Source: a virus
Lineage: Duplodnaviria > Caudoviricetes
DNA length: 64,000 bases
IMG/VR virus record: IMGVR_UViG_2585427716_000002
Span: 32,001-96,000 of that record
Strand: one strand, 5' to 3'
The first letter of the stretch is position 1, and every line of letters starts with the position of its first letter. The notes beneath the pieces are model-generated. The model was not told where the DNA came from, made no database searches, and saw only the letters and a list, made by a program, of their open reading frames with translations. Shown here in pieces: positions 1 through 64,000 of this stretch. The translations under genes were made by a program, and so were the position numbers.

Positions 1-702
1 TGAACGTTGTTTAGAAACAGTATTGATTGCGTCATCAACTGTTTTAAGTTGAGCATTGAATCCTACAGTAGCAGTGTCAGCCGCATTATCTTTGAATTTT
101 GTTACGTCGATGTCAGATACTGCTTGTCCAGTAAGAAGTGTCGTACCGTCTGTATCTAAAGCACCAATTGCTGTAGCTGCCATGCTTTCAATGTTGACAG
201 AAAGCTGTTGACTGCTGTTAGCTCCGATTTGGAATGTTAATGATTTACCGCCAGCTTGCGAGAAATCGCCATTAAGAAGTTTTTTACCGTTAAATTCAGT
301 ACGGTCGGAGATACCGTTAGCGTTTGCTCCGCCACCGATTTCTTCAACTAGAGATTTGATCTCATCTTGGATCGCTCCAAGATCTGTACCATCTTGTGTA
401 CCTGTGTTTCCAGCTTGAACAACTAGTTCACGAACACGTTGAAGAATAGAGTGAGTTTCAGTTAATGCACCCTCAGCTGTTTGGATAAGTGAGATTCCGT
501 CTTGAGAGTTTTTAGAAGCCATATCAAGACCTCTGATTTGTCCTCTCATTTTTTCAGAGATCGCAAGACCAGCCGCGTCATCTCCCGCACGGTTGATACG
601 AAGACCAGAAGAAAGTTTCTCCATGTTCTTTTGTGCCGCACCGTTGTTTGCGCCTAAACGGTTTAATGTGTTAAGTGCTGCGATATTGTGGTTAATTCTC
701 AT
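1..702 (-). CDS. hag: Flagellin (3' end runs off the window edge; not in the ORF track)
   Basis: ATG at 702 after SD GGAGG. Translates MRINHNIAALNTLNRLGANNGAAQKNMEKLSSGLRINRAGDDAAGLAISEKMRGQIRGL...TEFNGKKLL...FQIGAN...AINTVSKQRS, the canonical flagellin N-terminus with a short variable region. 234 codons are visible. Confidence 0.98.
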   Translation of the reverse strand, partial: MRINHNIAALNTLNRLGANNGAAQKNMEKLSSGLRINRAGDDAAGLAISEKMRGQIRGLDMASKNSQDGISLIQTAEGALTETHSILQRVRELVVQAGNTGTQDGTDLGAIQDEIKSLVEEIGGGANANGISDRTEFNGKKLLNGDFSQAGGKSLTFQIGANSSQQLSVNIESMAATAIGALDTDGTTLLTGQAVSDIDVTKFKDNAADTATVGFNAQLKTVDDAINTVSKQRS

Positions 703-922
703 TTTTTGTTACCTCCGTGTAATGTTTTTTGGAAACCTCTTCGATATCCTTATCTGGCGAGATTTCCGTCCGATGAATTCGAAACTCTTTTGGAGCGTCT
801 ATAGCAATTCTCACTTGATTTTTTCTATCTTTGATCTTGAGGACCGTAATCTTAATCTCATTCCCTATTGAATCTGTTATAATGAAAGATTCTTCGTATT
901 GTCTAGATATTACAAGTGCCAT
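692..922 (-). CDS. csrA: Divergent CsrA/RsmA-family RNA-binding translational regulator (76 aa)
   Basis: MALVISRQYEES...IKITVL...QVRIAIDAPKEFRIHRTEI matches the CsrA pattern (LVLSR, VxLGIDAP, IHRxE). ATG at 922 follows SD AAGGAGGAG (931-940). The gene overlaps the hag start by 11 bp. Confidence 0.9.
   Translation of the reverse strand: MALVISRQYEESFIITDSIGNEIKITVLKIKDRKNQVRIAIDAPKEFRIHRTEISPDKDIEEVSKKHYTEVTKNEN
709..722 (-). promoter_or_regulatory. CsrA-type site over the hag SD
   Basis: TTAC-ACGGAG-GTAA hairpin with an ANGGA loop, lying inside the csrA coding sequence. Confidence 0.6.
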
Positions 923-930
923 GCTATTTT

Positions 931-964
931 TCTCCTCCTTGAGCTTGTCATTCATCCCTGACAA
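931..964 (-). promoter_or_regulatory. Two CsrA-type GGA sites in the operon leader
   Basis: Hairpin TTGTCA-GGGATGAA-TGACAA (945-964) and CTC-AAGGAG-GAG covering the SD. Confidence 0.6.
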
Positions 965-969
965 TTAAT

Positions 970-996
970 ATATCGACGATGGGTATTAAATGTTTA
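970..996 (-). promoter_or_regulatory. SigD (sigma28) promoter for csrA-hag
   Basis: TAAA-N15-GTCGATAT versus consensus TAAA-N15/16-GCCGATAT, with an A/T-tract UP-like element upstream (about 1000-1020). Confidence 0.85.
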
Positions 997-1027
997 TAGA
1001 TTTTCTTTAAAAAATTTTTCAACAAAT

Positions 1028-1051
1028 AAAAACCGCCCGTAAAGGCGGTTT
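1028..1051 (-). terminator. Intrinsic terminator after the endolysin
   Basis: AAACCGCC stem / GGCGGTTT followed by a T-run on the minus strand. Confidence 0.8.
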
Positions 1052-1062
1052 AATGTCCCACT

Positions 1063-2268
1063 TTAAAACATCACATTCCATGTATTGTATCCAACAATAC
1101 CGTCTACTCCCAAGAAAGGGAATTTAGATTGGTAGTTCTTTACAGCCTTTTCTGTCGCTGCACCGAAGTCACCGTCTACACTAATCTTCAATGCTCTTTG
1201 AATCGCTTCAACGTCTTTGCCGTGTGCCCCTCTTTTTACAGGAGAGCCTGGGTATGGTCTGACAGGCTTATGTTTAAGGTACTCAGCTAGCCGAGCGTCT
1301 ACCTTTTTCATTGATGTTTTCTTTGCAGTATTGGAAGATGGTGTACTTGCACTCTTATACCCAACAAGGACTTTTTGACCAACCTGCAATTTAAGTGGAT
1401 TAATTCCTGGGTTTAACTTTTCAATGTTTGCTACTGTGGTTTTGTAGTCGACTGCTAAGTGTGAAAGTGTTGGACTATTCTTAGAGATTGTCCCATAGAT
1501 TGGACTCTTACCACTATCTGTGGTTTTACTTTCCTCCTGGATAAGTAATGTGCTTCCAATTTGAAGAGCAAGAACATCGATCTCAGGATTTAATGCTTTT
1601 AGTTTTGCCACTGTAGTTCCATACTCATTTGCAATTTTATACAGAGTATCTCCTGAAACCACCTTATGTGTCTTCCCACTTTTTACAGACGCTGTTTGTG
1701 GTTTTGCTGATTTACCGGAACACTCTTTGTATTCGGCGGCCACATCAGTTATCAGCTGGTTGTAAGTTTTACCGATATGTTTCAGACCGTTAGATGGATC
1801 AATTTTACGCTTAGGGTCTAAAGTTTCGTGACCCACAATATCACGTTTAGGGTCTAAGCCGAACTTATAGCAAAGATAAGCTAAAATCCAAACATATCGA
1901 GCATAAGATTTTGCTCCATCGATGTTCCCTCCCCAACATAACTCAACTCCGATCGCTGCGTCATTTGCGTCCGCACCAAACATTCTATTATCTGTTGTTA
2001 CATTGTAGATAACATGGTATGCTCGTTCAGGCGTTCCAAGTACCGCTGGAATGCACTCTCTGATACACTCGTCATCGACAAAAATTTGGGCACTTGCTGC
2101 AATGGTTGGTGAGTTTCGATAATAGTTAATATTACCTTTCGCTGTAGATCCTGGGTTTCCAGTGTCGTGGGCTACAAGGAATCTTACGTTTATCTTTCCT
2201 CCAGGACGTCTTTTAGTGCCTGTAGGCAATAAATCTGAAATAATATCGTATTTCATCTTAAAACTCAT
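1063..2268 (-). CDS. Endolysin: N-acetylmuramoyl-L-alanine amidase (Amidase_2) + 2 LysM + PG_binding_1
   Basis: Amidase motifs VAHDTGN, IGVELC, IVGH, KIDP; LysM HKVVSGDTLYKIA...LNP; C-terminal VEAIQRAL...DGDFGAATEKAVKNYQ...DGIVGYNTW. Confidence 0.92.
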   Translation of the reverse strand: MSFKMKYDIISDLLPTGTKRRPGGKINVRFLVAHDTGNPGSTAKGNINYYRNSPTIAASAQIFVDDECIRECIPAVLGTPERAYHVIYNVTTDNRMFGADANDAAIGVELCWGGNIDGAKSYARYVWILAYLCYKFGLDPKRDIVGHETLDPKRKIDPSNGLKHIGKTYNQLITDVAAEYKECSGKSAKPQTASVKSGKTHKVVSGDTLYKIANEYGTTVAKLKALNPEIDVLALQIGSTLLIQEESKTTDSGKSPIYGTISKNSPTLSHLAVDYKTTVANIEKLNPGINPLKLQVGQKVLVGYKSASTPSSNTAKKTSMKKVDARLAEYLKHKPVRPYPGSPVKRGAHGKDVEAIQRALKISVDGDFGAATEKAVKNYQSKFPFLGVDGIVGYNTWNVMF

Positions 2269-2283
2269 ACGGCATAACCCCTT

Positions 2284-2595
2284 CTACTTTTTGTTGTTTT
2301 CAGGATCAAAATTATCCCCATCTTGATCCGCAGTCACATTATAAGTTGGAGTCTTGCCCTCTTCTCGTTTACTGCGGAAAGGTTCTGCGACAAAGTTCGC
2401 CACATTCATACCGACAATACTAAAAATCAAGACTTTGACTAAGTCTAGTAAATTAGCTGTAATATCTCCGTTATTGAAATGTGAATAGAGGGCGTAACCG
2501 AATCCGGCTAACGCCATCACAACCAATACTGAAAATCTTGTCTCGTCTACTGACAACCCATCTTTCCAGTAGCTACCTTTTTTAACCTTCTTCAA
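2284..2595 (-). CDS. Probable holin (2 TM)
   Basis: Two hydrophobic segments, a charged tail, and position directly upstream of the endolysin. Confidence 0.7.
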   Translation of the reverse strand: MKKVKKGSYWKDGLSVDETRFSVLVVMALAGFGYALYSHFNNGDITANLLDLVKVLIFSIVGMNVANFVAEPFRSKREEGKTPTYNVTADQDGDNFDPENNKK

Positions 2596-2596
2596 A

Positions 2597-2962
2597 CTAT
2601 CCCCTCCTTTGCAGTTCTTCCCTTAGTTGGTTGTTAACCATAGTTAAGGAGTGTACTTGTCTCTCCAACGCTTCGTTCCGAGTCGTTAGTTGCTGTACTT
2701 GAGTCTCTAAAGAGAGATTAGATTTTGTTAAACGTTCCACCTCTGATGTTAGCCCTTTAACTTGATTTTGGTAGGCTAACATCATCTCTTTTAATTCAGT
2801 TCTAAACTGCTTTTCGTCCTCAGAAAGTAACTGACGATCATTGATAGTCAAATCCTTCTTGCTAGAGTTACGGGCTACCAGGTAACCGAACCCCCCTGTG
2901 ACAAACATCCCTAGAACAGAAGCAATAGCGGAAATAAAGCTGTCTTTCATCTCAACCGTCAC
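2597..2962 (-). CDS. Lysis-cassette membrane protein (N-terminal TM + coiled coil)
   Basis: One TM followed by a heptad-rich region; abuts the holin. Confidence 0.6.
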   Translation of the reverse strand: MTVEMKDSFISAIASVLGMFVTGGFGYLVARNSSKKDLTINDRQLLSEDEKQFRTELKEMMLAYQNQVKGLTSEVERLTKSNLSLETQVQQLTTRNEALERQVHSLTMVNNQLREELQRRG

Positions 2963-3009
2963 CTACCTTTACCACTAAATATAGAGTCGTGCGCCGATCC
3001 TACCAACAC

Positions 3010-3053
3010 TTGACACTTAACATAATCTCTTGTATAATTGTGTTATGTTAAGT
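3010..3053 (+). promoter_or_regulatory. Consensus SigA promoter overlapped by an 11-bp inverted repeat
   Basis: TTGACA(3010)-N17-TATAAT(3033); ACTTAACATAA (3015-3025) and TTATGTTAAGT (3043-3053). Confidence 0.85.
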
Positions 3054-3069
3054 CGAAAGGGATGATTCC

Positions 3070-3927
3070 TTGAATTACGCTAATAGATTTGAAACACATA
3101 TGAGAGTAGAAAAAGACTTATCTGATAACACAATCTCCAACTATATGAGGGACCTTGGCAAATTTACCGACTACATAGATGTCGATCTGATAGATGTCAC
3201 CCCGGACCATGTACGAACCTTTATCTCACACCTCTCCAAAAATGGTTTAAAGCGCAACTCCATTAACCGGGCACTTTACTCACTTAAATCCTTTTATAAG
3301 TACCTCAAGGAGGTAGAAGGAGTCATACAAGCTACCCCCACTGATGGGATAAAGGTAGGTTCTCGTGAAAAATCGTTGCCTAAATTTCTCTCAAAAGAGG
3401 ATGTGTTACGTCTTTTGGAAACTGCCAGCAGAGAAGGAGTAAGAAGCCGCCTTTACGTAGAGCTTTTGTATGGATTGGGTGGCCGTGTCGCTGAGGTTGC
3501 TGCCTTACGTGTCGAAGACATAGATTTTGAAGGTAATTATATCCGTCTGAGGGGTAAAGGAAATAAAGAAAGGCATAACCCAATACACGAAAGCTGTATT
3601 CAACTTATACGGCAATATATCAAAGATCTAGGGATAACCTCAGGATTTTTATTCCCGCATAGGTTCGATAAATCAAGACATGTAACAAGGGAAGCGATAT
3701 TCCTCAATATAAAAAATATTGCTGATAAAGCCGGTATAGATAGAAACCTCGTCAGCCCTCACGTCTTCCGGCACAGTTTTGCCACACACTTGTTGGATAA
3801 TGGATGTGACATGGCCATTGTCCAAGAGTTTTTAGGGCATGAGGACATCTCAACAACTAAGATTTATGCCAAGGTTACAAGAGGAAACAAATCAAATAAT
3901 TATAAAAAATTCCACCCTCTTGCCTGA
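3070..3927 (+). CDS. XerC/XerD-like tyrosine recombinase
   Basis: SAM-like N-terminus (LSDNTISNYMRDL); catalytic motifs GGRVAE, GKGNKER, HVFRH, LGH, TTKIY; 285 aa, with no N-terminal arm-binding domain. Confidence 0.93.
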   Translation: MNYANRFETHMRVEKDLSDNTISNYMRDLGKFTDYIDVDLIDVTPDHVRTFISHLSKNGLKRNSINRALYSLKSFYKYLKEVEGVIQATPTDGIKVGSREKSLPKFLSKEDVLRLLETASREGVRSRLYVELLYGLGGRVAEVAALRVEDIDFEGNYIRLRGKGNKERHNPIHESCIQLIRQYIKDLGITSGFLFPHRFDKSRHVTREAIFLNIKNIADKAGIDRNLVSPHVFRHSFATHLLDNGCDMAIVQEFLGHEDISTTKIYAKVTRGNKSNNYKKFHPLA

Positions 3928-3950
3928 TAGCATTATAGTTTAATCGAACT

Positions 3951-3986
3951 AAAAAATAGCCTTACCCACGAAGGGTAAGGCTATTT
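3951..3986. terminator. Terminator between convergent genes
   Basis: AATAGCCTTACCC-ACGAA-GGGTAAGGCTATT with a flanking A-run. Confidence 0.8.
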
Positions 3987-3990
3987 CCAT

Positions 3991-6900
3991 TTACATAATA
4001 TAGGCGTAAGGGTAAGCTGTTATTACTTCGATACCGGAGCTTAAATCGTTAGATATTTTTATCACAGCTATCGCTTTAAGATCAGAATTGTTACTAACCC
4101 TGATTCTGATTACGCCGGTTAATTCAGAGTATTCATATATATTAATTGTACTAACAAGATCCCCTTCGCCAAATGACTGAATTTCTACTGATCCGGTTAA
4201 TTCACTTACTTGGTTTATTGTAAGGGAGCCATAGATATCAAGAGATTCAAAGAATCGAACAGACACATGGGATGGTAAGTCACCAGTACCCCAATTACGA
4301 ACTGAAATTGAAGCACTTAATTGGCCTCCATCGATCCAAGGGTCATTCCATGCTCTGATTTCTGCGGAAGCCGCTACATCACAAGAATCTGATTTTCTGA
4401 TATCAATTAAGCCTAATTTATCTTGATACCTAGATTTATTCACAGACACAGTTGAAGGTAGACTATCTGTATATCTAATAAACCCATCGATCGACAGGTT
4501 AGAGTCCTGAGCTAACCGAACAATAATGTTACTAGGTAACTCGTGACCCATATTGACACGGACGCCGACACTAGATCCTAGGTTACCGGAAGCTATCCCT
4601 AGATAAGACATAAAATCAGATACACGTCTCACCCGCACCGACAGCGATCCGACTAAGTTTTTAAGCCCATTGTTGGGAACAGTCAACGAAGATTGAAGGT
4701 TACCTGAGAGAATAGTAACCGTAGAATACTTATCAGCACTCATTCGTAGATTTACAGTTGAGGGTAGCTCTTCTCGGTCTCCCTGTGGAACATGTATTGC
4801 AGAAACCAAGTCGTTAGAGAGGCTTCTTCGAACGACAACTTGCCCGCCTAGTAAAGATTTTTCGTATACTTTAATATACGATTTTAAGTTAGGGTTTCCT
4901 ATGTTACCTTTCCCAGGAAGATCATTTCTATAACGGACATAAACGGAAGATTGTTGATCCCCTTTACCTTCTGCCCGTACTACGATTGAACAAATAAACT
5001 GAGCACTCTCTTTTATCTCCAGTGTCCCATAGAGTTCAAAATTTCTTGTTACCCTAAAACCAGCAGTTAGGTTATCTCTAGTGTTTTCTCCGTTAGATGT
5101 TACCCGTACCGATAACTGTGAATCGAAATCTTCCCTATTCAATACATAAATACTTGAATCTTTGTTCGTCTCAGATATACTGAGATTTGAAACTAGCTGC
5201 CCTCCGTCCTGATCCGAGTCTCCCCACACCCTGACCTGTAGACTACCTTTTAGATCATTTCTGTACAGGACATAGACTTCACCTAGTTTATCCTTCTCAT
5301 TGGCTGCAATAAAGCTCGATAGATCCGTCGAACTCTTTTGTCTAATTGAAATATACCCATCTTTAAAATCGTAATGCCCACCGAATCGGGGTGTTACAGA
5401 TCCACTTAATTGAGGACGGCTTACTACAATTCGTGAAGTTATGTCTCCTGGAGCCTTGACATACATGTCTCCCGGGACATCTTCCCAAAAGTTGTACTGC
5501 TTGACCTTTACTTGAGATTTTAAATCCTTTTCTGTTGAATTCCTAATGCTCAATTCGGATAATAGGTGGCTATCGTCGATTGTGTATACAACCATGTCAT
5601 AATATTCGACTAGCAATTCAGGCCGTCTTTCGGTGTTTTCTCTAGTATAGAAGCCTTTCATGAGGCTTCCTAGCTCATTAACTGCCTTTAGCATAAAACC
5701 GAAATTCGCTTTTTTGCCGCTATGCCAATCCTTGACAAGAGGAGTTACATCAATTTCTGTGTACTTTCCGGTCGTATTGTCGAGCACATAAGTCGTAGAG
5801 AACCCTTCTTTAGCGACCCTAGGTTGAGAATCCCAGGTTACACTAAGCTCATTCCACTGGTCCATTAATTCATTTATCTGAACTGCTTGACTTACGCCTC
5901 TCCCGTCATTGTAGATACGGAGGATTGCTTTACCGATCTCTGTGTTATCCTGTGGCACTTCATTAATATCGAATCCAACAAGAGACCTAAACGTCTCAGG
6001 AAAAGGTGATTGGACCTTTCCTACATACATTTGCGTTTCGGTACCGTAATTAATCTTAGGGAGATACGATCGTACAAAAGCGTCTCTCACAGAATAAAGA
6101 GTCTTTATAACTTTTGGTCGTTCTCTCAAGTCGTACCTAGCCACCATACCGCCTTTTGGCGTCAATCTGATCATAGATTTTAGATCAGAAACTTCCTTAA
6201 TGCTAAGCTGAGAAGTTAGCCAACCAAAATAGATAGGGGTTATATCGTACTCGGCCTGTAAATGTGTTTTTAGGTTTATAAAAATTTCAGAAGGAAGCTC
6301 ACTAAACTCCTTGATACCTAGGTATGTTGGGAGTTCATTTAAGTAAGTAGGGGTTAACTCGTATTTAGCACCCATCGATGACTGGGTCGGTATTGAGATC
6401 GTTGAGAGAATATCACTTTTGGCTGGTACAGTGATGTCTCCCTTTAAGTCATCTAAGTGTATGCCTTGAATCTGATAAGTCGCTGTGACTAAAGTTCTTG
6501 TATTAACCTTAACAACACTCAGCATATCCTTAGTGGAATAAACTGTAATGTCTGACAGCATGTCGTCTTTGGCTATGCCGTCAATAGCGTACTTTATTTC
6601 CATATGCCTATTCGTTATTAGATTTACACCGACTACCGATGGCAAGTCTGCTCCGGTCTTAACTAAGACTTCCCCACCCAAATCTGATCCGCCTACCTGC
6701 TGAGAAGCGTACCTAGCAGACATCCTTATTTCTTGCAAGCTTACTGTAATGTTCGAAAGCAGGTTAGGCGAAACAACTTTCAAGGTAGACTCTAAATCCT
6801 CAACATGTAGCGGGTTAACCCCGTACCTTGACTTAAACGTTGCAATCGATGTGACGGATATACTCGAAAGCAGGTTATTGTGATTAGTTACCCTTAGGGA

Positions 6901-7845
6901 GCTTTGTAGATTATCCTCTGTAGAAATTTCAATCCCGTATTTGCCCCGCATAGAGACAATGGGATTTACAACTACTGTTCCTTTTACATCCCTACATTCC
7001 TTAACGTTTGCAGTTGAAGATAAATCGTCAAACTCTTTTTTTATTATTCTATATTTACTTTCCAGGTAACCAGTTATACCTATTCGGAGTGTACTTTGCA
7101 GTTCATCCCTGTAAAGGATTAAACCCCTGCCTCTTATTTCACTTTCCTGTCCACCACTTAGCATTCCTTGGTCATAGCTATCGGATATCTCGTCGAACGT
7201 TAGGGGTCTGTTGTATAAACGCAGGACGGATATCTGTCCTTCGAAATACGATTGGTTTCCGGCACAATATTTTCCAACCGCAAGGTCACAAGAGTCAGCC
7301 TTATAGTCGCCTGCCTCAGGTAAACTGAACCCCTCGGGAGCTGCATTTCTTAATCCCCAAAGCCTCTCACCGTCAAATACTAATGCGATGTGCGTCCATT
7401 TTTTAACCGCCACCCCATTAAAAGTAAAGCGACAGTTTTGCGACTCCGTTGTAATCTGTGCCCTAAACTCATTGGAATTTTGATCGTAGTACAGGGAGAA
7501 CCCTTGTTCATCTTCTTTACCAAAAGAAAGGATATACCCTGTGTTGGACGGTCTAATCCAAGCCTCCAGGGTAAATCCTTCATTTCTCGGTATTAGCTCT
7601 TCAAATCTATCAACAGTCGTGTAGTTAGACGAACCATTTAGACTAAGGGAGTAAGGGTCTCCATTTATATTCTCTCCGACCCAACCCCTGTCCGTAGAAA
7701 AATCAAAATTTGTTAAAGTAGCGCTATGATTTTTATACGTCAAGTCAAACCATGTCTCTGTAGGACGGCTATTCAAACCCTGACTCTTACCGTTGTCCGC
7801 TAAAGCAGCATGTAAATGTAGTATTAACCCATTCAAAGGATACAT
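3991..7845 (-). CDS. Large virion appendage protein: LamG/concanavalin-like N-domain, DNRLRE-like domain, many short beta repeats
   Basis: LamG motifs FTLEAWIRP, WTHIALVFDG, YFEGQISVLRLYNRPLT; DNRLRE-like DAFV..NYG..RSLVGFD..W.E..VTW..QP..RPELLVEY; recurring DLxSxIxV. Confidence 0.7.
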   Translation of the reverse strand: MYPLNGLILHLHAALADNGKSQGLNSRPTETWFDLTYKNHSATLTNFDFSTDRGWVGENINGDPYSLSLNGSSNYTTVDRFEELIPRNEGFTLEAWIRPSNTGYILSFGKEDEQGFSLYYDQNSNEFRAQITTESQNCRFTFNGVAVKKWTHIALVFDGERLWGLRNAAPEGFSLPEAGDYKADSCDLAVGKYCAGNQSYFEGQISVLRLYNRPLTFDEISDSYDQGMLSGGQESEIRGRGLILYRDELQSTLRIGITGYLESKYRIIKKEFDDLSSTANVKECRDVKGTVVVNPIVSMRGKYGIEISTEDNLQSSLRVTNHNNLLSSISVTSIATFKSRYGVNPLHVEDLESTLKVVSPNLLSNITVSLQEIRMSARYASQQVGGSDLGGEVLVKTGADLPSVVGVNLITNRHMEIKYAIDGIAKDDMLSDITVYSTKDMLSVVKVNTRTLVTATYQIQGIHLDDLKGDITVPAKSDILSTISIPTQSSMGAKYELTPTYLNELPTYLGIKEFSELPSEIFINLKTHLQAEYDITPIYFGWLTSQLSIKEVSDLKSMIRLTPKGGMVARYDLRERPKVIKTLYSVRDAFVRSYLPKINYGTETQMYVGKVQSPFPETFRSLVGFDINEVPQDNTEIGKAILRIYNDGRGVSQAVQINELMDQWNELSVTWDSQPRVAKEGFSTTYVLDNTTGKYTEIDVTPLVKDWHSGKKANFGFMLKAVNELGSLMKGFYTRENTERRPELLVEYYDMVVYTIDDSHLLSELSIRNSTEKDLKSQVKVKQYNFWEDVPGDMYVKAPGDITSRIVVSRPQLSGSVTPRFGGHYDFKDGYISIRQKSSTDLSSFIAANEKDKLGEVYVLYRNDLKGSLQVRVWGDSDQDGGQLVSNLSISETNKDSSIYVLNREDFDSQLSVRVTSNGENTRDNLTAGFRVTRNFELYGTLEIKESAQFICSIVVRAEGKGDQQSSVYVRYRNDLPGKGNIGNPNLKSYIKVYEKSLLGGQVVVRRSLSNDLVSAIHVPQGDREELPSTVNLRMSADKYSTVTILSGNLQSSLTVPNNGLKNLVGSLSVRVRRVSDFMSYLGIASGNLGSSVGVRVNMGHELPSNIIVRLAQDSNLSIDGFIRYTDSLPSTVSVNKSRYQDKLGLIDIRKSDSCDVAASAEIRAWNDPWIDGGQLSASISVRNWGTGDLPSHVSVRFFESLDIYGSLTINQVSELTGSVEIQSFGEGDLVSTINIYEYSELTGVIRIRVSNNSDLKAIAVIKISNDLSSGIEVITAYPYAYIM

Positions 7846-7887
7846 CTATATCACGTCCAATCCCATTGTATTGAGACGACTTTCTCG

Positions 7888-10722
7888 TTAAGCAGGACTA
7901 GCCTTTGCCTTCAAATCGAAAGTCCCGCCTTCTTGTACAGTCACATTCGAGCTAAAGCGAACAAAGAACTTTTTAGAATCTCCAATAGGTACCGTCCCGC
8001 TGAAAACGATATCGTTCGTTGGGACAAAGGGGTTATCTGTTAGGCTAAGCTCAACAGTAATACCGTCTTTTACAGACTCGCTATTAACCCAAGTCTTTAG
8101 CTGGACGACTGGAAAATCCGCATTATTCTGCAACCATACAGGGAAAGAACGTGATGTTTCACCGGCCACCAACGTACCATAATCTAGATAACGCAATACA
8201 TTTCCTTTCTCGTCGGTATAATACTTACCGATTTGATTTCGAAATCCCAGTATAGGTAATTCGGGTTCCTTGAATTCTAATAGATTCGGGTCCCCTCCGT
8301 AGTTTTCATCGAAGAAGTAAGTATCCCTAAAGTCCCAGTCAGTTGACTGGTATGTCCCAGGGTGCCTGATCTCAGCTGTGTATTTAGGGGTCATCTCAAA
8401 TTCTTTCAACATGCCGCCACTGGACCGTTGTTGATCGTAATATAACTGCTCTCTAGTCACTTTATATTTGTAAGTGTAGCTGGCATTGGCAGCGTAATAC
8501 ATCGCATTACCTGCTACAGTTTTAGCAAGAACTATTACACGCCTAAACGTAAATGTGGAGTCAGTAACATAGGTATAGGAATAGCCGAACACCCCTCCGC
8601 TTTTAGAACATTGCGTTGCCATGTCCGCTGCTGATATGACATCTTCGATAACGGTACCCGTAGCATAGTTCACATATCTACCTACAATTCCTCCAAAAAC
8701 GCCGCCATATTGAACCCACTGCCCCCTTGCGGAACTTCTGTATATCTTGGCATAGCTGTCCATCTGACCTACAATGCCTCCGGCATAATCAGCGTTCATA
8801 GTCAAGGGTCCATTAAATGTACAATCCCTTACTTCTGCATATGTCTCCAAACTACCTACTAATCCGCCACCGATACCTTTAAAGTCTAACTTAAAGTTTT
8901 GGAATTTAGTGACCTTACAATTTTCAATTCTCCCGTTTCCGGTTTGAGATGAAGAGAGAGATCCAACCACTGCACCCGATGGTCCTCCAGCAGTAATAGT
9001 CACATCCACCAGCTCTAGGTTTTTTATAATCCCTTGATTGACGTACCTAAACAAACCACAGTAACTCTCATCAGGCCTGTTAATATAGAGATTTCCGATA
9101 GACCTCCCATTACCGTCAAAAGTACCGTAGAAGGCTTGATTTGCCCATCCAATCTCTTTGCCTTCGTGACCTATAGGGAGCCACCCTTTCCCAACAGCAG
9201 GATACTCAAGCACCAGGTCTGTCTCTAATCGGAAGTTAGCATACAAGTAATGCCTTACCTGCTCCAGGTCAAACGAATTTTGGATAAGGAATGGTTCTTC
9301 TTTCGTACCCTTACCTTTTGAATATCTAATAAATCGTCTGTTTTCCGGGTATCCGCCATTTACCTTATAGTCACCAAGGTGCCATTCATTCCAAAAATCA
9401 AAACCTTTCCCTTCAAATGTATCCTTTCTTTTCAAATCAGAAGTTTTTCTACCCTGAGCCGCACCAGCTGAGGTTGTAAATCCTGACTTGTCTGTATCGT
9501 AGAAGTTGTCGTCCCCGAGAACCCCTGCTTTATATGACCCTGCAAATCCACCTTTATTTGATAAATTCTGAGCTATAGTCGTGTCAACAACTTTACCGGT
9601 CGAAAAAGACTTATAAATATTTCCATTCTCCAACCTGCCGATAAACCCACCTAGGCTATCTCCGTCAGATTTTACTTGGGCATGTGAGTAGGATCTGTAA
9701 ATATTCCCTGAATTCTTGTAACCAACTAAGCCTCCAGTATACATTCCGTTTTTGCCTTTATTCTCAACCGTACCTGAGATAACTGCACAGTCATACACAT
9801 CTCCGTCACACCGTCCTGCTAATGCACCCACATAATTCCCACTAGCGTTGACGTTTACATTGGTTAGTTTAACTCTTTTAATCACTCCACCCGTTTGGTT
9901 ACCAAACAAACCAACGTTATCCCCTGACGAATTAATGTATAGATCTTTAATTTCAAAACCTCGGCCATCGAAGTATCCTGAAAAATTCTGCACTGGGCTA
10001 AATCCTGAACCTGTTTGGTGAGCGGTCATTATTATATCTCGATCTTGAATAAAATACGCAGTCGGGTAGGTGCTCAGTAGAGAAAGATCACTTTCTGTTG
10101 AAATGGTGTATGGGCTGCTCTGTGTCCCGCCACCGCCGGAGAAGTGATCCACATAGATATAAGTCTTACCTTCCGACTTCAAATAAAATGGCCGTTCTTG
10201 GTCATTTTGTGTTTTAGGCTCAACGAACAATATTTCAGGGTTACCGTTCTTATCGGGGTCCGTAGCAATAAAGACTTTGTCATAGTCATCTTTCGAAAGG
10301 ATGATGACTCCGCTGGTGCTTGACGCCCCATCTACCCAAGTAAATTCACGAGGGTAATGGATTCCCGCTTCCGCCAGCTGGTCTGAGAGGCTGGTTACAC
10401 GCTCCCTACTACGTACCGATATTGGGGATGGGTCATCAGTATCGAGGATAATCTCACTGACCATGTGGGTTTCCTGGAATACATCATAAAGCAATCCTAG
10501 GTCTTCCTGATGGACTACTTCGGATATGTTTTCCCAATTACCGTCCACTAATATCTGTATAGGGTAGTTGTATGTCTTTAGGTGAGTTTTACCATCAATT
10601 ACTTCTATAGTATAGTTGCGGATTTTTTCAGAGTCTTTGACGATACTTCCGTTCAAGTTGTAGTTAACACCGTAAATAATATTAAGTAATTCTTCTTTAG
10701 TTAGTTTTACTGAACTACCCAT
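7888..10722 (-). CDS. GLUG-repeat beta-helix tail/fibre protein with C-terminal Ig-like domain
   Basis: Duplicated GxGTxxxPYxI...F.GxFDGxG..I..LYI and repeated VGGLVG/GGIVG motifs. Confidence 0.7.
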   Translation of the reverse strand: MGSSVKLTKEELLNIIYGVNYNLNGSIVKDSEKIRNYTIEVIDGKTHLKTYNYPIQILVDGNWENISEVVHQEDLGLLYDVFQETHMVSEIILDTDDPSPISVRSRERVTSLSDQLAEAGIHYPREFTWVDGASSTSGVIILSKDDYDKVFIATDPDKNGNPEILFVEPKTQNDQERPFYLKSEGKTYIYVDHFSGGGGTQSSPYTISTESDLSLLSTYPTAYFIQDRDIIMTAHQTGSGFSPVQNFSGYFDGRGFEIKDLYINSSGDNVGLFGNQTGGVIKRVKLTNVNVNASGNYVGALAGRCDGDVYDCAVISGTVENKGKNGMYTGGLVGYKNSGNIYRSYSHAQVKSDGDSLGGFIGRLENGNIYKSFSTGKVVDTTIAQNLSNKGGFAGSYKAGVLGDDNFYDTDKSGFTTSAGAAQGRKTSDLKRKDTFEGKGFDFWNEWHLGDYKVNGGYPENRRFIRYSKGKGTKEEPFLIQNSFDLEQVRHYLYANFRLETDLVLEYPAVGKGWLPIGHEGKEIGWANQAFYGTFDGNGRSIGNLYINRPDESYCGLFRYVNQGIIKNLELVDVTITAGGPSGAVVGSLSSSQTGNGRIENCKVTKFQNFKLDFKGIGGGLVGSLETYAEVRDCTFNGPLTMNADYAGGIVGQMDSYAKIYRSSARGQWVQYGGVFGGIVGRYVNYATGTVIEDVISAADMATQCSKSGGVFGYSYTYVTDSTFTFRRVIVLAKTVAGNAMYYAANASYTYKYKVTREQLYYDQQRSSGGMLKEFEMTPKYTAEIRHPGTYQSTDWDFRDTYFFDENYGGDPNLLEFKEPELPILGFRNQIGKYYTDEKGNVLRYLDYGTLVAGETSRSFPVWLQNNADFPVVQLKTWVNSESVKDGITVELSLTDNPFVPTNDIVFSGTVPIGDSKKFFVRFSSNVTVQEGGTFDLKAKASPA

Positions 10723-11378
10723 TTAAGTTCACCCCCGACATTTGGTTTTAAAGGTGCCTGTGTCTCTAGAAGTTCCCTGCCATTGCTGACGATAATAAAT
10801 TTACCGTCCATCTCCTTGTCAGCTACAAGCCAAAAAGTAATGTAGGCTGGCTCATTTAAAGGCAGGTGTACAATAGCTTTAAAATGGAAGGAGACACCGT
10901 CAATATTTAAGTTGGTCTTAAAACCTACATTGTACTGTAGAATACGGTTAGAAAAAGTACCTTGTCCTTTAAAACCCGAAGTTAGCCCCGACGCCTGAGC
11001 GTCCTTATAAGTTATGATATCGTCAATATCGTATTTAAAATCTCCGTTCAAGGGCAGCCTTTTGCCGTTCACTTCATAAGACACGTGAATACGACGACCA
11101 GCTACATTTAGAACCCCATCTCGTTCAAAGTAGATTTTCTGACCATGCCCTACGAGTCCAAAGCGAAAGAGCCTGTCTCTGTCGATCTCATAAAAACTAT
11201 TTTCTTCCTTAGTAGCGAAGTCAAATTCAGATAGGTGAGTACCGTCAGGGTACTCAGCCATCCAAATAAAGTCCTGTGCCACTGGAGATTTTGAATATAG
11301 TTCACTCTGCATAAACATTTTATCTCCCCTTACCTCATTGCATTGAAGTCTGATCTTAAACGTACTGGTAAGCCACAC
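10707..11378 (-). CDS. Hypothetical virion-module protein
   Basis: Long ORF in the operon; true start is probably MFMQSE after an SD. Confidence 0.6.
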   Translation of the reverse strand: MWLTSTFKIRLQCNEVRGDKMFMQSELYSKSPVAQDFIWMAEYPDGTHLSEFDFATKEENSFYEIDRDRLFRFGLVGHGQKIYFERDGVLNVAGRRIHVSYEVNGKRLPLNGDFKYDIDDIITYKDAQASGLTSGFKGQGTFSNRILQYNVGFKTNLNIDGVSFHFKAIVHLPLNEPAYITFWLVADKEMDGKFIIVSNGRELLETQAPLKPNVGGELKWVVQ

Positions 11379-11847
11379 GTGTTAAGAAGGCTACGTTTCC
11401 TGCTGTTGCGTTACCCGGAACATCTGCACGTAAAATAACCTCTGCATAGTTACCTTTCGCACTTTCCTTGTTTCCATTATTTTTCACTCCCAAAATCTCG
11501 TTAGCATTTGGGGAAAATGTCCCGTCTTCGTTTGTGGTATTTCCGCTTGCTTGGATTGGGTGTGTTGTAAGGCCACCAATGTTTGTACGGCCTGTCTCTC
11601 CCGCAGAAACTACAGTTACCTGAACCCACTGGTTAGTTACAAGTTCTCCTGTATTACCTCCAGCACTATCCTTGGTAGTAATAGTACAATTAGTCATCGT
11701 AGAGAGGTCTGTCGTGCCGCCAAAGTTGTTCCAGATTAAAACTCCAAAATCTGATGAGGGTGTTCCTGCGTCTATCGTTCCAATATTCCAAGAACTTACT
11801 GCTCCTGAGTTATCTTGTTTTCGCCAATTGACCTGCGGTGCTGCCAT
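11356..11847 (-). CDS. Small Ig-like structural (fibre subunit) protein
   Basis: SD GGAGG; G/N/T-rich beta composition; motif IGTIDAG shared with neighbouring proteins. Confidence 0.6.
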   Translation of the reverse strand: MAAPQVNWRKQDNSGAVSSWNIGTIDAGTPSSDFGVLIWNNFGGTTDLSTMTNCTITTKDSAGGNTGELVTNQWVQVTVVSAGETGRTNIGGLTTHPIQASGNTTNEDGTFSPNANEILGVKNNGNKESAKGNYAEVILRADVPGNATAGNVAFLTRVAYQYV

Positions 11848-11924
11848 AAATAATTACCTCCTAAATTAAAATATAGTGTCTACAGCCTAATGATCGCTGC
11901 ACACACCTCTATAGTTGCGGATCG

Positions 11925-12404
11925 CTATTCTTCCTCCACGTCTAATTCAACAACTAACTCAACCGTTATATCCCTTACACCTTCTCCCGCTTCAATGACA
12001 TTAACCCTAAAATGGTCATCTTCATTCACAGTTTCGAGAGAGGGTTTAAAAGAGTAAGGTTCTGTAGAAGTCCTATTTGATTTGTTTTTAGCGTCAATAG
12101 TGATCTTGTTTTGAAATACACTCTCCCATCTAGGGACGGTATCATAAGCCACTTGATCACATTTCTCGATATCGATTGTGGTAGTCGTAGCTCCTGAGGT
12201 TCCACACGAGGCGTAGGAGTTTACTAGCTTCCCCCTATAAGGAAAACGGACTTCTGTCTGAACAGGTCCCGCTTTCACAAGGGAAGGGATAATAAAAACC
12301 ATTACTTTTTTTGATACTTTGCTGATTCTTCTTGAGTTGAGTTGTGCCCTGTTATACCCCATGTAATCCATTAGTTCATCCCCTTTCGGATGGGTTATGC
12401 ACAT
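11925..12404 (-). CDS. Hypothetical structural protein
   Basis: ORF downstream of a phage promoter; probable start MDYMG. Confidence 0.6.
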   Translation of the reverse strand: MCITHPKGDELMDYMGYNRAQLNSRRISKVSKKVMVFIIPSLVKAGPVQTEVRFPYRGKLVNSYASCGTSGATTTTIDIEKCDQVAYDTVPRWESVFQNKITIDAKNKSNRTSTEPYSFKPSLETVNEDDHFRVNVIEAGEGVRDITVELVVELDVEEE

Positions 12405-12431
12405 TATAAGAACGAAACTGACAACATTAAC
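12403..12431 (-). promoter_or_regulatory. Phage-type promoter GTTA-N17-CTTATAAT
   Basis: One of ten copies of the same motif (see findings). Confidence 0.65.
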
Positions 12432-12440
12432 CCTTAACAG

Positions 12441-12465
12441 AAAACCCTCCTAAGAAGGAGGGCTT
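12441..12465 (-). terminator. Intrinsic terminator
   Basis: CCCTCC/GGAGGG stem with a T-run on the minus strand. Confidence 0.65.
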
Positions 12466-12484
12466 AAATTACTTTATTTCGTTT

Positions 12485-13216
12485 CTAAGTGTCTACTCTG
12501 ACCGATGTACGTAATAACCTCCTTGTGGCTGGATCATATGAATATCCTTTAGTTACCTTGTTTAGAAGGCTTCCTGAGCTATCGGTGTAGTATATGGTTT
12601 CGGTCTTCATCTCACCTTTTATGTGTGGGTCTTCATCTTCGTAGTAAGTAAATTCCCGGACAAGGGAGTAGTCACCGGTAATTATTTCACGTGTGATCTG
12701 ATCTCTTGAATTGTGCTCATAGGCTATGTCTACCTCGGCAGTTCCTCCGTACACGACCTCTAGTTGTCTCTGTATCTCATCTAACCGTTCATCAAGAGTT
12801 CTAGACGGTTCATCTCCATCCTTAAATCTACGAGCGTCTGTTATTTCCTTCTTTAACTCGTAGAATTCGGTGCCGCTGACTGTTGCCTGTCCTCTGCTAC
12901 AATATTGGTTTTTATACACCTCTATATATATCTGATCGCCTATTTTGAGGTTGAGCGGGTTCCCACTTTCATCAACATCTAGCAATAACCGGATATGTTG
13001 ATCATCAACTTCATTGTAGGAAATACCTTCATTTAACCGTCTCCCGTTTAGGTACACTTTTAGAAGTCCCTTATTTATCTCATAAGTGTGCCCTGTAGGT
13101 ATGGTGGGATTAACTTTTCCGTAAGTATCAAGGAAATTCTGATCCACAAATAGAAGTGTTTCCTCCCAGTCTTTCGTTACAGGGCTGTACCTGTGTAATG
13201 TCATTTTGGTACCCAT
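12485..13216 (-). CDS. Hypothetical tail protein
   Basis: LKVYLNGRRL...Y phage tail-type motif; in the operon. Confidence 0.6.
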   Translation of the reverse strand: MGTKMTLHRYSPVTKDWEETLLFVDQNFLDTYGKVNPTIPTGHTYEINKGLLKVYLNGRRLNEGISYNEVDDQHIRLLLDVDESGNPLNLKIGDQIYIEVYKNQYCSRGQATVSGTEFYELKKEITDARRFKDGDEPSRTLDERLDEIQRQLEVVYGGTAEVDIAYEHNSRDQITREIITGDYSLVREFTYYEDEDPHIKGEMKTETIYYTDSSGSLLNKVTKGYSYDPATRRLLRTSVRVDT

Positions 13217-13227
13217 ATCCTCTCCCC

Positions 13228-14352
13228 CTAATCGTTATTGATTTCTAAGAAGAAGTGCGTCGGGCGCATACTCTGTTTTATATCCTCATCGACCGCTGCC
13301 GTTGATTTAGCTACTCTCACCCAAAAATCTTTTGATTCTCCGGCCGCTAGTGTACCTACTGTAAGAGAAGAGTCCTCATAAGTCCCCGGAGTACCGGAGT
13401 TATCCGGTGCAAGGTCACACCACTCCCAACCAAACTCTTCTCCATAAGCTGCTATACTTATCCGTACATTTTCTGCAATATTTCCAGTGGTATCATTAAT
13501 GATCGTCATCTTTTGCTCATTAATTTCGTTTTTAAGCGGGCCTATGTTAGTCGGGTTAATCTCACTTAGGTCATGTCCCTTCCAAGAAACTTTTAGGTCT
13601 GTACCTCTAAGGAATACGTCTCCCCCGTACATTTCCGCTACTTCTGCCTGTTCGTCAACCAATACATAATTTCCGTTTCCGTCTTTGTCATAGATGTTGA
13701 TTTTCCCTTTAAAGGGTACGCTAGGCAATTCAATATCTATTCCTGAATACCCCTGCGGAACAATCTGCTTACTTACTGGACTCATTGAATCAGCGTCAAG
13801 CAACTCCACCTTACACATACTACTAACGTTTCCTATGCTAATGTGAGTACCCCTACATAAAATGACCCTATCAATGGAGAGGGGAGTATATCCAGTTCTT
13901 GGGGTGCCTTTCAACACTACCCCTGCCATAGATGGGTCAATACAAATTGTCGAGTCGAAGAGTTCCCATGCTTTATTCTTCTCTGCGAAAAACGTCCAGA
14001 GGTTCTGCCTCTTTACGGCACGCCAAATGTTGTAGGCTCCCGACTGGACGCTATCCTCACTCTCTAAGAACTCCACTTTTTCAAGAGCATTTTTCCAAAT
14101 GACTAATCCTCCCTCATCTCCCAAATATTGAGGATTATAGTTCGCATGGACCTGGATTAGAAGTTCAGACTCGTTTTGAGGTAAAGAGAATAAAGCATTG
14201 GTACTTCTGTCGGTAGGGTTGTGGTTTAGAGTTAACCGTTTATCCACTTCACTGTAATCATAGGAGTCAGAGGGGGACACAATCCAACGTGTGTCAAGTG
14301 TTTCAAAATTGTCGTCGAAAATAAGCCCACTCTGTACTCTATGGATACTCAA
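13228..14352 (-). CDS. Tail-associated beta-sandwich protein
   Basis: Beta-sandwich N-terminus; C-terminal VGTLAAGESKDFWVRV Ig-like motif. Confidence 0.6.
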   Translation of the reverse strand: MSIHRVQSGLIFDDNFETLDTRWIVSPSDSYDYSEVDKRLTLNHNPTDRSTNALFSLPQNESELLIQVHANYNPQYLGDEGGLVIWKNALEKVEFLESEDSVQSGAYNIWRAVKRQNLWTFFAEKNKAWELFDSTICIDPSMAGVVLKGTPRTGYTPLSIDRVILCRGTHISIGNVSSMCKVELLDADSMSPVSKQIVPQGYSGIDIELPSVPFKGKINIYDKDGNGNYVLVDEQAEVAEMYGGDVFLRGTDLKVSWKGHDLSEINPTNIGPLKNEINEQKMTIINDTTGNIAENVRISIAAYGEEFGWEWCDLAPDNSGTPGTYEDSSLTVGTLAAGESKDFWVRVAKSTAAVDEDIKQSMRPTHFFLEINND

Positions 14353-14364
14353 TTCAAATTCCTC

Positions 14365-17300
14365 CTATCTAGTTTTCTTGTTGTCCCAATTATTCCACGC
14401 TGGGTAGTTCTTACCCATTAGCAGCCAAACCTTACCTTTTTTATTCAAGTCAGTTCCAGGATCTTTCCAAGGCGGTTCAGGAGGTAATAACCCAATACCT
14501 AAATCATCATCAATTTCTTCTACTGAATACTCCCTATTTGGTTTTTCTGAGAAAGTTTCTCTAGTTAACTCTAGGATAGCTAGACGGTCTTTTTGACCTT
14601 CATCCTCACCAGAGACAGAAATTAAGAATGATTTGGCTTTGTCTGTTACTTCGTCAACATTTATATGGATTTCCCCTGCGGATTCTCGTTTACTGTTTTC
14701 TTCATCCTCAATTGTAATACGGTATGATGAAGAACTATTTGCTGTGCTCTCCGTATCCATAGACATTATAGACGACCTACTCTTATCCGCTTCGTCATCT
14801 TCGTAAAGCTCTAAGATTCGTTCAGAGTTTTTCTCAGACTCTTCCTCTTCTGTAATACTTATTAACCGGCGGCTACCTTTTTCGACGATCTCATCTTTAT
14901 TTAATACACCATCATCAAATGTCTCAGACGATGTAAACAGAGAATGTTCTTCAACAAACGAGTCTAATTCCATACTAGGGTTAGCGTTATCTTGTACGAC
15001 TAGAGTTACTTCTGACTCTTTCTTTGAAACTGATAAACTAAAGTCTACCACTTCAATTTCCTCGTCTTTTGTTGTACCCGATCTATCAGTCCCTTCGACT
15101 ACAAGGTCTACTTTTTCACTCCCTCGTGTCCATCTGTCTTCTAATTCTAATGTAATGTCAGATGTGGATTCAGTTTTACCGTGATTAGGATTCATTATCA
15201 CAAAATCTAAATCCTTTTTAGTCTGACCTAGAGTGCCAAAGTCAAGGGTGAAGTCTTCTGTCCCCTCTAACTTGGATAACGTTAAGTGGTATTGATTGTA
15301 GAGGTCTACAACACCTTTCTTACCCTCTGCTTTTTTGTAGCTGTCTAAGGTGATGTCCGTGCAGTCTTGTATTGAAACAGCCTCCGGGGTAGGATCTAAT
15401 AAAGTTTCCTCGATTTCGTCTAAATAGCCGCTATCCAGCTCTTCATTGAAGACGTCTAAACTGCTTGCATGAGGGGCTCCAGTTTCATCCTTCTCCATGC
15501 TCGAAACTAAAGTTAGTTGGTTCACGGTACTTACATCGACTCCATCCACCTGCACATCTCCACCTGGTTTGGATGGTTCAGCTTCAACGGAAGATCTTAC
15601 TATCGTTTCCTTTGTCGTGCTTTGTTTTGAACCTCTCCCTGAACCCTCAATCACGGTAATGAGTACACTTTCTCCAGGGGACGGTATATCTTGAGACTCA
15701 GCAGCTACCTCAAATTCCGTGTAGCCCAGTATTGCATTTTTGGCGTTTTCAACAAGAACATCGCTACCACCCTTAGTTTCCGCTAAAAGTTGTCTACCTA
15801 TTTGTGCTTCATCTGAGTATCTTTTTAAGTAAAGTTGATCTTGACTCTCAAGCTCAACCCAAAAATCGGACAGTCGGTTATTGAGAGAATCTACCTCAAA
15901 CAGCGAAGTATCAAGTACATTGTTCGAGACTAAACTCACCTCTATATCGGTGGTGAAGGTATCCTGAGAGTCTTCAACGGCATACGCAGAGGTTTGCGAG
16001 AACAGAGGTGCTTCCGACATGGTCTCCGATTCTTCACTTTTTTCTCTATGTTGAATAACAACGTCGACAGATGATTCTCTCTTATTATGTGTACTCCACC
16101 CATTCAGCTCACTTTCGAGGTACTGTTCGTCTACTACAGATGACAAACCCGACTCAATTTCTATCCCACAATAACTATCAGCAGCATAGCTGGAGTTAAG
16201 CTCTAATGTCCCCCAATCAAACACCCTTGTTTGAGGAAAGGCCTTTTCCTCTGCGGTTACTTCACTTGCGTGTTCTTCAACCGTATATTCCACTAACGAA
16301 CCGTATTCAATTTTACTTTCCTTTTCTAAAGCTCCATTAAAATTCTCACCTTGGTCGATAAGAACTTCGTTTTCCCTACTTGCCGCTTCCCCTATAATCC
16401 CTGACTCAAGTGACCCATCACCAGAATAGTTTTGACTCATGCGCTCAGAGGATTCAATCGTTACATCAAACGGGTTTGTTGAGTCTCCTGCCTCTCTGGT
16501 ATACAGCTCCACATCTTGAAAATTATCCGTAAGCTCTGTATATTCTGCTTCTAAGACTACTCCGGTCGTTACTTTATTTTCTCCTCTACTTCCAGTGAGA
16601 ATCTCACCTTTATTGGCATGGTTTCCACTCATCGAATAAGCGCCTTCTATTGAACCCGCCCTTTTAGGTTGGATTTTATCTAATGCCCCACCACTACCCA
16701 ATGAGATGTTTTTATATTCAAAGCTCTTCGATATGTTCGAGCTATTGGACTGCTGTATAGGAGCCGAAGAGTTCTCCAACTTTGTCGACCTTTGCTCACT
16801 CCACAAAACCTGAGTTGTCGCTTGTGACTCACTCAAGTCTTTTGGTTGACCTGTGTAGTTGACTACATTAACATCTAAATCCTCAGTGTAAAGCCTCTGA
16901 CTTTGCTTCACTAAACTTGATTGTTGTTGCTCTGATTCTCCCAAACCATAGGTCATTCCTATTGGCGTGGTGAATGTTTCATTGAATCTCGCAACTTTAA
17001 CAAGGTCGGAGAAAGAACTTTTATCCTCAAAGGCCAATAGGGGTGAAATCCTTGAATTAACCACTTCACTCACACTACTTGGAATTATAGGCATGGCCTT
17101 GGCCCCTCCCTTTAACTCCTGTATCTCCGATTGATAGAGAATCCCCCTTGAGTCGGCCATATTCAGATCAATTATTTCAGATTTCTCAACCCCCTTTGCA
17201 GTCTCCGTCTTTATGGTATTAAATCTTGCCCCAGCATTGTAACTGGCCTCTAGGTTACTACTGTATAACCGGTGAGTAATCGCCTCCATTCTAGCAACGA

Positions 17301-18033
17301 CAAGTACAGTTTTTTCTGTATCTGCCTGAACTTCACCAACCCTTACCACAAGTAGATCGTTTACTTCTTGGGGCTTATCTCCAGTAAACACTGATACTCC
17401 AGTGTCAGGTGACTGATCAATGCCGTAAAAGGGCATTGGACTGAACCCCTTCAAATCCGACGGTAATCTTGCTTCCAAGTTAAATTTAAGATAGTCAAGT
17501 ATATCCTGTTCAATTATCTGACCGTTACCTTGTTTAACACCTTCCGTCTGTAGGCCCATTAAGGAAGTTTGTTTTATGTTCTTCGCAGCTGCCTGGTCTG
17601 CGAGTAATGCATATTTCTCATTAAGAGGATGGCTGACCTCCTGCTTAAATAAAGAACCTTCGTGGGAGGTTTTGGCTCCCTTTTCGATTTCACTGTCGGT
17701 ATCTGCTATAGAGTATGCGTTCCCAAGTTTCAGTATTGCAGGCTGAGACCCTTCAATTACACTTTCCGTTTCAACGCTAACTGCGGATTCAATATTTACC
17801 TTTCGTTTCACTTTAGTACCTAGCTTGATGTCCCTCGCCACCCAAGCGCTATACCTATTCCAAGGTTCGAAAGATACAGGTACTTGGTTAGTATTGGGGA
17901 TGTTTTCGTGGCGGTTAAACATCAGTACATAACCCTTTTTAGTATAAAAAAGGGCAGTGAAACTGAGTAAATAGCGCTTGCTTTTACTCATTGTCCACCA
18001 CCCACCTTTCCAAAGAATATCCCTTGCCTCCAC
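14365..18033 (-). CDS. Very long acidic, low-complexity virion-module protein (probable start 17991)
   Basis: About 1200-aa E/S/D-rich ORF with a Trp-containing C-terminal tip. Confidence 0.7.
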   Translation of the reverse strand: MEARDILWKGGWWTMSKSKRYLLSFTALFYTKKGYVLMFNRHENIPNTNQVPVSFEPWNRYSAWVARDIKLGTKVKRKVNIESAVSVETESVIEGSQPAILKLGNAYSIADTDSEIEKGAKTSHEGSLFKQEVSHPLNEKYALLADQAAAKNIKQTSLMGLQTEGVKQGNGQIIEQDILDYLKFNLEARLPSDLKGFSPMPFYGIDQSPDTGVSVFTGDKPQEVNDLLVVRVGEVQADTEKTVLVVARMEAITHRLYSSNLEASYNAGARFNTIKTETAKGVEKSEIIDLNMADSRGILYQSEIQELKGGAKAMPIIPSSVSEVVNSRISPLLAFEDKSSFSDLVKVARFNETFTTPIGMTYGLGESEQQQSSLVKQSQRLYTEDLDVNVVNYTGQPKDLSESQATTQVLWSEQRSTKLENSSAPIQQSNSSNISKSFEYKNISLGSGGALDKIQPKRAGSIEGAYSMSGNHANKGEILTGSRGENKVTTGVVLEAEYTELTDNFQDVELYTREAGDSTNPFDVTIESSERMSQNYSGDGSLESGIIGEAASRENEVLIDQGENFNGALEKESKIEYGSLVEYTVEEHASEVTAEEKAFPQTRVFDWGTLELNSSYAADSYCGIEIESGLSSVVDEQYLESELNGWSTHNKRESSVDVVIQHREKSEESETMSEAPLFSQTSAYAVEDSQDTFTTDIEVSLVSNNVLDTSLFEVDSLNNRLSDFWVELESQDQLYLKRYSDEAQIGRQLLAETKGGSDVLVENAKNAILGYTEFEVAAESQDIPSPGESVLITVIEGSGRGSKQSTTKETIVRSSVEAEPSKPGGDVQVDGVDVSTVNQLTLVSSMEKDETGAPHASSLDVFNEELDSGYLDEIEETLLDPTPEAVSIQDCTDITLDSYKKAEGKKGVVDLYNQYHLTLSKLEGTEDFTLDFGTLGQTKKDLDFVIMNPNHGKTESTSDITLELEDRWTRGSEKVDLVVEGTDRSGTTKDEEIEVVDFSLSVSKKESEVTLVVQDNANPSMELDSFVEEHSLFTSSETFDDGVLNKDEIVEKGSRRLISITEEEESEKNSERILELYEDDEADKSRSSIMSMDTESTANSSSSYRITIEDEENSKRESAGEIHINVDEVTDKAKSFLISVSGEDEGQKDRLAILELTRETFSEKPNREYSVEEIDDDLGIGLLPPEPPWKDPGTDLNKKGKVWLLMGKNYPAWNNWDNKKTR

Positions 18034-18071
18034 ACTAGTGGTCGAAGCAAACGTTTATTCTGTTGAGGTTA

Positions 18072-19961
18072 TTATAAATTTTCTTTCAAAAACCCAAGCC
18101 CAATCGGTGCATAAGGAGTCATATTTGCCAACAGAAACGGCGTTCTTGGGGTATCTGCTAAGGTGTACCGATAAGTCTGTTCGTAGTCATAGTCCATAAT
18201 GACTTCAATGCCGTCAATCGGCGCTGCCCCTAGAATTAGTTTTTTATTAGACCCGTCTACTGTAAACTTTCCTTCCTCGGGAGGGGTGCTAGGATCAAAC
18301 TCTACATATTCAGCTTGAGTCAGGGTTGTACATCCTGTGTCACTGACAAGACGAATCTCAATGTCACCATCTATTACTGGTTTATGGAATAGATGAAATT
18401 CCTTAGTGAATCCGTCACCTGTACCAACGTGCTCACTGTTCGATGTCTCTTTAACCTCTAACTCATCGAGCTGAGCGATATTCTTAGGATGGATAGCGTA
18501 AACTTCATCTAACCTTCCGACATACCCGTCAGCTGGATGGACAATATACATCGGTGAAATATGGTACTTACCTGAGTATACCGATGGGTTAAATCTAGAT
18601 TCGTTACTTGGGTCAACGTCAGCGTCATGTGTAATAAATGCGAGATAGTGTTTTTGATACATTGCCCCGCCTACCGTACGTTGCACCATGACTGAGCTGT
18701 TTCCATTAGATGTATTGACTCCGTAATCCACTTTATTTCTCCCGATCTTCAACCCTGAGCTGTACCCTATTTCATCTTCGGATCTCGCTCCTCCAATAAG
18801 CACATTATTTAGTCTAGGGGTCTTCCCAATTGTAGAGAGACGGCCAATATACAACGGTGCAAAGTAAGTGCTCTCAGGATCAGGGGCAGGGTCCAATCTA
18901 AAGTAAGACACGATACGGTCTTTTGTGATATTTCCCCAAAAATAAACTTGAGAGTCACGTCCCCACCCTAATCCCATCTCTTCCTGGGGGATGAAGGAAA
19001 CTGCTGTTGGTACAGATGGATAAATAAAACGAACTGCATTATAAGCGGCACCCATCAATTCCGTCGGTACTGATGGGTTGAAAGGCAATACCTCTATGTC
19101 ACCATAGCTACCGTTAGAATCTTTAATCGCTTCGATTTCATAATCGGCGTATAAAGCTAAAGGTTCTGTCCCCTCATTAAATGTTACAGTGCCCTCATCA
19201 TGGTTGACCGTATAATCAGCAGGATCGATAGGATCGGTACCATCGACGGTTTCATAAAATTTGTAAGAGTTTTCCCTGATTCGCTGGTTACCGGGTAGGA
19301 TTTTAAATCTGAAAACTCTTTCCGCTTCGTCCAACAGTTCAGCTTGATTCGGGTTTTCTGATCGAAGTATCAACTTAGTTGGGATAAATCCCTCAAAAGT
19401 AAAAAACCACAATCGTTTAACAACGTCAGGAGCATTGTCAGTCAGTGCGTATGTAGCTCTAAGTACGCCCGACTGACTTTCCTCAAAGGTTATTGTCCCT
19501 TTTTCCCCATCTACAATGTACGGAGTCTCGGTAGGTTTCACCATCTCCCCACCCTCTCGGTACACGATGACACTTGATGGGACTATCGGTTTAACCTTGA
19601 CTTCAAAAACTGTATTTAGTTTTGTTGCCCCATTTGGCGTAACGTCCTTTAACTCTCCTAGAAACGTGTCTTTTGAGATAACCGGCTCTTCTCCAAACGG
19701 GGTTACTTTTCCTCCGTACCCCGTTGTAAAGCCAAAGTACCGGTGTTGGTTATCACTCCCCTGCGATTCAAACAGGTATGTCTCAGCAAAAGTTTTACGG
19801 TATGGGTCCTTGACTCCGTTTTTATCAGTTAACTGGGCAAATGATCGGTATTTACCTAGGGTACTCCACCCTCCCGCATTAAATAGCGCCTCTAAATCAG
19901 TCGGAAGCAACTGCACCGATAGATCAATATCAAAGAACCCATCTACATTAATTTTCGACAT
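18072..19961 (-). CDS. Fibre-family paralog 1 with inserted Ig-like domains
   Basis: PLYIG...SNG...YQKHYL...FNPSVYSGKYHIS...VHP core shared with three downstream ORFs. Confidence 0.7.
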   Translation of the reverse strand: MSKINVDGFFDIDLSVQLLPTDLEALFNAGGWSTLGKYRSFAQLTDKNGVKDPYRKTFAETYLFESQGSDNQHRYFGFTTGYGGKVTPFGEEPVISKDTFLGELKDVTPNGATKLNTVFEVKVKPIVPSSVIVYREGGEMVKPTETPYIVDGEKGTITFEESQSGVLRATYALTDNAPDVVKRLWFFTFEGFIPTKLILRSENPNQAELLDEAERVFRFKILPGNQRIRENSYKFYETVDGTDPIDPADYTVNHDEGTVTFNEGTEPLALYADYEIEAIKDSNGSYGDIEVLPFNPSVPTELMGAAYNAVRFIYPSVPTAVSFIPQEEMGLGWGRDSQVYFWGNITKDRIVSYFRLDPAPDPESTYFAPLYIGRLSTIGKTPRLNNVLIGGARSEDEIGYSSGLKIGRNKVDYGVNTSNGNSSVMVQRTVGGAMYQKHYLAFITHDADVDPSNESRFNPSVYSGKYHISPMYIVHPADGYVGRLDEVYAIHPKNIAQLDELEVKETSNSEHVGTGDGFTKEFHLFHKPVIDGDIEIRLVSDTGCTTLTQAEYVEFDPSTPPEEGKFTVDGSNKKLILGAAPIDGIEVIMDYDYEQTYRYTLADTPRTPFLLANMTPYAPIGLGFLKENL

Positions 19962-19983
19962 TCTTAATCACCTCTTTTTGTTG

Positions 19984-22128
19984 TTAAGCAACTGTCACTG
20001 TCGGTGCTACTACACCCACTGACTCATTGCCAGCAAGGTCTACGGTTGTAATTTTTATTTCAGGGGAAAATCCCGTGGTCAAACCTGTTAACCTATACTG
20101 ATTCGTACCTGTTATGCCTTTCGCATATAGAGATCCGTCCACATAAATGTTGATATAACTCAAGTCTGCGTCAGTTGGTAATGTGTACGCTAAGTCGATT
20201 GTTTGAGCCTGGGGGCTACTTGTATTAGTAATAACTACTTCATCTGGAGGTGTCACATCGTTTTCAATATCGTGAGGTACTGCGTTAGGGTTGAAATCCT
20301 CTGCGTATATCCCTAATCCGACAGGACGGAACGGTGTGGCAGGAACTTTTGTCAATGGAGAGACAGCTCCAATACTCAAATACCTATACATTTCGTAAAC
20401 TTTTTCAGGGCAATCAGTCTTTCTGACTCGCAAATTGGCTGCGTTGACACTTTGCGCATTGAAACCAATGGCCTTGTCTAGATACCCACGAATACCTTCT
20501 TCGGGATGAACTACAGCGATCCTAGAAGAATGAATTTTACTTGAGTACCTAGAAGCATTGAACTGGTACTTATAGTTTTTAGTGTTTTCCATAGACTCGT
20601 AAGCTCTAGGGTACTTTTTGTTTCGATCCGTCATCTTTGTAGGAGGTAGCTGATTAGGTGGAGCACTCCATGATAAGTAATGTGCTTGGTAACGGGCACC
20701 AAAACGAGAACGAGATACCATAACAGAATCAACACCATTTGAAGGATGGTGCGGGTAAAGTTTCAACAAAGGTTGTATCGTTTCACCAACCTTTGACCCT
20801 GGATCATCAAAATCGAAAGTTGAGACAATCGTTTCGTTGTCCGCATTTTGACTATTCGTGGTCAGCCTTTGAACAAGAGTGTTTTTAGTATCGATTGCAC
20901 GTGCTGTGGTACCTTGTTGCGCTCTCTCAACAAGTAGTAGGTTACCAGATTTTTGAAGTAGCTTTACAATTTCTCCAGTGCCTTTATTTCCTATAATCAA
21001 GTACGTTGGTGCTTCGGGTAACTTTTCACCATCATTTACTAGAATCTGAGTTGCTTCTGATGTAATGTCTCTAGCTAAAGAAGTGGCCTCATTTGCAGAA
21101 GTAACTTTACTAGCAGGTGGGACAGTTCCTCCAAATAATGCGTATCCTTCGTCACCGTCCCCGTCAGTAGAATTTACCCTACCGAAATAAAGAGGGATGG
21201 TGGGGACTAAGTTACTCTCCCACGCAGGTGCGTTATCCGCTTGCAAGATGAGAAAAATTGTTCTGCTGTCCACATACCCCCGAACCCTAATCTCTGAATC
21301 TGTCCACCAGTTCGTGTGCCAAATCGGATTGTTTATATGCTCTAGGAATTGTGCTCTCAAGGTCGTCTTGACCATAGGTGACTGCATAACACGAGGGTCC
21401 GCTTTTGTAATTGCAAGCTCTCTCGAAGATGATTCAGGTACCCTAGAAAATTCGGTACCAAACACCTCGATATCTAAAGCAGATCGGATAACATGGTAAG
21501 GAGACGCTGATGTATAATGGCCGTCAAACTCCATGTCTGATCCTTCCGGGTCATTTACGCTATCTTCACTTGAATACCCGTACCACCACTCATACCAATT
21601 AATTCGATCATTGTCCCGGGATAAATTGTACGCAGTTCCTCCCATACCAGGGGCAGTGATGATGGATACGACATTATCGTTAGAAGCATAATTAGAGTTT
21701 GGTAACTTCTCAAGCATATAAAAATATAGGTTGGTTTTACTGGACGCCTCTGCAAATTTCTGTTTGACCCACTCTTCCCAAGAAGGTGTTCTACCAAAGT
21801 TCGAGTCCTTAGGATCTTGTTCATCATTTATCCGTCTGATTGGATCTGTTTTATCAGTCAAGTAGGATAAATAAAACTGAGCTACTGTCGCAAAACCGAG
21901 CAACTTACCGTCAGCATTCTTAAAAATGTCATGTTTTGCAATGGCATAGTTTGCTTTGCTAGTGCCTGAGACATAAGCTCGGGCGTCTACTACAGCTTTA
22001 TAAAAAGACCTGGCTTTGACCCACCCATTTTCAGTAAGCATTTTACCGAAAACATCCTGTAAATTGTCTTCCTCGAATTTTAAAAGAGATTCCTTCGGGG
22101 TCGAGTCAATATACGGCATTAACTTCAC
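19984..22128 (-). CDS. Fibre-family paralog 2 with C-terminal FN3
   Basis: NWWTDSEI...PSNGVDS...RYQAHYL...SRYS; FN3-like end VDLAGNES. Confidence 0.7.
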   Translation of the reverse strand: MKLMPYIDSTPKESLLKFEEDNLQDVFGKMLTENGWVKARSFYKAVVDARAYVSGTSKANYAIAKHDIFKNADGKLLGFATVAQFYLSYLTDKTDPIRRINDEQDPKDSNFGRTPSWEEWVKQKFAEASSKTNLYFYMLEKLPNSNYASNDNVVSIITAPGMGGTAYNLSRDNDRINWYEWWYGYSSEDSVNDPEGSDMEFDGHYTSASPYHVIRSALDIEVFGTEFSRVPESSSRELAITKADPRVMQSPMVKTTLRAQFLEHINNPIWHTNWWTDSEIRVRGYVDSRTIFLILQADNAPAWESNLVPTIPLYFGRVNSTDGDGDEGYALFGGTVPPASKVTSANEATSLARDITSEATQILVNDGEKLPEAPTYLIIGNKGTGEIVKLLQKSGNLLLVERAQQGTTARAIDTKNTLVQRLTTNSQNADNETIVSTFDFDDPGSKVGETIQPLLKLYPHHPSNGVDSVMVSRSRFGARYQAHYLSWSAPPNQLPPTKMTDRNKKYPRAYESMENTKNYKYQFNASRYSSKIHSSRIAVVHPEEGIRGYLDKAIGFNAQSVNAANLRVRKTDCPEKVYEMYRYLSIGAVSPLTKVPATPFRPVGLGIYAEDFNPNAVPHDIENDVTPPDEVVITNTSSPQAQTIDLAYTLPTDADLSYINIYVDGSLYAKGITGTNQYRLTGLTTGFSPEIKITTVDLAGNESVGVVAPTVTVA

Positions 22129-22197
22129 CTTCTCTTCTAATTATTAGAATGCTAGAGGCATTAAAATTGAGGTACCTCTAGCACTACAGGTAAACCT

Positions 22198-22226
22198 ATT
22201 ATAGGAAACACCTGTCTAGATATAAC
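22198..22226 (-). promoter_or_regulatory. Phage-type promoter GTTA-N17-CCTATAAT
   Basis: Copy of the repeated motif. Confidence 0.6.
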
Positions 22227-22239
22227 CATTGGTTGTCTG

Positions 22240-23931
22240 CTATGAGACATCGCCGGTGACTTCGCTACCTGTTGATTTATTCCCTGAGTAATCTACAGAA
22301 ACAACTTTAAAAGTAACTTCTCCTGCATTTAACCCCTTGAAGACGTATTCAGTAACACCTGTGACGCCCTCTACGTACTTCTCACCGTTAAGGAGTATCT
22401 CTACCCCTGCTAAATCGGTATCGCTAGGGTCAACCCACGACAATTTAACTTGACCCGGCTGAGGATTGCTCAGTTTAAGCTCGTTGACGTTTCCAGGAGC
22501 CTCTTCGTCTGTGGGATTAGGTCTAACCTTCCCATTCTGATTTAATCCTTCTTTATAAATCCCCAAACCCATAGGCCGGAAGTGAGTTGCTGGTCTTTTT
22601 GTCAGTGGGGATACTGCGCTTATAGAGACACACTGGTACACGTCGTACACTGTCTCAGATGAACCGTCTCTTAGGATACGTAGTTCACTAGAATTTAGGT
22701 TTGTTGCATTTAATCCAACTGCTTTACTTAGATGTCCTCGCAGCCCTTCTTCGGGATGGATAAGGTAAATGTGAGATGTTTGAACCTTTCCCGAATATCT
22801 AGAAGGATTGAATTGGTATCCGTTTCTTCCCCATGCACGTGGGTAATCTTTCAAATCATCAGAGTTTCCGTTATCTCTGGTTGGAGGCATGTCTTGAGCC
22901 GCCGTACTCCATGAAAGGAAGTAGCTTTGGTACCTTGCCCCTAACTTGGTTCTGTTTATAATGACAGAATCTATCCCATTTGACGGGTTTGACGGATACT
23001 TTTTAAGCACGGGCATTATACGTTTCCCGCCTTCTAACGTAATATCGTCAAAATCATAGTGGGATACCTCGGTAGACGAAGAACCCATCGGCACTGTCCC
23101 TGCAAACATCGCAACTGCTGGATCTCCTTCATCCACTGCTTCAATGTCACCAAAGTAGAAAGGTACAGATGGAACAACATTGTCCTCCCACATCGGCGTT
23201 ACATCGGCCTGTAGAATCAAAAACATGCTCTTGCTATCCAAGTGGCCCCTAATACTTATCTCAGAATCTCCCCACCAATTAGTGTCCATATAAGGAAACT
23301 CAAGATTCTCTAAAAACTTTGCACGAAGAGAAGACTCTACAATAGGGGATTGCATGACTAAAGGATCAGCGGACTTCACAAACTCTGACCCAGCATTTGT
23401 CGACTTAAAATCTATACTTGTAACCTCTACGTCGAGCGCCATCCTTAACCGTTTCTCACCTTCTGATTCAGTTCCCCAAGGGGTGAATACGTTACTCCCT
23501 TCTTTAATGTTAGGTACCCTATCTAACATATAGAAATAAAGGGTGGTTTCTTCTTTGCGTTTGTAGAATTCTCTTGACATGTAGGCTGTTAGGGCTTCTT
23601 TTTCTGAGTCAGTTGAATTAAAGACATTGTAATACGGGAATCCATTGGCATGGTCTGTATAGTCTCCCCAGTCAGCGACTACAGCTAACCCTAACAAGTC
23701 TCCTCTAGCATTCCTTAGAATGACATGATTGGCTACTAGGAATCTGTCATCATGGCGACCTGCTACGTCATGCTCTGTTACAAAATGGACGGATGTAACC
23801 ATTTTTTTAAACTCTAACGCCTTAGTCCAACCATGCTTTAGCAGCAGGTCTTTGAAGCCCTTTTGTAACTCCCCTTCTCGAATTTTGTAGGGGGAGAGAG
23901 CAGGAGCGTTATCGATATAAGGCATACACAC
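22240..23931 (-). CDS. Fibre-family paralog 3 with C-terminal FN3
   Basis: NWWGDSEI...PSNGIDS...RYQSYFL; FN3 LSWVDPSDTDL...VDYSGNKS. Confidence 0.7.
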   Translation of the reverse strand: MCMPYIDNAPALSPYKIREGELQKGFKDLLLKHGWTKALEFKKMVTSVHFVTEHDVAGRHDDRFLVANHVILRNARGDLLGLAVVADWGDYTDHANGFPYYNVFNSTDSEKEALTAYMSREFYKRKEETTLYFYMLDRVPNIKEGSNVFTPWGTESEGEKRLRMALDVEVTSIDFKSTNAGSEFVKSADPLVMQSPIVESSLRAKFLENLEFPYMDTNWWGDSEISIRGHLDSKSMFLILQADVTPMWEDNVVPSVPFYFGDIEAVDEGDPAVAMFAGTVPMGSSSTEVSHYDFDDITLEGGKRIMPVLKKYPSNPSNGIDSVIINRTKLGARYQSYFLSWSTAAQDMPPTRDNGNSDDLKDYPRAWGRNGYQFNPSRYSGKVQTSHIYLIHPEEGLRGHLSKAVGLNATNLNSSELRILRDGSSETVYDVYQCVSISAVSPLTKRPATHFRPMGLGIYKEGLNQNGKVRPNPTDEEAPGNVNELKLSNPQPGQVKLSWVDPSDTDLAGVEILLNGEKYVEGVTGVTEYVFKGLNAGEVTFKVVSVDYSGNKSTGSEVTGDVS

Positions 23932-24047
23932 ACCTACTTTCAGTAATTTTTGTAATACATAAAGGGCGAGGAAGTTGTGTCCTCGCCCCCTTTCACCAAT
24001 ATTTATCGTTATGGACTAACCCCGAGTTGCGAGCAACTTCCTCAATC

Positions 24048-24076
24048 ATTATAGTTTCCATAAGGAACTGTTTAAC
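24048..24076 (-). promoter_or_regulatory. Phage-type promoter GTTA-N17-ACTATAAT
   Basis: Copy of the repeated motif. Confidence 0.6.
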
Positions 24077-24085
24077 GACTGCTCG

Positions 24086-25645
24086 TTAAAATACGATTGG
24101 GGCGTTAGCTTTAACCTCATCCGGTACCGAACTAGGGCAATACAGTGTGTAAGACCACCTAGTTCCTTCATTTTTCCTGTTCATTGCAATTTTCAGCTTC
24201 CCATCAGAAGGTTTGTACTTAAAACCGAACGGACTTTTTTCTGAGTACGCATGGAATCCAGTTCTATGTTTTAATACTCCCCCCACATAAATAAACATCT
24301 CGTCAGGTTCGCTAAAGAAATTGTACTCAATGTAGTATACTCCTGATTCAGTGACATCAAACTTTCTGCTATTGTACCCCGAGTCCCCGTTAATAACATC
24401 GCTGCAATACGCTGTCGGAGCCGGGTCATTAGGTGCTGGGTCAGGCTCAGGGTCTGTAGTGCCACCCCCGCCGGTACCTCCATCTCCACCGGTGCCCCCG
24501 GTTCCAGTATCGCCAGATCCGCCAGATCCACCATCTCCCCCTGTTCCGCCTGTTCCCCCATTACCACCGTCACCATCACTTCCGGTAGGCTTGGATTTTA
24601 CAACAACAGTTGAAGTTACCGTACATTGCTGACCATCTTCATACGTTACAACATACTTTATCGGAAACGTCCCGATCCGCAGAGCCTTAAATTCACCATT
24701 CCCTAGGTCATCTATAGCTGTTTCATCAACTTTGACAGCAATTTTCAGAACGCCCGATGTGTTTGAGTGAACTAATGAAAACTTACCTTTCTCCCCGACT
24801 TTGACTTCTAAATACTGAGATGGTGATATCTTTAATCCGCATGGTTCCGAAGGTTCATCGCCAATTAAAGGGACTTCGGCAGGTTTATCTATAAATTCCA
24901 ACGGAGGTGTTGAAATCCTTTCGTAGCAATAGGCGTTTTGCAAAACACCGATTGCAGCCATCCTGAATTGCGTAGACGGTCTTTTTGTAAATGGGGAGTC
25001 TCCCTCAACTATAGTTAAGTAGTATTCGTCATATTGTACATGAAGAGGTCCCTCTACTTTCGGTGGATCTTTTGGTTCTGTCGGAACCTCTTCTCCCCCT
25101 GTACTTGGGTCTTCACCATAAAGGTTAGCCCATTGGAATGGGATTCGGACGTGAAGTTCCTTGGCTGTGTCTGTAACACATTTTAACCATACCTCGTATA
25201 TACCTTCTTTGGTCATATTCATGAAGTCGTACATCGGGGTACCGTCGCCTAGATCCTTCTGAGTAAAGGCAATACCTCTCATTACAAGGAGGTCGGGATT
25301 GTTGGGGTCACTCTCTAGAGAAATTGATTTACCACCCTCTCCTGTGAGGTAGGGTTCTTCGACCAATGTATTATCTGTTTCTGTAACGAATCGCAAGAAG
25401 GCCTTAGCAGACACAATTCCCGCACTCTTTAAGCAATAAATATCAAGGTACGATACACTATGAAGTTGTATATCTATTACGAGCGGACCTTTTTGATGGT
25501 AAGTTATTACATCATGCACATCAGGGAATATGTGTCTTGAAGGAAGATGTCTCCATCTTATGGAATGAATGATTGGGTTTTGGTCGGTATCTGTATACCC
25601 TACATTTTGCGGAATAGTTAAATCAGGGATTGGAGTAATCGCCAT
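24086..25645 (-). CDS. Fibre-associated protein with Ig-like domain, Gly-rich linker and C-terminal Cys-bracketed beta domain
   Basis: GGTGG linker; C...PDEMFIY...WSYTLYCP. Confidence 0.65.
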   Translation of the reverse strand: MAITPIPDLTIPQNVGYTDTDQNPIIHSIRWRHLPSRHIFPDVHDVITYHQKGPLVIDIQLHSVSYLDIYCLKSAGIVSAKAFLRFVTETDNTLVEEPYLTGEGGKSISLESDPNNPDLLVMRGIAFTQKDLGDGTPMYDFMNMTKEGIYEVWLKCVTDTAKELHVRIPFQWANLYGEDPSTGGEEVPTEPKDPPKVEGPLHVQYDEYYLTIVEGDSPFTKRPSTQFRMAAIGVLQNAYCYERISTPPLEFIDKPAEVPLIGDEPSEPCGLKISPSQYLEVKVGEKGKFSLVHSNTSGVLKIAVKVDETAIDDLGNGEFKALRIGTFPIKYVVTYEDGQQCTVTSTVVVKSKPTGSDGDGGNGGTGGTGGDGGSGGSGDTGTGGTGGDGGTGGGGTTDPEPDPAPNDPAPTAYCSDVINGDSGYNSRKFDVTESGVYYIEYNFFSEPDEMFIYVGGVLKHRTGFHAYSEKSPFGFKYKPSDGKLKIAMNRKNEGTRWSYTLYCPSSVPDEVKANAPIVF

Positions 25646-25657
25646 AGATTTCCACCT

Positions 25658-25957
25658 CTATTCTTTTATTACTTCTACACTAAAACCCTGTAACTTTAAA
25701 TCTCTCGTCAAATACTCCGATAAATAGGTATTACTCGCCTTATTTACTTCGACAGGTTGGCCTTCCTTTCTCAAAACCAGTTCATCGGGAATTCCCGCAA
25801 GCTCGCCTTTAAATCGAACACTCGTCTTTACATTTATAATGTTATTCAGAGACTTCACAATCACATCGTTATTACCGCTTATCTTCACTTGATGTAGGAC
25901 TTCGCCATCATTGTCAATGAAAGCGAAGTTCTTACCTCTTGTGATTTTAAGTATCAT
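25658..25957 (-). CDS. Hypothetical protein
   Basis: 99-aa ORF with SD, tightly packed in the operon. Confidence 0.6.
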   Translation of the reverse strand: MILKITRGKNFAFIDNDGEVLHQVKISGNNDVIVKSLNNIINVKTSVRFKGELAGIPDELVLRKEGQPVEVNKASNTYLSEYLTRDLKLQGFSVEVIKE

Positions 25958-25972
25958 CGTATACCCCCTATT

Positions 25973-28522
25973 CTAAAGGTTAGGGTCTATTCCCATTGCC
26001 TTTAATTGATTCATAATAAAGTCATGCTTTGCTGTGAACTTGTCACGTAAGAAAGGACGGTTGATAGCGTACATCATAAATGCCTCCGCAAAATCCTCAG
26101 CTGGCCCAAAACAACCATAGTCAGATACGGGAGCTAGCTTGCCATTGTCTAAAACAGTCCCTGAACTGCTTTTGGTAAGTTCATCGAAAGTACCATCAGA
26201 CTTTCTAACCCAACCGCTGATATTTAACCATTCTTCCATTTCGTGCAGCTTGACTCCTAACTTATCAAAGCCATAGTTGGATACAGCGTGGCCCATCTCG
26301 TGAATTGCTACCTCTGCTGCTACATACGGAACAAAGTTATCGTCTGTCATCTCTTCTTTATAGTAGGTTAAATACTCACCACCAACTACAGGATTCCCGA
26401 AACCATTTGCCGATTTGATGTAGTCATAAGGTCTGTGTGCCTTGGCTGCTGATAAGGAATAGTTTAAGAGTTGAGGCTCGAAATTAACTAGTGACCTGAA
26501 TGTAGAAAGAATGTTCTCTTTTGTACCATCTGTGTAAGAAACAGTTACTACATTATCCAAAACCCAAGCACCTACTACCCCACTGTCAGATTCATCTTCT
26601 TCATATACGTTGTTGAAATCCATCCAGTCGTAAACCTCACTCGGTACTTTGCTGATTAGAGGGATCATCTTATCTAATGTATCCCCTGACAAAAATCCCT
26701 CCGAACCAGGGAAAAAGTTCACTGGTTTTTGTAGCTTTACTGACATATAGATCGAGGCTCTTTGTAGATCTGACAAGCACGATAAATTATCAGCAGACCA
26801 GTCTCTAAATTCTGTCCACGTCTTATTTAGATTTATTTTTCCGGCTTGGGCGTCGGAGATGGTCTTCCATAGAAGTTTGTGATAATCTTCTACGTTTATT
26901 TTTGAGTTGGTAAGCTTGTACTTTGAAGAAGCGTCATAAAAGAAGTCTAGCCAATCGTTTCGCCCTTCCCAAAAAGTGACGCTCAATTCCCTGCCAATAC
27001 CTTCCTCATTATTTAGCATATACTCCTGAGTAGCGGGGGAAGGTTTCCAATAAACATCGCTGATTGTATTTACTGGCACTGACCCGTCGCATAAATAATT
27101 GAACCGGTATTCCGCCGGCTGGTCTCCCTGATCGTCGGTAGGTTCTTCATCATTCGGCTGGGGACTCCAAGGACTTCGGGTAGATTCGGTGGGCGGCTGA
27201 GGATTGTACGGCAATTCATCACAATCCCCACACCAGTGAGGGAATTTCAGCCTATCTCCTTCCATTAAATTGATGAGAGGGATTAATACAATATTAGGTA
27301 TATACCCTATGACGCCGTCCTCAGGGTGCATAACTGTCGCCCTAGATGAGTGGATTTTTTCACTATACCTTGACGGATGAAAGCCGTAGTTATAGTAACC
27401 GTAACGCAGGTAGTTCCATGCTCTAGGGTATTTTCTTGCAAACTCTTCTTCTTTGTCAGTCCCTAAAGATTTTTTGACCTTTCTTAACTCTTCTCTAGTA
27501 GGAGGCATTTGGTTAGGTGGGGCATTCCAACGAAGAAAATGTTCCTGGTATCTAGAACCGTACTTTGTCTTTTTCACCATCACTGAATCAATTCCGTTTG
27601 AAGGATGGTGAACGTAATTGCGAGTAATAGGTTGTAGCGTATCAGTCTTTTCTTCTACATTATCGAAGTCGAAGAATTTCCCGACTTGCGTACCCCCTAA
27701 CATAGCTATCGGAGTTTCATTTGGCTTAGTTGTGTTTTTGGTTACAAGGTTTCCGAAAAAGAAAGGGACTAAGGTTACTCCGTTATCCTCCCACATTGGT
27801 GCAGAGTCAACTTTCAATGTAAAGAAGGCACTGGTTTCATCAAAAACACCTCTAAGTTGTATTAAAGAATCGGCCCACCAGTTTGTGTTGGTCTTGTAGT
27901 TCAATTTACCGATGGACGCTACATGTTCTCCAGTATCTCCTTTTAGTTTCATAGTGATTATAGGTGACTGTTTCATATCAGGGTGGTAGTCATTTTTGTT
28001 ATGGTACTCAATATCTAAACTTGCTTTATGGACCCCAACACCACTGTCATCACCTAAAACAGTTACTGGAGTTGCCTTTCCTCCGCTAATAAAATGGGTA
28101 TAACCCTCATACTTATCTAAGGTGTATGCATAAACGGTAGTATAGTCTACAAAGTCCTTATAAAAATTAACAAACCATTTAAGTAAATCCTTTTTATTTG
28201 TTGGTAGGTCCTTTGTTGAAATTTTCACTGCTCCTGTCGATTGAGCAAAAGCAAGTAACTGATTGTCCCATCGTCTAAAAATAAGGTGTCTTGTTATGCA
28301 TAGCATTCCTTCGGTCGGAAGTTCAGGAGAAGTGTATCCTTTACTTGTTTTTACAAACAGACCTTTTTCAAAGCTGATTTTATAAAGGTCGACTTTAGCA
28401 GCGTTCTTATTGAAGTCTTGCCACCAATAGTTACCTGATTTATCTTTAAAGCGTCTAAACACTTTATCAAACAAGTCATCTAAGAAACTATCATGTCTAA
28501 GTGTTTCTTCGACAAAAGGCAT
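25973..28522 (-). CDS. Fibre-family paralog 4 fused to a C-terminal Zn-metallopeptidase (HEXXH)
   Basis: Start MPFVEE (28522) parallels MPYID in the paralogs; NWWADS, PSNGIDS, SRYQEHFL; AIHEMGH...VSDYG...EDFAE. Confidence 0.72.
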   Translation of the reverse strand: MPFVEETLRHDSFLDDLFDKVFRRFKDKSGNYWWQDFNKNAAKVDLYKISFEKGLFVKTSKGYTSPELPTEGMLCITRHLIFRRWDNQLLAFAQSTGAVKISTKDLPTNKKDLLKWFVNFYKDFVDYTTVYAYTLDKYEGYTHFISGGKATPVTVLGDDSGVGVHKASLDIEYHNKNDYHPDMKQSPIITMKLKGDTGEHVASIGKLNYKTNTNWWADSLIQLRGVFDETSAFFTLKVDSAPMWEDNGVTLVPFFFGNLVTKNTTKPNETPIAMLGGTQVGKFFDFDNVEEKTDTLQPITRNYVHHPSNGIDSVMVKKTKYGSRYQEHFLRWNAPPNQMPPTREELRKVKKSLGTDKEEEFARKYPRAWNYLRYGYYNYGFHPSRYSEKIHSSRATVMHPEDGVIGYIPNIVLIPLINLMEGDRLKFPHWCGDCDELPYNPQPPTESTRSPWSPQPNDEEPTDDQGDQPAEYRFNYLCDGSVPVNTISDVYWKPSPATQEYMLNNEEGIGRELSVTFWEGRNDWLDFFYDASSKYKLTNSKINVEDYHKLLWKTISDAQAGKINLNKTWTEFRDWSADNLSCLSDLQRASIYMSVKLQKPVNFFPGSEGFLSGDTLDKMIPLISKVPSEVYDWMDFNNVYEEDESDSGVVGAWVLDNVVTVSYTDGTKENILSTFRSLVNFEPQLLNYSLSAAKAHRPYDYIKSANGFGNPVVGGEYLTYYKEEMTDDNFVPYVAAEVAIHEMGHAVSNYGFDKLGVKLHEMEEWLNISGWVRKSDGTFDELTKSSSGTVLDNGKLAPVSDYGCFGPAEDFAEAFMMYAINRPFLRDKFTAKHDFIMNQLKAMGIDPNL

Positions 28523-28526
28523 AGAA

Positions 28527-28985
28527 TTAACCCCCTTGTGCGGTTGTATTATCTCTGAGTCCTTGGTAATTGACCCAAGCGTACTTAGACTGCCCGCCAC
28601 GATTATTGAATTTAAAAGTTATGGTTTCACCCGCTTTAATTGACTTTACAGCCATTAGCTGAATTCCTTCCGGTACATCTTTGGTATAGATATTCTTGCA
28701 GATGTAATTGATAGGTTGATCATCCTTAACAAAAACACTCCAACTATCGGTCGGATGGTATCTATTTGCACCTACTGCAATGCTAGTCAATTCTATATCC
28801 ATTGGAGGTGTGTATTCTGCAACAAATTCCCCAACTTGCCCCGGGATCTCCAGTAAAATCCCCTCAGTGTAGGGTACAGTCTTTGTTGGCATGAATGGGT
28901 AATCTAAACGTCCTCCATTAAGGTGTCCGACCTGCCCTACTCTATCTAACTCGCCACCAACAACTATATTTGCACCAAAGGACAT
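28527..28985 (-). CDS. Small structural protein
   Basis: 152-aa beta-rich ORF in the operon. Confidence 0.6.
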   Translation of the reverse strand: MSFGANIVVGGELDRVGQVGHLNGGRLDYPFMPTKTVPYTEGILLEIPGQVGEFVAEYTPPMDIELTSIAVGANRYHPTDSWSVFVKDDQPINYICKNIYTKDVPEGIQLMAVKSIKAGETITFKFNNRGGQSKYAWVNYQGLRDNTTAQGG

Positions 28986-28988
28986 TGG

Positions 28989-29771
28989 TTACACCTCACT
29001 TTCTTCTTCATCGAATTCTTCGTATAGGTCTTCCTCGTACTCAGAACCAGCAAAATCCTCAGTCACCTCAACTTCGACATCTAAAGGTATGTCCTCGGGT
29101 TCAGAGGGATCGAATCCGTCAGCCCAACCGTTTTCAGGAGGTTCGATGTCGTCTTCGGGGAGGTATTCTGTATCTGCATAATCCTCAGCCTCATCGACTT
29201 CTGTATCATACCCTTGGTCAGATCCACCACCGTCATAAAACTCGTTAGGATCATCGAATGTTTCAGTATAGTCCTGTTCTACATCTAAATCGATCCACTG
29301 GTTATCTTCGTAATATGTTAGGTCAACTTTTTTAAAATCTCCGTAGCCGCCTTCTCTTACAATGTTGGCAGTTATACCCTGAGTCCTCTCCAGGAATTGC
29401 GTAGCTATATCCACTTGGACAATCATTAAGTTGTTGATGTATTCATGATCAGGGACTGTTTCAGGTACAGGCGGATCTAACCCACGAACTAAAGAAATGG
29501 TATCAATTGCCCCATTTCGGTATACTATGAACACTTTCTTTATAACCCTAGGGTCAATAATGTTCGAAGTATCCCGTTCAACCTGAAATGATTCTACTTG
29601 CCATTGATAAGGATTTAAGGCCGCTGAATCTGAAATACTTCCGTCTACCTCTCCTTTCAACAGAGGGCTTTCAAATTGATGGGATACCCCTTTACCTTGA
29701 TTTAACTTTCTATTTATTAAGTCCAGAATCGGGTACACATCGTTTACATTCATGTAGTTACTTTGAGTCAT
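28989..29771 (-). CDS. Hypothetical protein with highly acidic C-terminal tail
   Basis: First gene after a phage promoter; last ~100 aa are D/E-rich. Confidence 0.65.
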   Translation of the reverse strand: MTQSNYMNVNDVYPILDLINRKLNQGKGVSHQFESPLLKGEVDGSISDSAALNPYQWQVESFQVERDTSNIIDPRVIKKVFIVYRNGAIDTISLVRGLDPPVPETVPDHEYINNLMIVQVDIATQFLERTQGITANIVREGGYGDFKKVDLTYYEDNQWIDLDVEQDYTETFDDPNEFYDGGGSDQGYDTEVDEAEDYADTEYLPEDDIEPPENGWADGFDPSEPEDIPLDVEVEVTEDFAGSEYEEDLYEEFDEEESEV

Positions 29772-29794
29772 CTACTCACCAACTTTCTCCAAGC

Positions 29795-29824
29795 ATTATA
29801 AGAAAAAACAAAGGTATTCCTAAC
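29795..29824 (-). promoter_or_regulatory. Phage-type promoter GTTA-N18-CTTATAAT
   Basis: Motif copy; the -35 sits in the inverted repeat AGGTATTCCTA/TAGGAATACCT. Confidence 0.65.
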
Positions 29825-29858
29825 AGAATGTAGGAATACCTGATTAGACAGTACCTTA

Positions 29859-32800
29859 TTAAACTATCCTTGCTTTACTTACAACACTCTTAGGGGCAGT
29901 CCCAGGGCAATACAAAGTGTATTTCCACCCGGTCCCGTAACTGACGCCTCCTTCATTAATTTTAACTTTAATTTCCCCATCTGACGGTCTGTAATAAAAT
30001 CCGATTGGTCCACCGTCACCATGACTAACAGGTTTATCAAGTGCAAATCTTTTCTTACTGCCGGTGTAGATAGCTATTCTATCCTTTGCTTCATACATCT
30101 CCCACTCAACATAAACATAGCCAGCTTTTGTCACCTTGTGTGTGAATGAGGAAGAACCGTTGCCCGATTTTACAGTCTGACCACATGCGACTTTGTTTTC
30201 ACCTTCTACATCCTCAGGAGAAGTTTCAGGAGGGATATTGTAAATCGGCTTATCCTTATAATAGGAATTTGTATCTTGCCAAGTCATTTCTAAAAAGTTG
30301 ACCATACCTTCCTTATTGCCGACAAGCCTATTACCTTTAACGATGTAGTACCCTGCGGTTGACGTTGTTTGATCGTACACATAGGCCCCGTCTAACACTT
30401 CGATCATAGGATTACCTTTTACTACAGCATTGTAAGTCCTAGCTTGCCGTTTCATATCAAAAAACAATTTTTCTGCGATATCCTCTTTCATCCCTCTTGC
30501 GTTAGACCCATAGCTCTCATCTACCCATTCAGAGACTACCTTTGCAGTTCTCATCTTACCTTTTGTTGATATTAACAAATCCTTGTCAACAAAATGCTCA
30601 ATCTGCCCCCCACTACCGACAATCATAAGATGGTTTCGTACACGAGAATGGTCTACAGAAGAGGTTAGAGAGTGAAGATTCTCACTGTCAATAAATTCCC
30701 ACTTTGCGTCTACAGCTGTTAGATTTCTTATGTTCTCTAAACGAAATGTGCCATACCTATCGCAGTAAGCTCGGTACATTAGATCACCAATCAACTCTTG
30801 AATAGCGTCAGAGGCTCTTGTACCTTCTGTAAAGTCTATCGCCTGTACGTATGGATTTTTATATCCATAGGCGTCTTTGACAGTAGATATTTTTTTCTTG
30901 ACGTACTCTTTTTTCTTAGAGTCCCATACAACGGCAGTTTTACCTCCACGATCAATATCAATATAGTAGGTTTCTTCTATAACTGCGTCCGGGTACTCTA
31001 AGTCATCCTCAACTACCCTCCAACCTATGAGTCCTGACTCGTTAACGATGTTATGCACGATTGCAGATTTTACCCACATGACGACAGGCTCCTTTTCATC
31101 CCCGTGGATTTCATCCCTCCTAGGAAATGTTAAAATCCTATCAAAGACGTGTTCCTCCAACTCATCGTACATATCTACACAATTTATTGAAATTGTACTT
31201 GCTTCTGAGTCTTCTTCTATTTCCCCCTTAATTCGTCCCGTAAAGACCCTTACTAAGTTTTCACCGTATCCAGCATAGATCCGTACAGGAGTTGCTTCAC
31301 TTAGAACGTGTCTTACCGCTCCCTGTTCATAATAAGACATGTCTGAATCTCTTCTGTTCTCAGGGAATACTGTCGTTCTTGTGTAAGTTGGGGAGTACGT
31401 ACCTAATTTGTTATCTAACGTAAATCTCGCCGTACCTACCCTGCTGTCAAAATGGGTGCTTACTTCCCATTCAGTAATATCTTTCTCTATAGCAAAGGTG
31501 GTCTCATATACAAATGCTCCAGTATCTAACCACACGTCTCTCTTGCGAGCAACAATGCTTTCTTTTACATACGCATTTTCCACCTCGACCACTTTAAAGC
31601 ACTTAATGCCGAACTCTGCTTCTCCACTTACGTTATCTATGGTGAAATCAAGAATGTGGGAATTCACTCCCGCCTGGTCACTTACTGAATATTTACCGTA
31701 AATAGGTGACTCGTAAGTTGGTTTGACCGTATTGTTAGATTTGGTATACCGTTTGACAACCAACCCATCATAGGTGACGGTTACTGAATCCTCGTCCTTC
31801 AAGTTTGCAAAATAAGCGTACTCGTAGTATCCGTCCGCAGAGAAATTATGCTTATAACCAAAGTCCTTAACCTGTCCCTTTTTTATGTTCCCGCTAAAAC
31901 CTATATACCTTTCTCCTGTTGTAAGCGATGTAAAGTGTTTTATATTTTCTTTACCAATCCAATTACTGCTAAGGTCGGCATTCTTATCAAAACATTTATT
32001 AAATTTAATGTTATGGACAATTTCTTTTTCTACTGTAGAAGATCCCGAACTTCCCGCAGCAATTTTCTGGGCGCCCGTTAGTATAGGGTATCCGTCAAGG
32101 TGTCCGTTTCCTCCGTAGACCCATTGGTTCTTCCAAACTTCAAAATGTAAGTGAGAACCAAAAGACCCACCCGTATTACCTACTCTCCCAACTCTCGTTC
32201 CAGCCTTGATTTTTTGGCCTGAACGTACTTGCAGAGAGCCATCCTTCATGTGTGCATAGACTGTCCCATATCCGTTGGGGTGCTTCATCATTACGACATT
32301 CCCGTAAGTGGTACTCTTATACGCTCTTTGGACAGTACCATCCCAGGCCGCCACTACCCATCGGCCATCTACCCCTGCCGATCCGCTGCTTTTACTCGTA
32401 ATATCAATTCCTTTGTGCATTCGACCTCCACGAAGTCCATGTGGAGATGAAAGCTTTGCGTCTCCTGAGAAACTCATACCCTCAATAGGGAACACTGGCT
32501 TGGACGAGTCAGATGTAGAATTGTAGATTTCTATGCCTTTATTTTCTATAGAATATACCTCTTCTTCCCCGCATGCCGAGCATTCTTCCTTAGCTATATT
32601 AGCACTTATAGAAGAACTGCTAGAAGACCCTATTGAACCAGCTTCTCTACAGTTCCATTTACTCGAACCTTGTAGAGCCTGGCTTCTGATTATGTCGTAA
32701 TACTGCTTTACTCTTACTTTCCAGTTTGCTCCGTCAGCGGACCATACCCATTTCCCGTACCCTTTATCCCCACCTTCATGAAAGTAATCAATGTCACTTG

Positions 32801-33347
32801 CCGTCATATTATTGCTGGAGTTTATCTTAGAAAATCTACTACCCATTGCGTCAGCATATCTTTTAGCTGCAAATTTTGCCTGAGTATCTATACCTGAATA
32901 AGTGTAGTCGCAAGCACCAGGGCACCCATACCCCACAATGAAACTACCTTTTTCAGGTTTACCTTGACCTAATGTTCCAAAGGCTGTCTCGTGTTTAGCT
33001 ACAGCTAGAAAAAAGTAATAGGCTTGAGTCGGTAATCTGTATGCTTTCGCCCACCTATTAAAAGCACATTTAATGTACTCGAAGCGGTCTCCTGATTCTC
33101 CCCCTGAGGTAACTTTTGTAGGTTCTTCTGTTAAGGGGGATGTCATCTCAGCGTTCGATTGCACTTTTTCAAGAGAGGCTGATCGTATTCTATCCCATAC
33201 CTCGAACTTGCTTCGCATACCGGGTACGTACGATACTTTATCTAACTCAATTACAACTCTCGGCTCATGACCGAGTGCGTTAACTTTCCTCATAACATCA
33301 TGCAATAACTGCTTTGCAGGAGTATCTTTATCGAAGACGTTTGTCAC
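29859..33347 (-). CDS. Baseplate hub/Tal with lysozyme-like and M23 peptidase domains
   Basis: AVAKHETAFG (lysozyme-like Glu); M23 HKGID...YAHM...GSHLHFEV; hub-like RVFTGRI...YCDRYG; located downstream of TMP/Dit. Confidence 0.82.
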   Translation of the reverse strand: MTNVFDKDTPAKQLLHDVMRKVNALGHEPRVVIELDKVSYVPGMRSKFEVWDRIRSASLEKVQSNAEMTSPLTEEPTKVTSGGESGDRFEYIKCAFNRWAKAYRLPTQAYYFFLAVAKHETAFGTLGQGKPEKGSFIVGYGCPGACDYTYSGIDTQAKFAAKRYADAMGSRFSKINSSNNMTASDIDYFHEGGDKGYGKWVWSADGANWKVRVKQYYDIIRSQALQGSSKWNCREAGSIGSSSSSSISANIAKEECSACGEEEVYSIENKGIEIYNSTSDSSKPVFPIEGMSFSGDAKLSSPHGLRGGRMHKGIDITSKSSGSAGVDGRWVVAAWDGTVQRAYKSTTYGNVVMMKHPNGYGTVYAHMKDGSLQVRSGQKIKAGTRVGRVGNTGGSFGSHLHFEVWKNQWVYGGNGHLDGYPILTGAQKIAAGSSGSSTVEKEIVHNIKFNKCFDKNADLSSNWIGKENIKHFTSLTTGERYIGFSGNIKKGQVKDFGYKHNFSADGYYEYAYFANLKDEDSVTVTYDGLVVKRYTKSNNTVKPTYESPIYGKYSVSDQAGVNSHILDFTIDNVSGEAEFGIKCFKVVEVENAYVKESIVARKRDVWLDTGAFVYETTFAIEKDITEWEVSTHFDSRVGTARFTLDNKLGTYSPTYTRTTVFPENRRDSDMSYYEQGAVRHVLSEATPVRIYAGYGENLVRVFTGRIKGEIEEDSEASTISINCVDMYDELEEHVFDRILTFPRRDEIHGDEKEPVVMWVKSAIVHNIVNESGLIGWRVVEDDLEYPDAVIEETYYIDIDRGGKTAVVWDSKKKEYVKKKISTVKDAYGYKNPYVQAIDFTEGTRASDAIQELIGDLMYRAYCDRYGTFRLENIRNLTAVDAKWEFIDSENLHSLTSSVDHSRVRNHLMIVGSGGQIEHFVDKDLLISTKGKMRTAKVVSEWVDESYGSNARGMKEDIAEKLFFDMKRQARTYNAVVKGNPMIEVLDGAYVYDQTTSTAGYYIVKGNRLVGNKEGMVNFLEMTWQDTNSYYKDKPIYNIPPETSPEDVEGENKVACGQTVKSGNGSSSFTHKVTKAGYVYVEWEMYEAKDRIAIYTGSKKRFALDKPVSHGDGGPIGFYYRPSDGEIKVKINEGGVSYGTGWKYTLYCPGTAPKSVVSKARIV

Positions 33348-33358
33348 TTAAATTCCCC

Positions 33359-34432
33359 CTATCTGAATCTTTCTAAAGCCCACTCAGAAAATCTATGGAG
33401 ATAAACTACAGCTTCCGCTTTAGTTACACAGACCTCGGGCTGGAAAGAATTATCCTCATATAGAGGAAAAACGTAACACCCGTCGTTGAATTTCTCATCT
33501 AATATATTTAAAACATCTTCTGAGTACCATTTACCGACAATTTTCTTCCTGTCCGAAATGTGCCTCTCTGTCTTATCTACACTATTTGGATGATACCCAC
33601 GGTCTGTGTATTTCCCATAAAGGCTTTTTCTCATTCGTTGCAGAATGACAAAGAATTCTGCTCTTGAAACAGTGATGTTTGGGAAAAACCTATCACTGTT
33701 CATTACACATTTCGAAGAAGGGACTACCTTCTCTTTCTGTCTATTTTTCACTACAGCACCCGACTTATAGTTGTAGTTGACATAGATCGGGAATTGGTTA
33801 AGGTTATAGGAGACGTAGAGAACCCCGTTAATGATTGTAAAACAATCATCCTGGTCCCCTATTGTTCGAGTAAGGGCTGCTTGTATTGATTCTCCCTCAG
33901 CCTTATCGACATTCACTCTTGTTAACTTTTTACTCATGCAGACTGCCACTTCATTAAGTGAGTACCGCAAATCAAAAACATATTTTTTGTACATTTCAAG
34001 TTTTTTACTCGGGTATGCTAAAGAGCAAGTGCTAGTCAGTGGATACGTTTGACAGTTTTTTGGTGTGTGGTCTCCCTGGTGCATTTGCACAACCCCTGAA
34101 AGGCAAATACTCACCTGTTTATTCCCTGCCATAGGGAATCCAACATGGACATAGTCCTTTTCCAGTTTAGTCGGGTTGTATGGAATGCCGTCCACATAAA
34201 CAACGACAGTCTCTCTAGAATCAGGCTTGTACCCTTTTATGTGGAACTTCGTCTGCCCACCTGTAGTGGTAAAGTTATAAACCTTTCTTGATTTACCTGT
34301 AACAAACTTGTTGTACCGTTTCGGAGTAAATAAAGTCTCTTCTCTCTTGGAATCTAAGAATATTTTGTCAGCTTCCAACACTGATCTGTAAAACCAATCT
34401 TTAGGGCTGACATCTAACCATTTCTTTGTCAC
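33359..34432 (-). CDS. Tail-tip protein with SLH-like motifs
   Basis: WLDVSPKDWFY, FFPNITVSRAEF, FQPEVCVTKAEA. Confidence 0.65.
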   Translation of the reverse strand: MTKKWLDVSPKDWFYRSVLEADKIFLDSKREETLFTPKRYNKFVTGKSRKVYNFTTTGGQTKFHIKGYKPDSRETVVVYVDGIPYNPTKLEKDYVHVGFPMAGNKQVSICLSGVVQMHQGDHTPKNCQTYPLTSTCSLAYPSKKLEMYKKYVFDLRYSLNEVAVCMSKKLTRVNVDKAEGESIQAALTRTIGDQDDCFTIINGVLYVSYNLNQFPIYVNYNYKSGAVVKNRQKEKVVPSSKCVMNSDRFFPNITVSRAEFFVILQRMRKSLYGKYTDRGYHPNSVDKTERHISDRKKIVGKWYSEDVLNILDEKFNDGCYVFPLYEDNSFQPEVCVTKAEAVVYLHRFSEWALERFR

Positions 34433-34433
34433 A

Positions 34434-35069
34434 TCAGTACCCCCTAAGAATTTTCTCTATATATTTGTATGTCCTTGTCATAAAGGCGGTTGTTTGCGCC
34501 CTTGTTATCCAAACCTCAGGCTGGAAGAACTGGACCTCTGTACCGTCACTAGCATAAGTAGCAATCAAGCCCCTTTGCTGCATTTCATCGATATACTGTT
34601 GCGCCCAATGATTCTCTATATCGATATATGGATACTCATGCCTAAATTCAAAGTCTTGTTTTCTAATAAGAGCTAAACTGACAGTCACAAGGTACTTTGA
34701 TTCAAACTCGACTGATTCTATGTCAAGCTCTCCGGTCACCACTCCTACATATATTGTTCCTTTTTCATCATAGTATTTGTGTTCTGCTCCAATGAACTGT
34801 AACCAGTCAGCAAATTCCTCTTTACTGTAAAAAAGGAATTGCAATGTTGTCTGATAATAGGACGTCCCTTTTCCCACTAAACCTGCTGAGGATTGTACGT
34901 TCGTGTTTACTCCTGAAAGCATTGTTGGTACTGGGGGTTTGTACTCTCCTGTAGGTCTACCTCTAACCTGGATGAAACGAACCCCGTTATCGTAAAATAG
35001 CTTTCGCTTAAAAACATCGTCATTTGTTTTATTAGGTTTCTGTTGAGCCATCAAATCACCCCTAAGCAT
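34434..35069 (-). CDS. Distal tail (Dit-like) protein with C-terminal SLH domain
   Basis: Follows the TMP; YIDIENHWAQQYI...GLI...FQPEVWITRAQ. Confidence 0.65.
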   Translation of the reverse strand: MLRGDLMAQQKPNKTNDDVFKRKLFYDNGVRFIQVRGRPTGEYKPPVPTMLSGVNTNVQSSAGLVGKGTSYYQTTLQFLFYSKEEFADWLQFIGAEHKYYDEKGTIYVGVVTGELDIESVEFESKYLVTVSLALIRKQDFEFRHEYPYIDIENHWAQQYIDEMQQRGLIATYASDGTEVQFFQPEVWITRAQTTAFMTRTYKYIEKILRGY

Positions 35070-35075
35070 TATAAG

Positions 35076-35102
35076 AAAACCCCACCTAAAATTAGATGGG
35101 GT
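35076..35102 (-). terminator. Terminator-like hairpin after the TMP
   Basis: ACCCCATCT-AATTTT-AGGTGGGGT-TTT on the minus strand. Confidence 0.6.
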
Positions 35103-35110
35103 CTTGTAAT

Positions 35111-38100
35111 CTAAAAACTCCTGTAACCTAAAGGGCCACTATTCAACTGTGTACGCAAGGCTTGCGACCGGCCGTCAGCTAAACCCTGACCCAATGAACG
35201 ACCTAAATCAGACAGCTGCTTGCTACCCGTTTTGTCAGTTACATTAGGGAGTGTTATGTTGACGTACATATCTCCTGACTGAACCGTGAAGTTAGAGTGA
35301 GATCCTTTACGAGCCATGTAATCATATTGGGACATTGCGCTGACACCGTCAGGCAGGTTAAATGTCCCACCCATTTGAGACTTTAGCTCTTGATGGATAC
35401 CGAGTTGAGCTTGGAGTGACTGTTTTGTCAGATCTCTGATGTCTTTCATAACTTGCTCATACTCAGACGAACCTTTTGAATAATTTCCTAGGTCTGCCCT
35501 TCTTTGTGCAAGAGTCTTGTCCACAAGAGACTTCCGCTCTTGTAGTTCTCTAATTCTCAAATCTCTAGCCAAGAAACTGTCGTCCGACACACCTGGACCA
35601 AGATTGACACGTTCCTGCATGTACTTGATCTCCATGTCATCCATTGAGTTATTAAACGGATTCTTCCAAGCTTGTAGCCTTTGGAGTCTTAGATTTTTCA
35701 CTTCTAATTGAGCACTTGCAATTTGTTGACGTAAACTCTGCATTGCGTCACCAAGTTTATTGTCAGGATCGGCCATATTTTGAGCCTCTAAGTTGGACAA
35801 TTCAGATTGTAAGGAAGATATTAAAGACTGGTCATTTCCAATCTGAGCGTCATAGAACTGCGGCGTATCCGTATTCATAGAGATACTGTTTAAGGTATCC
35901 ATGTATTGTTTTTGAGCCGATGATCTTGACACATTGTTCTGCATAATAGTTAGATACCCATCAACTTTTGTACGTTGTTCTTCAAGGGCCAGCTCCTTCA
36001 TTTTAGGTTCAAATTCTTTATTGACCTCTTTTTGTTTAGACTTGGCCTCATCAAGAGCGTCTTTTGCAGATGCGTACTCCTTAGACCCCTTACCTTTTCC
36101 TTTGGATTGGAGTTCTCGAAGGGCTTCCTCCCGCTCTTTAACGAATTGGTTAAGGGCGTCAATCTCTTCCTGGTATGCTTTTCTCTCTTTGCGGATAGCT
36201 TCGAGTCTGATTTGCAGGTACTCTTCGGAATCAGACTTCATCCCGTTAAGTAGCGCACTCATCTGAGTTAAAGAGTTTTGGCTCTGTACATCTTGAACCC
36301 TCTCTTCTATCCGAGTTTTCATCTGATCTACAGAGAACCATTGTAACTGGCCGTCGTCGTACATTTGATTTTCCCATGCTTTCCTGGCTTCCTCAGCTTT
36401 CCTCTTTCGCTCAGCTTGCTCTGCCTCTGAAATAGCATACTCTTTGTACTGTTTTATGAACTCCTTCTCTTCCATCTTTTGCAATTTGTTGTTCGAACCG
36501 GATTCATCTAAATAGTTCTTAGTCAAATCGTCTAGAGTGACAGGATCAGCATACTTGTCCTTAGCTTTCGCCTCTTCATTCGCTTTATTGACGGCTTTTT
36601 TCCAGTCTGATGTCCCATATTTCTCCTTCATCCAACTTTCGAATTCACCTTTAAAGTTTTGGACATCGTCCATACCTACAGAGGTGTTTCCAAGAAACAT
36701 ATCTTTTAGTTGATTCCAGTACAACACGGTACCTTTACTAAATTGCTGGAGACTCGTAAACTCTCCCAACAACCCGCCACCTTTTTCAAAGGAAGCATAC
36801 TCCTTTGCTGCCTCATTCTTCGAGTTCCTGTAATCCCGGATGTCTTTCTGACCATCAGTAAGCAGAGAGTTCTGACTAATCTCTCCAATAACATCTCCGA
36901 CTGCTAAAGCAACACCTAGCTGTTTGGCAAAGCTTCCGATATTACGGGCAATGCCCATAATTGCGCCACCGGCTCCTCTTGCTCTATCGGGAATAGAATC
37001 AAGCAAATTCAAGAAAGAGTCCATTCTATTTCTAGAAGCTCTTTCAGCCTCATTTCCTACATCTCGAACTGCTCGACTAAGATCTCTGTAGGATTCTGTA
37101 CCCTGTCTAGTTGCGGAGGCATTTCTCCGGGTCCTTTCTTCATACTTCTGCATGGCTTGATTCAACTCATCCATGTCCTTGATAGCTTTCCCTGTGCCAC
37201 TATAATTTTGATTAAGGAATGACTCGAAGTCTTTTCTTTTATTGTCATCCATATCGGCCAGTTTCCCAGCAGTGTTTCGATCCTTACTGTCGAGGTTGTC
37301 AAATTTATTACGATCCTGTAGAGAATTTACTAACTCAGCTGCAAACTCTCTATCGAAGACAGCCTCTAACGCCCTTGAATTCATCAGATTGGTCGCATTG
37401 AATGAGGAACGTTGATGTACCTCATCCACAGTCATTCCAGGTTTGTTTTGCCGGTAGCCTCTTGATTCATCCATAATACTTAACAGGTCCGTTACATTGC
37501 CGGCCCTGCCCTTATCCTTTACATACTGCCTAATCTCCCTTTGTCTATCCCTATCCAAGTTAGCCAGCTCTTCGAAATAAGGTCGTAAGGTATCATTCTT
37601 CATGGCAGTATTAAAGAATTTTCGATCTGACATGTTTTGTGAGGCTTTCTTTCCAGTGTCAGACTTATCCAGAATGTATTCATCCATAAACCGGGTCGCA
37701 CCGTACTTTTGTCTACCTGACAGCCCAGTTTCACCAAAATAGTTACGTCTCATCTCTGCATTGGTTTTATGCTCATCGTATTTCCCCCACTGCCCTAATT
37801 TCTTCACTCCGTACATAGCACCGAAGCCAATAAGAGCGTTGGTTAAAACACCTATTACATTAGCAATAGTTTCAGCATTATCTTCCAATCCGTGTGCCAA
37901 GTTGGTGATATTTTTTGATAACATTTGAATTTCAGGACTCATCTCCTCAAGGATAGAAGTTAAAGCGTTGTCCATAGAAATTCCGGCACGTTCCATATTT
38001 ACAGTAGGGGCGTCCATCGTTTTCGATAACATGGTTGCTAGCTTATCAGGGTTCTTTTGAAAATCCTCAATTTGCTTCATCATGTTGAAGAAATTCAAAT

Positions 38101-40405
38101 CACCCGTACCCATAGCATTCATATCATCTAAAAATGACATAATTTTGGAGTAGTGGTAACCGCCACCTTCGTCTAGCATAATCTTAGCAATTTCATCTTC
38201 ACCGGTACGGCCACCATTAGTCACCTTAGCAGTATCTTTAAGAATATCAATAAGACTTCTACGTTCTTTTAAACCGAGATCGTTAGTTTTATAGACGTCA
38301 ATACCTTTACCTTGTAAATCGTCTACAACAGTAGGCAATGTTACACGAGAAGCAAGTGTTTTAAACATGTTACCTACTACTTCACCTGTTTGTCCCGACC
38401 GTTGAATAGCAATGGCATTTAAAGCTACCGCTTGATCTGCGGATACTCCCGAAGCATTTAAAGCAGATCCTGAACGTGTCATTGCTTTCATTACTTCGTC
38501 GGAAGTAGATTTAGTTTTATTTGTAGCGACTGCAAAAGCTGATACGACATCGTTAAGTTCCCACACAGACAACTTAAACTGTGCCATTATTGCCTCTAAA
38601 CCCGGTGCGATAGTCCCAACCAAATCAGACTCATTATCTAACCGATAAATTTTTGCTGCTTGGTCAGTAAACATTTTGGCCTCTTCTTTATCCTCTGTTA
38701 GACGAGAAGCAACCGCCGCTACCTGAGACATCTTCCCATAATCAAGCGCATAGAAATTAGACATTTGTTTGACGTCGCCCATCATTTCTTTCAGGTCCGT
38801 GTCAACTGAACCCCAGTCTGTTTGTCCATTACTGTTTGTGTATGCGTCCTTTAGGGACATGTTCTGCATGATTTTAAGTTGCTCTTCTTGGGATGTTCGG
38901 AATGTCTCAACAGCCTGATACATCGCCATCATAGGAGCACCTACCATCGAACCTGCTACTATGTGACGAACAGTGTTTGTCACTGCCCCCTCTAAACCAA
39001 AATTATTAAAGTGGTCGTCCCGACGAGCATATGGGTCAGAATATGTCGGAGCGGAATCCTTCTTAGTGCTGTTGTTGTTTATCACCGTGTTATTGTAAAC
39101 ATTGCCGCCACTGCCGCTGTTAGACATAGAGCGTAAACGTCCATTCCGGTTAATCGCTCTTGGCTCAGCAGTAACGGAACCTACCTCAGATCTCATGTAC
39201 TCGAATTGTTTGTCAATAGACTCTCTAATCTTTTTGACAATGTCGTTATTCAACTTATTAATCTCATGGATCAGATAATGTTTAATGCTGTCGCTTGGTT
39301 CAATTTCTACAGCACGGACTGATTGCTTTAATTGACTCATCAGTTTACTAGTGCCTGATGTTATCTTACTGTTTATAGTTTTCTCCAAACTCCCAAACTG
39401 TCTCTGCAACTCGTAGCTGCGTGCAGATCCTGTATCGATTGTCCCCAGTGTCTTATTTAACTCTGCTGGCGACACCTTCAAGTCATCAGCAATATACTGC
39501 TGCAATCTCTTAGACAGAGTCTTCATCGGGACTTCTACTGTACGAGGATCAATTCTTTCGATACCACTACGCATGGATTTAGCGTAGCTCTCAACGACAT
39601 TGTCGATTCTCTTAGTTGTCCTTAGAATCTCATCCTCTATCTTGTTGTCCTTCTTACCGACCCCATCAAAGTTGAAATTCAAAGATTCTTTAACCTTGTC
39701 CTTTATCTTCGAAACCATCTGCGAGATGTCTCGCTGTGAGATCTTCAATGTCTGTCCATCAATATCTACATCAGGATTTAGCAACAAAGGCTTTAGCTGT
39801 TCCTTTATACTAAGTATAATATGTTTAACAGTCTCTTTGGAAACGTCCAATTCAAGACCTGATAAATGATCTTTATTGATCATTTCCCCGCCATTCTTCC
39901 GAAGTGACGAGACTAGGTTTTTAACTTGGATCTTCACTAACCTAGCGATCTCTTTATTTAACTCATCGAACTCATCTTTTCCAATTGGGATTGTTCCAGT
40001 GTTGTAGTTCGGGTCTATTTTTACATTTATGTTCCCAATCTGTTTTAGGATTGCCCGATTCAATTCAGCGTCCACTCTCGCAAACAAGTTACGGACTGTG
40101 TCTTGCCTAATTTTGAGAGGTGCTGTACCTATAGAAGATAAAGCTGCTCCGTTAGTGGACACGATGTTGCTTAGTTCTTGTTCAAGCTGCTTCCTAAGAT
40201 TACTCCCTGTAGATTTGGAGGCCTGAGTAGAAAGAGCAGACAGGGAATTTTTCATGGAGTCGATACGTTGGTCTAGTCTTCCGAAACGAGCGTCAAGCAA
40301 CTCCATCTGCTCACCAAATGCTTGTATGTTAGCAATAGACTTATGGAACTCGAGGACAACATCTGCCCCAATACCCATTCCTTTTCCTTGCACTTCATCA
40401 CTCAT
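35111..40405 (-). CDS. Tape measure protein (TP901-like core)
   Basis: 1764 aa, helical; AMTRSGSAL...GEVVGNMFKTL core; follows the tail chaperones. Confidence 0.9.
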   Translation of the reverse strand: MSDEVQGKGMGIGADVVLEFHKSIANIQAFGEQMELLDARFGRLDQRIDSMKNSLSALSTQASKSTGSNLRKQLEQELSNIVSTNGAALSSIGTAPLKIRQDTVRNLFARVDAELNRAILKQIGNINVKIDPNYNTGTIPIGKDEFDELNKEIARLVKIQVKNLVSSLRKNGGEMINKDHLSGLELDVSKETVKHIILSIKEQLKPLLLNPDVDIDGQTLKISQRDISQMVSKIKDKVKESLNFNFDGVGKKDNKIEDEILRTTKRIDNVVESYAKSMRSGIERIDPRTVEVPMKTLSKRLQQYIADDLKVSPAELNKTLGTIDTGSARSYELQRQFGSLEKTINSKITSGTSKLMSQLKQSVRAVEIEPSDSIKHYLIHEINKLNNDIVKKIRESIDKQFEYMRSEVGSVTAEPRAINRNGRLRSMSNSGSGGNVYNNTVINNNSTKKDSAPTYSDPYARRDDHFNNFGLEGAVTNTVRHIVAGSMVGAPMMAMYQAVETFRTSQEEQLKIMQNMSLKDAYTNSNGQTDWGSVDTDLKEMMGDVKQMSNFYALDYGKMSQVAAVASRLTEDKEEAKMFTDQAAKIYRLDNESDLVGTIAPGLEAIMAQFKLSVWELNDVVSAFAVATNKTKSTSDEVMKAMTRSGSALNASGVSADQAVALNAIAIQRSGQTGEVVGNMFKTLASRVTLPTVVDDLQGKGIDVYKTNDLGLKERRSLIDILKDTAKVTNGGRTGEDEIAKIMLDEGGGYHYSKIMSFLDDMNAMGTGDLNFFNMMKQIEDFQKNPDKLATMLSKTMDAPTVNMERAGISMDNALTSILEEMSPEIQMLSKNITNLAHGLEDNAETIANVIGVLTNALIGFGAMYGVKKLGQWGKYDEHKTNAEMRRNYFGETGLSGRQKYGATRFMDEYILDKSDTGKKASQNMSDRKFFNTAMKNDTLRPYFEELANLDRDRQREIRQYVKDKGRAGNVTDLLSIMDESRGYRQNKPGMTVDEVHQRSSFNATNLMNSRALEAVFDREFAAELVNSLQDRNKFDNLDSKDRNTAGKLADMDDNKRKDFESFLNQNYSGTGKAIKDMDELNQAMQKYEERTRRNASATRQGTESYRDLSRAVRDVGNEAERASRNRMDSFLNLLDSIPDRARGAGGAIMGIARNIGSFAKQLGVALAVGDVIGEISQNSLLTDGQKDIRDYRNSKNEAAKEYASFEKGGGLLGEFTSLQQFSKGTVLYWNQLKDMFLGNTSVGMDDVQNFKGEFESWMKEKYGTSDWKKAVNKANEEAKAKDKYADPVTLDDLTKNYLDESGSNNKLQKMEEKEFIKQYKEYAISEAEQAERKRKAEEARKAWENQMYDDGQLQWFSVDQMKTRIEERVQDVQSQNSLTQMSALLNGMKSDSEEYLQIRLEAIRKERKAYQEEIDALNQFVKEREEALRELQSKGKGKGSKEYASAKDALDEAKSKQKEVNKEFEPKMKELALEEQRTKVDGYLTIMQNNVSRSSAQKQYMDTLNSISMNTDTPQFYDAQIGNDQSLISSLQSELSNLEAQNMADPDNKLGDAMQSLRQQIASAQLEVKNLRLQRLQAWKNPFNNSMDDMEIKYMQERVNLGPGVSDDSFLARDLRIRELQERKSLVDKTLAQRRADLGNYSKGSSEYEQVMKDIRDLTKQSLQAQLGIHQELKSQMGGTFNLPDGVSAMSQYDYMARKGSHSNFTVQSGDMYVNITLPNVTDKTGSKQLSDLGRSLGQGLADGRSQALRTQLNSGPLGYRSF

Positions 40406-40468
40406 TTCCTCACCACCCTGTTTATAAACTAAAACCTGCCTTTCCAGTAGCTAGAAAAGCAGGGATAA

Positions 40469-40810
40469 TTACAAGATACTCGCTAACCACTCCATGTCCT
40501 CGACATCAGCTACTTCGTACCCGTCAATAACTTGTTTTCCATCCTCATTGACATACGTTCCTGTCTGTTCGCTGGAGTTTGAAGAACCTCCACCAAACAG
40601 TCCTGAAAAAGCCATAGAGTTGACTTTCACAGTAAACTCAATATGTTTACGACACTTTTTAAGGTAGTAATTCAGCTGAGGTAGGGTTAGCTCCCAAACA
40701 TCCTGTTTTTTGAAACCTAAGTAATGACCTAAGTTGAAGAATATTTCCGCCCAGTCGACATGGGCTTGTTCATCATAATTTTTTTCTTCTTCCTCAGAGT
40801 CTATAACGAC
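40469..40810 (-). CDS. Tail assembly chaperone gpT part (-1 frameshift extension)
   Basis: Open frame VVIDSEEE...DVWELTLPQL...WLASIL* entered through A AAA AAG at 40810-40816. Confidence 0.8.
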   Translation of the reverse strand, partial: VVIDSEEEEKNYDEQAHVDWAEIFFNLGHYLGFKKQDVWELTLPQLNYYLKKCRKHIEFTVKVNSMAFSGLFGGGSSNSSEQTGTYVNEDGKQVIDGYEVADVEDMEWLASIL

Positions 40811-41292
40811 TTTTTTAGCCCATTCAGACCAATCATGATGTCGATAATCTCTTTAGCAGAAACAATGTCAACATATTTCCCAAGATATTCAGCAGTCATG
40901 TTGGGGTAGTAAGGTTTAAAAGCCATAAGCAGTACATCAAGCAGTTCCTCATAACTATCTTTCCCCTCATCGTCCGCAATTAAGTTAGCAATAATCACAC
41001 CTGTATCGATAGTGTTTAGTTTCTTCATTAAATTTTTAGCGTCAAGTAGCCCTAGCGGAGGAATTTTATAACTGATACCGTCCCTAAGTCGTACTGATTC
41101 GTCTTCCTCAAAGAATACCTTTTCGATGAACTCTGATTCTTCTTTGGATAGAGGCGCAGGAGTCTCTTCTTTAACTTGTGTTGCTTGCATGTCGCCTTCT
41201 TGATTCTGTATATCAACTGTTTTTTGTTGACTTTCTACAACCGGTTGTTCTCCGGCCCTGTTAGGAATTGCAATATTACGATGTTCAGCCAT
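40801..41292 (-). CDS. Tail assembly chaperone gpG
   Basis: Lies between the tail tube and TMP genes and ends at a slippery heptamer. Confidence 0.85.
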   Translation of the reverse strand: MAEHRNIAIPNRAGEQPVVESQQKTVDIQNQEGDMQATQVKEETPAPLSKEESEFIEKVFFEEDESVRLRDGISYKIPPLGLLDAKNLMKKLNTIDTGVIIANLIADDEGKDSYEELLDVLLMAFKPYYPNMTAEYLGKYVDIVSAKEIIDIMIGLNGLKKSL

Positions 41293-41372
41293 ATCTATTC
41301 CCTCCTATTAATTAATCCCCTATCTATCACCAAAGAGCGAAAAGCAGGGGAATCTCAAATGCTCTCAGGATC

Positions 41373-41401
41373 AATATAAGGAAGTACGTACAAATCGTAA
41401 C
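41373..41401 (-). promoter_or_regulatory. Phage-type promoter GTTA-N17-CTTATATT
   Basis: Copy of the repeated motif. Confidence 0.6.
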
Positions 41402-41416
41402 ACCCTCAAGAAAAGC

Positions 41417-41443
41417 AAAAACCCCGCACCAAGTGCAGGGTTT
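41417..41443 (-). terminator. Terminator after the major tail gene
   Basis: AAAACCC.GCAC-CAA-GTGC.GGGTTTT. Confidence 0.7.
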
Positions 41444-41451
41444 GATTATTT

Positions 41452-42543
41452 TTAGCAGATGTCCCCATCCGCATTGATTTGATAACGTTTCATTGAACCA
41501 AGACGTTCATCAGAACGTTCGGGATCAATTACTGTTAGCGTTACCGAATGAGTAGCAGCAGTTTGTCGGGCAGCGTCCAATGTAAAGTTGGATTTTACAC
41601 GGCAAGCGTACAACTCAGTTTGATACCCTTGAATAGAACCGTCTTTCTGTTCAAATTGACCATCGTGCACTACTGAAACAGTGAGAGGAAAATCTTTCGC
41701 TCCAATAGCCATTACGTCGACCACCTCAGGACGTTTATAGTTCACGTATACTTGCTCACCATCCAAGTAGTCATTAAAGGTTACCTCACCAGTCGATGGA
41801 TCGATGACGTACTCTCCTTCACCAGGGTTACCTGTTACTTTCTTTAGTAGTTTGTTCTCTTTGGTTAAGCGGATAGAGACGTGCTCAGTTTTACTTGAAG
41901 CAGACCCTAATGCTCCACCAAACAAAGGGTGTTTCAATTGAACTTTGCTTCCTTTGACGTCATGCTTCTCTTCTAAGACCCACACAAATCCATCAGGATC
42001 AATAGAAGAAGCAGATACCGGGTAATAAACAACAATTTCATCACCTGCTACAGCACCACTAGACAGTGTAACTGTAGAGCCGGAAGATTTAACATCGCTC
42101 TCTGATACAAAAGATCCTGCTGTTTGGTTGAACGCCTGTACTTTTGGTGCCCCTGAGCTAGTTAGGATAGGGTTAGACACGGTAACTGTGATTTTGCCCT
42201 CTCCATCGTCAGTAGCTGTAACAGCTTCGTTTTTAAGTTCGTAAGGTAGGCCACTTACACCTTCTCGCAGCTTGGCACCTAACACCAGACGGACCATATT
42301 CATGTCAAATTTAGCGTCTTCGGCTGTAATGTCAATGACCTTTTTACGCAAAAGTGTGTCGATTGGAGCGGATGTATCTCCACCTTCAACATCGACCATG
42401 TCTAACTGAATATCTAATCGCATATTAGTCATGTGCCCCAATGTGATTAAGTCATCACAACCTGGGATTTTAGCCATGAATTTACCTGCACCCTTAATAA
42501 TCATCTTTTTATTTTTACCGGAGAACTTATCAAACTGTGACAA
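41452..42543 (-). CDS. Major tail tube protein with inserted Ig-like domains
   Basis: Siphovirus synteny; IIKGAGK...LG...; no sheath gene is present. Confidence 0.78.
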   Translation of the reverse strand: MSQFDKFSGKNKKMIIKGAGKFMAKIPGCDDLITLGHMTNMRLDIQLDMVDVEGGDTSAPIDTLLRKKVIDITAEDAKFDMNMVRLVLGAKLREGVSGLPYELKNEAVTATDDGEGKITVTVSNPILTSSGAPKVQAFNQTAGSFVSESDVKSSGSTVTLSSGAVAGDEIVVYYPVSASSIDPDGFVWVLEEKHDVKGSKVQLKHPLFGGALGSASSKTEHVSIRLTKENKLLKKVTGNPGEGEYVIDPSTGEVTFNDYLDGEQVYVNYKRPEVVDVMAIGAKDFPLTVSVVHDGQFEQKDGSIQGYQTELYACRVKSNFTLDAARQTAATHSVTLTVIDPERSDERLGSMKRYQINADGDIC

Positions 42544-42549
42544 TTTGTC

Positions 42550-43119
42550 TCACCCCTCAATTCCGAATGTAAATTCTACTTGTGTAAAATACTTATAGGT
42601 GTTTTCAAGGTCAGTCTCATCCTCCGCTGAGGTTACAAAATGACCTTTGAAACTGCTTCCTTTAGACAACGGTAGGTATTTGCCATCAAAGAGATAGTTA
42701 ATTCGATCTGCTATCTCGATGGCTAACTCTACGTCATCATTTGTGTAAATGTCGAAGTCAAATGCAGTAACGTAAGATAAGTAATTCGTTAACTCTCTTT
42801 GCCCCGGCAGTTTGTAAAACGTGATTAATGGTAATTTACCGTCAACCAGTTCAACAGGATTCTTTCTTTTTTGAATTCGTAAAGCCATGTCTGTAGAGGT
42901 GGTTGATTCATCAAACCCCATCAATTTCCGAATGACTTCATCCTCCCTCAATGTCTTATGGATACAAGCATAGACATCAGAGATGTACAAGAAGGCCATC
43001 CAATCACATCCTTTTGTAGATGTTTGCAACACTAATATAAGAAGAGATCGGCACAGATTTAACAGCTTCGAGAACATACTCATCCAAATGCTTAGCACCT
43101 GTCCAAAAACCTCGTTCAA
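42550..43119 (-). CDS. Tail terminator (probable start MAFLY)
   Basis: PLITF, FDFDIYT, IADRINYLF pattern; synteny. Confidence 0.65.
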   Translation of the reverse strand: MNEVFGQVLSIWMSMFSKLLNLCRSLLILVLQTSTKGCDWMAFLYISDVYACIHKTLREDEVIRKLMGFDESTTSTDMALRIQKRKNPVELVDGKLPLITFYKLPGQRELTNYLSYVTAFDFDIYTNDDVELAIEIADRINYLFDGKYLPLSKGSSFKGHFVTSAEDETDLENTYKYFTQVEFTFGIEG

Positions 43120-43654
43120 ACCAGTGGCTAGCTTTTACCGGCTCCCCTCTTCTGGACATGGCAGATAAAGGTTTGGGCTTCCCTTTCGTCTTGGAGAAGT
43201 GTTCATTTCCTCCAGCGTCCTTCCACTTTCCGAAAGGTCGTGTCCACACTCTCTCGCCCACTCGCTTAGGACGAGCGATATTCCAATTTGGATCATCAGT
43301 TGGGCTGTAGCTCTTAGGAGGGTTCATTAAGGAGCCAGTACCGTATTCGTAGTAAACTAATCTAAAAGATTGATTGGGCTGGCTTTCGTAGCCAGCCCTA
43401 AATTGAGAGGTTATTGAGTGCGAGGTTTTAACAGACGCAAATCTAATAGAACTCTTCATTGCACTTACGTATTTCGAATCCAGCTCCCTAAAAGTAAGTG
43501 CCCCAAAATTCATTAGGATAGATTCAAATACTTCTTTCTCCACTTTATCTAAGGCTAGCTTTACGGCCGCTTCTATTGCTCTGATGTAATCAGCTTGGTT
43601 GAAACTTACAAACCTACCCATACAATCACTTCCTAATATCCTTTGCAACTTCAA
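43004..43654 (-). CDS. Tail completion/neck protein (HK97 gp10-like)
   Basis: YYEYGTG motif; synteny. Confidence 0.65.
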   Translation of the reverse strand: MKLQRILGSDCMGRFVSFNQADYIRAIEAAVKLALDKVEKEVFESILMNFGALTFRELDSKYVSAMKSSIRFASVKTSHSITSQFRAGYESQPNQSFRLVYYEYGTGSLMNPPKSYSPTDDPNWNIARPKRVGERVWTRPFGKWKDAGGNEHFSKTKGKPKPLSAMSRRGEPVKASHWFERGFWTGAKHLDEYVLEAVKSVPISSYISVANIYKRM

Positions 43655-44249
43655 TGACCACTAAATTAGGGAACGAGGTGTAGTCTAAAGACACTACTTT
43701 TAGTGAGAGGGTCTTTGATCTGTAACCAATCGTAATTTGATCAGTCAAATCTATATTTAAAGCGGTCGTGTATATACGATGTTCGGTTTCAGGATTAAGT
43801 CCAGGGTCAAACTGTCTTAACTCACTCCCCACATCCTCTAGGTAACACGGTATGTCCGTGTATTTTTCTCCGAAACTTGTCTTAATGTTCCCTCTATCAT
43901 CAGCAATCTTAGAATTCCCTCTCAATGTTATCTTGTGATTACATTTCATGAGGTTAGCGACTACAGATAAAGACCTGTTGCCGTCGTACTCTTGATGTGT
44001 AGTGACTACGACATAATCTTCTCTGTGGTTTTTATTAAGGACGAAGTCTCCTGAATCAATATCAAAATCAGGAAGAAAAATTCCTTCTTTTTGGCTCTCA
44101 GACATCTTCAAATTAGAGTTTGATCGTGCTGCTCTCCCTAAAAGCGCTTTAGTCTCCATGAGTGTTTCAGGTGAACCGTCAATATACCGTTGAACTTGAA
44201 CAGCGGTTCCGTATTTTCGAATTATTGTAGACTTATAACCTTTACTCAT
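43626..44249 (-). CDS. Head closure/neck protein
   Basis: Synteny; coupled to the upstream gene. Confidence 0.55.
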   Translation of the reverse strand: MSKGYKSTIIRKYGTAVQVQRYIDGSPETLMETKALLGRAARSNSNLKMSESQKEGIFLPDFDIDSGDFVLNKNHREDYVVVTTHQEYDGNRSLSVVANLMKCNHKITLRGNSKIADDRGNIKTSFGEKYTDIPCYLEDVGSELRQFDPGLNPETEHRIYTTALNIDLTDQITIGYRSKTLSLKVVSLDYTSFPNLVVIEVAKDIRK

Positions 44250-44697
44250 AACGTTCTCTCACCGCCCTTTTTGAAGGAGCAACCACAAACGTATTGGTGG
44301 TTCCGGCACCTGTGTAGCATTCAATACTATTTAAAAGACTGTCCGCTGTAGTAAGGAGATCGTCCTGTAAATCGTCATATTTAACAGGAGATCGTCTCCA
44401 GGTAACGTCTATTGTCTTCACTTCATACTCGACACGACCTTTGACAGTAGAGCATAGCTTTGAAGCTATTAAGTGGATCATGGCAATTCGTGCTTTTTCT
44501 TTATCGGCCTTGGGTACATCAGTACGGTCCAGGCATGGGACTAGACTTAGAACCTCCAATTCCGCTAAATCGAAGAATGCCGGATCTAAGATATCTTCAT
44601 CAGACAAAGTCTCAGAATCTACTCCTCCTAACAACCTACGGACCGATTCGATGAAGGCTAGATCAGTCACGGGATCTATGACAATGTTTAAAGCCAT
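44242..44697 (-). CDS. Head-tail adaptor
   Basis: VRRLLG...LSDEDI helical pattern; synteny. Confidence 0.6.
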   Translation of the reverse strand: MALNIVIDPVTDLAFIESVRRLLGGVDSETLSDEDILDPAFFDLAELEVLSLVPCLDRTDVPKADKEKARIAMIHLIASKLCSTVKGRVEYEVKTIDVTWRRSPVKYDDLQDDLLTTADSLLNSIECYTGAGTTNTFVVAPSKRAVRERYE

Positions 44698-44706
44698 CTA
44701 AATCAC

Positions 44707-45192
44707 CTACTCTAATTCGGAAATTTTCACCTCAGGTTGACTTGCGGCCATTAAATTGACTACAGCAACATCTTTGAAGACTTTCCCCTCACCTTTAAGA
44801 AGGCGTTGGTCCTTGTCTCCCACCTGAACTTCACCTGCATTTACGTAAACATCACCATTACCTAAGTTTTCAACCTTCAATGAGACATTTTCGTTTTTTG
44901 CATGGTAAATAAATTCTGTAAAGATACCCAGCTGATGGACTGTTTCAGTTACAACCTTGTCATTGGATTCTTCACTTTCTTCACTCGCAGGGGCGTCTTC
45001 GGTGATTTCAGAAACCTCTTTAGTTTCAGTTGATTCATCACCAACCTCTGTCGACGACTCTAGCTCCTGCACCATTTCCTCTAAAGCCTCAGTCTCCAAT
45101 TTCTTTAGGTTTGTTTTAGTATCTACTCCCGCTTTATAAAGCTCTTCAACCATTTCTGTTTTTGTCGCCATTTGTTGTGCCTCCTTATTCAA
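44707..45192 (-). CDS. Hypothetical head-associated protein
   Basis: Short helical N-terminus, acidic linker and beta C-domain. Confidence 0.55.
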   Translation of the reverse strand: MNKEAQQMATKTEMVEELYKAGVDTKTNLKKLETEALEEMVQELESSTEVGDESTETKEVSEITEDAPASEESEESNDKVVTETVHQLGIFTEFIYHAKNENVSLKVENLGNGDVYVNAGEVQVGDKDQRLLKGEGKVFKDVAVVNLMAASQPEVKISELE

Positions 45193-45200
45193 TCGTTATT

Positions 45201-45244
45201 AAAAAAAGAGGTGGGTAGGGAGTCTACCCTTTGCCCACCTCTTT
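45201..45244 (-). terminator. Terminator after the major capsid gene
   Basis: AAAGAGGTGGG...CCCACCTCTTT with a long T-run on the minus strand. Confidence 0.75.
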
Positions 45245-45269
45245 CATGCCAAAAGAATGTCGTATTCTA

Positions 45270-46283
45270 TTACGTTAATGGGTTAACGATGTCAGGTAGT
45301 ACGATAGCGCCAAGATCGGATGTAATCTTTTGACCGTACCATTCCTCAGTCTCAATCCATAGGGTTTTAGAATCTTCTGAGTAGTATTCACGAGTCTTTT
45401 GATTACCTACAACATTGGCTTGCGGGTTTGTCCATTGGTACGTATAGGCAGCGGCAGGGATATCACGTGCTGCTCCCTTCGGTAAGTACATAAGAACGGC
45501 ATTGTTGCCCCAAATGTAGTTAGTCATACCACCTTGCCCAACTCGACGTTGGTTGCTTGTCGCTCTACGGGCATTAGCTACAATTAGGTTGTCTACCCCA
45601 AGTAACTGTTTGATAGCTTCATCAGATACCATCTCAGGAGATGTAAAACCAGCCAAGGTAGATTTCAACTTCGGATGGAATTTTAGAATGTTGTACACAG
45701 GTTTTGATAATACAAGTGTATTCATGTCCATACCGCCGAGACGCTCTACCTTCTCTCGAAGTTTAAAGACATCCTTCATTGGATCGGAATTTTCATAGTC
45801 AGACCATTTAATCAAGTCAGCTGTTGCGGATTCACCAACAGATACCCTAAGGTCCTTATGGAAATTGTTTTGATTTGTCATCAGATTTGCCGTATTAATC
45901 TCTTTATTTAGAAGCAACTTCGCTTTAACCTGTTTTGCGGCCATCTCTTTCAAGTTGAAGATAGCGTCTTCGTCAGCGTTTGCGATCTCTTCATCGTATA
46001 GTGCGTAACGTTTTGCATAGCCTTCTGCGTAGTAGGCGTCCTCACTCCATCCAGTACGCATTTCAGAAGCGACTGTACCAGGCGCTCTTCGGATGTCGTC
46101 ATCCGCAACCATGTGGTCCTGATAATCAAAAACCATGTACTTGTCTGATTGTTTCTGGACCTCGACAATCGGTACTACCTGCTCACCAATAAAGTTCTGT
46201 GTATCTGTATAAGAAACAGAAATGTTGGTCAAAAACTGATCGTAGTGTGTGTTCTTAATATTATGCTGACCATGTGTTGGCAT
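45270..46283 (-). CDS. Major capsid protein (lambda gpE-like family)
   Basis: LTNISVSY, RAPG, KWSDYENSDP, NTLVL...HP, YIWG; synteny. Confidence 0.88.
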   Translation of the reverse strand: MPTHGQHNIKNTHYDQFLTNISVSYTDTQNFIGEQVVPIVEVQKQSDKYMVFDYQDHMVADDDIRRAPGTVASEMRTGWSEDAYYAEGYAKRYALYDEEIANADEDAIFNLKEMAAKQVKAKLLLNKEINTANLMTNQNNFHKDLRVSVGESATADLIKWSDYENSDPMKDVFKLREKVERLGGMDMNTLVLSKPVYNILKFHPKLKSTLAGFTSPEMVSDEAIKQLLGVDNLIVANARRATSNQRRVGQGGMTNYIWGNNAVLMYLPKGAARDIPAAAYTYQWTNPQANVVGNQKTREYYSEDSKTLWIETEEWYGQKITSDLGAIVLPDIVNPLT

Positions 46284-46298
46284 TAATTGTTACCTCCC

Positions 46299-46700
46299 TT
46301 AAACAGTTTTAGCACGAGGACGAATCAAGACTTGGACTTTATCCCCCGCATTCACTGAATTTTGTGCTTCACCTAGAATATTTGCGACAGTTCCTTCCGT
46401 TAGGCCTGCGGCCCGTTTTGCTTTTCCTCCAGCGGCTACAATAACCTCTTCACCGAAGGCGATTGGCTCTACAGCTTCGATTTGAGCAATACGGTCTAAC
46501 TGAACAGCTACTGTCCCGCCATCTCGGTCCTCATATTGATAAGAGACAATCCCTACAGGGATTAAATTATCTTCCTTAGGGACCTCTACCTCACGCATTT
46601 TGCCACTATAAACAACAGCTTGATCAATGCCAACTGTTGTAAATGTCTCGTTAGCACGGAATGTATAAGGTCTCTGAAAACCAGTTACGTTACCTGCCAT
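46299..46700 (-). CDS. Capsid decoration/cement protein
   Basis: 133 aa; PVGIV...G..V...GKA...LGEA..AGD.V.VL; immediately before the capsid gene. Confidence 0.7.
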   Translation of the reverse strand: MAGNVTGFQRPYTFRANETFTTVGIDQAVVYSGKMREVEVPKEDNLIPVGIVSYQYEDRDGGTVAVQLDRIAQIEAVEPIAFGEEVIVAAGGKAKRAAGLTEGTVANILGEAQNSVNAGDKVQVLIRPRAKTV

Positions 46701-46714
46701 CTCCTATTTCCCCC

Positions 46715-48151
46715 TCACTCTGATTGTGATTTTGTCTGCAACTTAGCTAATTCGTTTCGAGTCAGTTCTTCTAAGTTACCGCCTTTTGTTCGGTAAATCT
46801 CCATAGCGTTCTTGGCCGCTAATTCTCGCATTCTTGTTTTAGAGAGAATCTCGGTCTGATCGTTATTTTCTTGAAGTTCGACAGAGGTTACTCTAGCTTC
46901 TTCAACAGAACCTGGGAATTCCGATTGAAAAGCTGTAAGTTCTTCTTTTAGCTCATCGACACTTAAAGTTTCAGCGTATTTTTGGTAACGGTCTTTATTA
47001 AACGCATTCCCTCGTGCCTTAACTCCAGCCTCAACTACAGAATCAATCAAATCTTTAGTGAATTTATCTGCTAATTCAGATTTAGCCGTTAGTTCGACAT
47101 TCGTCTGCTCAGTTGCGCTCAATTTTTCTTCTAAAGCCTCAACTTTATCTTCAAATTTAGTGAGTTTGCCCTCAGCCTCTGACAGCTTCACCGATAAATC
47201 CTCTTTTTCACTTACAACTTTGTTGTACTCAGCCAGTGAGACAACATCTTTTGACTCGTCCGCCACCGATAATGATTGGTTATTAGTAGGCATTTCTTCA
47301 CTTCCTTTCAGGTAGTTAATATCCTTACGTTCGGAAGTCGTAGTAAACAACTCCATATTTCCTTTTGACATCCTACACAATATCTGTGAATGTAAAGGGA
47401 CTGTCTTAATGTCATCTACATTATAGAAAGTAGTTTCATCTTCTTTAACAGACCCTTGTAATCTTTCTGAAAATGTTTGACCCTCCGCAGCAAATTGGCC
47501 GTGTGTGATTATCGCTCTATTGACTGCACCTGCATAAACTAGGGAATTCTCTAAACCTTCACCTTTGTTGGCTACAATGTCACAGCGGCGTTGCTCAACT
47601 TCCTCCCCCACCTGAACATCGTAAGTTCGTCCAGGCAAATGAGAACATTTTTCGTAATCACGTATGTCATGGTTACAAATTGAACATTTAGGCTCTGTCA
47701 TAGCAAAACCTATCGAGGTATCGAAGGTATGGCCCACATCTATGTGGTTAACTATATCTTGAGTAGTCATTCCATTGATCTCTGTTCGCAAAGGTACTTT
47801 ATTTCCTTCTCCGTCTTTCACATGAGTCACTATGTAATGATCGACATACATAGTCTCTACTGGTTCCCCATTAACATGATCAACCGTCACCTCAGCGTCA
47901 AAAGTACGTCCGAAAGGTAACCTACCGTTATCATGAGAAGCCAGCAAACCCACACCGGCCTTATAATCCTTCTTTAGGGAGTTGAGCATATTACCATTCA
48001 TGATAATACTATACTCTCCGAACCATCCGAAGCGCTGTACAGGTAACGTGTCAGCGGACAGACTGCGGAAAACATATACTTGGTCTTCATCTAAAGCAGA
48101 ATGAGAAAGTTTATTAATTTTCCTCAACTGCTCTTTTGTTGGCATTGGCAT
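46715..48151 (-). CDS. Prohead protease-scaffold fusion
   Basis: SH..GR, TSIGF, CSIC...C.H.PG, ENSLVYAGA, then a coiled-coil scaffold. Confidence 0.8.
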   Translation of the reverse strand: MPMPTKEQLRKINKLSHSALDEDQVYVFRSLSADTLPVQRFGWFGEYSIIMNGNMLNSLKKDYKAGVGLLASHDNGRLPFGRTFDAEVTVDHVNGEPVETMYVDHYIVTHVKDGEGNKVPLRTEINGMTTQDIVNHIDVGHTFDTSIGFAMTEPKCSICNHDIRDYEKCSHLPGRTYDVQVGEEVEQRRCDIVANKGEGLENSLVYAGAVNRAIITHGQFAAEGQTFSERLQGSVKEDETTFYNVDDIKTVPLHSQILCRMSKGNMELFTTTSERKDINYLKGSEEMPTNNQSLSVADESKDVVSLAEYNKVVSEKEDLSVKLSEAEGKLTKFEDKVEALEEKLSATEQTNVELTAKSELADKFTKDLIDSVVEAGVKARGNAFNKDRYQKYAETLSVDELKEELTAFQSEFPGSVEEARVTSVELQENNDQTEILSKTRMRELAAKNAMEIYRTKGGNLEELTRNELAKLQTKSQSE

Positions 48152-48188
48152 TTTAACACCTCCTGGTATTTGTCACCGACCTGACAGA

Positions 48189-48218
48189 ATTATAAGGAAT
48201 AAATAAAACACTTCTAAC
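48189..48218 (-). promoter_or_regulatory. Phage-type promoter GTTA-N18-CTTATAAT
   Basis: Copy of the repeated motif. Confidence 0.65.
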
Positions 48219-48229
48219 AACTGTGCGTA

Positions 48230-49690
48230 CTAGTCGCTAGAAGTGTTGTCACCGCTCTGCGGATCATTTGGTTGCCGCTCATCAGGAGATCCTTTAGGTT
48301 CCGATGTAGTGACCCCCAGCATTTCTTTATCAGGATCTGACGCAGCCTTAGTGCCGGTCACTTCAATACTGGCCTCGTCTTGAGTTACCCATCCGTTATC
48401 CCGTTTTTTCTGTGCGTTTTGAATCGCTATCTGTTCGAAATTAACCTTCTCCAGCTCTGTGCGGATCTCTGTGTCATTAAACTCAAAGAATACAAATCCC
48501 TGCATTCCGTGGATGTTAATAAGCTTTGTCAAAGCACGAGATAGAATAGATTCAATCATAAATTGAACTCGTTTTACTGACTTCATGAAGATTTTAATTT
48601 CAAGTTTAGCGTATTGCTCCGTCTGACCCTGGGATCGTCTACCCATCAACGTTGAATACTGCTTCAAGGCACCAAGGATTTGCGTATCAATGACAGCCAT
48701 TATTTTTTGAGGATCAAGCGTTGCGTTTGCCCCGTCTACCATATCAACTTCAACACTATCAAAATGAACGAATGCAGCGTCAGGGTCTAATTCTTGGTAC
48801 ATGTTGATGATCAAGTCTAATTGCTCATTAAGCCACTGTTGCTTTTTCTTTTCGTTGTTACGGATCTGGATAGGCATTCGTTTTAATAAAACCTCTTCAA
48901 CGATTTTTATATCATATTTCCCGTAACCTTGATTATGGATGACCATTTTTATGTCTTCCATAACCTGCTGATGAAAAGCTAAAGTCTGTATCACTGATAG
49001 AAAGGGGGACGTTCCGTAAGGATCTACCTCAGATTCATCTAAACCTTCATGGAAAAAGGTAGGTATATCTAGCTTTACATTGTTTTGGTACGGAATAAGT
49101 CTGCCCTGTTCCACTTTGAAATCAATCGTGTCAGGGTCGACGTTGGCTAAAAACATCACATCTGTAAATTCACTGTCCATTACCATTTCCAAGGAGATTG
49201 CCCCTCGAACTAAAGCGGAATCAAACATTTGATCGATAAGCCTATCTAAGCTCCTAGACTTTTCAAAACCATCACTGCTGTAGAAATCCAGCTTTCTTAT
49301 GAAATTATCAATTAGTTTTTGTCCTGATTCATGTTCCGATCTCCCGTCTAGCTTAGTTACCCTGGCAGTGTATCCTGAGTTACCTATAATTTTAAAGTTC
49401 CAAATCGCTTGGGATACGTCAGGGTGATTGTGCTTTAAAATAGACAAAAGACGCTTGGGGGAGTATCTTGTAAAAACGCTCTCGCTTAACTTCGTGTACT
49501 TACCGTACCTGTACACGCTCCCCTCATCTAGAGTTTCTGTCTTCCTGCTACCACCAAACGCCTTGTTTGGAGTAGGCCTCTCTGTAGTCGAACTCTCTTG
49601 ACTAGAACTATATAAATTAGACACAAAGGGAGCGGAAACTACAGTAGCAGCCTTCGAAAAGAAATTTCTTACTCTATTTAAAAATGACAA
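48230..49690 (-). CDS. Portal protein
   Basis: 486 aa; PYGTSP, GWVTQDEA; between TerL and the protease. Confidence 0.85.
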   Translation of the reverse strand: MSFLNRVRNFFSKAATVVSAPFVSNLYSSSQESSTTERPTPNKAFGGSRKTETLDEGSVYRYGKYTKLSESVFTRYSPKRLLSILKHNHPDVSQAIWNFKIIGNSGYTARVTKLDGRSEHESGQKLIDNFIRKLDFYSSDGFEKSRSLDRLIDQMFDSALVRGAISLEMVMDSEFTDVMFLANVDPDTIDFKVEQGRLIPYQNNVKLDIPTFFHEGLDESEVDPYGTSPFLSVIQTLAFHQQVMEDIKMVIHNQGYGKYDIKIVEEVLLKRMPIQIRNNEKKKQQWLNEQLDLIINMYQELDPDAAFVHFDSVEVDMVDGANATLDPQKIMAVIDTQILGALKQYSTLMGRRSQGQTEQYAKLEIKIFMKSVKRVQFMIESILSRALTKLINIHGMQGFVFFEFNDTEIRTELEKVNFEQIAIQNAQKKRDNGWVTQDEASIEVTGTKAASDPDKEMLGVTTSEPKGSPDERQPNDPQSGDNTSSD

Positions 49691-49760
49691 ACTTCTCCAC
49701 CACCTTTCTTACAAATACCTAGAAGTTTAATACTAATCGGTAAACTACTTGGCAGAGTTC

Positions 49761-49789
49761 ATTATAAGGACGATGACGTACAAATTAAC
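49761..49789 (-). promoter_or_regulatory. Phage-type promoter GTTA-N17-CTTATAAT
   Basis: Motif copy upstream of the portal gene. Confidence 0.65.
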
Positions 49790-49968
49790 AAGACACGTAA
49801 AAGAGACGAGCGAAGCGAAGTCTCGTTGGCGCAGCCAACACTTTTTACGTTTAACCTAGAAAGTCTGTAATATTGTTTATTTAGTATTTATATCTTTTTA
49901 ATTTTTTATATTTTATTTAATTAATATACTTCGGCCTCAAATTTTGGGTAACTGCAATTAAGTTAAGC

Positions 49969-50036
49969 TTAAAAAGTAGGTACCAAAAATGTTGTAATCA
50001 GCTACTGCTTTTAAATTAAAAAGTAGGTACCAAAAA
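49969..50036. repeat. 21-bp direct repeat x2 (47-bp period) next to an AT-rich tract
   Basis: TTAAAAAGTAGGTACCAAAAA at 49969 and 50016, each followed by a similar TGTAWTCAG..ACTGCTTT. Confidence 0.8.
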
Positions 50037-50134
50037 ATTTGTATTCAGTAACTGCTTTAAACTTAAAATGTCTATTTCGCAACTTTTGCTATTTTGTAAC
50101 GATCATTAATTAGGTAATTCGAGTAGAAGGAGCG

Positions 50135-50491
50135 ATGACTTTGAATTCGGAAAATTTAGAGGTATCTAAGGTTGGGGAATTTTTTTACGAAAGCGAGTGT
50201 GGAAAGGTCCGTTCTATAAGGGCAGTAGAGGTTGTCGACGGCTCCGTTTTATTCCTTGCCCACGATATTGCAAAACACGTACTTGGAGTCAGTAACCCAT
50301 TCAGCTTAACTAGGTCTGTTGACGACAGGAGCAAAGTAGAATTAGTGCTTACTTTTACAGAGGGACAGAACCCACAAAGATATATCCTAGTGGATCTTGA
50401 AGGCTTGCGTTGTATGGTTTACAGGGCAAGAAGCAGTGAGGTCAACAGGCTAGATTTTATCAATTGGGTAAAGCAAAAGAGCGTAAATTAA
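50135..50491 (+). CDS. BRO-N domain DNA-binding protein
   Basis: IRAV....VLFLAHDIA..LG..NP...VDLEGL..MVYRAR...FINWV. Confidence 0.75.
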   Translation: MTLNSENLEVSKVGEFFYESECGKVRSIRAVEVVDGSVLFLAHDIAKHVLGVSNPFSLTRSVDDRSKVELVLTFTEGQNPQRYILVDLEGLRCMVYRARSSEVNRLDFINWVKQKSVN

Positions 50492-52182
50492 TACGCTCTA
50501 CTTGCTCCAGCTATTGCAGGCATTGAATAATTCGTGTCATCGGCCGGGTCATCAGTCGCACATAGATACACCGCTGTAGCCCGAGCGTCACATGTATCTT
50601 TTTCACGATCTTTTTCATGATCTATTTTCGTACCGTTTACTAGTAGGATGTGCTTTAGGTTATCATTAGGATTATCCATTTTATCCTTACCTTCTTCATC
50701 CAAATCAAGAAGTTCCAAGTGACCTGTGTAGGCGAGATTTTTCAGCTGGGTGTATATAGCCAGTTGGAACGGATTGGAGAACACCTTATCCTCAGCTTCA
50801 ACTCCAAACTCCATTAACTTTTGAACCATAGCTCCTGAGTTGAATTTGTCCATGAGTGCTTTTTTTACATATACGATCTCGCAAATGGCTTCAACAACGT
50901 CAATAGTATTCTGTACATTTACAGGCAATTTGTTTACCGTGTCTGGTTTCCATTTAATCAGTAAATCCTCTACGGGTTTGTTTCTTGGTTTAAGGACAGA
51001 CTCCCCACCCTCTATCACTTCATCGTAGATAGTTTCTGCATGGAAAAGGGAAAGTGTGTACATATCCTTATCTATACCGCCATCGAGACCTAAATAGTAT
51101 GTTTTTGATTGGTCTAACTCCAGCGTTCCCTTAAACAGCTCTACATTGTATCCGACAAAATGACGTTCCTCACCATTATCTAATGTAGTTGTAAGAACAG
51201 TTTGTTCTAAGATACATGGATCTCCTTTACCGACTTTGACACAATCGTCAATTCGTTCAGGGTACTGGAAGAAGCCTCCCCGTTGTTTAGGAGGGATACA
51301 TTCGTAACGCATTCTACTGCCTTCAGGATCTTTTTTATAATCCATCTCTAGGTCTTCTCGTTTAATGTTAGTGTTAATTTCCCAGGAAGCCCCACGTGAT
51401 GAAATTACCTCTTCAAAATCATCGTCCTGTCCTTGGTCGTACTTATACATCATAAAATCTTCACTGGACCGAGGGAAAGAGATGAACATCAATAGTGCCC
51501 TTTTACCGTAACGTGACATGGCAGACGATCTAATAGTGTCATAACAGAACTCCGCTAGCTCCCATTCAAAATCACCCACTTCGTCAAAAATTCCAACGAG
51601 GGGGTTGAAACCTTCAAAAGAACCAGCTTCTGAGTGCCCTGAGAAAGCCCGTATTTCATTGTAAAATACGATTGTATCCTTTTTCTCTTGGTATTCGTTA
51701 TAGGCTAAAGGTTTGCGGTCGACCTTCTTAAACCACTTACACGATTTGAGTCGAGCCTTGAGCTTAGTGAAGAATACATTCTCTGCTTGTTTGGCGTTCT
51801 TTGCGAGGTTGATTATATCGATTGGTTCCCCTTGTCCGAAACCAAAGTACGCTTGAGGATTATTCATACAGTTCAGTCTGTAAGGGATATAAGAGACAAT
51901 CCCTGAGATGATAAAGTCTTTACCTGAGCCTTTGCCCCACATGGCTGCAATTTCTGTGACTTTCTTTAATTTGTCATTCTCCGGCAATTCGTCTTTAGCC
52001 AGTATCTTTTCCACGGTATGCAAGAGTTCAGTCTGCTTACCGTCGAACGGTTTTTCTCCTAGAAAATCTATAAAAAACTCTACGAGTCCTACTGGCTTTT
52101 CACGCCATAGGCCCATAGAGTTGTTTTCAGACTCGGCCATTGCAATGACGTCATCGAAAAGACCGCTTAGAAAATCACTCAT
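50488..52182 (-). CDS. terL: Terminase large subunit
   Basis: Walker A WGKGSGKD, Walker B IFDEV, nuclease LGLDGG...MDKFNS...KIDH...KDTCDA. Confidence 0.9.
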   Translation of the reverse strand: MSDFLSGLFDDVIAMAESENNSMGLWREKPVGLVEFFIDFLGEKPFDGKQTELLHTVEKILAKDELPENDKLKKVTEIAAMWGKGSGKDFIISGIVSYIPYRLNCMNNPQAYFGFGQGEPIDIINLAKNAKQAENVFFTKLKARLKSCKWFKKVDRKPLAYNEYQEKKDTIVFYNEIRAFSGHSEAGSFEGFNPLVGIFDEVGDFEWELAEFCYDTIRSSAMSRYGKRALLMFISFPRSSEDFMMYKYDQGQDDDFEEVISSRGASWEINTNIKREDLEMDYKKDPEGSRMRYECIPPKQRGGFFQYPERIDDCVKVGKGDPCILEQTVLTTTLDNGEERHFVGYNVELFKGTLELDQSKTYYLGLDGGIDKDMYTLSLFHAETIYDEVIEGGESVLKPRNKPVEDLLIKWKPDTVNKLPVNVQNTIDVVEAICEIVYVKKALMDKFNSGAMVQKLMEFGVEAEDKVFSNPFQLAIYTQLKNLAYTGHLELLDLDEEGKDKMDNPNDNLKHILLVNGTKIDHEKDREKDTCDARATAVYLCATDDPADDTNYSMPAIAGASRAY

Positions 52183-52979
52183 CTGCCACCTACCTCCCCT
52201 TCATCTATAATCCCTAGATCAACAAGCAGATTGTCAGCCCCCTCTTCTGTAACTATGTCAGCTACGTCTTCGTAGGTGTAGCCCGCCTTTTCCAACCTAC
52301 TTTTTTTAACTTGCAGTTCCATCGAAAACCCTGATTCTTCGTCAGCAATTTTAAAGGAATAAATAGGGTCATTAAAGTCCGTATCGCTACCTTTCTTACA
52401 TCTGACATCCGATGAATAAAAGCAATCCATACAAACAGGTTCGTATACATCTAGATCACCTATTCTGATATCGGTAGTCTTGTCCTGACCTTTGTATCTA
52501 GATATCCTAGCTGGTCTCCCACATCTTGTACATTTCCCTTTTAATTTAATGACTTCATCCGACTTAGCCATAACATCCCCAACTAACCCAAACGTAGTTC
52601 CCTCGGATGTAAGGTCCAATCCAAAGCAATAAACATCAATCCCCAATAGACAAATAGATACCAGGGAATGTACCAAGTCCGCTTGATCAAAGAATTGAAT
52701 TTCATCTATGAGGATAGCTTGCTGCATGTCACCTCCATACTCAAAAATCTCTTCAATATTTTGTATTGGTTGGGCTGGTGCCATTTCTCCGTCCCTTGAC
52801 TCAACACTAAAATTACCTGAACGGATGTCTTTAGTCGGTTTGAAAATTTTGACCTCCATCCCACTCTTTCTCAATCTCCTGTACAAATGAATCAATTTTT
52901 TTGTCTTTCCTGAACCCATTACACCTACGGTAGTTACTAGTTTTCCCGCCATACTATAATCCTCCTTTAAGCAATTCAC
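52179..52979 (-). CDS. tdk: Thymidine kinase with C-terminal extension
   Basis: GVMGSGKT, IDEIQF, FGLD, CTRC...YEPVCMDC. Confidence 0.92.
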   Translation of the reverse strand: MNCLKEDYSMAGKLVTTVGVMGSGKTKKLIHLYRRLRKSGMEVKIFKPTKDIRSGNFSVESRDGEMAPAQPIQNIEEIFEYGGDMQQAILIDEIQFFDQADLVHSLVSICLLGIDVYCFGLDLTSEGTTFGLVGDVMAKSDEVIKLKGKCTRCGRPARISRYKGQDKTTDIRIGDLDVYEPVCMDCFYSSDVRCKKGSDTDFNDPIYSFKIADEESGFSMELQVKKSRLEKAGYTYEDVADIVTEEGADNLLVDLGIIDEGEVGGR

Positions 52980-53550
52980 TTACGATGTGGCTATTCTCAC
53001 GTTTTCCTTTCATTTTAGCTATAAAAGAGGGGAGAGCGTCGGGAGAAACCTCTTTCAAAGTCTTGATCACTTCTACAAGAAATTCTCTAACTACCTCCAT
53101 GTCATACACTTCTTTATGAATTCCCTCTATCTGCTTCAAGGTCTCTCTCAATTCACTTGAAAGGGCCTTATATCCTTTAGGGTCAGGGAGCATACCTTCT
53201 TCTAATGCCATCATCTCCGCAGAGTCGATCATAAAAGTCAACCTCGCAGCCATGTCTTTTAGCGTACCTAGCATGTCAAATTCAGCACTTTCCATAACCA
53301 TTTTTCTCATATGTTGGCGATTAGCTAAAAGAATCTCTTTTCTTACCTCCGGGTAATTCTTTGCAAAATCTGAAACGTTTTGGACGGAGATGAGGTCGCT
53401 CTCAGGCACATCGCCAATAGTATTTAATTCTTCTGCAACAGCCTTATAACTCATTTTCGGAGTAACTGTTAGAAGGTTGATCGCATGGGTCACTAGACCA
53501 TACTTTTCAATTTTACTTTGCGCTCCACGTTTTCTTAGCTCTCCCATCAA
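52954..53550 (-). CDS. Probable terminase small subunit
   Basis: SKIEK...SYKAVAEEL HTH-like start followed by a helical region; in the TerL operon. Confidence 0.6.
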   Translation of the reverse strand: MMGELRKRGAQSKIEKYGLVTHAINLLTVTPKMSYKAVAEELNTIGDVPESDLISVQNVSDFAKNYPEVRKEILLANRQHMRKMVMESAEFDMLGTLKDMAARLTFMIDSAEMMALEEGMLPDPKGYKALSSELRETLKQIEGIHKEVYDMEVVREFLVEVIKTLKEVSPDALPSFIAKMKGKRENSHIVSELLKGGL

Positions 53551-53705
53551 TCCTCACCTTCTTCTTCCATAAGTTCTTCGACCAGCTTATCAAAAAGAGC
53601 ATTAACATTTCCTTTTGTATATTTTTCTGCAAGCTGTTCTACAAACTGTTTCTTTGTTGCAGTTGTTCGGATATAGAGTCTTTCATCCTTAGTTCCCACT
53701 GCCAC
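53547..53705 (-). CDS. Small ribbon-helix-helix-like protein (52 aa; not in the ORF track)
   Basis: GTG start after GGGGG; MAVGTKDERLYIRTTATKKQFVEQLAEKYTKGNVNALFDKLVEELMEEEGED; its stop overlaps the next start. Confidence 0.65.
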   Translation of the reverse strand: MAVGTKDERLYIRTTATKKQFVEQLAEKYTKGNVNALFDKLVEELMEEEGED

Positions 53706-53747
53706 CAAAACCCCCTATCTAGATTACTTTAATGATTATTCACAATC

Positions 53748-53776
53748 AATATAAGAAAATTGTGCGTCTTTTTAAC
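53748..53776 (-). promoter_or_regulatory. Phage-type promoter GTTA-N17-CTTATATT
   Basis: Motif copy heading the packaging operon. Confidence 0.65.
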
Positions 53777-53844
53777 TTTTGTACGTCACTGCCGCAACTT
53801 TGGCCAGGCATACATCGATAACTAGGTTGTGGGAGGTGATTAGT

Positions 53845-54120
53845 TTGAACTTAGGGTTAGAGTTAGTGGTCTTGTTACTTATAGCATTGGCCGTTCGGGC
53901 TTTCCTTTTCGAAATTAAATTTCAATATACTCGGAATTTACTTCGTGAGAGTCATGAGTTATTTGAGATTTTCTTGGATTGCCCATTCTGTAACGGCTTT
54001 TGGACAGGGTTATTCGGATACCTGATCGTATTTGGTTTTGACTTAACACTTGTCCCATTTGCTATCCTTGTAGGTTCTTCGGCATATTACCTGAACCTTT
54101 TCACAAAAAATCTGAAATAA
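53845..54120 (+). CDS. Small membrane protein with CPFC motif (DUF1360-like)
   Basis: SD GGGAGG + TTG; three hydrophobic segments; LDCPFCNGFW. Confidence 0.65.
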   Translation: MNLGLELVVLLLIALAVRAFLFEIKFQYTRNLLRESHELFEIFLDCPFCNGFWTGLFGYLIVFGFDLTLVPFAILVGSSAYYLNLFTKNLK

Positions 54121-54180
54121 TTGGGTAAAAGAAATGCAGGGTGGTATACCAATAAATACAACCTATCTAAAGGTTGTTAG

Positions 54181-54296
54181 TGGTGTTCACCCTTGACTAA
54201 GGCTCTGCTATCGCTTGCGGTTCGAATCCGTTAAAGTGCACGGGGTACGGCGATAGATATTCCCTCAGTCCTTCGGTTCGATTCCGAAAGCACCGT
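54181..54296 (+). ncRNA. tRNA-like RNA 1 (two T-loops, no anticodon)
   Basis: TGGTGTT/AGCACCG acceptor-like stem; T-arm TTCGG-TTCGATT-CCGAA; stem CTATCGC/GCGATAG enclosing GCGG-TTCGAAT-CCGT. Confidence 0.6.
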
Positions 54297-54374
54297 TAAC
54301 GGTTTATCTGAGGTGCCCTTGGAGGGGAGTCTGAGTGAGGGGTGTAACTCTCAAAAAGTTCTCCTATATTTTCG

Positions 54375-54412
54375 AGTGCACTAGGGGTTTACTCCTTTCA
54401 CCCTAGTGCACT
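54375..54412 (+). ncRNA. 12-bp hairpin with an anti-SD-like loop
   Basis: AGTGCACTAGGG-GTTTACTCCTTTCA-CCCTAGTGCACT. Confidence 0.5.
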
Positions 54413-54419
54413 GTTTCCT

Positions 54420-54516
54420 GGTTAGTCAACGGTGTAAAGCAGGGGTGACGGTTCAATTCCGTTTAAAGTGTGGTTCGCTTCCCTGCCAAGTGGTTCGACT
54501 CCACATCTAACCACCA
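54420..54516 (+). ncRNA. tRNA-like RNA 2 (two T-loops, encoded CCA, no anticodon)
   Basis: GGTTAG/CTAACC-A-CCA; T-arm GTGG-TTCGACT-CCAC; stem GCAGGGG/TCCCTGC enclosing GACGG-TTCAATT-CCGTT. Confidence 0.65.
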
Positions 54517-54562
54517 TTTCCCTTCTCAAGGGGCTGTCTGCCCCTCCTTTCAATAAACAAAG

Positions 54563-54612
54563 AAAATGCTCTATTACAGTGTTGCTCGCAGCTACTGTAA
54601 TAGAGCATTTTT
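54563..54612 (+). terminator. Strong terminator-like hairpin ending the ncRNA cluster
   Basis: AAAATGCTCTATTACAGT / ACTGTAATAGAGCATTTT 18-bp inverted repeat. Confidence 0.75.
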
Positions 54613-54679
54613 ATTTACCGCAACAAACAGCCAACACGTAACGATCAATACAACGTATAAGACAAGTTGCAGTTAATTT

Positions 54680-54708
54680 GTTAATATTACGTGTTGCTTT
54701 CTTATAAT
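54680..54708 (+). promoter_or_regulatory. Phage-type promoter GTTA-N17-CTTATAAT for nrdEF
   Basis: Motif copy on the plus strand. Confidence 0.65.
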
Positions 54709-54740
54709 ATTGGTACTTAAATTTCAAAGGGGGCATTAAG

Positions 54741-56843
54741 TTGACGCAAGATAAAGTACCTAGTTGGATTAGATCCAACAACGAGATTATGGTCAAGAAG
54801 GATGGACGGTTCCAATTCGACAAAGATGAAGAATCTGTGAGAAGCTATTTCGTAGATCACGTAAACCAAGAAACTGTTTTCTTCCACGATCTAAAAGAGA
54901 AGCTCGACTTTTTAGTGGAAAACGATTACTACGAGGAAAGCATACTTTCAATGTATACGCAGGATGAGTTGGTTGATATCTACAACCTAGCCTATGAAAA
55001 GAAGTTTCGCTTCCCCTCTTTTATGAGTGCGTTCAAATTCTATAACGACTATGCTCTCAAGACTAATGACAAAAAGAAAATTTTAGAACGTTATGAGGAC
55101 CGTGTCGTAATTGTCTCACTATTTTTTGCAGACGGTGACGCTGAAAAAGCAAAAGACTATGTCCGCTTAATGATCAACCAAGAATATCAACCTGCAACAC
55201 CTACATTCCTCAATACCGGAAGAACAAGACGTGGTGAACTAGTCAGTTGCTTTTTATTAGAGGTTGGAGATTCACTTAACGATATCTCAAAAGCAATTGA
55301 AACAGCAATGCAACTGTCTAAGTTAGGTGGAGGTGTTTCCCTCAACCTATCGAAAGTAAGGGCAAAAGGTGAAGCAATTAAAGATGTGGAGAATGCGACA
55401 AAAGGCGTCGTCGGGGTAATGAAGCTTCTAGATAATGCCTTTAGGTATGCAGATCAGATGGGGCAACGTCAAGGTTCGGGTGCCGCTTACCTAAACATCT
55501 TCCATAGAGATATTAACGATTTCCTTGATACTAAGAAAATATCGGCCGATGAGGATGTACGTGTTAAGACTCTTTCCATTGGAGTTGTCATTCCAGACAA
55601 GTTCGTTGAATTGGCGAGAGAAGATAAAGAAACGTACGTATTCTATCCCCACACAGTCTATAAAGAGTATGGTCAACATATGGACGAGATGGACATGAGC
55701 GAGATGTACGAAAAACTTGTTGAAAACCCTAAGGTCAAAAAAGAGAAAATCAACCCTCGTAAATTATTAGAGAAACTTGCCATGCTTAGATATGAGTCGG
55801 GCTACCCTTACATCATGTTCCAAGATAATGTGAACAGAGAACACGCTAATAACCATATTTCTAAGGTCAAGTTTTCAAACCTGTGCTCGGAAGTATTACA
55901 AGCGTCCAATGTTTCTACTTACACGGACTACGACGAAGAAGACGAGATTGGTTTAGATATTTCTTGCAATTTAGGGTCGCTGAATATCCTCAACGTAATG
56001 GAGAGAAAGTCGATTAAATCAGCGGTAAGGTTAGCTACAGACGCACTAACAAAAGTAGCAACTTCTACAGACATCCGAAATGCACCAGCAGTCAGACGTG
56101 CAAATAAACTTATGAAATCTATCGGATTAGGGGCAATGAATCTTCACGGCTACCTGGCTAAAAACGGTATCCCTTATGAGAGTGAAGAAGCCAGGGACTT
56201 TGCCAATACCTTCTTCATGATGGTTAACTTCTACTCTATCCAAAGATCTTCCGAGATTGCAAGGGACGAAGGTGAGACCTACCATGGTTATGAGGGTTCG
56301 ACCTACGCAACGGGCGAATACTTTAATAAATATCTTGAAAATGATTTCACTCCGAAGTCAGACAAGGTCAAAAAATTATTCGGCGGTATGGAAATTCCTA
56401 CGAAGGGTGATTGGAAAGAGTTGAAGGATTTCGTCAGCCAGCACGGGATGTACCATAGCTATCGCCTATGTATTGCCCCTACCGGTTCAATCTCTTACGT
56501 ACAATCTGCAACAGCTTCGGTTATGCCTATCATGGAGCGTATCGAAGAAAGAACTTACGGTAATTCAAAAACTTATTATCCAATGCCGGGACTGTCACCT
56601 AGCAACTGGTTCTTATATAAAGAAGCCTATGACATGGATATGTTTAAAGTGGTGGACATGATTGCCACTATCCAGCAGCATGTCGATCAGGGCATTAGCC
56701 TAACACTTTTCTTAAAAGATACGATGACAACACGTGACCTCAACAAAATTGACCTATACGCCCACCATAAGGGTATCAAGACAATTTACTATGCGCGGAC
56801 AAAGGACACAACGCAAGAGGGGTGCTTATCATGCGTAGTTTAA
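54741..56843 (+). CDS. nrdE: Class Ib ribonucleotide reductase alpha subunit
   Basis: PATPTFLN, LVSCF, SNLCSE, SCNLGS, APTGSIS, YYAR, C-terminal CLSC. Confidence 0.97.
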   Translation: MTQDKVPSWIRSNNEIMVKKDGRFQFDKDEESVRSYFVDHVNQETVFFHDLKEKLDFLVENDYYEESILSMYTQDELVDIYNLAYEKKFRFPSFMSAFKFYNDYALKTNDKKKILERYEDRVVIVSLFFADGDAEKAKDYVRLMINQEYQPATPTFLNTGRTRRGELVSCFLLEVGDSLNDISKAIETAMQLSKLGGGVSLNLSKVRAKGEAIKDVENATKGVVGVMKLLDNAFRYADQMGQRQGSGAAYLNIFHRDINDFLDTKKISADEDVRVKTLSIGVVIPDKFVELAREDKETYVFYPHTVYKEYGQHMDEMDMSEMYEKLVENPKVKKEKINPRKLLEKLAMLRYESGYPYIMFQDNVNREHANNHISKVKFSNLCSEVLQASNVSTYTDYDEEDEIGLDISCNLGSLNILNVMERKSIKSAVRLATDALTKVATSTDIRNAPAVRRANKLMKSIGLGAMNLHGYLAKNGIPYESEEARDFANTFFMMVNFYSIQRSSEIARDEGETYHGYEGSTYATGEYFNKYLENDFTPKSDKVKKLFGGMEIPTKGDWKELKDFVSQHGMYHSYRLCIAPTGSISYVQSATASVMPIMERIEERTYGNSKTYYPMPGLSPSNWFLYKEAYDMDMFKVVDMIATIQQHVDQGISLTLFLKDTMTTRDLNKIDLYAHHKGIKTIYYARTKDTTQEGCLSCVV

Positions 56844-56968
56844 GTGATATGGCATTTAAGACGTGCGGTCGGGATTTAGATTATAACCCGACGTACGTAA
56901 TCATCAGCGAAAAAGGAACGTACTGCGATATCGCATGCGAAAATATAGAAGATATGGAGGACGAATAA
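56831..56968 (+). CDS. Small Cys-containing protein (45 aa) coupled between nrdE and nrdF
   Basis: MRSLSDMAFKTCGRDLDYNPTYVIISEKGTYCDIACENIEDMEDE; SD GAGGGG; stop abuts the nrdF TTG. Confidence 0.5.
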   Translation: MRSLSDMAFKTCGRDLDYNPTYVIISEKGTYCDIACENIEDMEDE

Positions 56969-57967
56969 TTGACGAAGGCTAACGCAATCTACACGGCGGC
57001 TGATTGGTCTCGACACGAAGACGACTTTACCCAAATGTTCTATAACCAAAACGTAAAGCAATTTTGGTTGCCCGAAGAAATATCTTTAACCGGAGATCTG
57101 CTTACATGGAAATACCTCGGAAAGAATGAGCAGGACACCTACATGAAGGTATTAGCTGGACTCACTCTTTTAGATACAGAACAAGGTAATACAGGTATGC
57201 CACTAATCCAGGAGAACGTCGACGGACATCAACGTAAAGCTGTCCTGAATTTCATGGCTATGATGGAAAATGCAGTCCATGCTAAGTCTTACTCCAATAT
57301 CTTCATGACTTTAGCGACAACCGAAGAAATTAATGATGTTTTCGAGTGGGTTAAAGATAACAAGTATTTGCAGAAAAAGGCTGAAATAATTGTGGGGATT
57401 TATACCAACATAAGGAAAGGTGATGAACTCTCCCTTTACAAAGCAATGGTTGCTTCCACCTATCTGGAAAGTTTCTTGTTCTATAGTGGATTTTACTATC
57501 CACTTTACTTCTATGGTCAGGGACGTCTCATGCAAGCGGGCGAGATCATAAACTTGATTATTCGGGATGAGGCCATCCACGGAGTATATGTAGGGCTTCT
57601 CGCTCAAGAGATATACAACAAGCAGGATGAAGAGACAAAAAAGGAACTAAATAAGTTTGCAAAAGATCTTCTGCTAACTCTTTATGAAAACGAATTAGAG
57701 TATACTGAGGATGTTTACGACAAGGTCGGCCTAACAAGTGACGTAAAGAAGTTTATCCGCTATAACGCAAATAAGGCTCTAATGAATTTAGGCTTTGACC
57801 CATACTTCGAAGAGGAGGAGATTAACCCAATTGTCCTCAACGGATTAAACACAAAAACCAAATCCCATGATTTCTTTTCAATGAAGGGTAACGGTTATAA
57901 GAAAGCAACAGTAGAGCCAGTTAAAGATGAAGATTTCTATTTCATTGACAAAAAAGAGCAGATTTAA
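56969..57967 (+). CDS. nrdF: Class Ib ribonucleotide reductase beta subunit
   Basis: [44 protein letters not shown]. Confidence 0.97.
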
Positions 57968-58237
57968 TTTCTGCTCTTTTTTCTTTTCGCAACTAACATA
58001 CAAGGTAGTACGATCATTATTGTGTAAACCGAAACTAAGATTTGGAGTGAATAAAATGGTATTTTTCTCAAGTAGGCACCGGGTAAGTAAGCTATCATTT
58101 ATATCAAAGTTATGGATGACTCCTGTTGCTTATACATTAAAGTTCTTAGCTGGAGGAGTCATGCATATGGCTGACAAATTTGATGAGAAGGTAACTTTAG
58201 CTATTGTCTCAAACACAACATTCAAGGGGGATATTTA

Positions 58238-58480
58238 ATGAGCATGAACCGTAGTGAAGAAGATCTCTACATTTCGCAGATGGAGAGCTGGCTAACAGAG
58301 CAAGAAATGTTAGAAAAACAATTAGAGAGAGCGGTCACATACCATCAGGATCTATCTGACAACCATAAAAAAATTTCCGAACTAAATGAAATCCAGCTGA
58401 AAGCCCACATAGAGAGGATTGAAATAGCAAAGAACGAGTATTCGGAATGGCTAAAAGAGCATGGGAGTGATAAGAAATGA
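58238..58480 (+). CDS. Small coiled-coil hypothetical protein
   Basis: SD AAGGGGG; ATGA overlap with the next gene. Confidence 0.7.
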   Translation: MSMNRSEEDLYISQMESWLTEQEMLEKQLERAVTYHQDLSDNHKKISELNEIQLKAHIERIEIAKNEYSEWLKEHGSDKK

Positions 58481-59565
58481 AAGTCGGATTGATCCACCAT
58501 ACGGAAGATTATCACAAGTTAGTTGAGATGGCGGCCCGAGAATGTTACCAGTCATATCACAAACTTGGTGAGGAATCTCATACTTTTATTAAAGGTATAA
58601 TGGCAGCTGGCCACATATCAATCGCCAGCACAGGGAACATCGTATTCGGTATAGCTGGATTTACAGGTGTAGAAGAGTATATGAATGCTATGTCGGACCT
58701 CATGACCATGAAGGAAATTAATAACTACATCCGTTGGACTTCCCCCGATCCTAAGAAAAACCCCGATAGTAAGATTGGCGTAATCGTCTCAATGAACATG
58801 CTTACTTTCCTGGACATTAATAATCAGGCCAATGACTATGAACTAAACACTAACCTGTTTGAGTTATTCAAAAGACTTGTGAACCGTGTACCTGAAATGG
58901 GTTGGTTCATCAATGATAAGACAAAACTTGAACCTAAAGAAAATCAGTTCACTGCAAAAGGTGAGCCTCAGCTTTACAAACCTATCATCCTTACAGAAGA
59001 TTATACAGCATTAAAAGAAAAAGGTCTCACAGATTATGAGCTAGACGTACACGCTACTGTGACGATGAACTTGAAGGTCGATAGAGCAACCGGCCTACAG
59101 ATTTGGCGTCATGCAGATATGGCCGGAGGGACTGAACTATCTCAACGTTATGTCGACCGTACAAATGCAGAATACCGCAAAATGTTGGGATTCGGAAAAG
59201 GAATTTATCCTGAGAACCTGAAAGAAAAATTCACTGCTGCTACAGGACAATCAGATCGACTAGCTCAATTTGCTTATGACAATTTAGTGGAAGAAGTGTA
59301 CTCAAACATCGAAGGGTCTATTTCCGATTATGCTGAATTGAGGGATAGACTTGTAAGTTTCGGTGTTCGTAAAAGCCGAGCAAAAGAGATAGCTCGTTCT
59401 ATGTTACCTAACGCTATGACTACCAAAATAATCAACTGCCGGCCATTACGTCAATGGAAACACTTCCTAAACCTAAGAGACACTAACCATGCACAGAAAG
59501 AAATAAGAGCGGACGCTCAGGCAATAAAAATAGCATTCGAGGAAGCCGGTATAGCGTACAATTAA
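58477..59565 (+). CDS. thyX: FAD-dependent thymidylate synthase-like protein
   Basis: AARECY, GHISI, QIWRH...SQRYV, KEIARSMLP, HFLNLR, HAQKEIR. Confidence 0.78.
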   Translation: MKVGLIHHTEDYHKLVEMAARECYQSYHKLGEESHTFIKGIMAAGHISIASTGNIVFGIAGFTGVEEYMNAMSDLMTMKEINNYIRWTSPDPKKNPDSKIGVIVSMNMLTFLDINNQANDYELNTNLFELFKRLVNRVPEMGWFINDKTKLEPKENQFTAKGEPQLYKPIILTEDYTALKEKGLTDYELDVHATVTMNLKVDRATGLQIWRHADMAGGTELSQRYVDRTNAEYRKMLGFGKGIYPENLKEKFTAATGQSDRLAQFAYDNLVEEVYSNIEGSISDYAELRDRLVSFGVRKSRAKEIARSMLPNAMTTKIINCRPLRQWKHFLNLRDTNHAQKEIRADAQAIKIAFEEAGIAYN

Positions 59566-59569
59566 ACCT

Positions 59570-59622
59570 AAAAAGCACCCATGACGGGTGCCAAGTTGCC
59601 CCTGTAAGGGGCAATTAATTTT
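59570..59622. terminator. Tandem terminator hairpins
   Basis: GCACCC/GGGTGC and TTGCCCC/GGGGCAA. Confidence 0.7.
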
Positions 59623-59640
59623 TCATTGTTTTGTGGAAGG

Positions 59641-59811
59641 TTATTCCCTGTTCCTCAGTATACTGATGATTTCATTATTTTGATCAATCTTCTTAAAAGA
59701 ATTTCTCCTAATCGTCATTAAATATTTCACTACCCACCAAACAACGCTAATCCCTATAAACAAAAAGATAAAAGGTATAATAGTTGTGACCCAAGTCAGA
59801 AACATTTCCAC
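59641..59811 (-). CDS. Small single-TM protein (56 aa; not in the ORF track)
   Basis: SD GGGGG + GTG; MEMFLTWVTTIIPFIFLFIGISVVWWVVKYLMTIRRNSFKKIDQNNEIISILRNRE. Confidence 0.65.
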   Translation of the reverse strand: MEMFLTWVTTIIPFIFLFIGISVVWWVVKYLMTIRRNSFKKIDQNNEIISILRNRE

Positions 59812-59826
59812 TTTAGTTCCCCCTTT

Positions 59827-60048
59827 TTATAAATCGCTAATGCCCGCCAATAAACCTATAAGACTCAAAACAATTGTTATAGCAAGGAAAGCCCAGACTA
59901 ACGCAGCGAATGGCGTATTGATTCCCATACCTTCTTTCCATTTGGATATTCGACTTGTTCTGAACTTTCCTAGTTGAATACATAAGATTACATTTAATAC
60001 TACTGATATTACAAGGGCTGTTGCTAAATACAAGTTCAAACCCATCAA
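59827..60048 (-). CDS. Small two-TM membrane protein
   Basis: Two hydrophobic helices; SD AAAGG. Confidence 0.65.
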   Translation of the reverse strand: MMGLNLYLATALVISVVLNVILCIQLGKFRTSRISKWKEGMGINTPFAALVWAFLAITIVLSLIGLLAGISDL

Positions 60049-60212
60049 CCTTTCTTTTTAAGCTTTCCCCTAGTGTAACCTATAAGCTGTTGTAGATTTC
60101 AAGTGTCATTGTACATATTTTTTTGTAGGGATAAATATAGTAATGTATGTATTTATTTGTATATTTGTGTTAATATGGTATTGTTTCGAAAAAGTTTGAT
60201 AGGAGGAGTAGC

Positions 60213-60797
60213 ATGAAAAAGTTTGTGACAGTCGTTATTGCCACGGTGTTAGCTCTCGTTTTGTCAACAACATTTGAAAACACATCAAAGGCTGCGGAAA
60301 TGCCGCAGCAACCGGTTTTACCTGAGAAAGAAGTCGCATTTGATATGGATTCGACGAAACCTCAGGAGCAAAAAATTTATGACGATAATGGAAAGTATGT
60401 TGGAACTATGGGGATTATTCCAGAAAAAACTGAGGATGAATTCAGCACTATGGGTACATACCCTGTCCCAGTTGGTACAACAACCTTTAAAATCTACTGG
60501 AATACTGGAGTAGTAAACCTAAGCTACCGTATCAAAGTCAATAGACCAAAACCAAAGAAAGTAATTTCCTACAGTAAAATCACAAAGGCGTGGGATGAAT
60601 GGCATTTCGTAGCGCCGCCATTTACTGTTCAAGATGACGAATTGAAGATTACGAGGGCGCAAGAAACTTCGAAAGCGTCGGCTTCTGCACGATATAGACT
60701 GAAATATGGTGTGCTCGGTCAAGGTTCTATTCACTATGATTTGAAATCAAGAGTAAGTAAGCATTATTTGTATACCTCTGTTTCTAGTTTCGGATAA
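60213..60797 (+). CDS. Secreted protein (moron-like)
   Basis: SD AGGAGG; signal peptide MKKFVTVVIATVLALV...SKA; own terminator. Confidence 0.8.
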   Translation: MKKFVTVVIATVLALVLSTTFENTSKAAEMPQQPVLPEKEVAFDMDSTKPQEQKIYDDNGKYVGTMGIIPEKTEDEFSTMGTYPVPVGTTTFKIYWNTGVVNLSYRIKVNRPKPKKVISYSKITKAWDEWHFVAPPFTVQDDELKITRAQETSKASASARYRLKYGVLGQGSIHYDLKSRVSKHYLYTSVSSFG

Positions 60798-60848
60798 AAA
60801 ATAAAGGGCCTTACATAGGCCCTCAGCACCCTTCGTGGGTGCTTTTTT
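60797..60848. terminator. Tandem terminator hairpins
   Basis: AGGGCC/GGCCCT and GCACCC/GGGTGC followed by TTTTTT. Confidence 0.7.
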
Positions 60849-61089
60849 ATTTAAGTACGTAATAATCAATCTGTTCTTTTAATTCGTTCTCACCTACAGC
60901 AGAGAAATAAATAGGCTCGATGGCGTTATTGGGGATGAATTCACAAATAAAGGCCGGAAGGTCTCCTTCCCCTGGCTCATGTAAATCAATATTGAAAATC
61001 CCTTGGTCTAGACTGAATGTCAGACCCTTAAAGTCAGATTTATCCCCTATCATCCCATCAATAAGGGTAAAAAGGTTATCGAAATTCAT
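60847..61089 (-). CDS. Hypothetical protein
   Basis: SD AGGAGG; preceded by a phage promoter. Confidence 0.7.
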   Translation of the reverse strand: MNFDNLFTLIDGMIGDKSDFKGLTFSLDQGIFNIDLHEPGEGDLPAFICEFIPNNAIEPIYFSAVGENELKEQIDYYVLK

Positions 61090-61121
61090 TTTTTAATTCC
61101 TCCTAACAACAATGTGCCTAC

Positions 61122-61150
61122 ATTATAAGGACAAAGCAGCAAGGAATAAC
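61122..61150 (-). promoter_or_regulatory. Phage-type promoter GTTA-N17-CTTATAAT
   Basis: Copy of the repeated motif. Confidence 0.65.
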
Positions 61151-61173
61151 GGCAATAAAAAAGAGAGGTATTA

Positions 61174-61587
61174 TCACCTCTCCAGTTGTATCCAGTGCAT
61201 ATCTGTATTAAATTTAGCATTCCATTTATTTTCATAACCTTCTTGAAAGAATACAGTCTTTATTCCCGCCTGGGCGAGAGATCTAGTACAGTGTTCACAT
61301 GGCTCATGGGTAACATAGGCACAAGCACCCTCAGTTACAACACCTCTCCTGGCACAATCCAGGATGGCATTTTGTTCGGCATGGACCGTCCTTATACATC
61401 TCCCTTCATCGTTAAGGAGATGACCCACTTCATCGCAATGCGGGTGGCCGCTAATGCTGCCATTAAAACCGGTGGAAATTACCCTCTTATCTTTTACCAA
61501 CACACAGCCGACATGTAGTCTATCGCAGGTAGCCATGGTGCTCGCCTGGATCGCTAAGTCCATAAAGTATTTATTCCAATCCCTCAA
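61174..61587 (-). CDS. dCMP deaminase (ComEB-like)
   Basis: WNKYFM..A, VGCVLV, TGFNG, HAEQNAI, PCEHC; TTG start after GGAGG. Confidence 0.92.
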   Translation of the reverse strand: MRDWNKYFMDLAIQASTMATCDRLHVGCVLVKDKRVISTGFNGSISGHPHCDEVGHLLNDEGRCIRTVHAEQNAILDCARRGVVTEGACAYVTHEPCEHCTRSLAQAGIKTVFFQEGYENKWNAKFNTDMHWIQLER

Positions 61588-61679
61588 TTCAGTAAACCTC
61601 CCCGAATGTATGTAAAACACGCCTTGCCGAAAAATTTTTTCTCTGCTAATCAGCAAGGCGCTACCTAATCAAAACCTAA

Positions 61680-62342
61680 TTACAACTCCCGGGGACATGA
61701 CATAATATATTTCCAACTAGTGGTGTTAATCGCACCTTCCTCATTGATTTTCACAACCACTTTAGTAGGGTTATACGCCGGGTCGTAATAAAAAATCAGG
61801 TCCCCTTTATTAGAGACTTTACCTTTTGTCGAAGCTATTGGAGTGTCCTCTTTTCCGCTCCAATAAATAGACATCGAGTCAGGTTGATCATAAAAGTCGT
61901 AAGTTACTACCACAGTACCTACTTGATTAGGTAATGTGTGGTAAATAACTTGACTACTATCACCTAACCCATCGATAGTGTTGTTCGAAACTAGTAAATT
62001 GCAGCCGAACGGAGCTGCGGGAGTCCCTTCACCGCTAGGTACAGGTTGCACACCGTCTAAAACATGCATATCGCTGATATCTGCCTCAATTGCACAAAAT
62101 AATGATCCATCGTCATAAAAGAACATAATCAAGTAGTCTTTAGCACTTTTAGGGTCTACAGATAAACCTGAATACCTCTCGTCTGGTGGATAAATTATCC
62201 CAGTTAGTGAGGAATAAACTCCATTTAGGGGTTTAGCTTTCTTTCCGATGTTAGGGTCAGGATGAGGACCAGGTAGCGGAGCAGCTTCAACACTTATGCG
62301 ACTAATGGTCTCCTCAGTCAATGCTGGCATAGTCATAAACAA
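61680..62342 (-). CDS. Protein with the Cys-bracketed beta domain also found on two tail proteins
   Basis: C...YDFYDQPDSMSIY...WKYIMSCP. Confidence 0.7.
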   Translation of the reverse strand: MFMTMPALTEETISRISVEAAPLPGPHPDPNIGKKAKPLNGVYSSLTGIIYPPDERYSGLSVDPKSAKDYLIMFFYDDGSLFCAIEADISDMHVLDGVQPVPSGEGTPAAPFGCNLLVSNNTIDGLGDSSQVIYHTLPNQVGTVVVTYDFYDQPDSMSIYWSGKEDTPIASTKGKVSNKGDLIFYYDPAYNPTKVVVKINEEGAINTTSWKYIMSCPREL

Positions 62343-62414
62343 TTCACCTCCTGACTGTCTAGTAAAGTTACCGTGCGTAATTCTCTCGATGAGAGGTTCT
62401 GCCGAATAGAGGAT

Positions 62415-62630
62415 CTAGACTTCAACAGCATAAAGCTCGGTTAAATCCTCATCTAATACTGAACGGTCAACAGCAATAACCCGGCCTTCCCCGACCTCGA
62501 TATGAATATCTTCCTTGGAGATATCCTTTAGACCACCTTCAAAAGCTCCGTGCTCACATACAATGAGGATCGCTTGACCTATTAAGTCACCTAACTCAGC
62601 GAGTGGACGTGGATCATAGTTTTTCTCCAT
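62415..62630 (-). CDS. Small protein with possible Sm/LSm-like fold
   Basis: SD AGGAGGAG; LIGQAILIVCEHGAFEGGLKDISKEDIHIE resembles Sm1-type strands. Confidence 0.6.
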   Translation of the reverse strand: MEKNYDPRPLAELGDLIGQAILIVCEHGAFEGGLKDISKEDIHIEVGEGRVIAVDRSVLDEDLTELYAVEV

Positions 62631-63059
62631 ATTAATCTCCTCCTAAGTAGACACTTTTTTTAATGGCCCGTAAGCCTCTCTTTCCCAAAATCTCTGAATC
62701 ACCTCTCTTTTGATAATATAAGTAACCAATGTAGTAATCGCTTTAAACCTTGGTAGAATTGCGATTTCCCCGGTGTACGCACACTAAGTATTCACAAAAA
62801 ATCTCTCAGGAATTTTTTAGCAACCTCTCCCCTATTAGATTTAAAGCTCCATGTATCAGAACCCCCCTCCCAATAAAGAAGACCACCACATAGGCAGCCC
62901 TGATGACCTTATTCTCCCCAGCACTTACGCCATAAGCAGCCAGTCCATGTACGCACAGAAACATTCGAAAAAATTTCTCGCAGATCTTACGAACCATACC
63001 GGCGCTCAGCGGTGAAAATGCGATTCATTCGGCACCGGGTAGGGGTTTATTCCCCTTCC

Positions 63060-63090
63060 GACTTATCATAATAATTAATTATGTTAAGTC
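63060..63090. other. dif-like tyrosine recombinase site
   Basis: GACTTATCATAA-TAATTAA-TTATGTTAAGTC: inverted arms around a 7-bp spacer; the right arm matches 3043-3054. Confidence 0.7.
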
Positions 63091-63717
63091 AAACAGTATA
63101 AAAAGGCGTGTATTTCCCCTCAATATGCGATCAATTGACCACATCCAACCAACCAAAAGAAATAAAGTGGGTGACAGCCCATGATATGCGATTTTATTTG
63201 TACCCTAGTTCCGCTGCACAACGTCACCGACTTTAAAATTATTTATTATTGTCCCTTTTCTGCGGTGTTTATTGTCCTTCGCTTTTCTTGTTCCGTATTT
63301 GTACGCAATGTTTTATTTTTATCGGAGCAAAGAGGGACGGCGAACGTATATAAAATTCATCAGATAATAAAGGTATCTAACCATATCGAATACAATAAAA
63401 AGGGCTTGTTATGTCTGCACTTGTATTGTTTTGGTGTATGTGTTTATTCTTCTTATTTATAGGACATCTATTTTAAAGTGCTTTATATTCGTTTTAAGGG
63501 GTCTTAAAGTGTATAGGTGTATTTGTATGAGGTTGTTTATATCTCTTTGTATGGGGTTTATTTATGGGGTTATTCGTATATGTCTATAGGGTTCTTTGTG
63601 TATTGTTCTCCTATACTACTATTACTATCTCTTATACTATTAGTGTTATTGTGAGTCCAGGAGGAGACAGCCCGCCGGATAAGGTAAGAAGGCAAAATAA
63701 AAAGCCCCTGGAGGGCT

Positions 63718-63918
63718 TCAATCAAACATTATTGTAAAACCTGCATTGTATTCCTGTAAATAATATCCGTGTCCTTCTACGTACTCTATAAAGTCCGTTA
63801 GTTCGTGTATTACCTTCCTTGCTTGAGCTAATACACTTATAGGGGCGTCTGTCATGTAGTATGTGACACTCCCGCCCGAACTGATAGGGAATATAAAACC
63901 ATCATTTATAGTATCCAT
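63718..63918 (-). CDS. Small hypothetical protein (MDTIND...)
   Basis: SD AGAGGAG before the ATG; terminator-like AAGCCC...GGGCTT follows. Confidence 0.6.
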   Translation of the reverse strand: MDTINDGFIFPISSGGSVTYYMTDAPISVLAQARKVIHELTDFIEYVEGHGYYLQEYNAGFTIMFD

Positions 63919-64000
63919 GTTTGTCTCCTCTTTCCTTTGTTTATTCCTCACTATGCCACTTTAAGCCCCTAGCCTTATAGAGAGGTTTCCAATGTTGCTC

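What the first reader, a model, noticed from the sequence alone, without database searches (positions are those of the whole stretch)
1..1051. Phage-borne SigD-csrA-flagellin cassette: candidate flagellin-conversion system
Seen: right after the endolysin terminator comes a SigD promoter, then a divergent CsrA whose last codons overlap a B. subtilis-type flagellin gene. Known: on the B. subtilis chromosome the order is fliW-csrA-[PsigD]-hag, CsrA represses hag translation, and FliW antagonises CsrA. Here there is no fliW, the promoter lies upstream of csrA, and the CsrA is far from the host sequence, so this is unlikely to be the host locus. Inference: a lysogen co-expresses a phage flagellin with a repressor that could silence host hag mRNA and swap the filament. 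That could exclude flagellotropic phages or change immune recognition. Logical analogues are Salmonella FljA/FljB and prophage fliC-TldR loci; I do not know of a CsrA-based Bacillus phage version.
Basis: partly seen in the sequence, partly recalled or inferred. Interest (0 to 1): 0.92.

Follow-up and report, generated by a model that had tools for sequence, protein, structure and literature searches.

The report
Phage flagellin cassette with own CsrA
A 124-kb prophage in a Bacillus genome carries a self-contained two-gene unit, driven by the host's late flagellar promoter, that encodes an alternative flagellin and a CsrA repressor lacking the residues the host uses to switch CsrA off, so the phage can probably change what its host's flagella are made of.

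Summary
On the minus strand the order is: endolysin terminator (1030-1051), a sigma-D-type promoter (970-996), a 76-aa CsrA (692-922), and a 305-aa flagellin that starts at 702 and runs 216 nt past the window edge. A bidirectional terminator follows.

The unit lies about 32 kb inside a ~123.9-kb Jenst-like prophage that is integrated in a tRNA gene. The host keeps its own fliW-csrA-hag locus and a second flagellin gene on another contig.

The same promoter-csrA-flagellin design recurs in unrelated phage backbones:
- a syntenic 124-kb IMG/VR phage;
- Bacillus phage EZ-2018a;
- ~205-kb jumbo-phage-like "plasmids";
- four further IMG/VR contigs.

None of the loci I scanned has fliW nearby. All eight phage CsrA types lack the Ile/Asn pair that FliW needs, which 26 of 26 chromosomal CsrAs keep. 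csrA is under purifying selection (dN/dS 0.21-0.28).

Both cistrons are preceded by GGA motifs. The hairpin before the flagellin start lies inside the last csrA codons.

Flagellin replacement is the leading reading, but it is untested. I found no expression data, and the phage flagellin itself carries CsrA-type sites.

My seven literature searches found no description of it. This scan has noted the same kind of cassette before on other genomes.

The parts
1..702 (-). 5' part (codons 1-234 of 305) of the phage flagellin gene hag*. The gene continues 216 nt left of the window (C14:79509-80426) and is followed by a bidirectional terminator at C14:79466-79499.
   Evidence: ORF. Pfam Flagellin_N 153 bits and Flagellin_C 117.9 bits. 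Terminator sequence read.
692..922 (-). csrA*: a 76-aa CsrA-family RNA-binding protein. Its stop codon lies 8 nt after the hag* ATG (11-nt overlap).
   Evidence: Pfam CsrA 53.5 bits, E 2.3e-14. PHROG 9500 'CsrA-like regulator', E 6.2e-13. Aligned to E. coli CsrA 1Y00 with the APK...HR.EI motif kept. dN/dS 0.21-0.28 in 6 of 6 pairs.
709..720 (-). Shine-Dalgarno region of hag* (ACACGGAGGTAA), which contains a GGA. It lies inside the csrA* coding region here.
   Evidence: The core ACACGGAGGTA is identical in all 5 cassettes compared, whether coding or non-coding.
731..767 (-). Hairpin 2: a 9-bp outer stem plus a 4-bp inner stem that presents AGGA in the apical loop, 13 nt before the hag* SD region. 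It lies inside the last codons of csrA*.
   Evidence: Fold -15.7 kcal/mol, z -2.62, 1 of 200 shuffles as stable. Equivalent GGA-loop hairpins occur in the other 4 cassettes (z -2.63, -3.04, -2.26, -1.54) and in the host yvzB-like leader (z -4.21).
932..940 (-). Shine-Dalgarno of csrA* (AAGGAGGAG), which contains GGA motifs.
   Evidence: Sequence; alignment A3.
945..964 (-). Hairpin 1: a possible 6-bp stem with a GGGAUGAA loop at the 5' end of the transcript.
   Evidence: It is the minimum-energy fold of the leader, but not better than chance (z -0.71, 43 of 200 shuffles). A GGA at this place is present in 5 of 5 cassettes; the hairpin is predicted in 2 of the 4 leaders folded.
970..996 (-). 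Sigma-D (sigma-28) type promoter, TAAA-N15-GTCGATAT.
   Evidence: One match in the window, 0.03 expected. The -35 TAAA and -10 G.CGATAT are invariant in the alignment of 5 cassettes.
1030..1051 (-). Intrinsic terminator of the endolysin gene. It insulates the cassette from the lysis operon.
   Evidence: 9-bp stem, 5 GC pairs, T-rich tail.
1063..2268 (-). Phage endolysin (context, not part of the cassette).
   Evidence: Amidase_2, 2 x LysM, PG_binding_1.

Best explanation
The cassette is an insulated lysogenic-conversion unit (a 'moron') of a large temperate Bacillus phage. Host RNA polymerase with sigma-D transcribes one mRNA in motile cells, in the order csrA* then hag*.

Hag* is a complete flagellin. 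Its ends fit the host's export and assembly machinery and FliW, and its central, surface-exposed part differs from the host Hag. CsrA* keeps the RNA-binding core but lacks the Ile/Asn contact for FliW, so the host cannot switch it off.

Most likely mechanism:
- CsrA* binds the GGA hairpin and the Shine-Dalgarno site of the host hag leader and holds host flagellin translation down.
- It limits its own synthesis at its own leader.
- Hag* is still made and enters the filament, so the lysogen's filament shifts towards the phage flagellin.
- Surplus Hag* would also tie up FliW and free the host CsrA, which pushes the same way.

Shown: the anatomy, the phage location, recurrence as a unit in unrelated phages, purifying selection, and absence of fliW and of the FliW-contact residues.

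Inferred: expression in the lysogen, binding of CsrA* to host hag mRNA, escape of hag*, and any benefit such as protection from flagellum-dependent phages.
For: **1. Phage-borne and insulated.**
- Phage genes lie on both sides. The portal is 70.7% identical to Brevibacillus phage Jenst.
- Prophage ends are at C14:47740 and 171611, with a 15-bp repeat. Relatives have the empty site.
- Terminators lie on both sides of the cassette.

**2. The host keeps its own flagellin genes.** A canonical fliW-csrA-hag locus with the hairpin + SD leader is on C44, together with a second flagellin gene.

**3. The unit recurs in different backbones and contexts.**
- A syntenic 124-kb IMG/VR phage, with csrA* 55% identical and a 384-aa flagellin.
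- EZ-2018a, where it sits beside a TPR gene and ThyX.
- Five ~200-kb Bacillus 'plasmids'. I examined two; both have hag next to csrA and a DnaA-N gene. The one whose wider annotation I read has phage-like gene content.
- Four of the 5 further IMG/VR flagellin loci that include the upstream DNA. In one the cassette sits directly before terminase genes.

**4. Selection.**
- csrA* dN/dS is 0.21-0.28 in 6 of 6 pairs.
- hag* versus host hag: dS about 0.25 with dN 0.03-0.05 in the terminal parts.

**5. FliW independence.**
- There is one FliW gene in the genome, and it is not in the prophage.
- No FliW is found in the ten cassette loci scanned.
- 26 of 26 chromosomal CsrAs of the family keep Ile51 and Asn55 (read by eye).
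- 0 of 8 phage CsrA types do (read by eye).
- N55D/A abolishes or weakens FliW binding (passages of PMC7829508, and PMC6529632).

**6. Sensitivity of the host system.** Even undetectable increases of CsrA above equilibrium inhibit motility in B. subtilis (PMC6529632, passage).

**7. Hag* should bind host FliW.** The N-terminal 72 residues suffice for FliW binding (PMC6070490, passage). Only 1 of those 72 residues differs from the host Hag.

**8. The hag* ORF is a working allele elsewhere.** RNA contigs of two other organisms hold it at about 97% identity behind a canonical hag leader.
Against: - hag* is not obviously immune to CsrA. It has its own GGA-loop hairpin and a GGA-containing SD, the same layout as the host hag leader. 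The csrA* start is similarly flanked, so CsrA* or host CsrA could shut down the whole operon.
- Flagellin must be made in very large amounts. If its translation depends on csrA* translation, the repressor would be over-produced.
- Leader hairpin 1 is not more stable than shuffles (z -0.71).
- FliW blindness rests on two residues and on tail length, not on a binding test.
- I found no transcript or protein evidence for the cassette. The RNA contigs laid cover only chromosomal hag alleles of other organisms.
- The host hag gene is intact, so replacement, if any, is regulatory only.
Confidence: 0.5

Rival explanations
1. Self-contained extra flagellin. CsrA* mainly polices its own operon. The host's FliW, CsrA and hag mRNA are held at fixed ratios, so an added hag copy would break flagellin homeostasis. 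The phage therefore brings a private repressor that throttles hag* through hairpins 1 and 2. The result is mixed filaments or a modest addition, without silencing of host hag.
For: - Both cistrons carry GGA hairpin/SD pairs.
- The roughly 1:1:1 stoichiometry and hypersensitivity of the host system are documented (PMC6529632).
- csrA* always precedes the flagellin on the same strand.
Against: - A repressor that cannot be relieved by FliW gives no secretion-coupled feedback, so it is a poor homeostat.
- GGA hairpins of the same type sit in the host hag leader, so cross-repression is hard to avoid.
Confidence: 0.2
2. Motility brake. The net effect is less flagellin of any kind. A FliW-blind CsrA represses host hag and hag*, and Hag* serves chiefly to soak up FliW and free the host CsrA. 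Lysogens become poorly flagellated, which would block flagellum-dependent phages or favour a sessile life.
For: - A small excess of CsrA stops motility in B. subtilis (PMC6529632).
- The Hag* N-terminus, which suffices for FliW binding (PMC6070490), is conserved.
Against: - A FliW sponge would need only the N-terminal part. Yet hag* is full-length in every element seen (293-673 aa).
- hag* has export and polymerisation ends under purifying selection.
- hag* has a central region that matches working chromosomal alleles.
Confidence: 0.12
3. CsrA* is chiefly a global regulator that the phage uses to reprogramme host or phage mRNAs, as proposed for CsrA/Rsm copies on other mobile elements. On this reading its linkage to a flagellin gene is secondary.
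For: - Phage CsrA genes without flagellin exist: 28 Vibrio phage records, one Providencia phage and Bacillus phage Dartukuta, which is not among the flagellin-bearing phage records.
- A PHROG family 'CsrA-like regulator' exists.
Against: - In this lineage csrA* is tied to a flagellin and to a flagellar promoter in every element examined.
- The clearest CsrA-type sites are on its own mRNA and on the host flagellin leaders.
Confidence: 0.1
4. Neutral passenger: a piece of host flagellar DNA picked up by illegitimate recombination, with no function for the phage.
For: - The hag* ORF is close to chromosomal alleles, about 97% to RNA contigs of other organisms.
- The cassette ends resemble the host yvzB-like locus.
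Against: - The gene order differs from the host locus and there is no fliW.
- Both genes are intact and under purifying selection.
- The unit is kept in at least four unrelated phage backbones at different positions.
- The CsrA* subfamily is small and distinct: 2 clusters among 1.84 billion representatives lie at E below 1e-19, and the next hit is at 3e-13.
Confidence: 0.05

Closest known systems
Hag-FliW-CsrA partner switch of Bacillus subtilis (chromosomal fliW-csrA-[PsigD]-hag)
   Same: - CsrA-family repressor.
- Sigma-D promoter.
- Hag-type flagellin.
- A GGA hairpin plus a GGA-containing Shine-Dalgarno before the flagellin start.
   Different: - No fliW.
- The promoter lies before csrA, so both genes share one mRNA.
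- csrA overlaps hag.
- The CsrA lacks Ile51/Asn55 and is only 39% identical to the host CsrA.
- The hairpin lies inside the csrA coding region.
- The unit sits on a phage.
Flagellin-remodelling prophages FR-phi (tldR-fliCP) of Enterobacter (PMC10705468, PMC13418256; passages read)
   Same: A temperate phage carries its own flagellin behind a sigma-28-type promoter, together with a repressor thought or shown to silence the host flagellin gene.
   Different: - There the repressor is an RNA-guided, nuclease-dead TnpB derivative that blocks transcription. Here it is a CsrA-type protein expected to block translation.
- No TnpB/TldR zinc-ribbon domain is found anywhere in this genome.
- The host is Gram-positive.
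csrA-tldR-fliC loci of Clostridia/Oscillospiraceae (PMC13418256, section on CsrA-associated TldRs, passages read)
   Same: A csrA copy is genetically linked to an extra flagellin gene, and CsrA is shown there to bind the flagellin 5' UTR hairpin.
   Different: - Those loci are described as chromosomal, with no phage association reported (PMC10705468 passage).
- They include TldR and often a hin invertase with an invertible promoter.
- Here there is no TldR, and no inverted repeats bracket the promoter.
Salmonella fljBA phase-2 operon (recalled, not read here)
   Same: Logic: an alternative flagellin is co-transcribed with a post-transcriptional repressor of the resident flagellin gene.
   Different: - FljA is not a CsrA-family protein.
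- The gene order is flagellin first.
- The switch is a Hin-inverted promoter.
- The locus is chromosomal.
CsrA/Rsm copies on other mobile elements (Vibrio and Providencia phages; PHROG 9500)
   Same: A small CsrA-family protein encoded by a phage.
   Different: None of those records appears among the flagellin-bearing phage records; I did not inspect their neighbouring genes or promoters. Identity to them is at most 48%.

Membership tests
CsrA/RsmA family (Pfam PF02599) | Match to the family profile above the curated cut-off | tested here: met
   53.5 bits against a cut-off of 27, E 2.3e-14, residues 3-55. In the whole-genome search, 52.4 bits.
CsrA/RsmA family (Pfam PF02599) | RNA-binding arginine of strand beta-5 (Arg44 of E. 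coli and B. subtilis CsrA) and the N-terminal beta-1 motif | tested here: met
   The HMMER alignment to E. coli CsrA 1Y00 pairs APKEFRIHRTEI with APKEVSVHREEI. The Arg is kept in all 8 rows of A1 and in the 6 other phage CsrAs (read by eye). The role of the residue is from PMC7829508 and from recall.
FliW-regulated CsrA (flagellar partner-switch type) | Ile/Val51 and Asn55 in the helix after beta-5, which contact FliW | tested here: not met
   At +7 and +11 from the Arg, the window CsrA has Lys and Glu. 0 of 8 phage types have Ile/Val + Asn, and four end before or near +11.
FliW-regulated CsrA (flagellar partner-switch type) | fliW gene adjacent, or at least on the same element | tested here: not met
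   The genome has one FliW match, at C44:299466-299822, outside the prophage. No FliW-profile hit in the ten cassette loci scanned.
Flagellin (Pfam Flagellin_N + Flagellin_C) | Both terminal helical domains present and the frame uninterrupted | tested here: met
   153 and 117.9 bits; 305-aa open frame. The first 100 residues are 97% and the last 85 residues 94% identical to the host Hag.
CsrA-controlled hag-type leader | GGA in the loop of a hairpin upstream, plus a GGA overlapping the Shine-Dalgarno | tested here: met
   For hag*: hairpin 731-767, z -2.62, with an AGGA loop, and SD region 709-720. Binding by any CsrA was not tested.
TldR-fliCP flagellin-remodelling prophage | A TnpB-derived TldR gene with guide RNA next to the phage flagellin | tested here: not met
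   No match to PF07282 in the whole genome; the control genomes did give matches. The neighbours of the cassette are the endolysin and small ORFs.
Hin-type invertible flagellin promoter | Inverted repeats bracketing the promoter, with a nearby invertase | tested here: not met
   No inverted repeat pair brackets 923-1062. A tyrosine recombinase gene lies at 3070-3927, but nothing links it to the promoter.
Phage moron (lysogenic-conversion unit) | Own promoter and terminators, inside a phage genome, absent from related phages | tested here: met
   Terminators on both sides and a host-type promoter. Phages Jenst and SecTim467, with portals 70.7% identical, give no flagellin hit at E 1e-10.

The most novel reading that the evidence does not exclude
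Self versus non-self discrimination by translational coupling. The CsrA-binding hairpin that guards hag* is written into the last codons of csrA* in 5 of 5 cassettes. Ribosomes finishing csrA* would melt it and license hag* in cis. The host hag leader, which has the same kind of hairpin in untranslated RNA, would stay locked by the FliW-blind repressor. The phage would thus silence the resident flagellin and exempt its own with a single protein and no sequence-specific guide. This portable module would move between unrelated Firmicutes phages and swap its flagellin ORF with host alleles.
Probability: 0.2. Interest if true: 0.85.

Novelty: new variant of a known kind. Interest (0 to 1): 0.7.

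Why it matters
Phage-driven flagellar remodelling has so far been shown for Enterobacter prophages that use an RNA-guided repressor (PMC13418256). This cassette suggests that large temperate phages of Bacillus and relatives reached the same end by capturing the ancient CsrA translational switch and removing its off-button.

It is directly testable in the best-understood flagellin homeostasis system, B. subtilis Hag-FliW-CsrA. It offers a natural FliW-blind CsrA and a natural case of a regulatory RNA hairpin embedded in a coding region. It may also explain how flagellin alleles move between Bacillus strains.

If filaments are converted, this bears on resistance to flagellum-dependent phages and on the surface antigenicity of soil and food Bacillus strains.

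Tried and rejected
- **Expression evidence.** One run search and one laying of four runs. The two RNA runs (X19, X21) cover only the hag ORF. Five nt upstream of the ATG they continue into a canonical hag leader, so they are chromosomal alleles of other organisms. They say nothing about the cassette. X15 and X4 gave fragments; X4 has a 124-kb contig that reaches the endolysin end. No habitat or strain conclusion is drawn.
I used plasmid and viral collections instead, as the tool message advised.
- **Species-representative genomes.** The pattern scan found one distant relative only, a Fuerstiella MAG at 46%. 0 of 48 other genomes of the genus have a CsrA* at E 1e-8. The cassette is therefore strain-level accessory DNA.
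- **Synteny with Jenst through the PcfJ-like gene.** This gave no Jenst hit among the 10 records listed, of 137 matched; not pursued.
- **DNA relatives of the ~205-kb plasmid among known phages.** Only short recA-like matches.
- **A csrA remnant upstream of the host yvzB-like flagellin.** Rejected for the middle of that leader: 319 of 500 and 75 of 500 shuffles reach the observed local score. Only the two ends resemble the cassette.
- **Leader hairpin 1 as a significant structure.** Not supported by energy.
- **Invertible promoter.** No bracketing inverted repeats.
- **Genome-wide loose sigma-D pattern.** 65 hits, too permissive to use.
- **Papers.** The Altegoer 2016 PNAS paper is not held, so the CsrA-FliW contact residues come from passages of PMC7829508 and PMC6529632. 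Supplements were not opened.
- **Not in print.** This claim rests on seven searches of an incomplete library.
Full report
**Observation**

Everything described lies on the minus strand. Coordinates are read from the ruler; ORFs are.

- The endolysin gene is at 1063-2268, with Amidase_2, two LysM and PG_binding_1 domains. It ends with an intrinsic terminator at 1030-1051.
- At 970-996 lies TAAA-N15-GTCGATAT. The sigma-D consensus I compare it with is recalled. It is the only such site in the 64-kb window, with 0.03 expected and 3 of 100 shuffles giving one or more.
- csrA* occupies 692-922: 76 aa, Pfam CsrA 53.5 bits against a cut-off of 27, PHROG 'CsrA-like regulator'.
- The flagellin ATG is at 700-702, an 11-nt overlap with csrA*. 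The gene runs off the window. In the contig it is C14:79509-80426, 305 aa, with both flagellin domains.
- It is followed by a perfect bidirectional terminator.

**Where it lies**

The window is G000:C14:79725-143724 of a 4.0-Mb genome.

- Left of position 1 are phage early-type genes on the plus strand: two sigma-factor-like, RecA-like, RuvC-like, PcfJ and MazG.
- To the right are lysis genes, a tyrosine recombinase, fibres, tape measure, capsid, portal, terminase, ribonucleotide reductase and ThyX.
- The portal is 70.7% identical to Brevibacillus phage Jenst (126 kb) and 66% to Bacillus phage EZ-2018a.
- Relatives of the host align to the contig only left of about C14:47739 and right of 171612, and those two flanks abut in their genomes.
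- A 15-bp direct repeat marks both ends. The prophage is therefore about 123.9 kb, and the cassette lies about 32 kb inside it.
- By my reading, the insertion splits a tRNA gene. ARAGORN finds an intact tRNA-Val(GAC) just inside the right end.

**The host's own genes**

- One FliW gene is at C44:299466-299822.
- Next to it lie a canonical csrA and hag at C44:298229-299083. The usual promoter, a GGA-loop hairpin and a GGA-containing Shine-Dalgarno stand between csrA and hag.
- A second, yvzB-like flagellin gene lies after uvrA at C44:271679-272500. The name yvzB is recalled.
- The phage CsrA is 38.9% identical over 54 aa to the host CsrA.

**The cassette as a recurring unit**

The closest CsrA* proteins, at 72-93% identity, are seven database clusters named from B. 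atrophaeus, B. licheniformis, B. paralicheniformis, B. glycinifermentans and the B. subtilis group. Members of the first cluster also carry B. spizizenii and B. halotolerans names.

- Five ~200-kb Bacillus plasmid records hold CsrA*. In the two I examined, hag follows csrA directly, next to a DnaA-N-domain gene.
- I read more of one of these records, NZ_CP114067. It carries a 'low copy number virion structural protein', a 2158-aa lysozyme-family protein, ThyX, RecA, SSB and helicases. It looks like a jumbo phage genome. It has no Jenst-type portal.
- A 124-kb IMG/VR contig is syntenic with the window phage around the cassette. It holds a 62-aa CsrA* at 55% identity and a 384-aa flagellin.
- EZ-2018a holds a flagellin 78% identical, behind a very divergent CsrA-like ORF (profile E 1.2e-4), in a different neighbourhood.
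- A search with the flagellin found six more IMG/VR loci. Five include the upstream DNA, and four of those have a CsrA ORF directly before the flagellin (E 1.5e-15 to 3.7e-10). One has none, and the sixth is cut.
- In one 52.6-kb contig the pair sits immediately before terminase small and large subunits.
- No FliW-profile hit occurs in any of the ten cassette loci scanned.
- In 1.84 billion representative proteins, the CsrA* profile finds only two clusters below E 1e-19, with the next hit at 3e-13.
- None of 48 other species genomes of the genus has a CsrA*.

The unit is thus rare and strain-level, and it moves between unrelated phage backbones.

**Signals on the mRNA**

An alignment of five cassettes keeps the -35 TAAA, the -10 G.CGATAT and the first bases of the leader, with a GGA.

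- **Leader hairpin 1 (945-964).** It is the minimum-energy fold here but no better than shuffles (z -0.71). It is predicted in 2 of the 4 leaders folded.
- **Hairpin 2 (731-767).** It shows AGGA in its loop 13 nt before the hag* SD region and is well supported: z -2.62, 1 of 200 shuffles.
- **Equivalents of hairpin 2.** Hairpins with different stem sequences and GGA loops exist in the other four cassettes (z -2.63, -3.04, -2.26, -1.54).
- **Position.** In 5 of 5 cassettes this hairpin lies inside the last codons of csrA* (coordinates).
- **Consequence for the protein tail.** The conserved tail S-P-DKD-I-EE-V-S is encoded by the hairpin. It may be conserved for the RNA rather than for the protein; this is an inference.
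- **SD of hag*.** The core ACACGGAGGTA is identical in all five, whether coding or not.

**Is CsrA* under FliW control?**

- Passages of PMC7829508 and PMC6529632 state that Val/Ile51 and Asn55 of CsrA are needed for FliW binding. They also state that N55D CsrA is FliW-deficient, and that deleting the C-terminal extension abolishes binding.
- All 26 chromosomal CsrAs that I extracted from the family keep Ile and Asn at +7 and +11 from the RNA-binding Arg.
- None of the eight phage types does, and several end within about 10 residues of the Arg.
- The RNA-binding Arg and the beta-1 motif are kept.
- csrA* evolves under purifying selection, with dN/dS 0.21-0.28 in 6 of 6 pairs.

**The flagellin**

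- Compared with the host Hag, the first 100 residues are 97% identical (dN 0.027, dS 0.252) and the last 85 are 94% identical (dN 0.045, dS 0.233).
- The centre differs and carries about 21 extra residues.
- The N-terminal 72 residues, which suffice for FliW binding (PMC6070490), differ at one position.
- RNA contigs from two other organisms carry the same ORF at about 97% identity behind a canonical hag leader. It is therefore a working allele elsewhere, and the junction with cassette-specific sequence lies right at the start codon.

**Mechanism**

The anatomy fits a lysogenic-conversion unit that host sigma-D RNA polymerase reads in motile cells. PMC6529632 reports that even an undetectable excess of CsrA stops motility. 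A FliW-blind CsrA made from the prophage should therefore hold down host hag translation, and extra Hag* should tie up FliW.

How hag* escapes is the open point, because it has its own CsrA-type sites. One possibility is that ribosomes finishing csrA* open hairpin 2 in cis.

I rate flagellin replacement at about 0.5. The rivals are a self-policed extra flagellin, a motility brake, a global regulator and a neutral passenger.

**Comparison and novelty**

- The closest system by parts is the B. subtilis Hag-FliW-CsrA switch.
- The closest by logic are the tldR-fliCP prophages of Enterobacter and Salmonella fljBA (the latter recalled).
- The TldR papers describe csrA-linked flagellin loci in Clostridia as not phage-associated and as chromosomally encoded. 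This genome has no TnpB/TldR domain and no invertible promoter.
- Seven literature searches found no description of a phage csrA-flagellin cassette.
- Earlier notes of this scan describe the same kind of cassette on other genomes. They agree with this report but are not independent evidence.

Noticed in passing
outside the window: G000:C14:47725-47739 and 171612-171626; tRNA at C14:171522-171593: The 123.9-kb prophage is bounded by a 15-bp direct repeat and, by my reading, splits a host tRNA gene in the anticodon region. ARAGORN calls neither half. An intact tRNA-Val(GAC) lies just inside the right prophage end, as if it replaced the split gene.
   Followed up: partly
G000:C44:271679-272860 (locus L007:7680-8860): The host's second flagellin gene (yvzB-like, after uvrA) has a sigma-D -10 box and leader start, and a GGA-loop hairpin plus SD (z -4.21). 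These match the two ends of the phage cassette. The stretch between shows no detectable csrA remnant. The upstream region is conserved in 11 of 48 other genomes of the genus. Either the cassette arose from such a locus by gaining csrA, or the locus is a cassette that lost it.
   Followed up: partly
plasmid records NZ_CP114067.1 (read) and NZ_CP014843.1 (only the cassette region read); loci L012, L013, L058, L059: These ~205-kb 'non-mobilizable plasmids' of B. halotolerans and B. licheniformis carry the cassette. The wider gene content of NZ_CP114067 is phage-like: virion structural protein, giant lysozyme-family and PA14 proteins, ThyX, RecA, SSB, primase and helicases. It is probably a jumbo phage kept as a plasmid. 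No known phage is similar at the DNA level.
   Followed up: partly
window 731-767 within csrA* (692-922): This is a dual-use sequence. The last conserved residues of CsrA* are encoded by the RNA hairpin that precedes the flagellin start, so protein conservation there may reflect RNA structure.
   Followed up: partly
window 3070-3927 (+): A XerC/XerD-like tyrosine recombinase gene (Phage_integrase 145.7 bits) sits alone on the plus strand between the lysis genes and the tail-fibre genes, far from either prophage end. Its role (integration, dimer resolution or inversion) was not examined.
   Followed up: no
locus L065 (IMG/VR contig of 172.7 kb), about 3597-4001: In this contig a short CsrA (53 aa after the Met) is followed by a separate sigma-D-like -10 box and a GGA-loop hairpin leader before the flagellin. 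That is the host-like order csrA-promoter-flagellin, but no fliW lies within the 3.6 kb upstream.
   Followed up: no
L005:17000-19001 laid with run X4: A DNA run of another organism holds a 124-kb contig that matches the endolysin end and skips the csrA* stretch at the 88% threshold. This suggests a related phage with a divergent csrA* at the same place.
   Followed up: no
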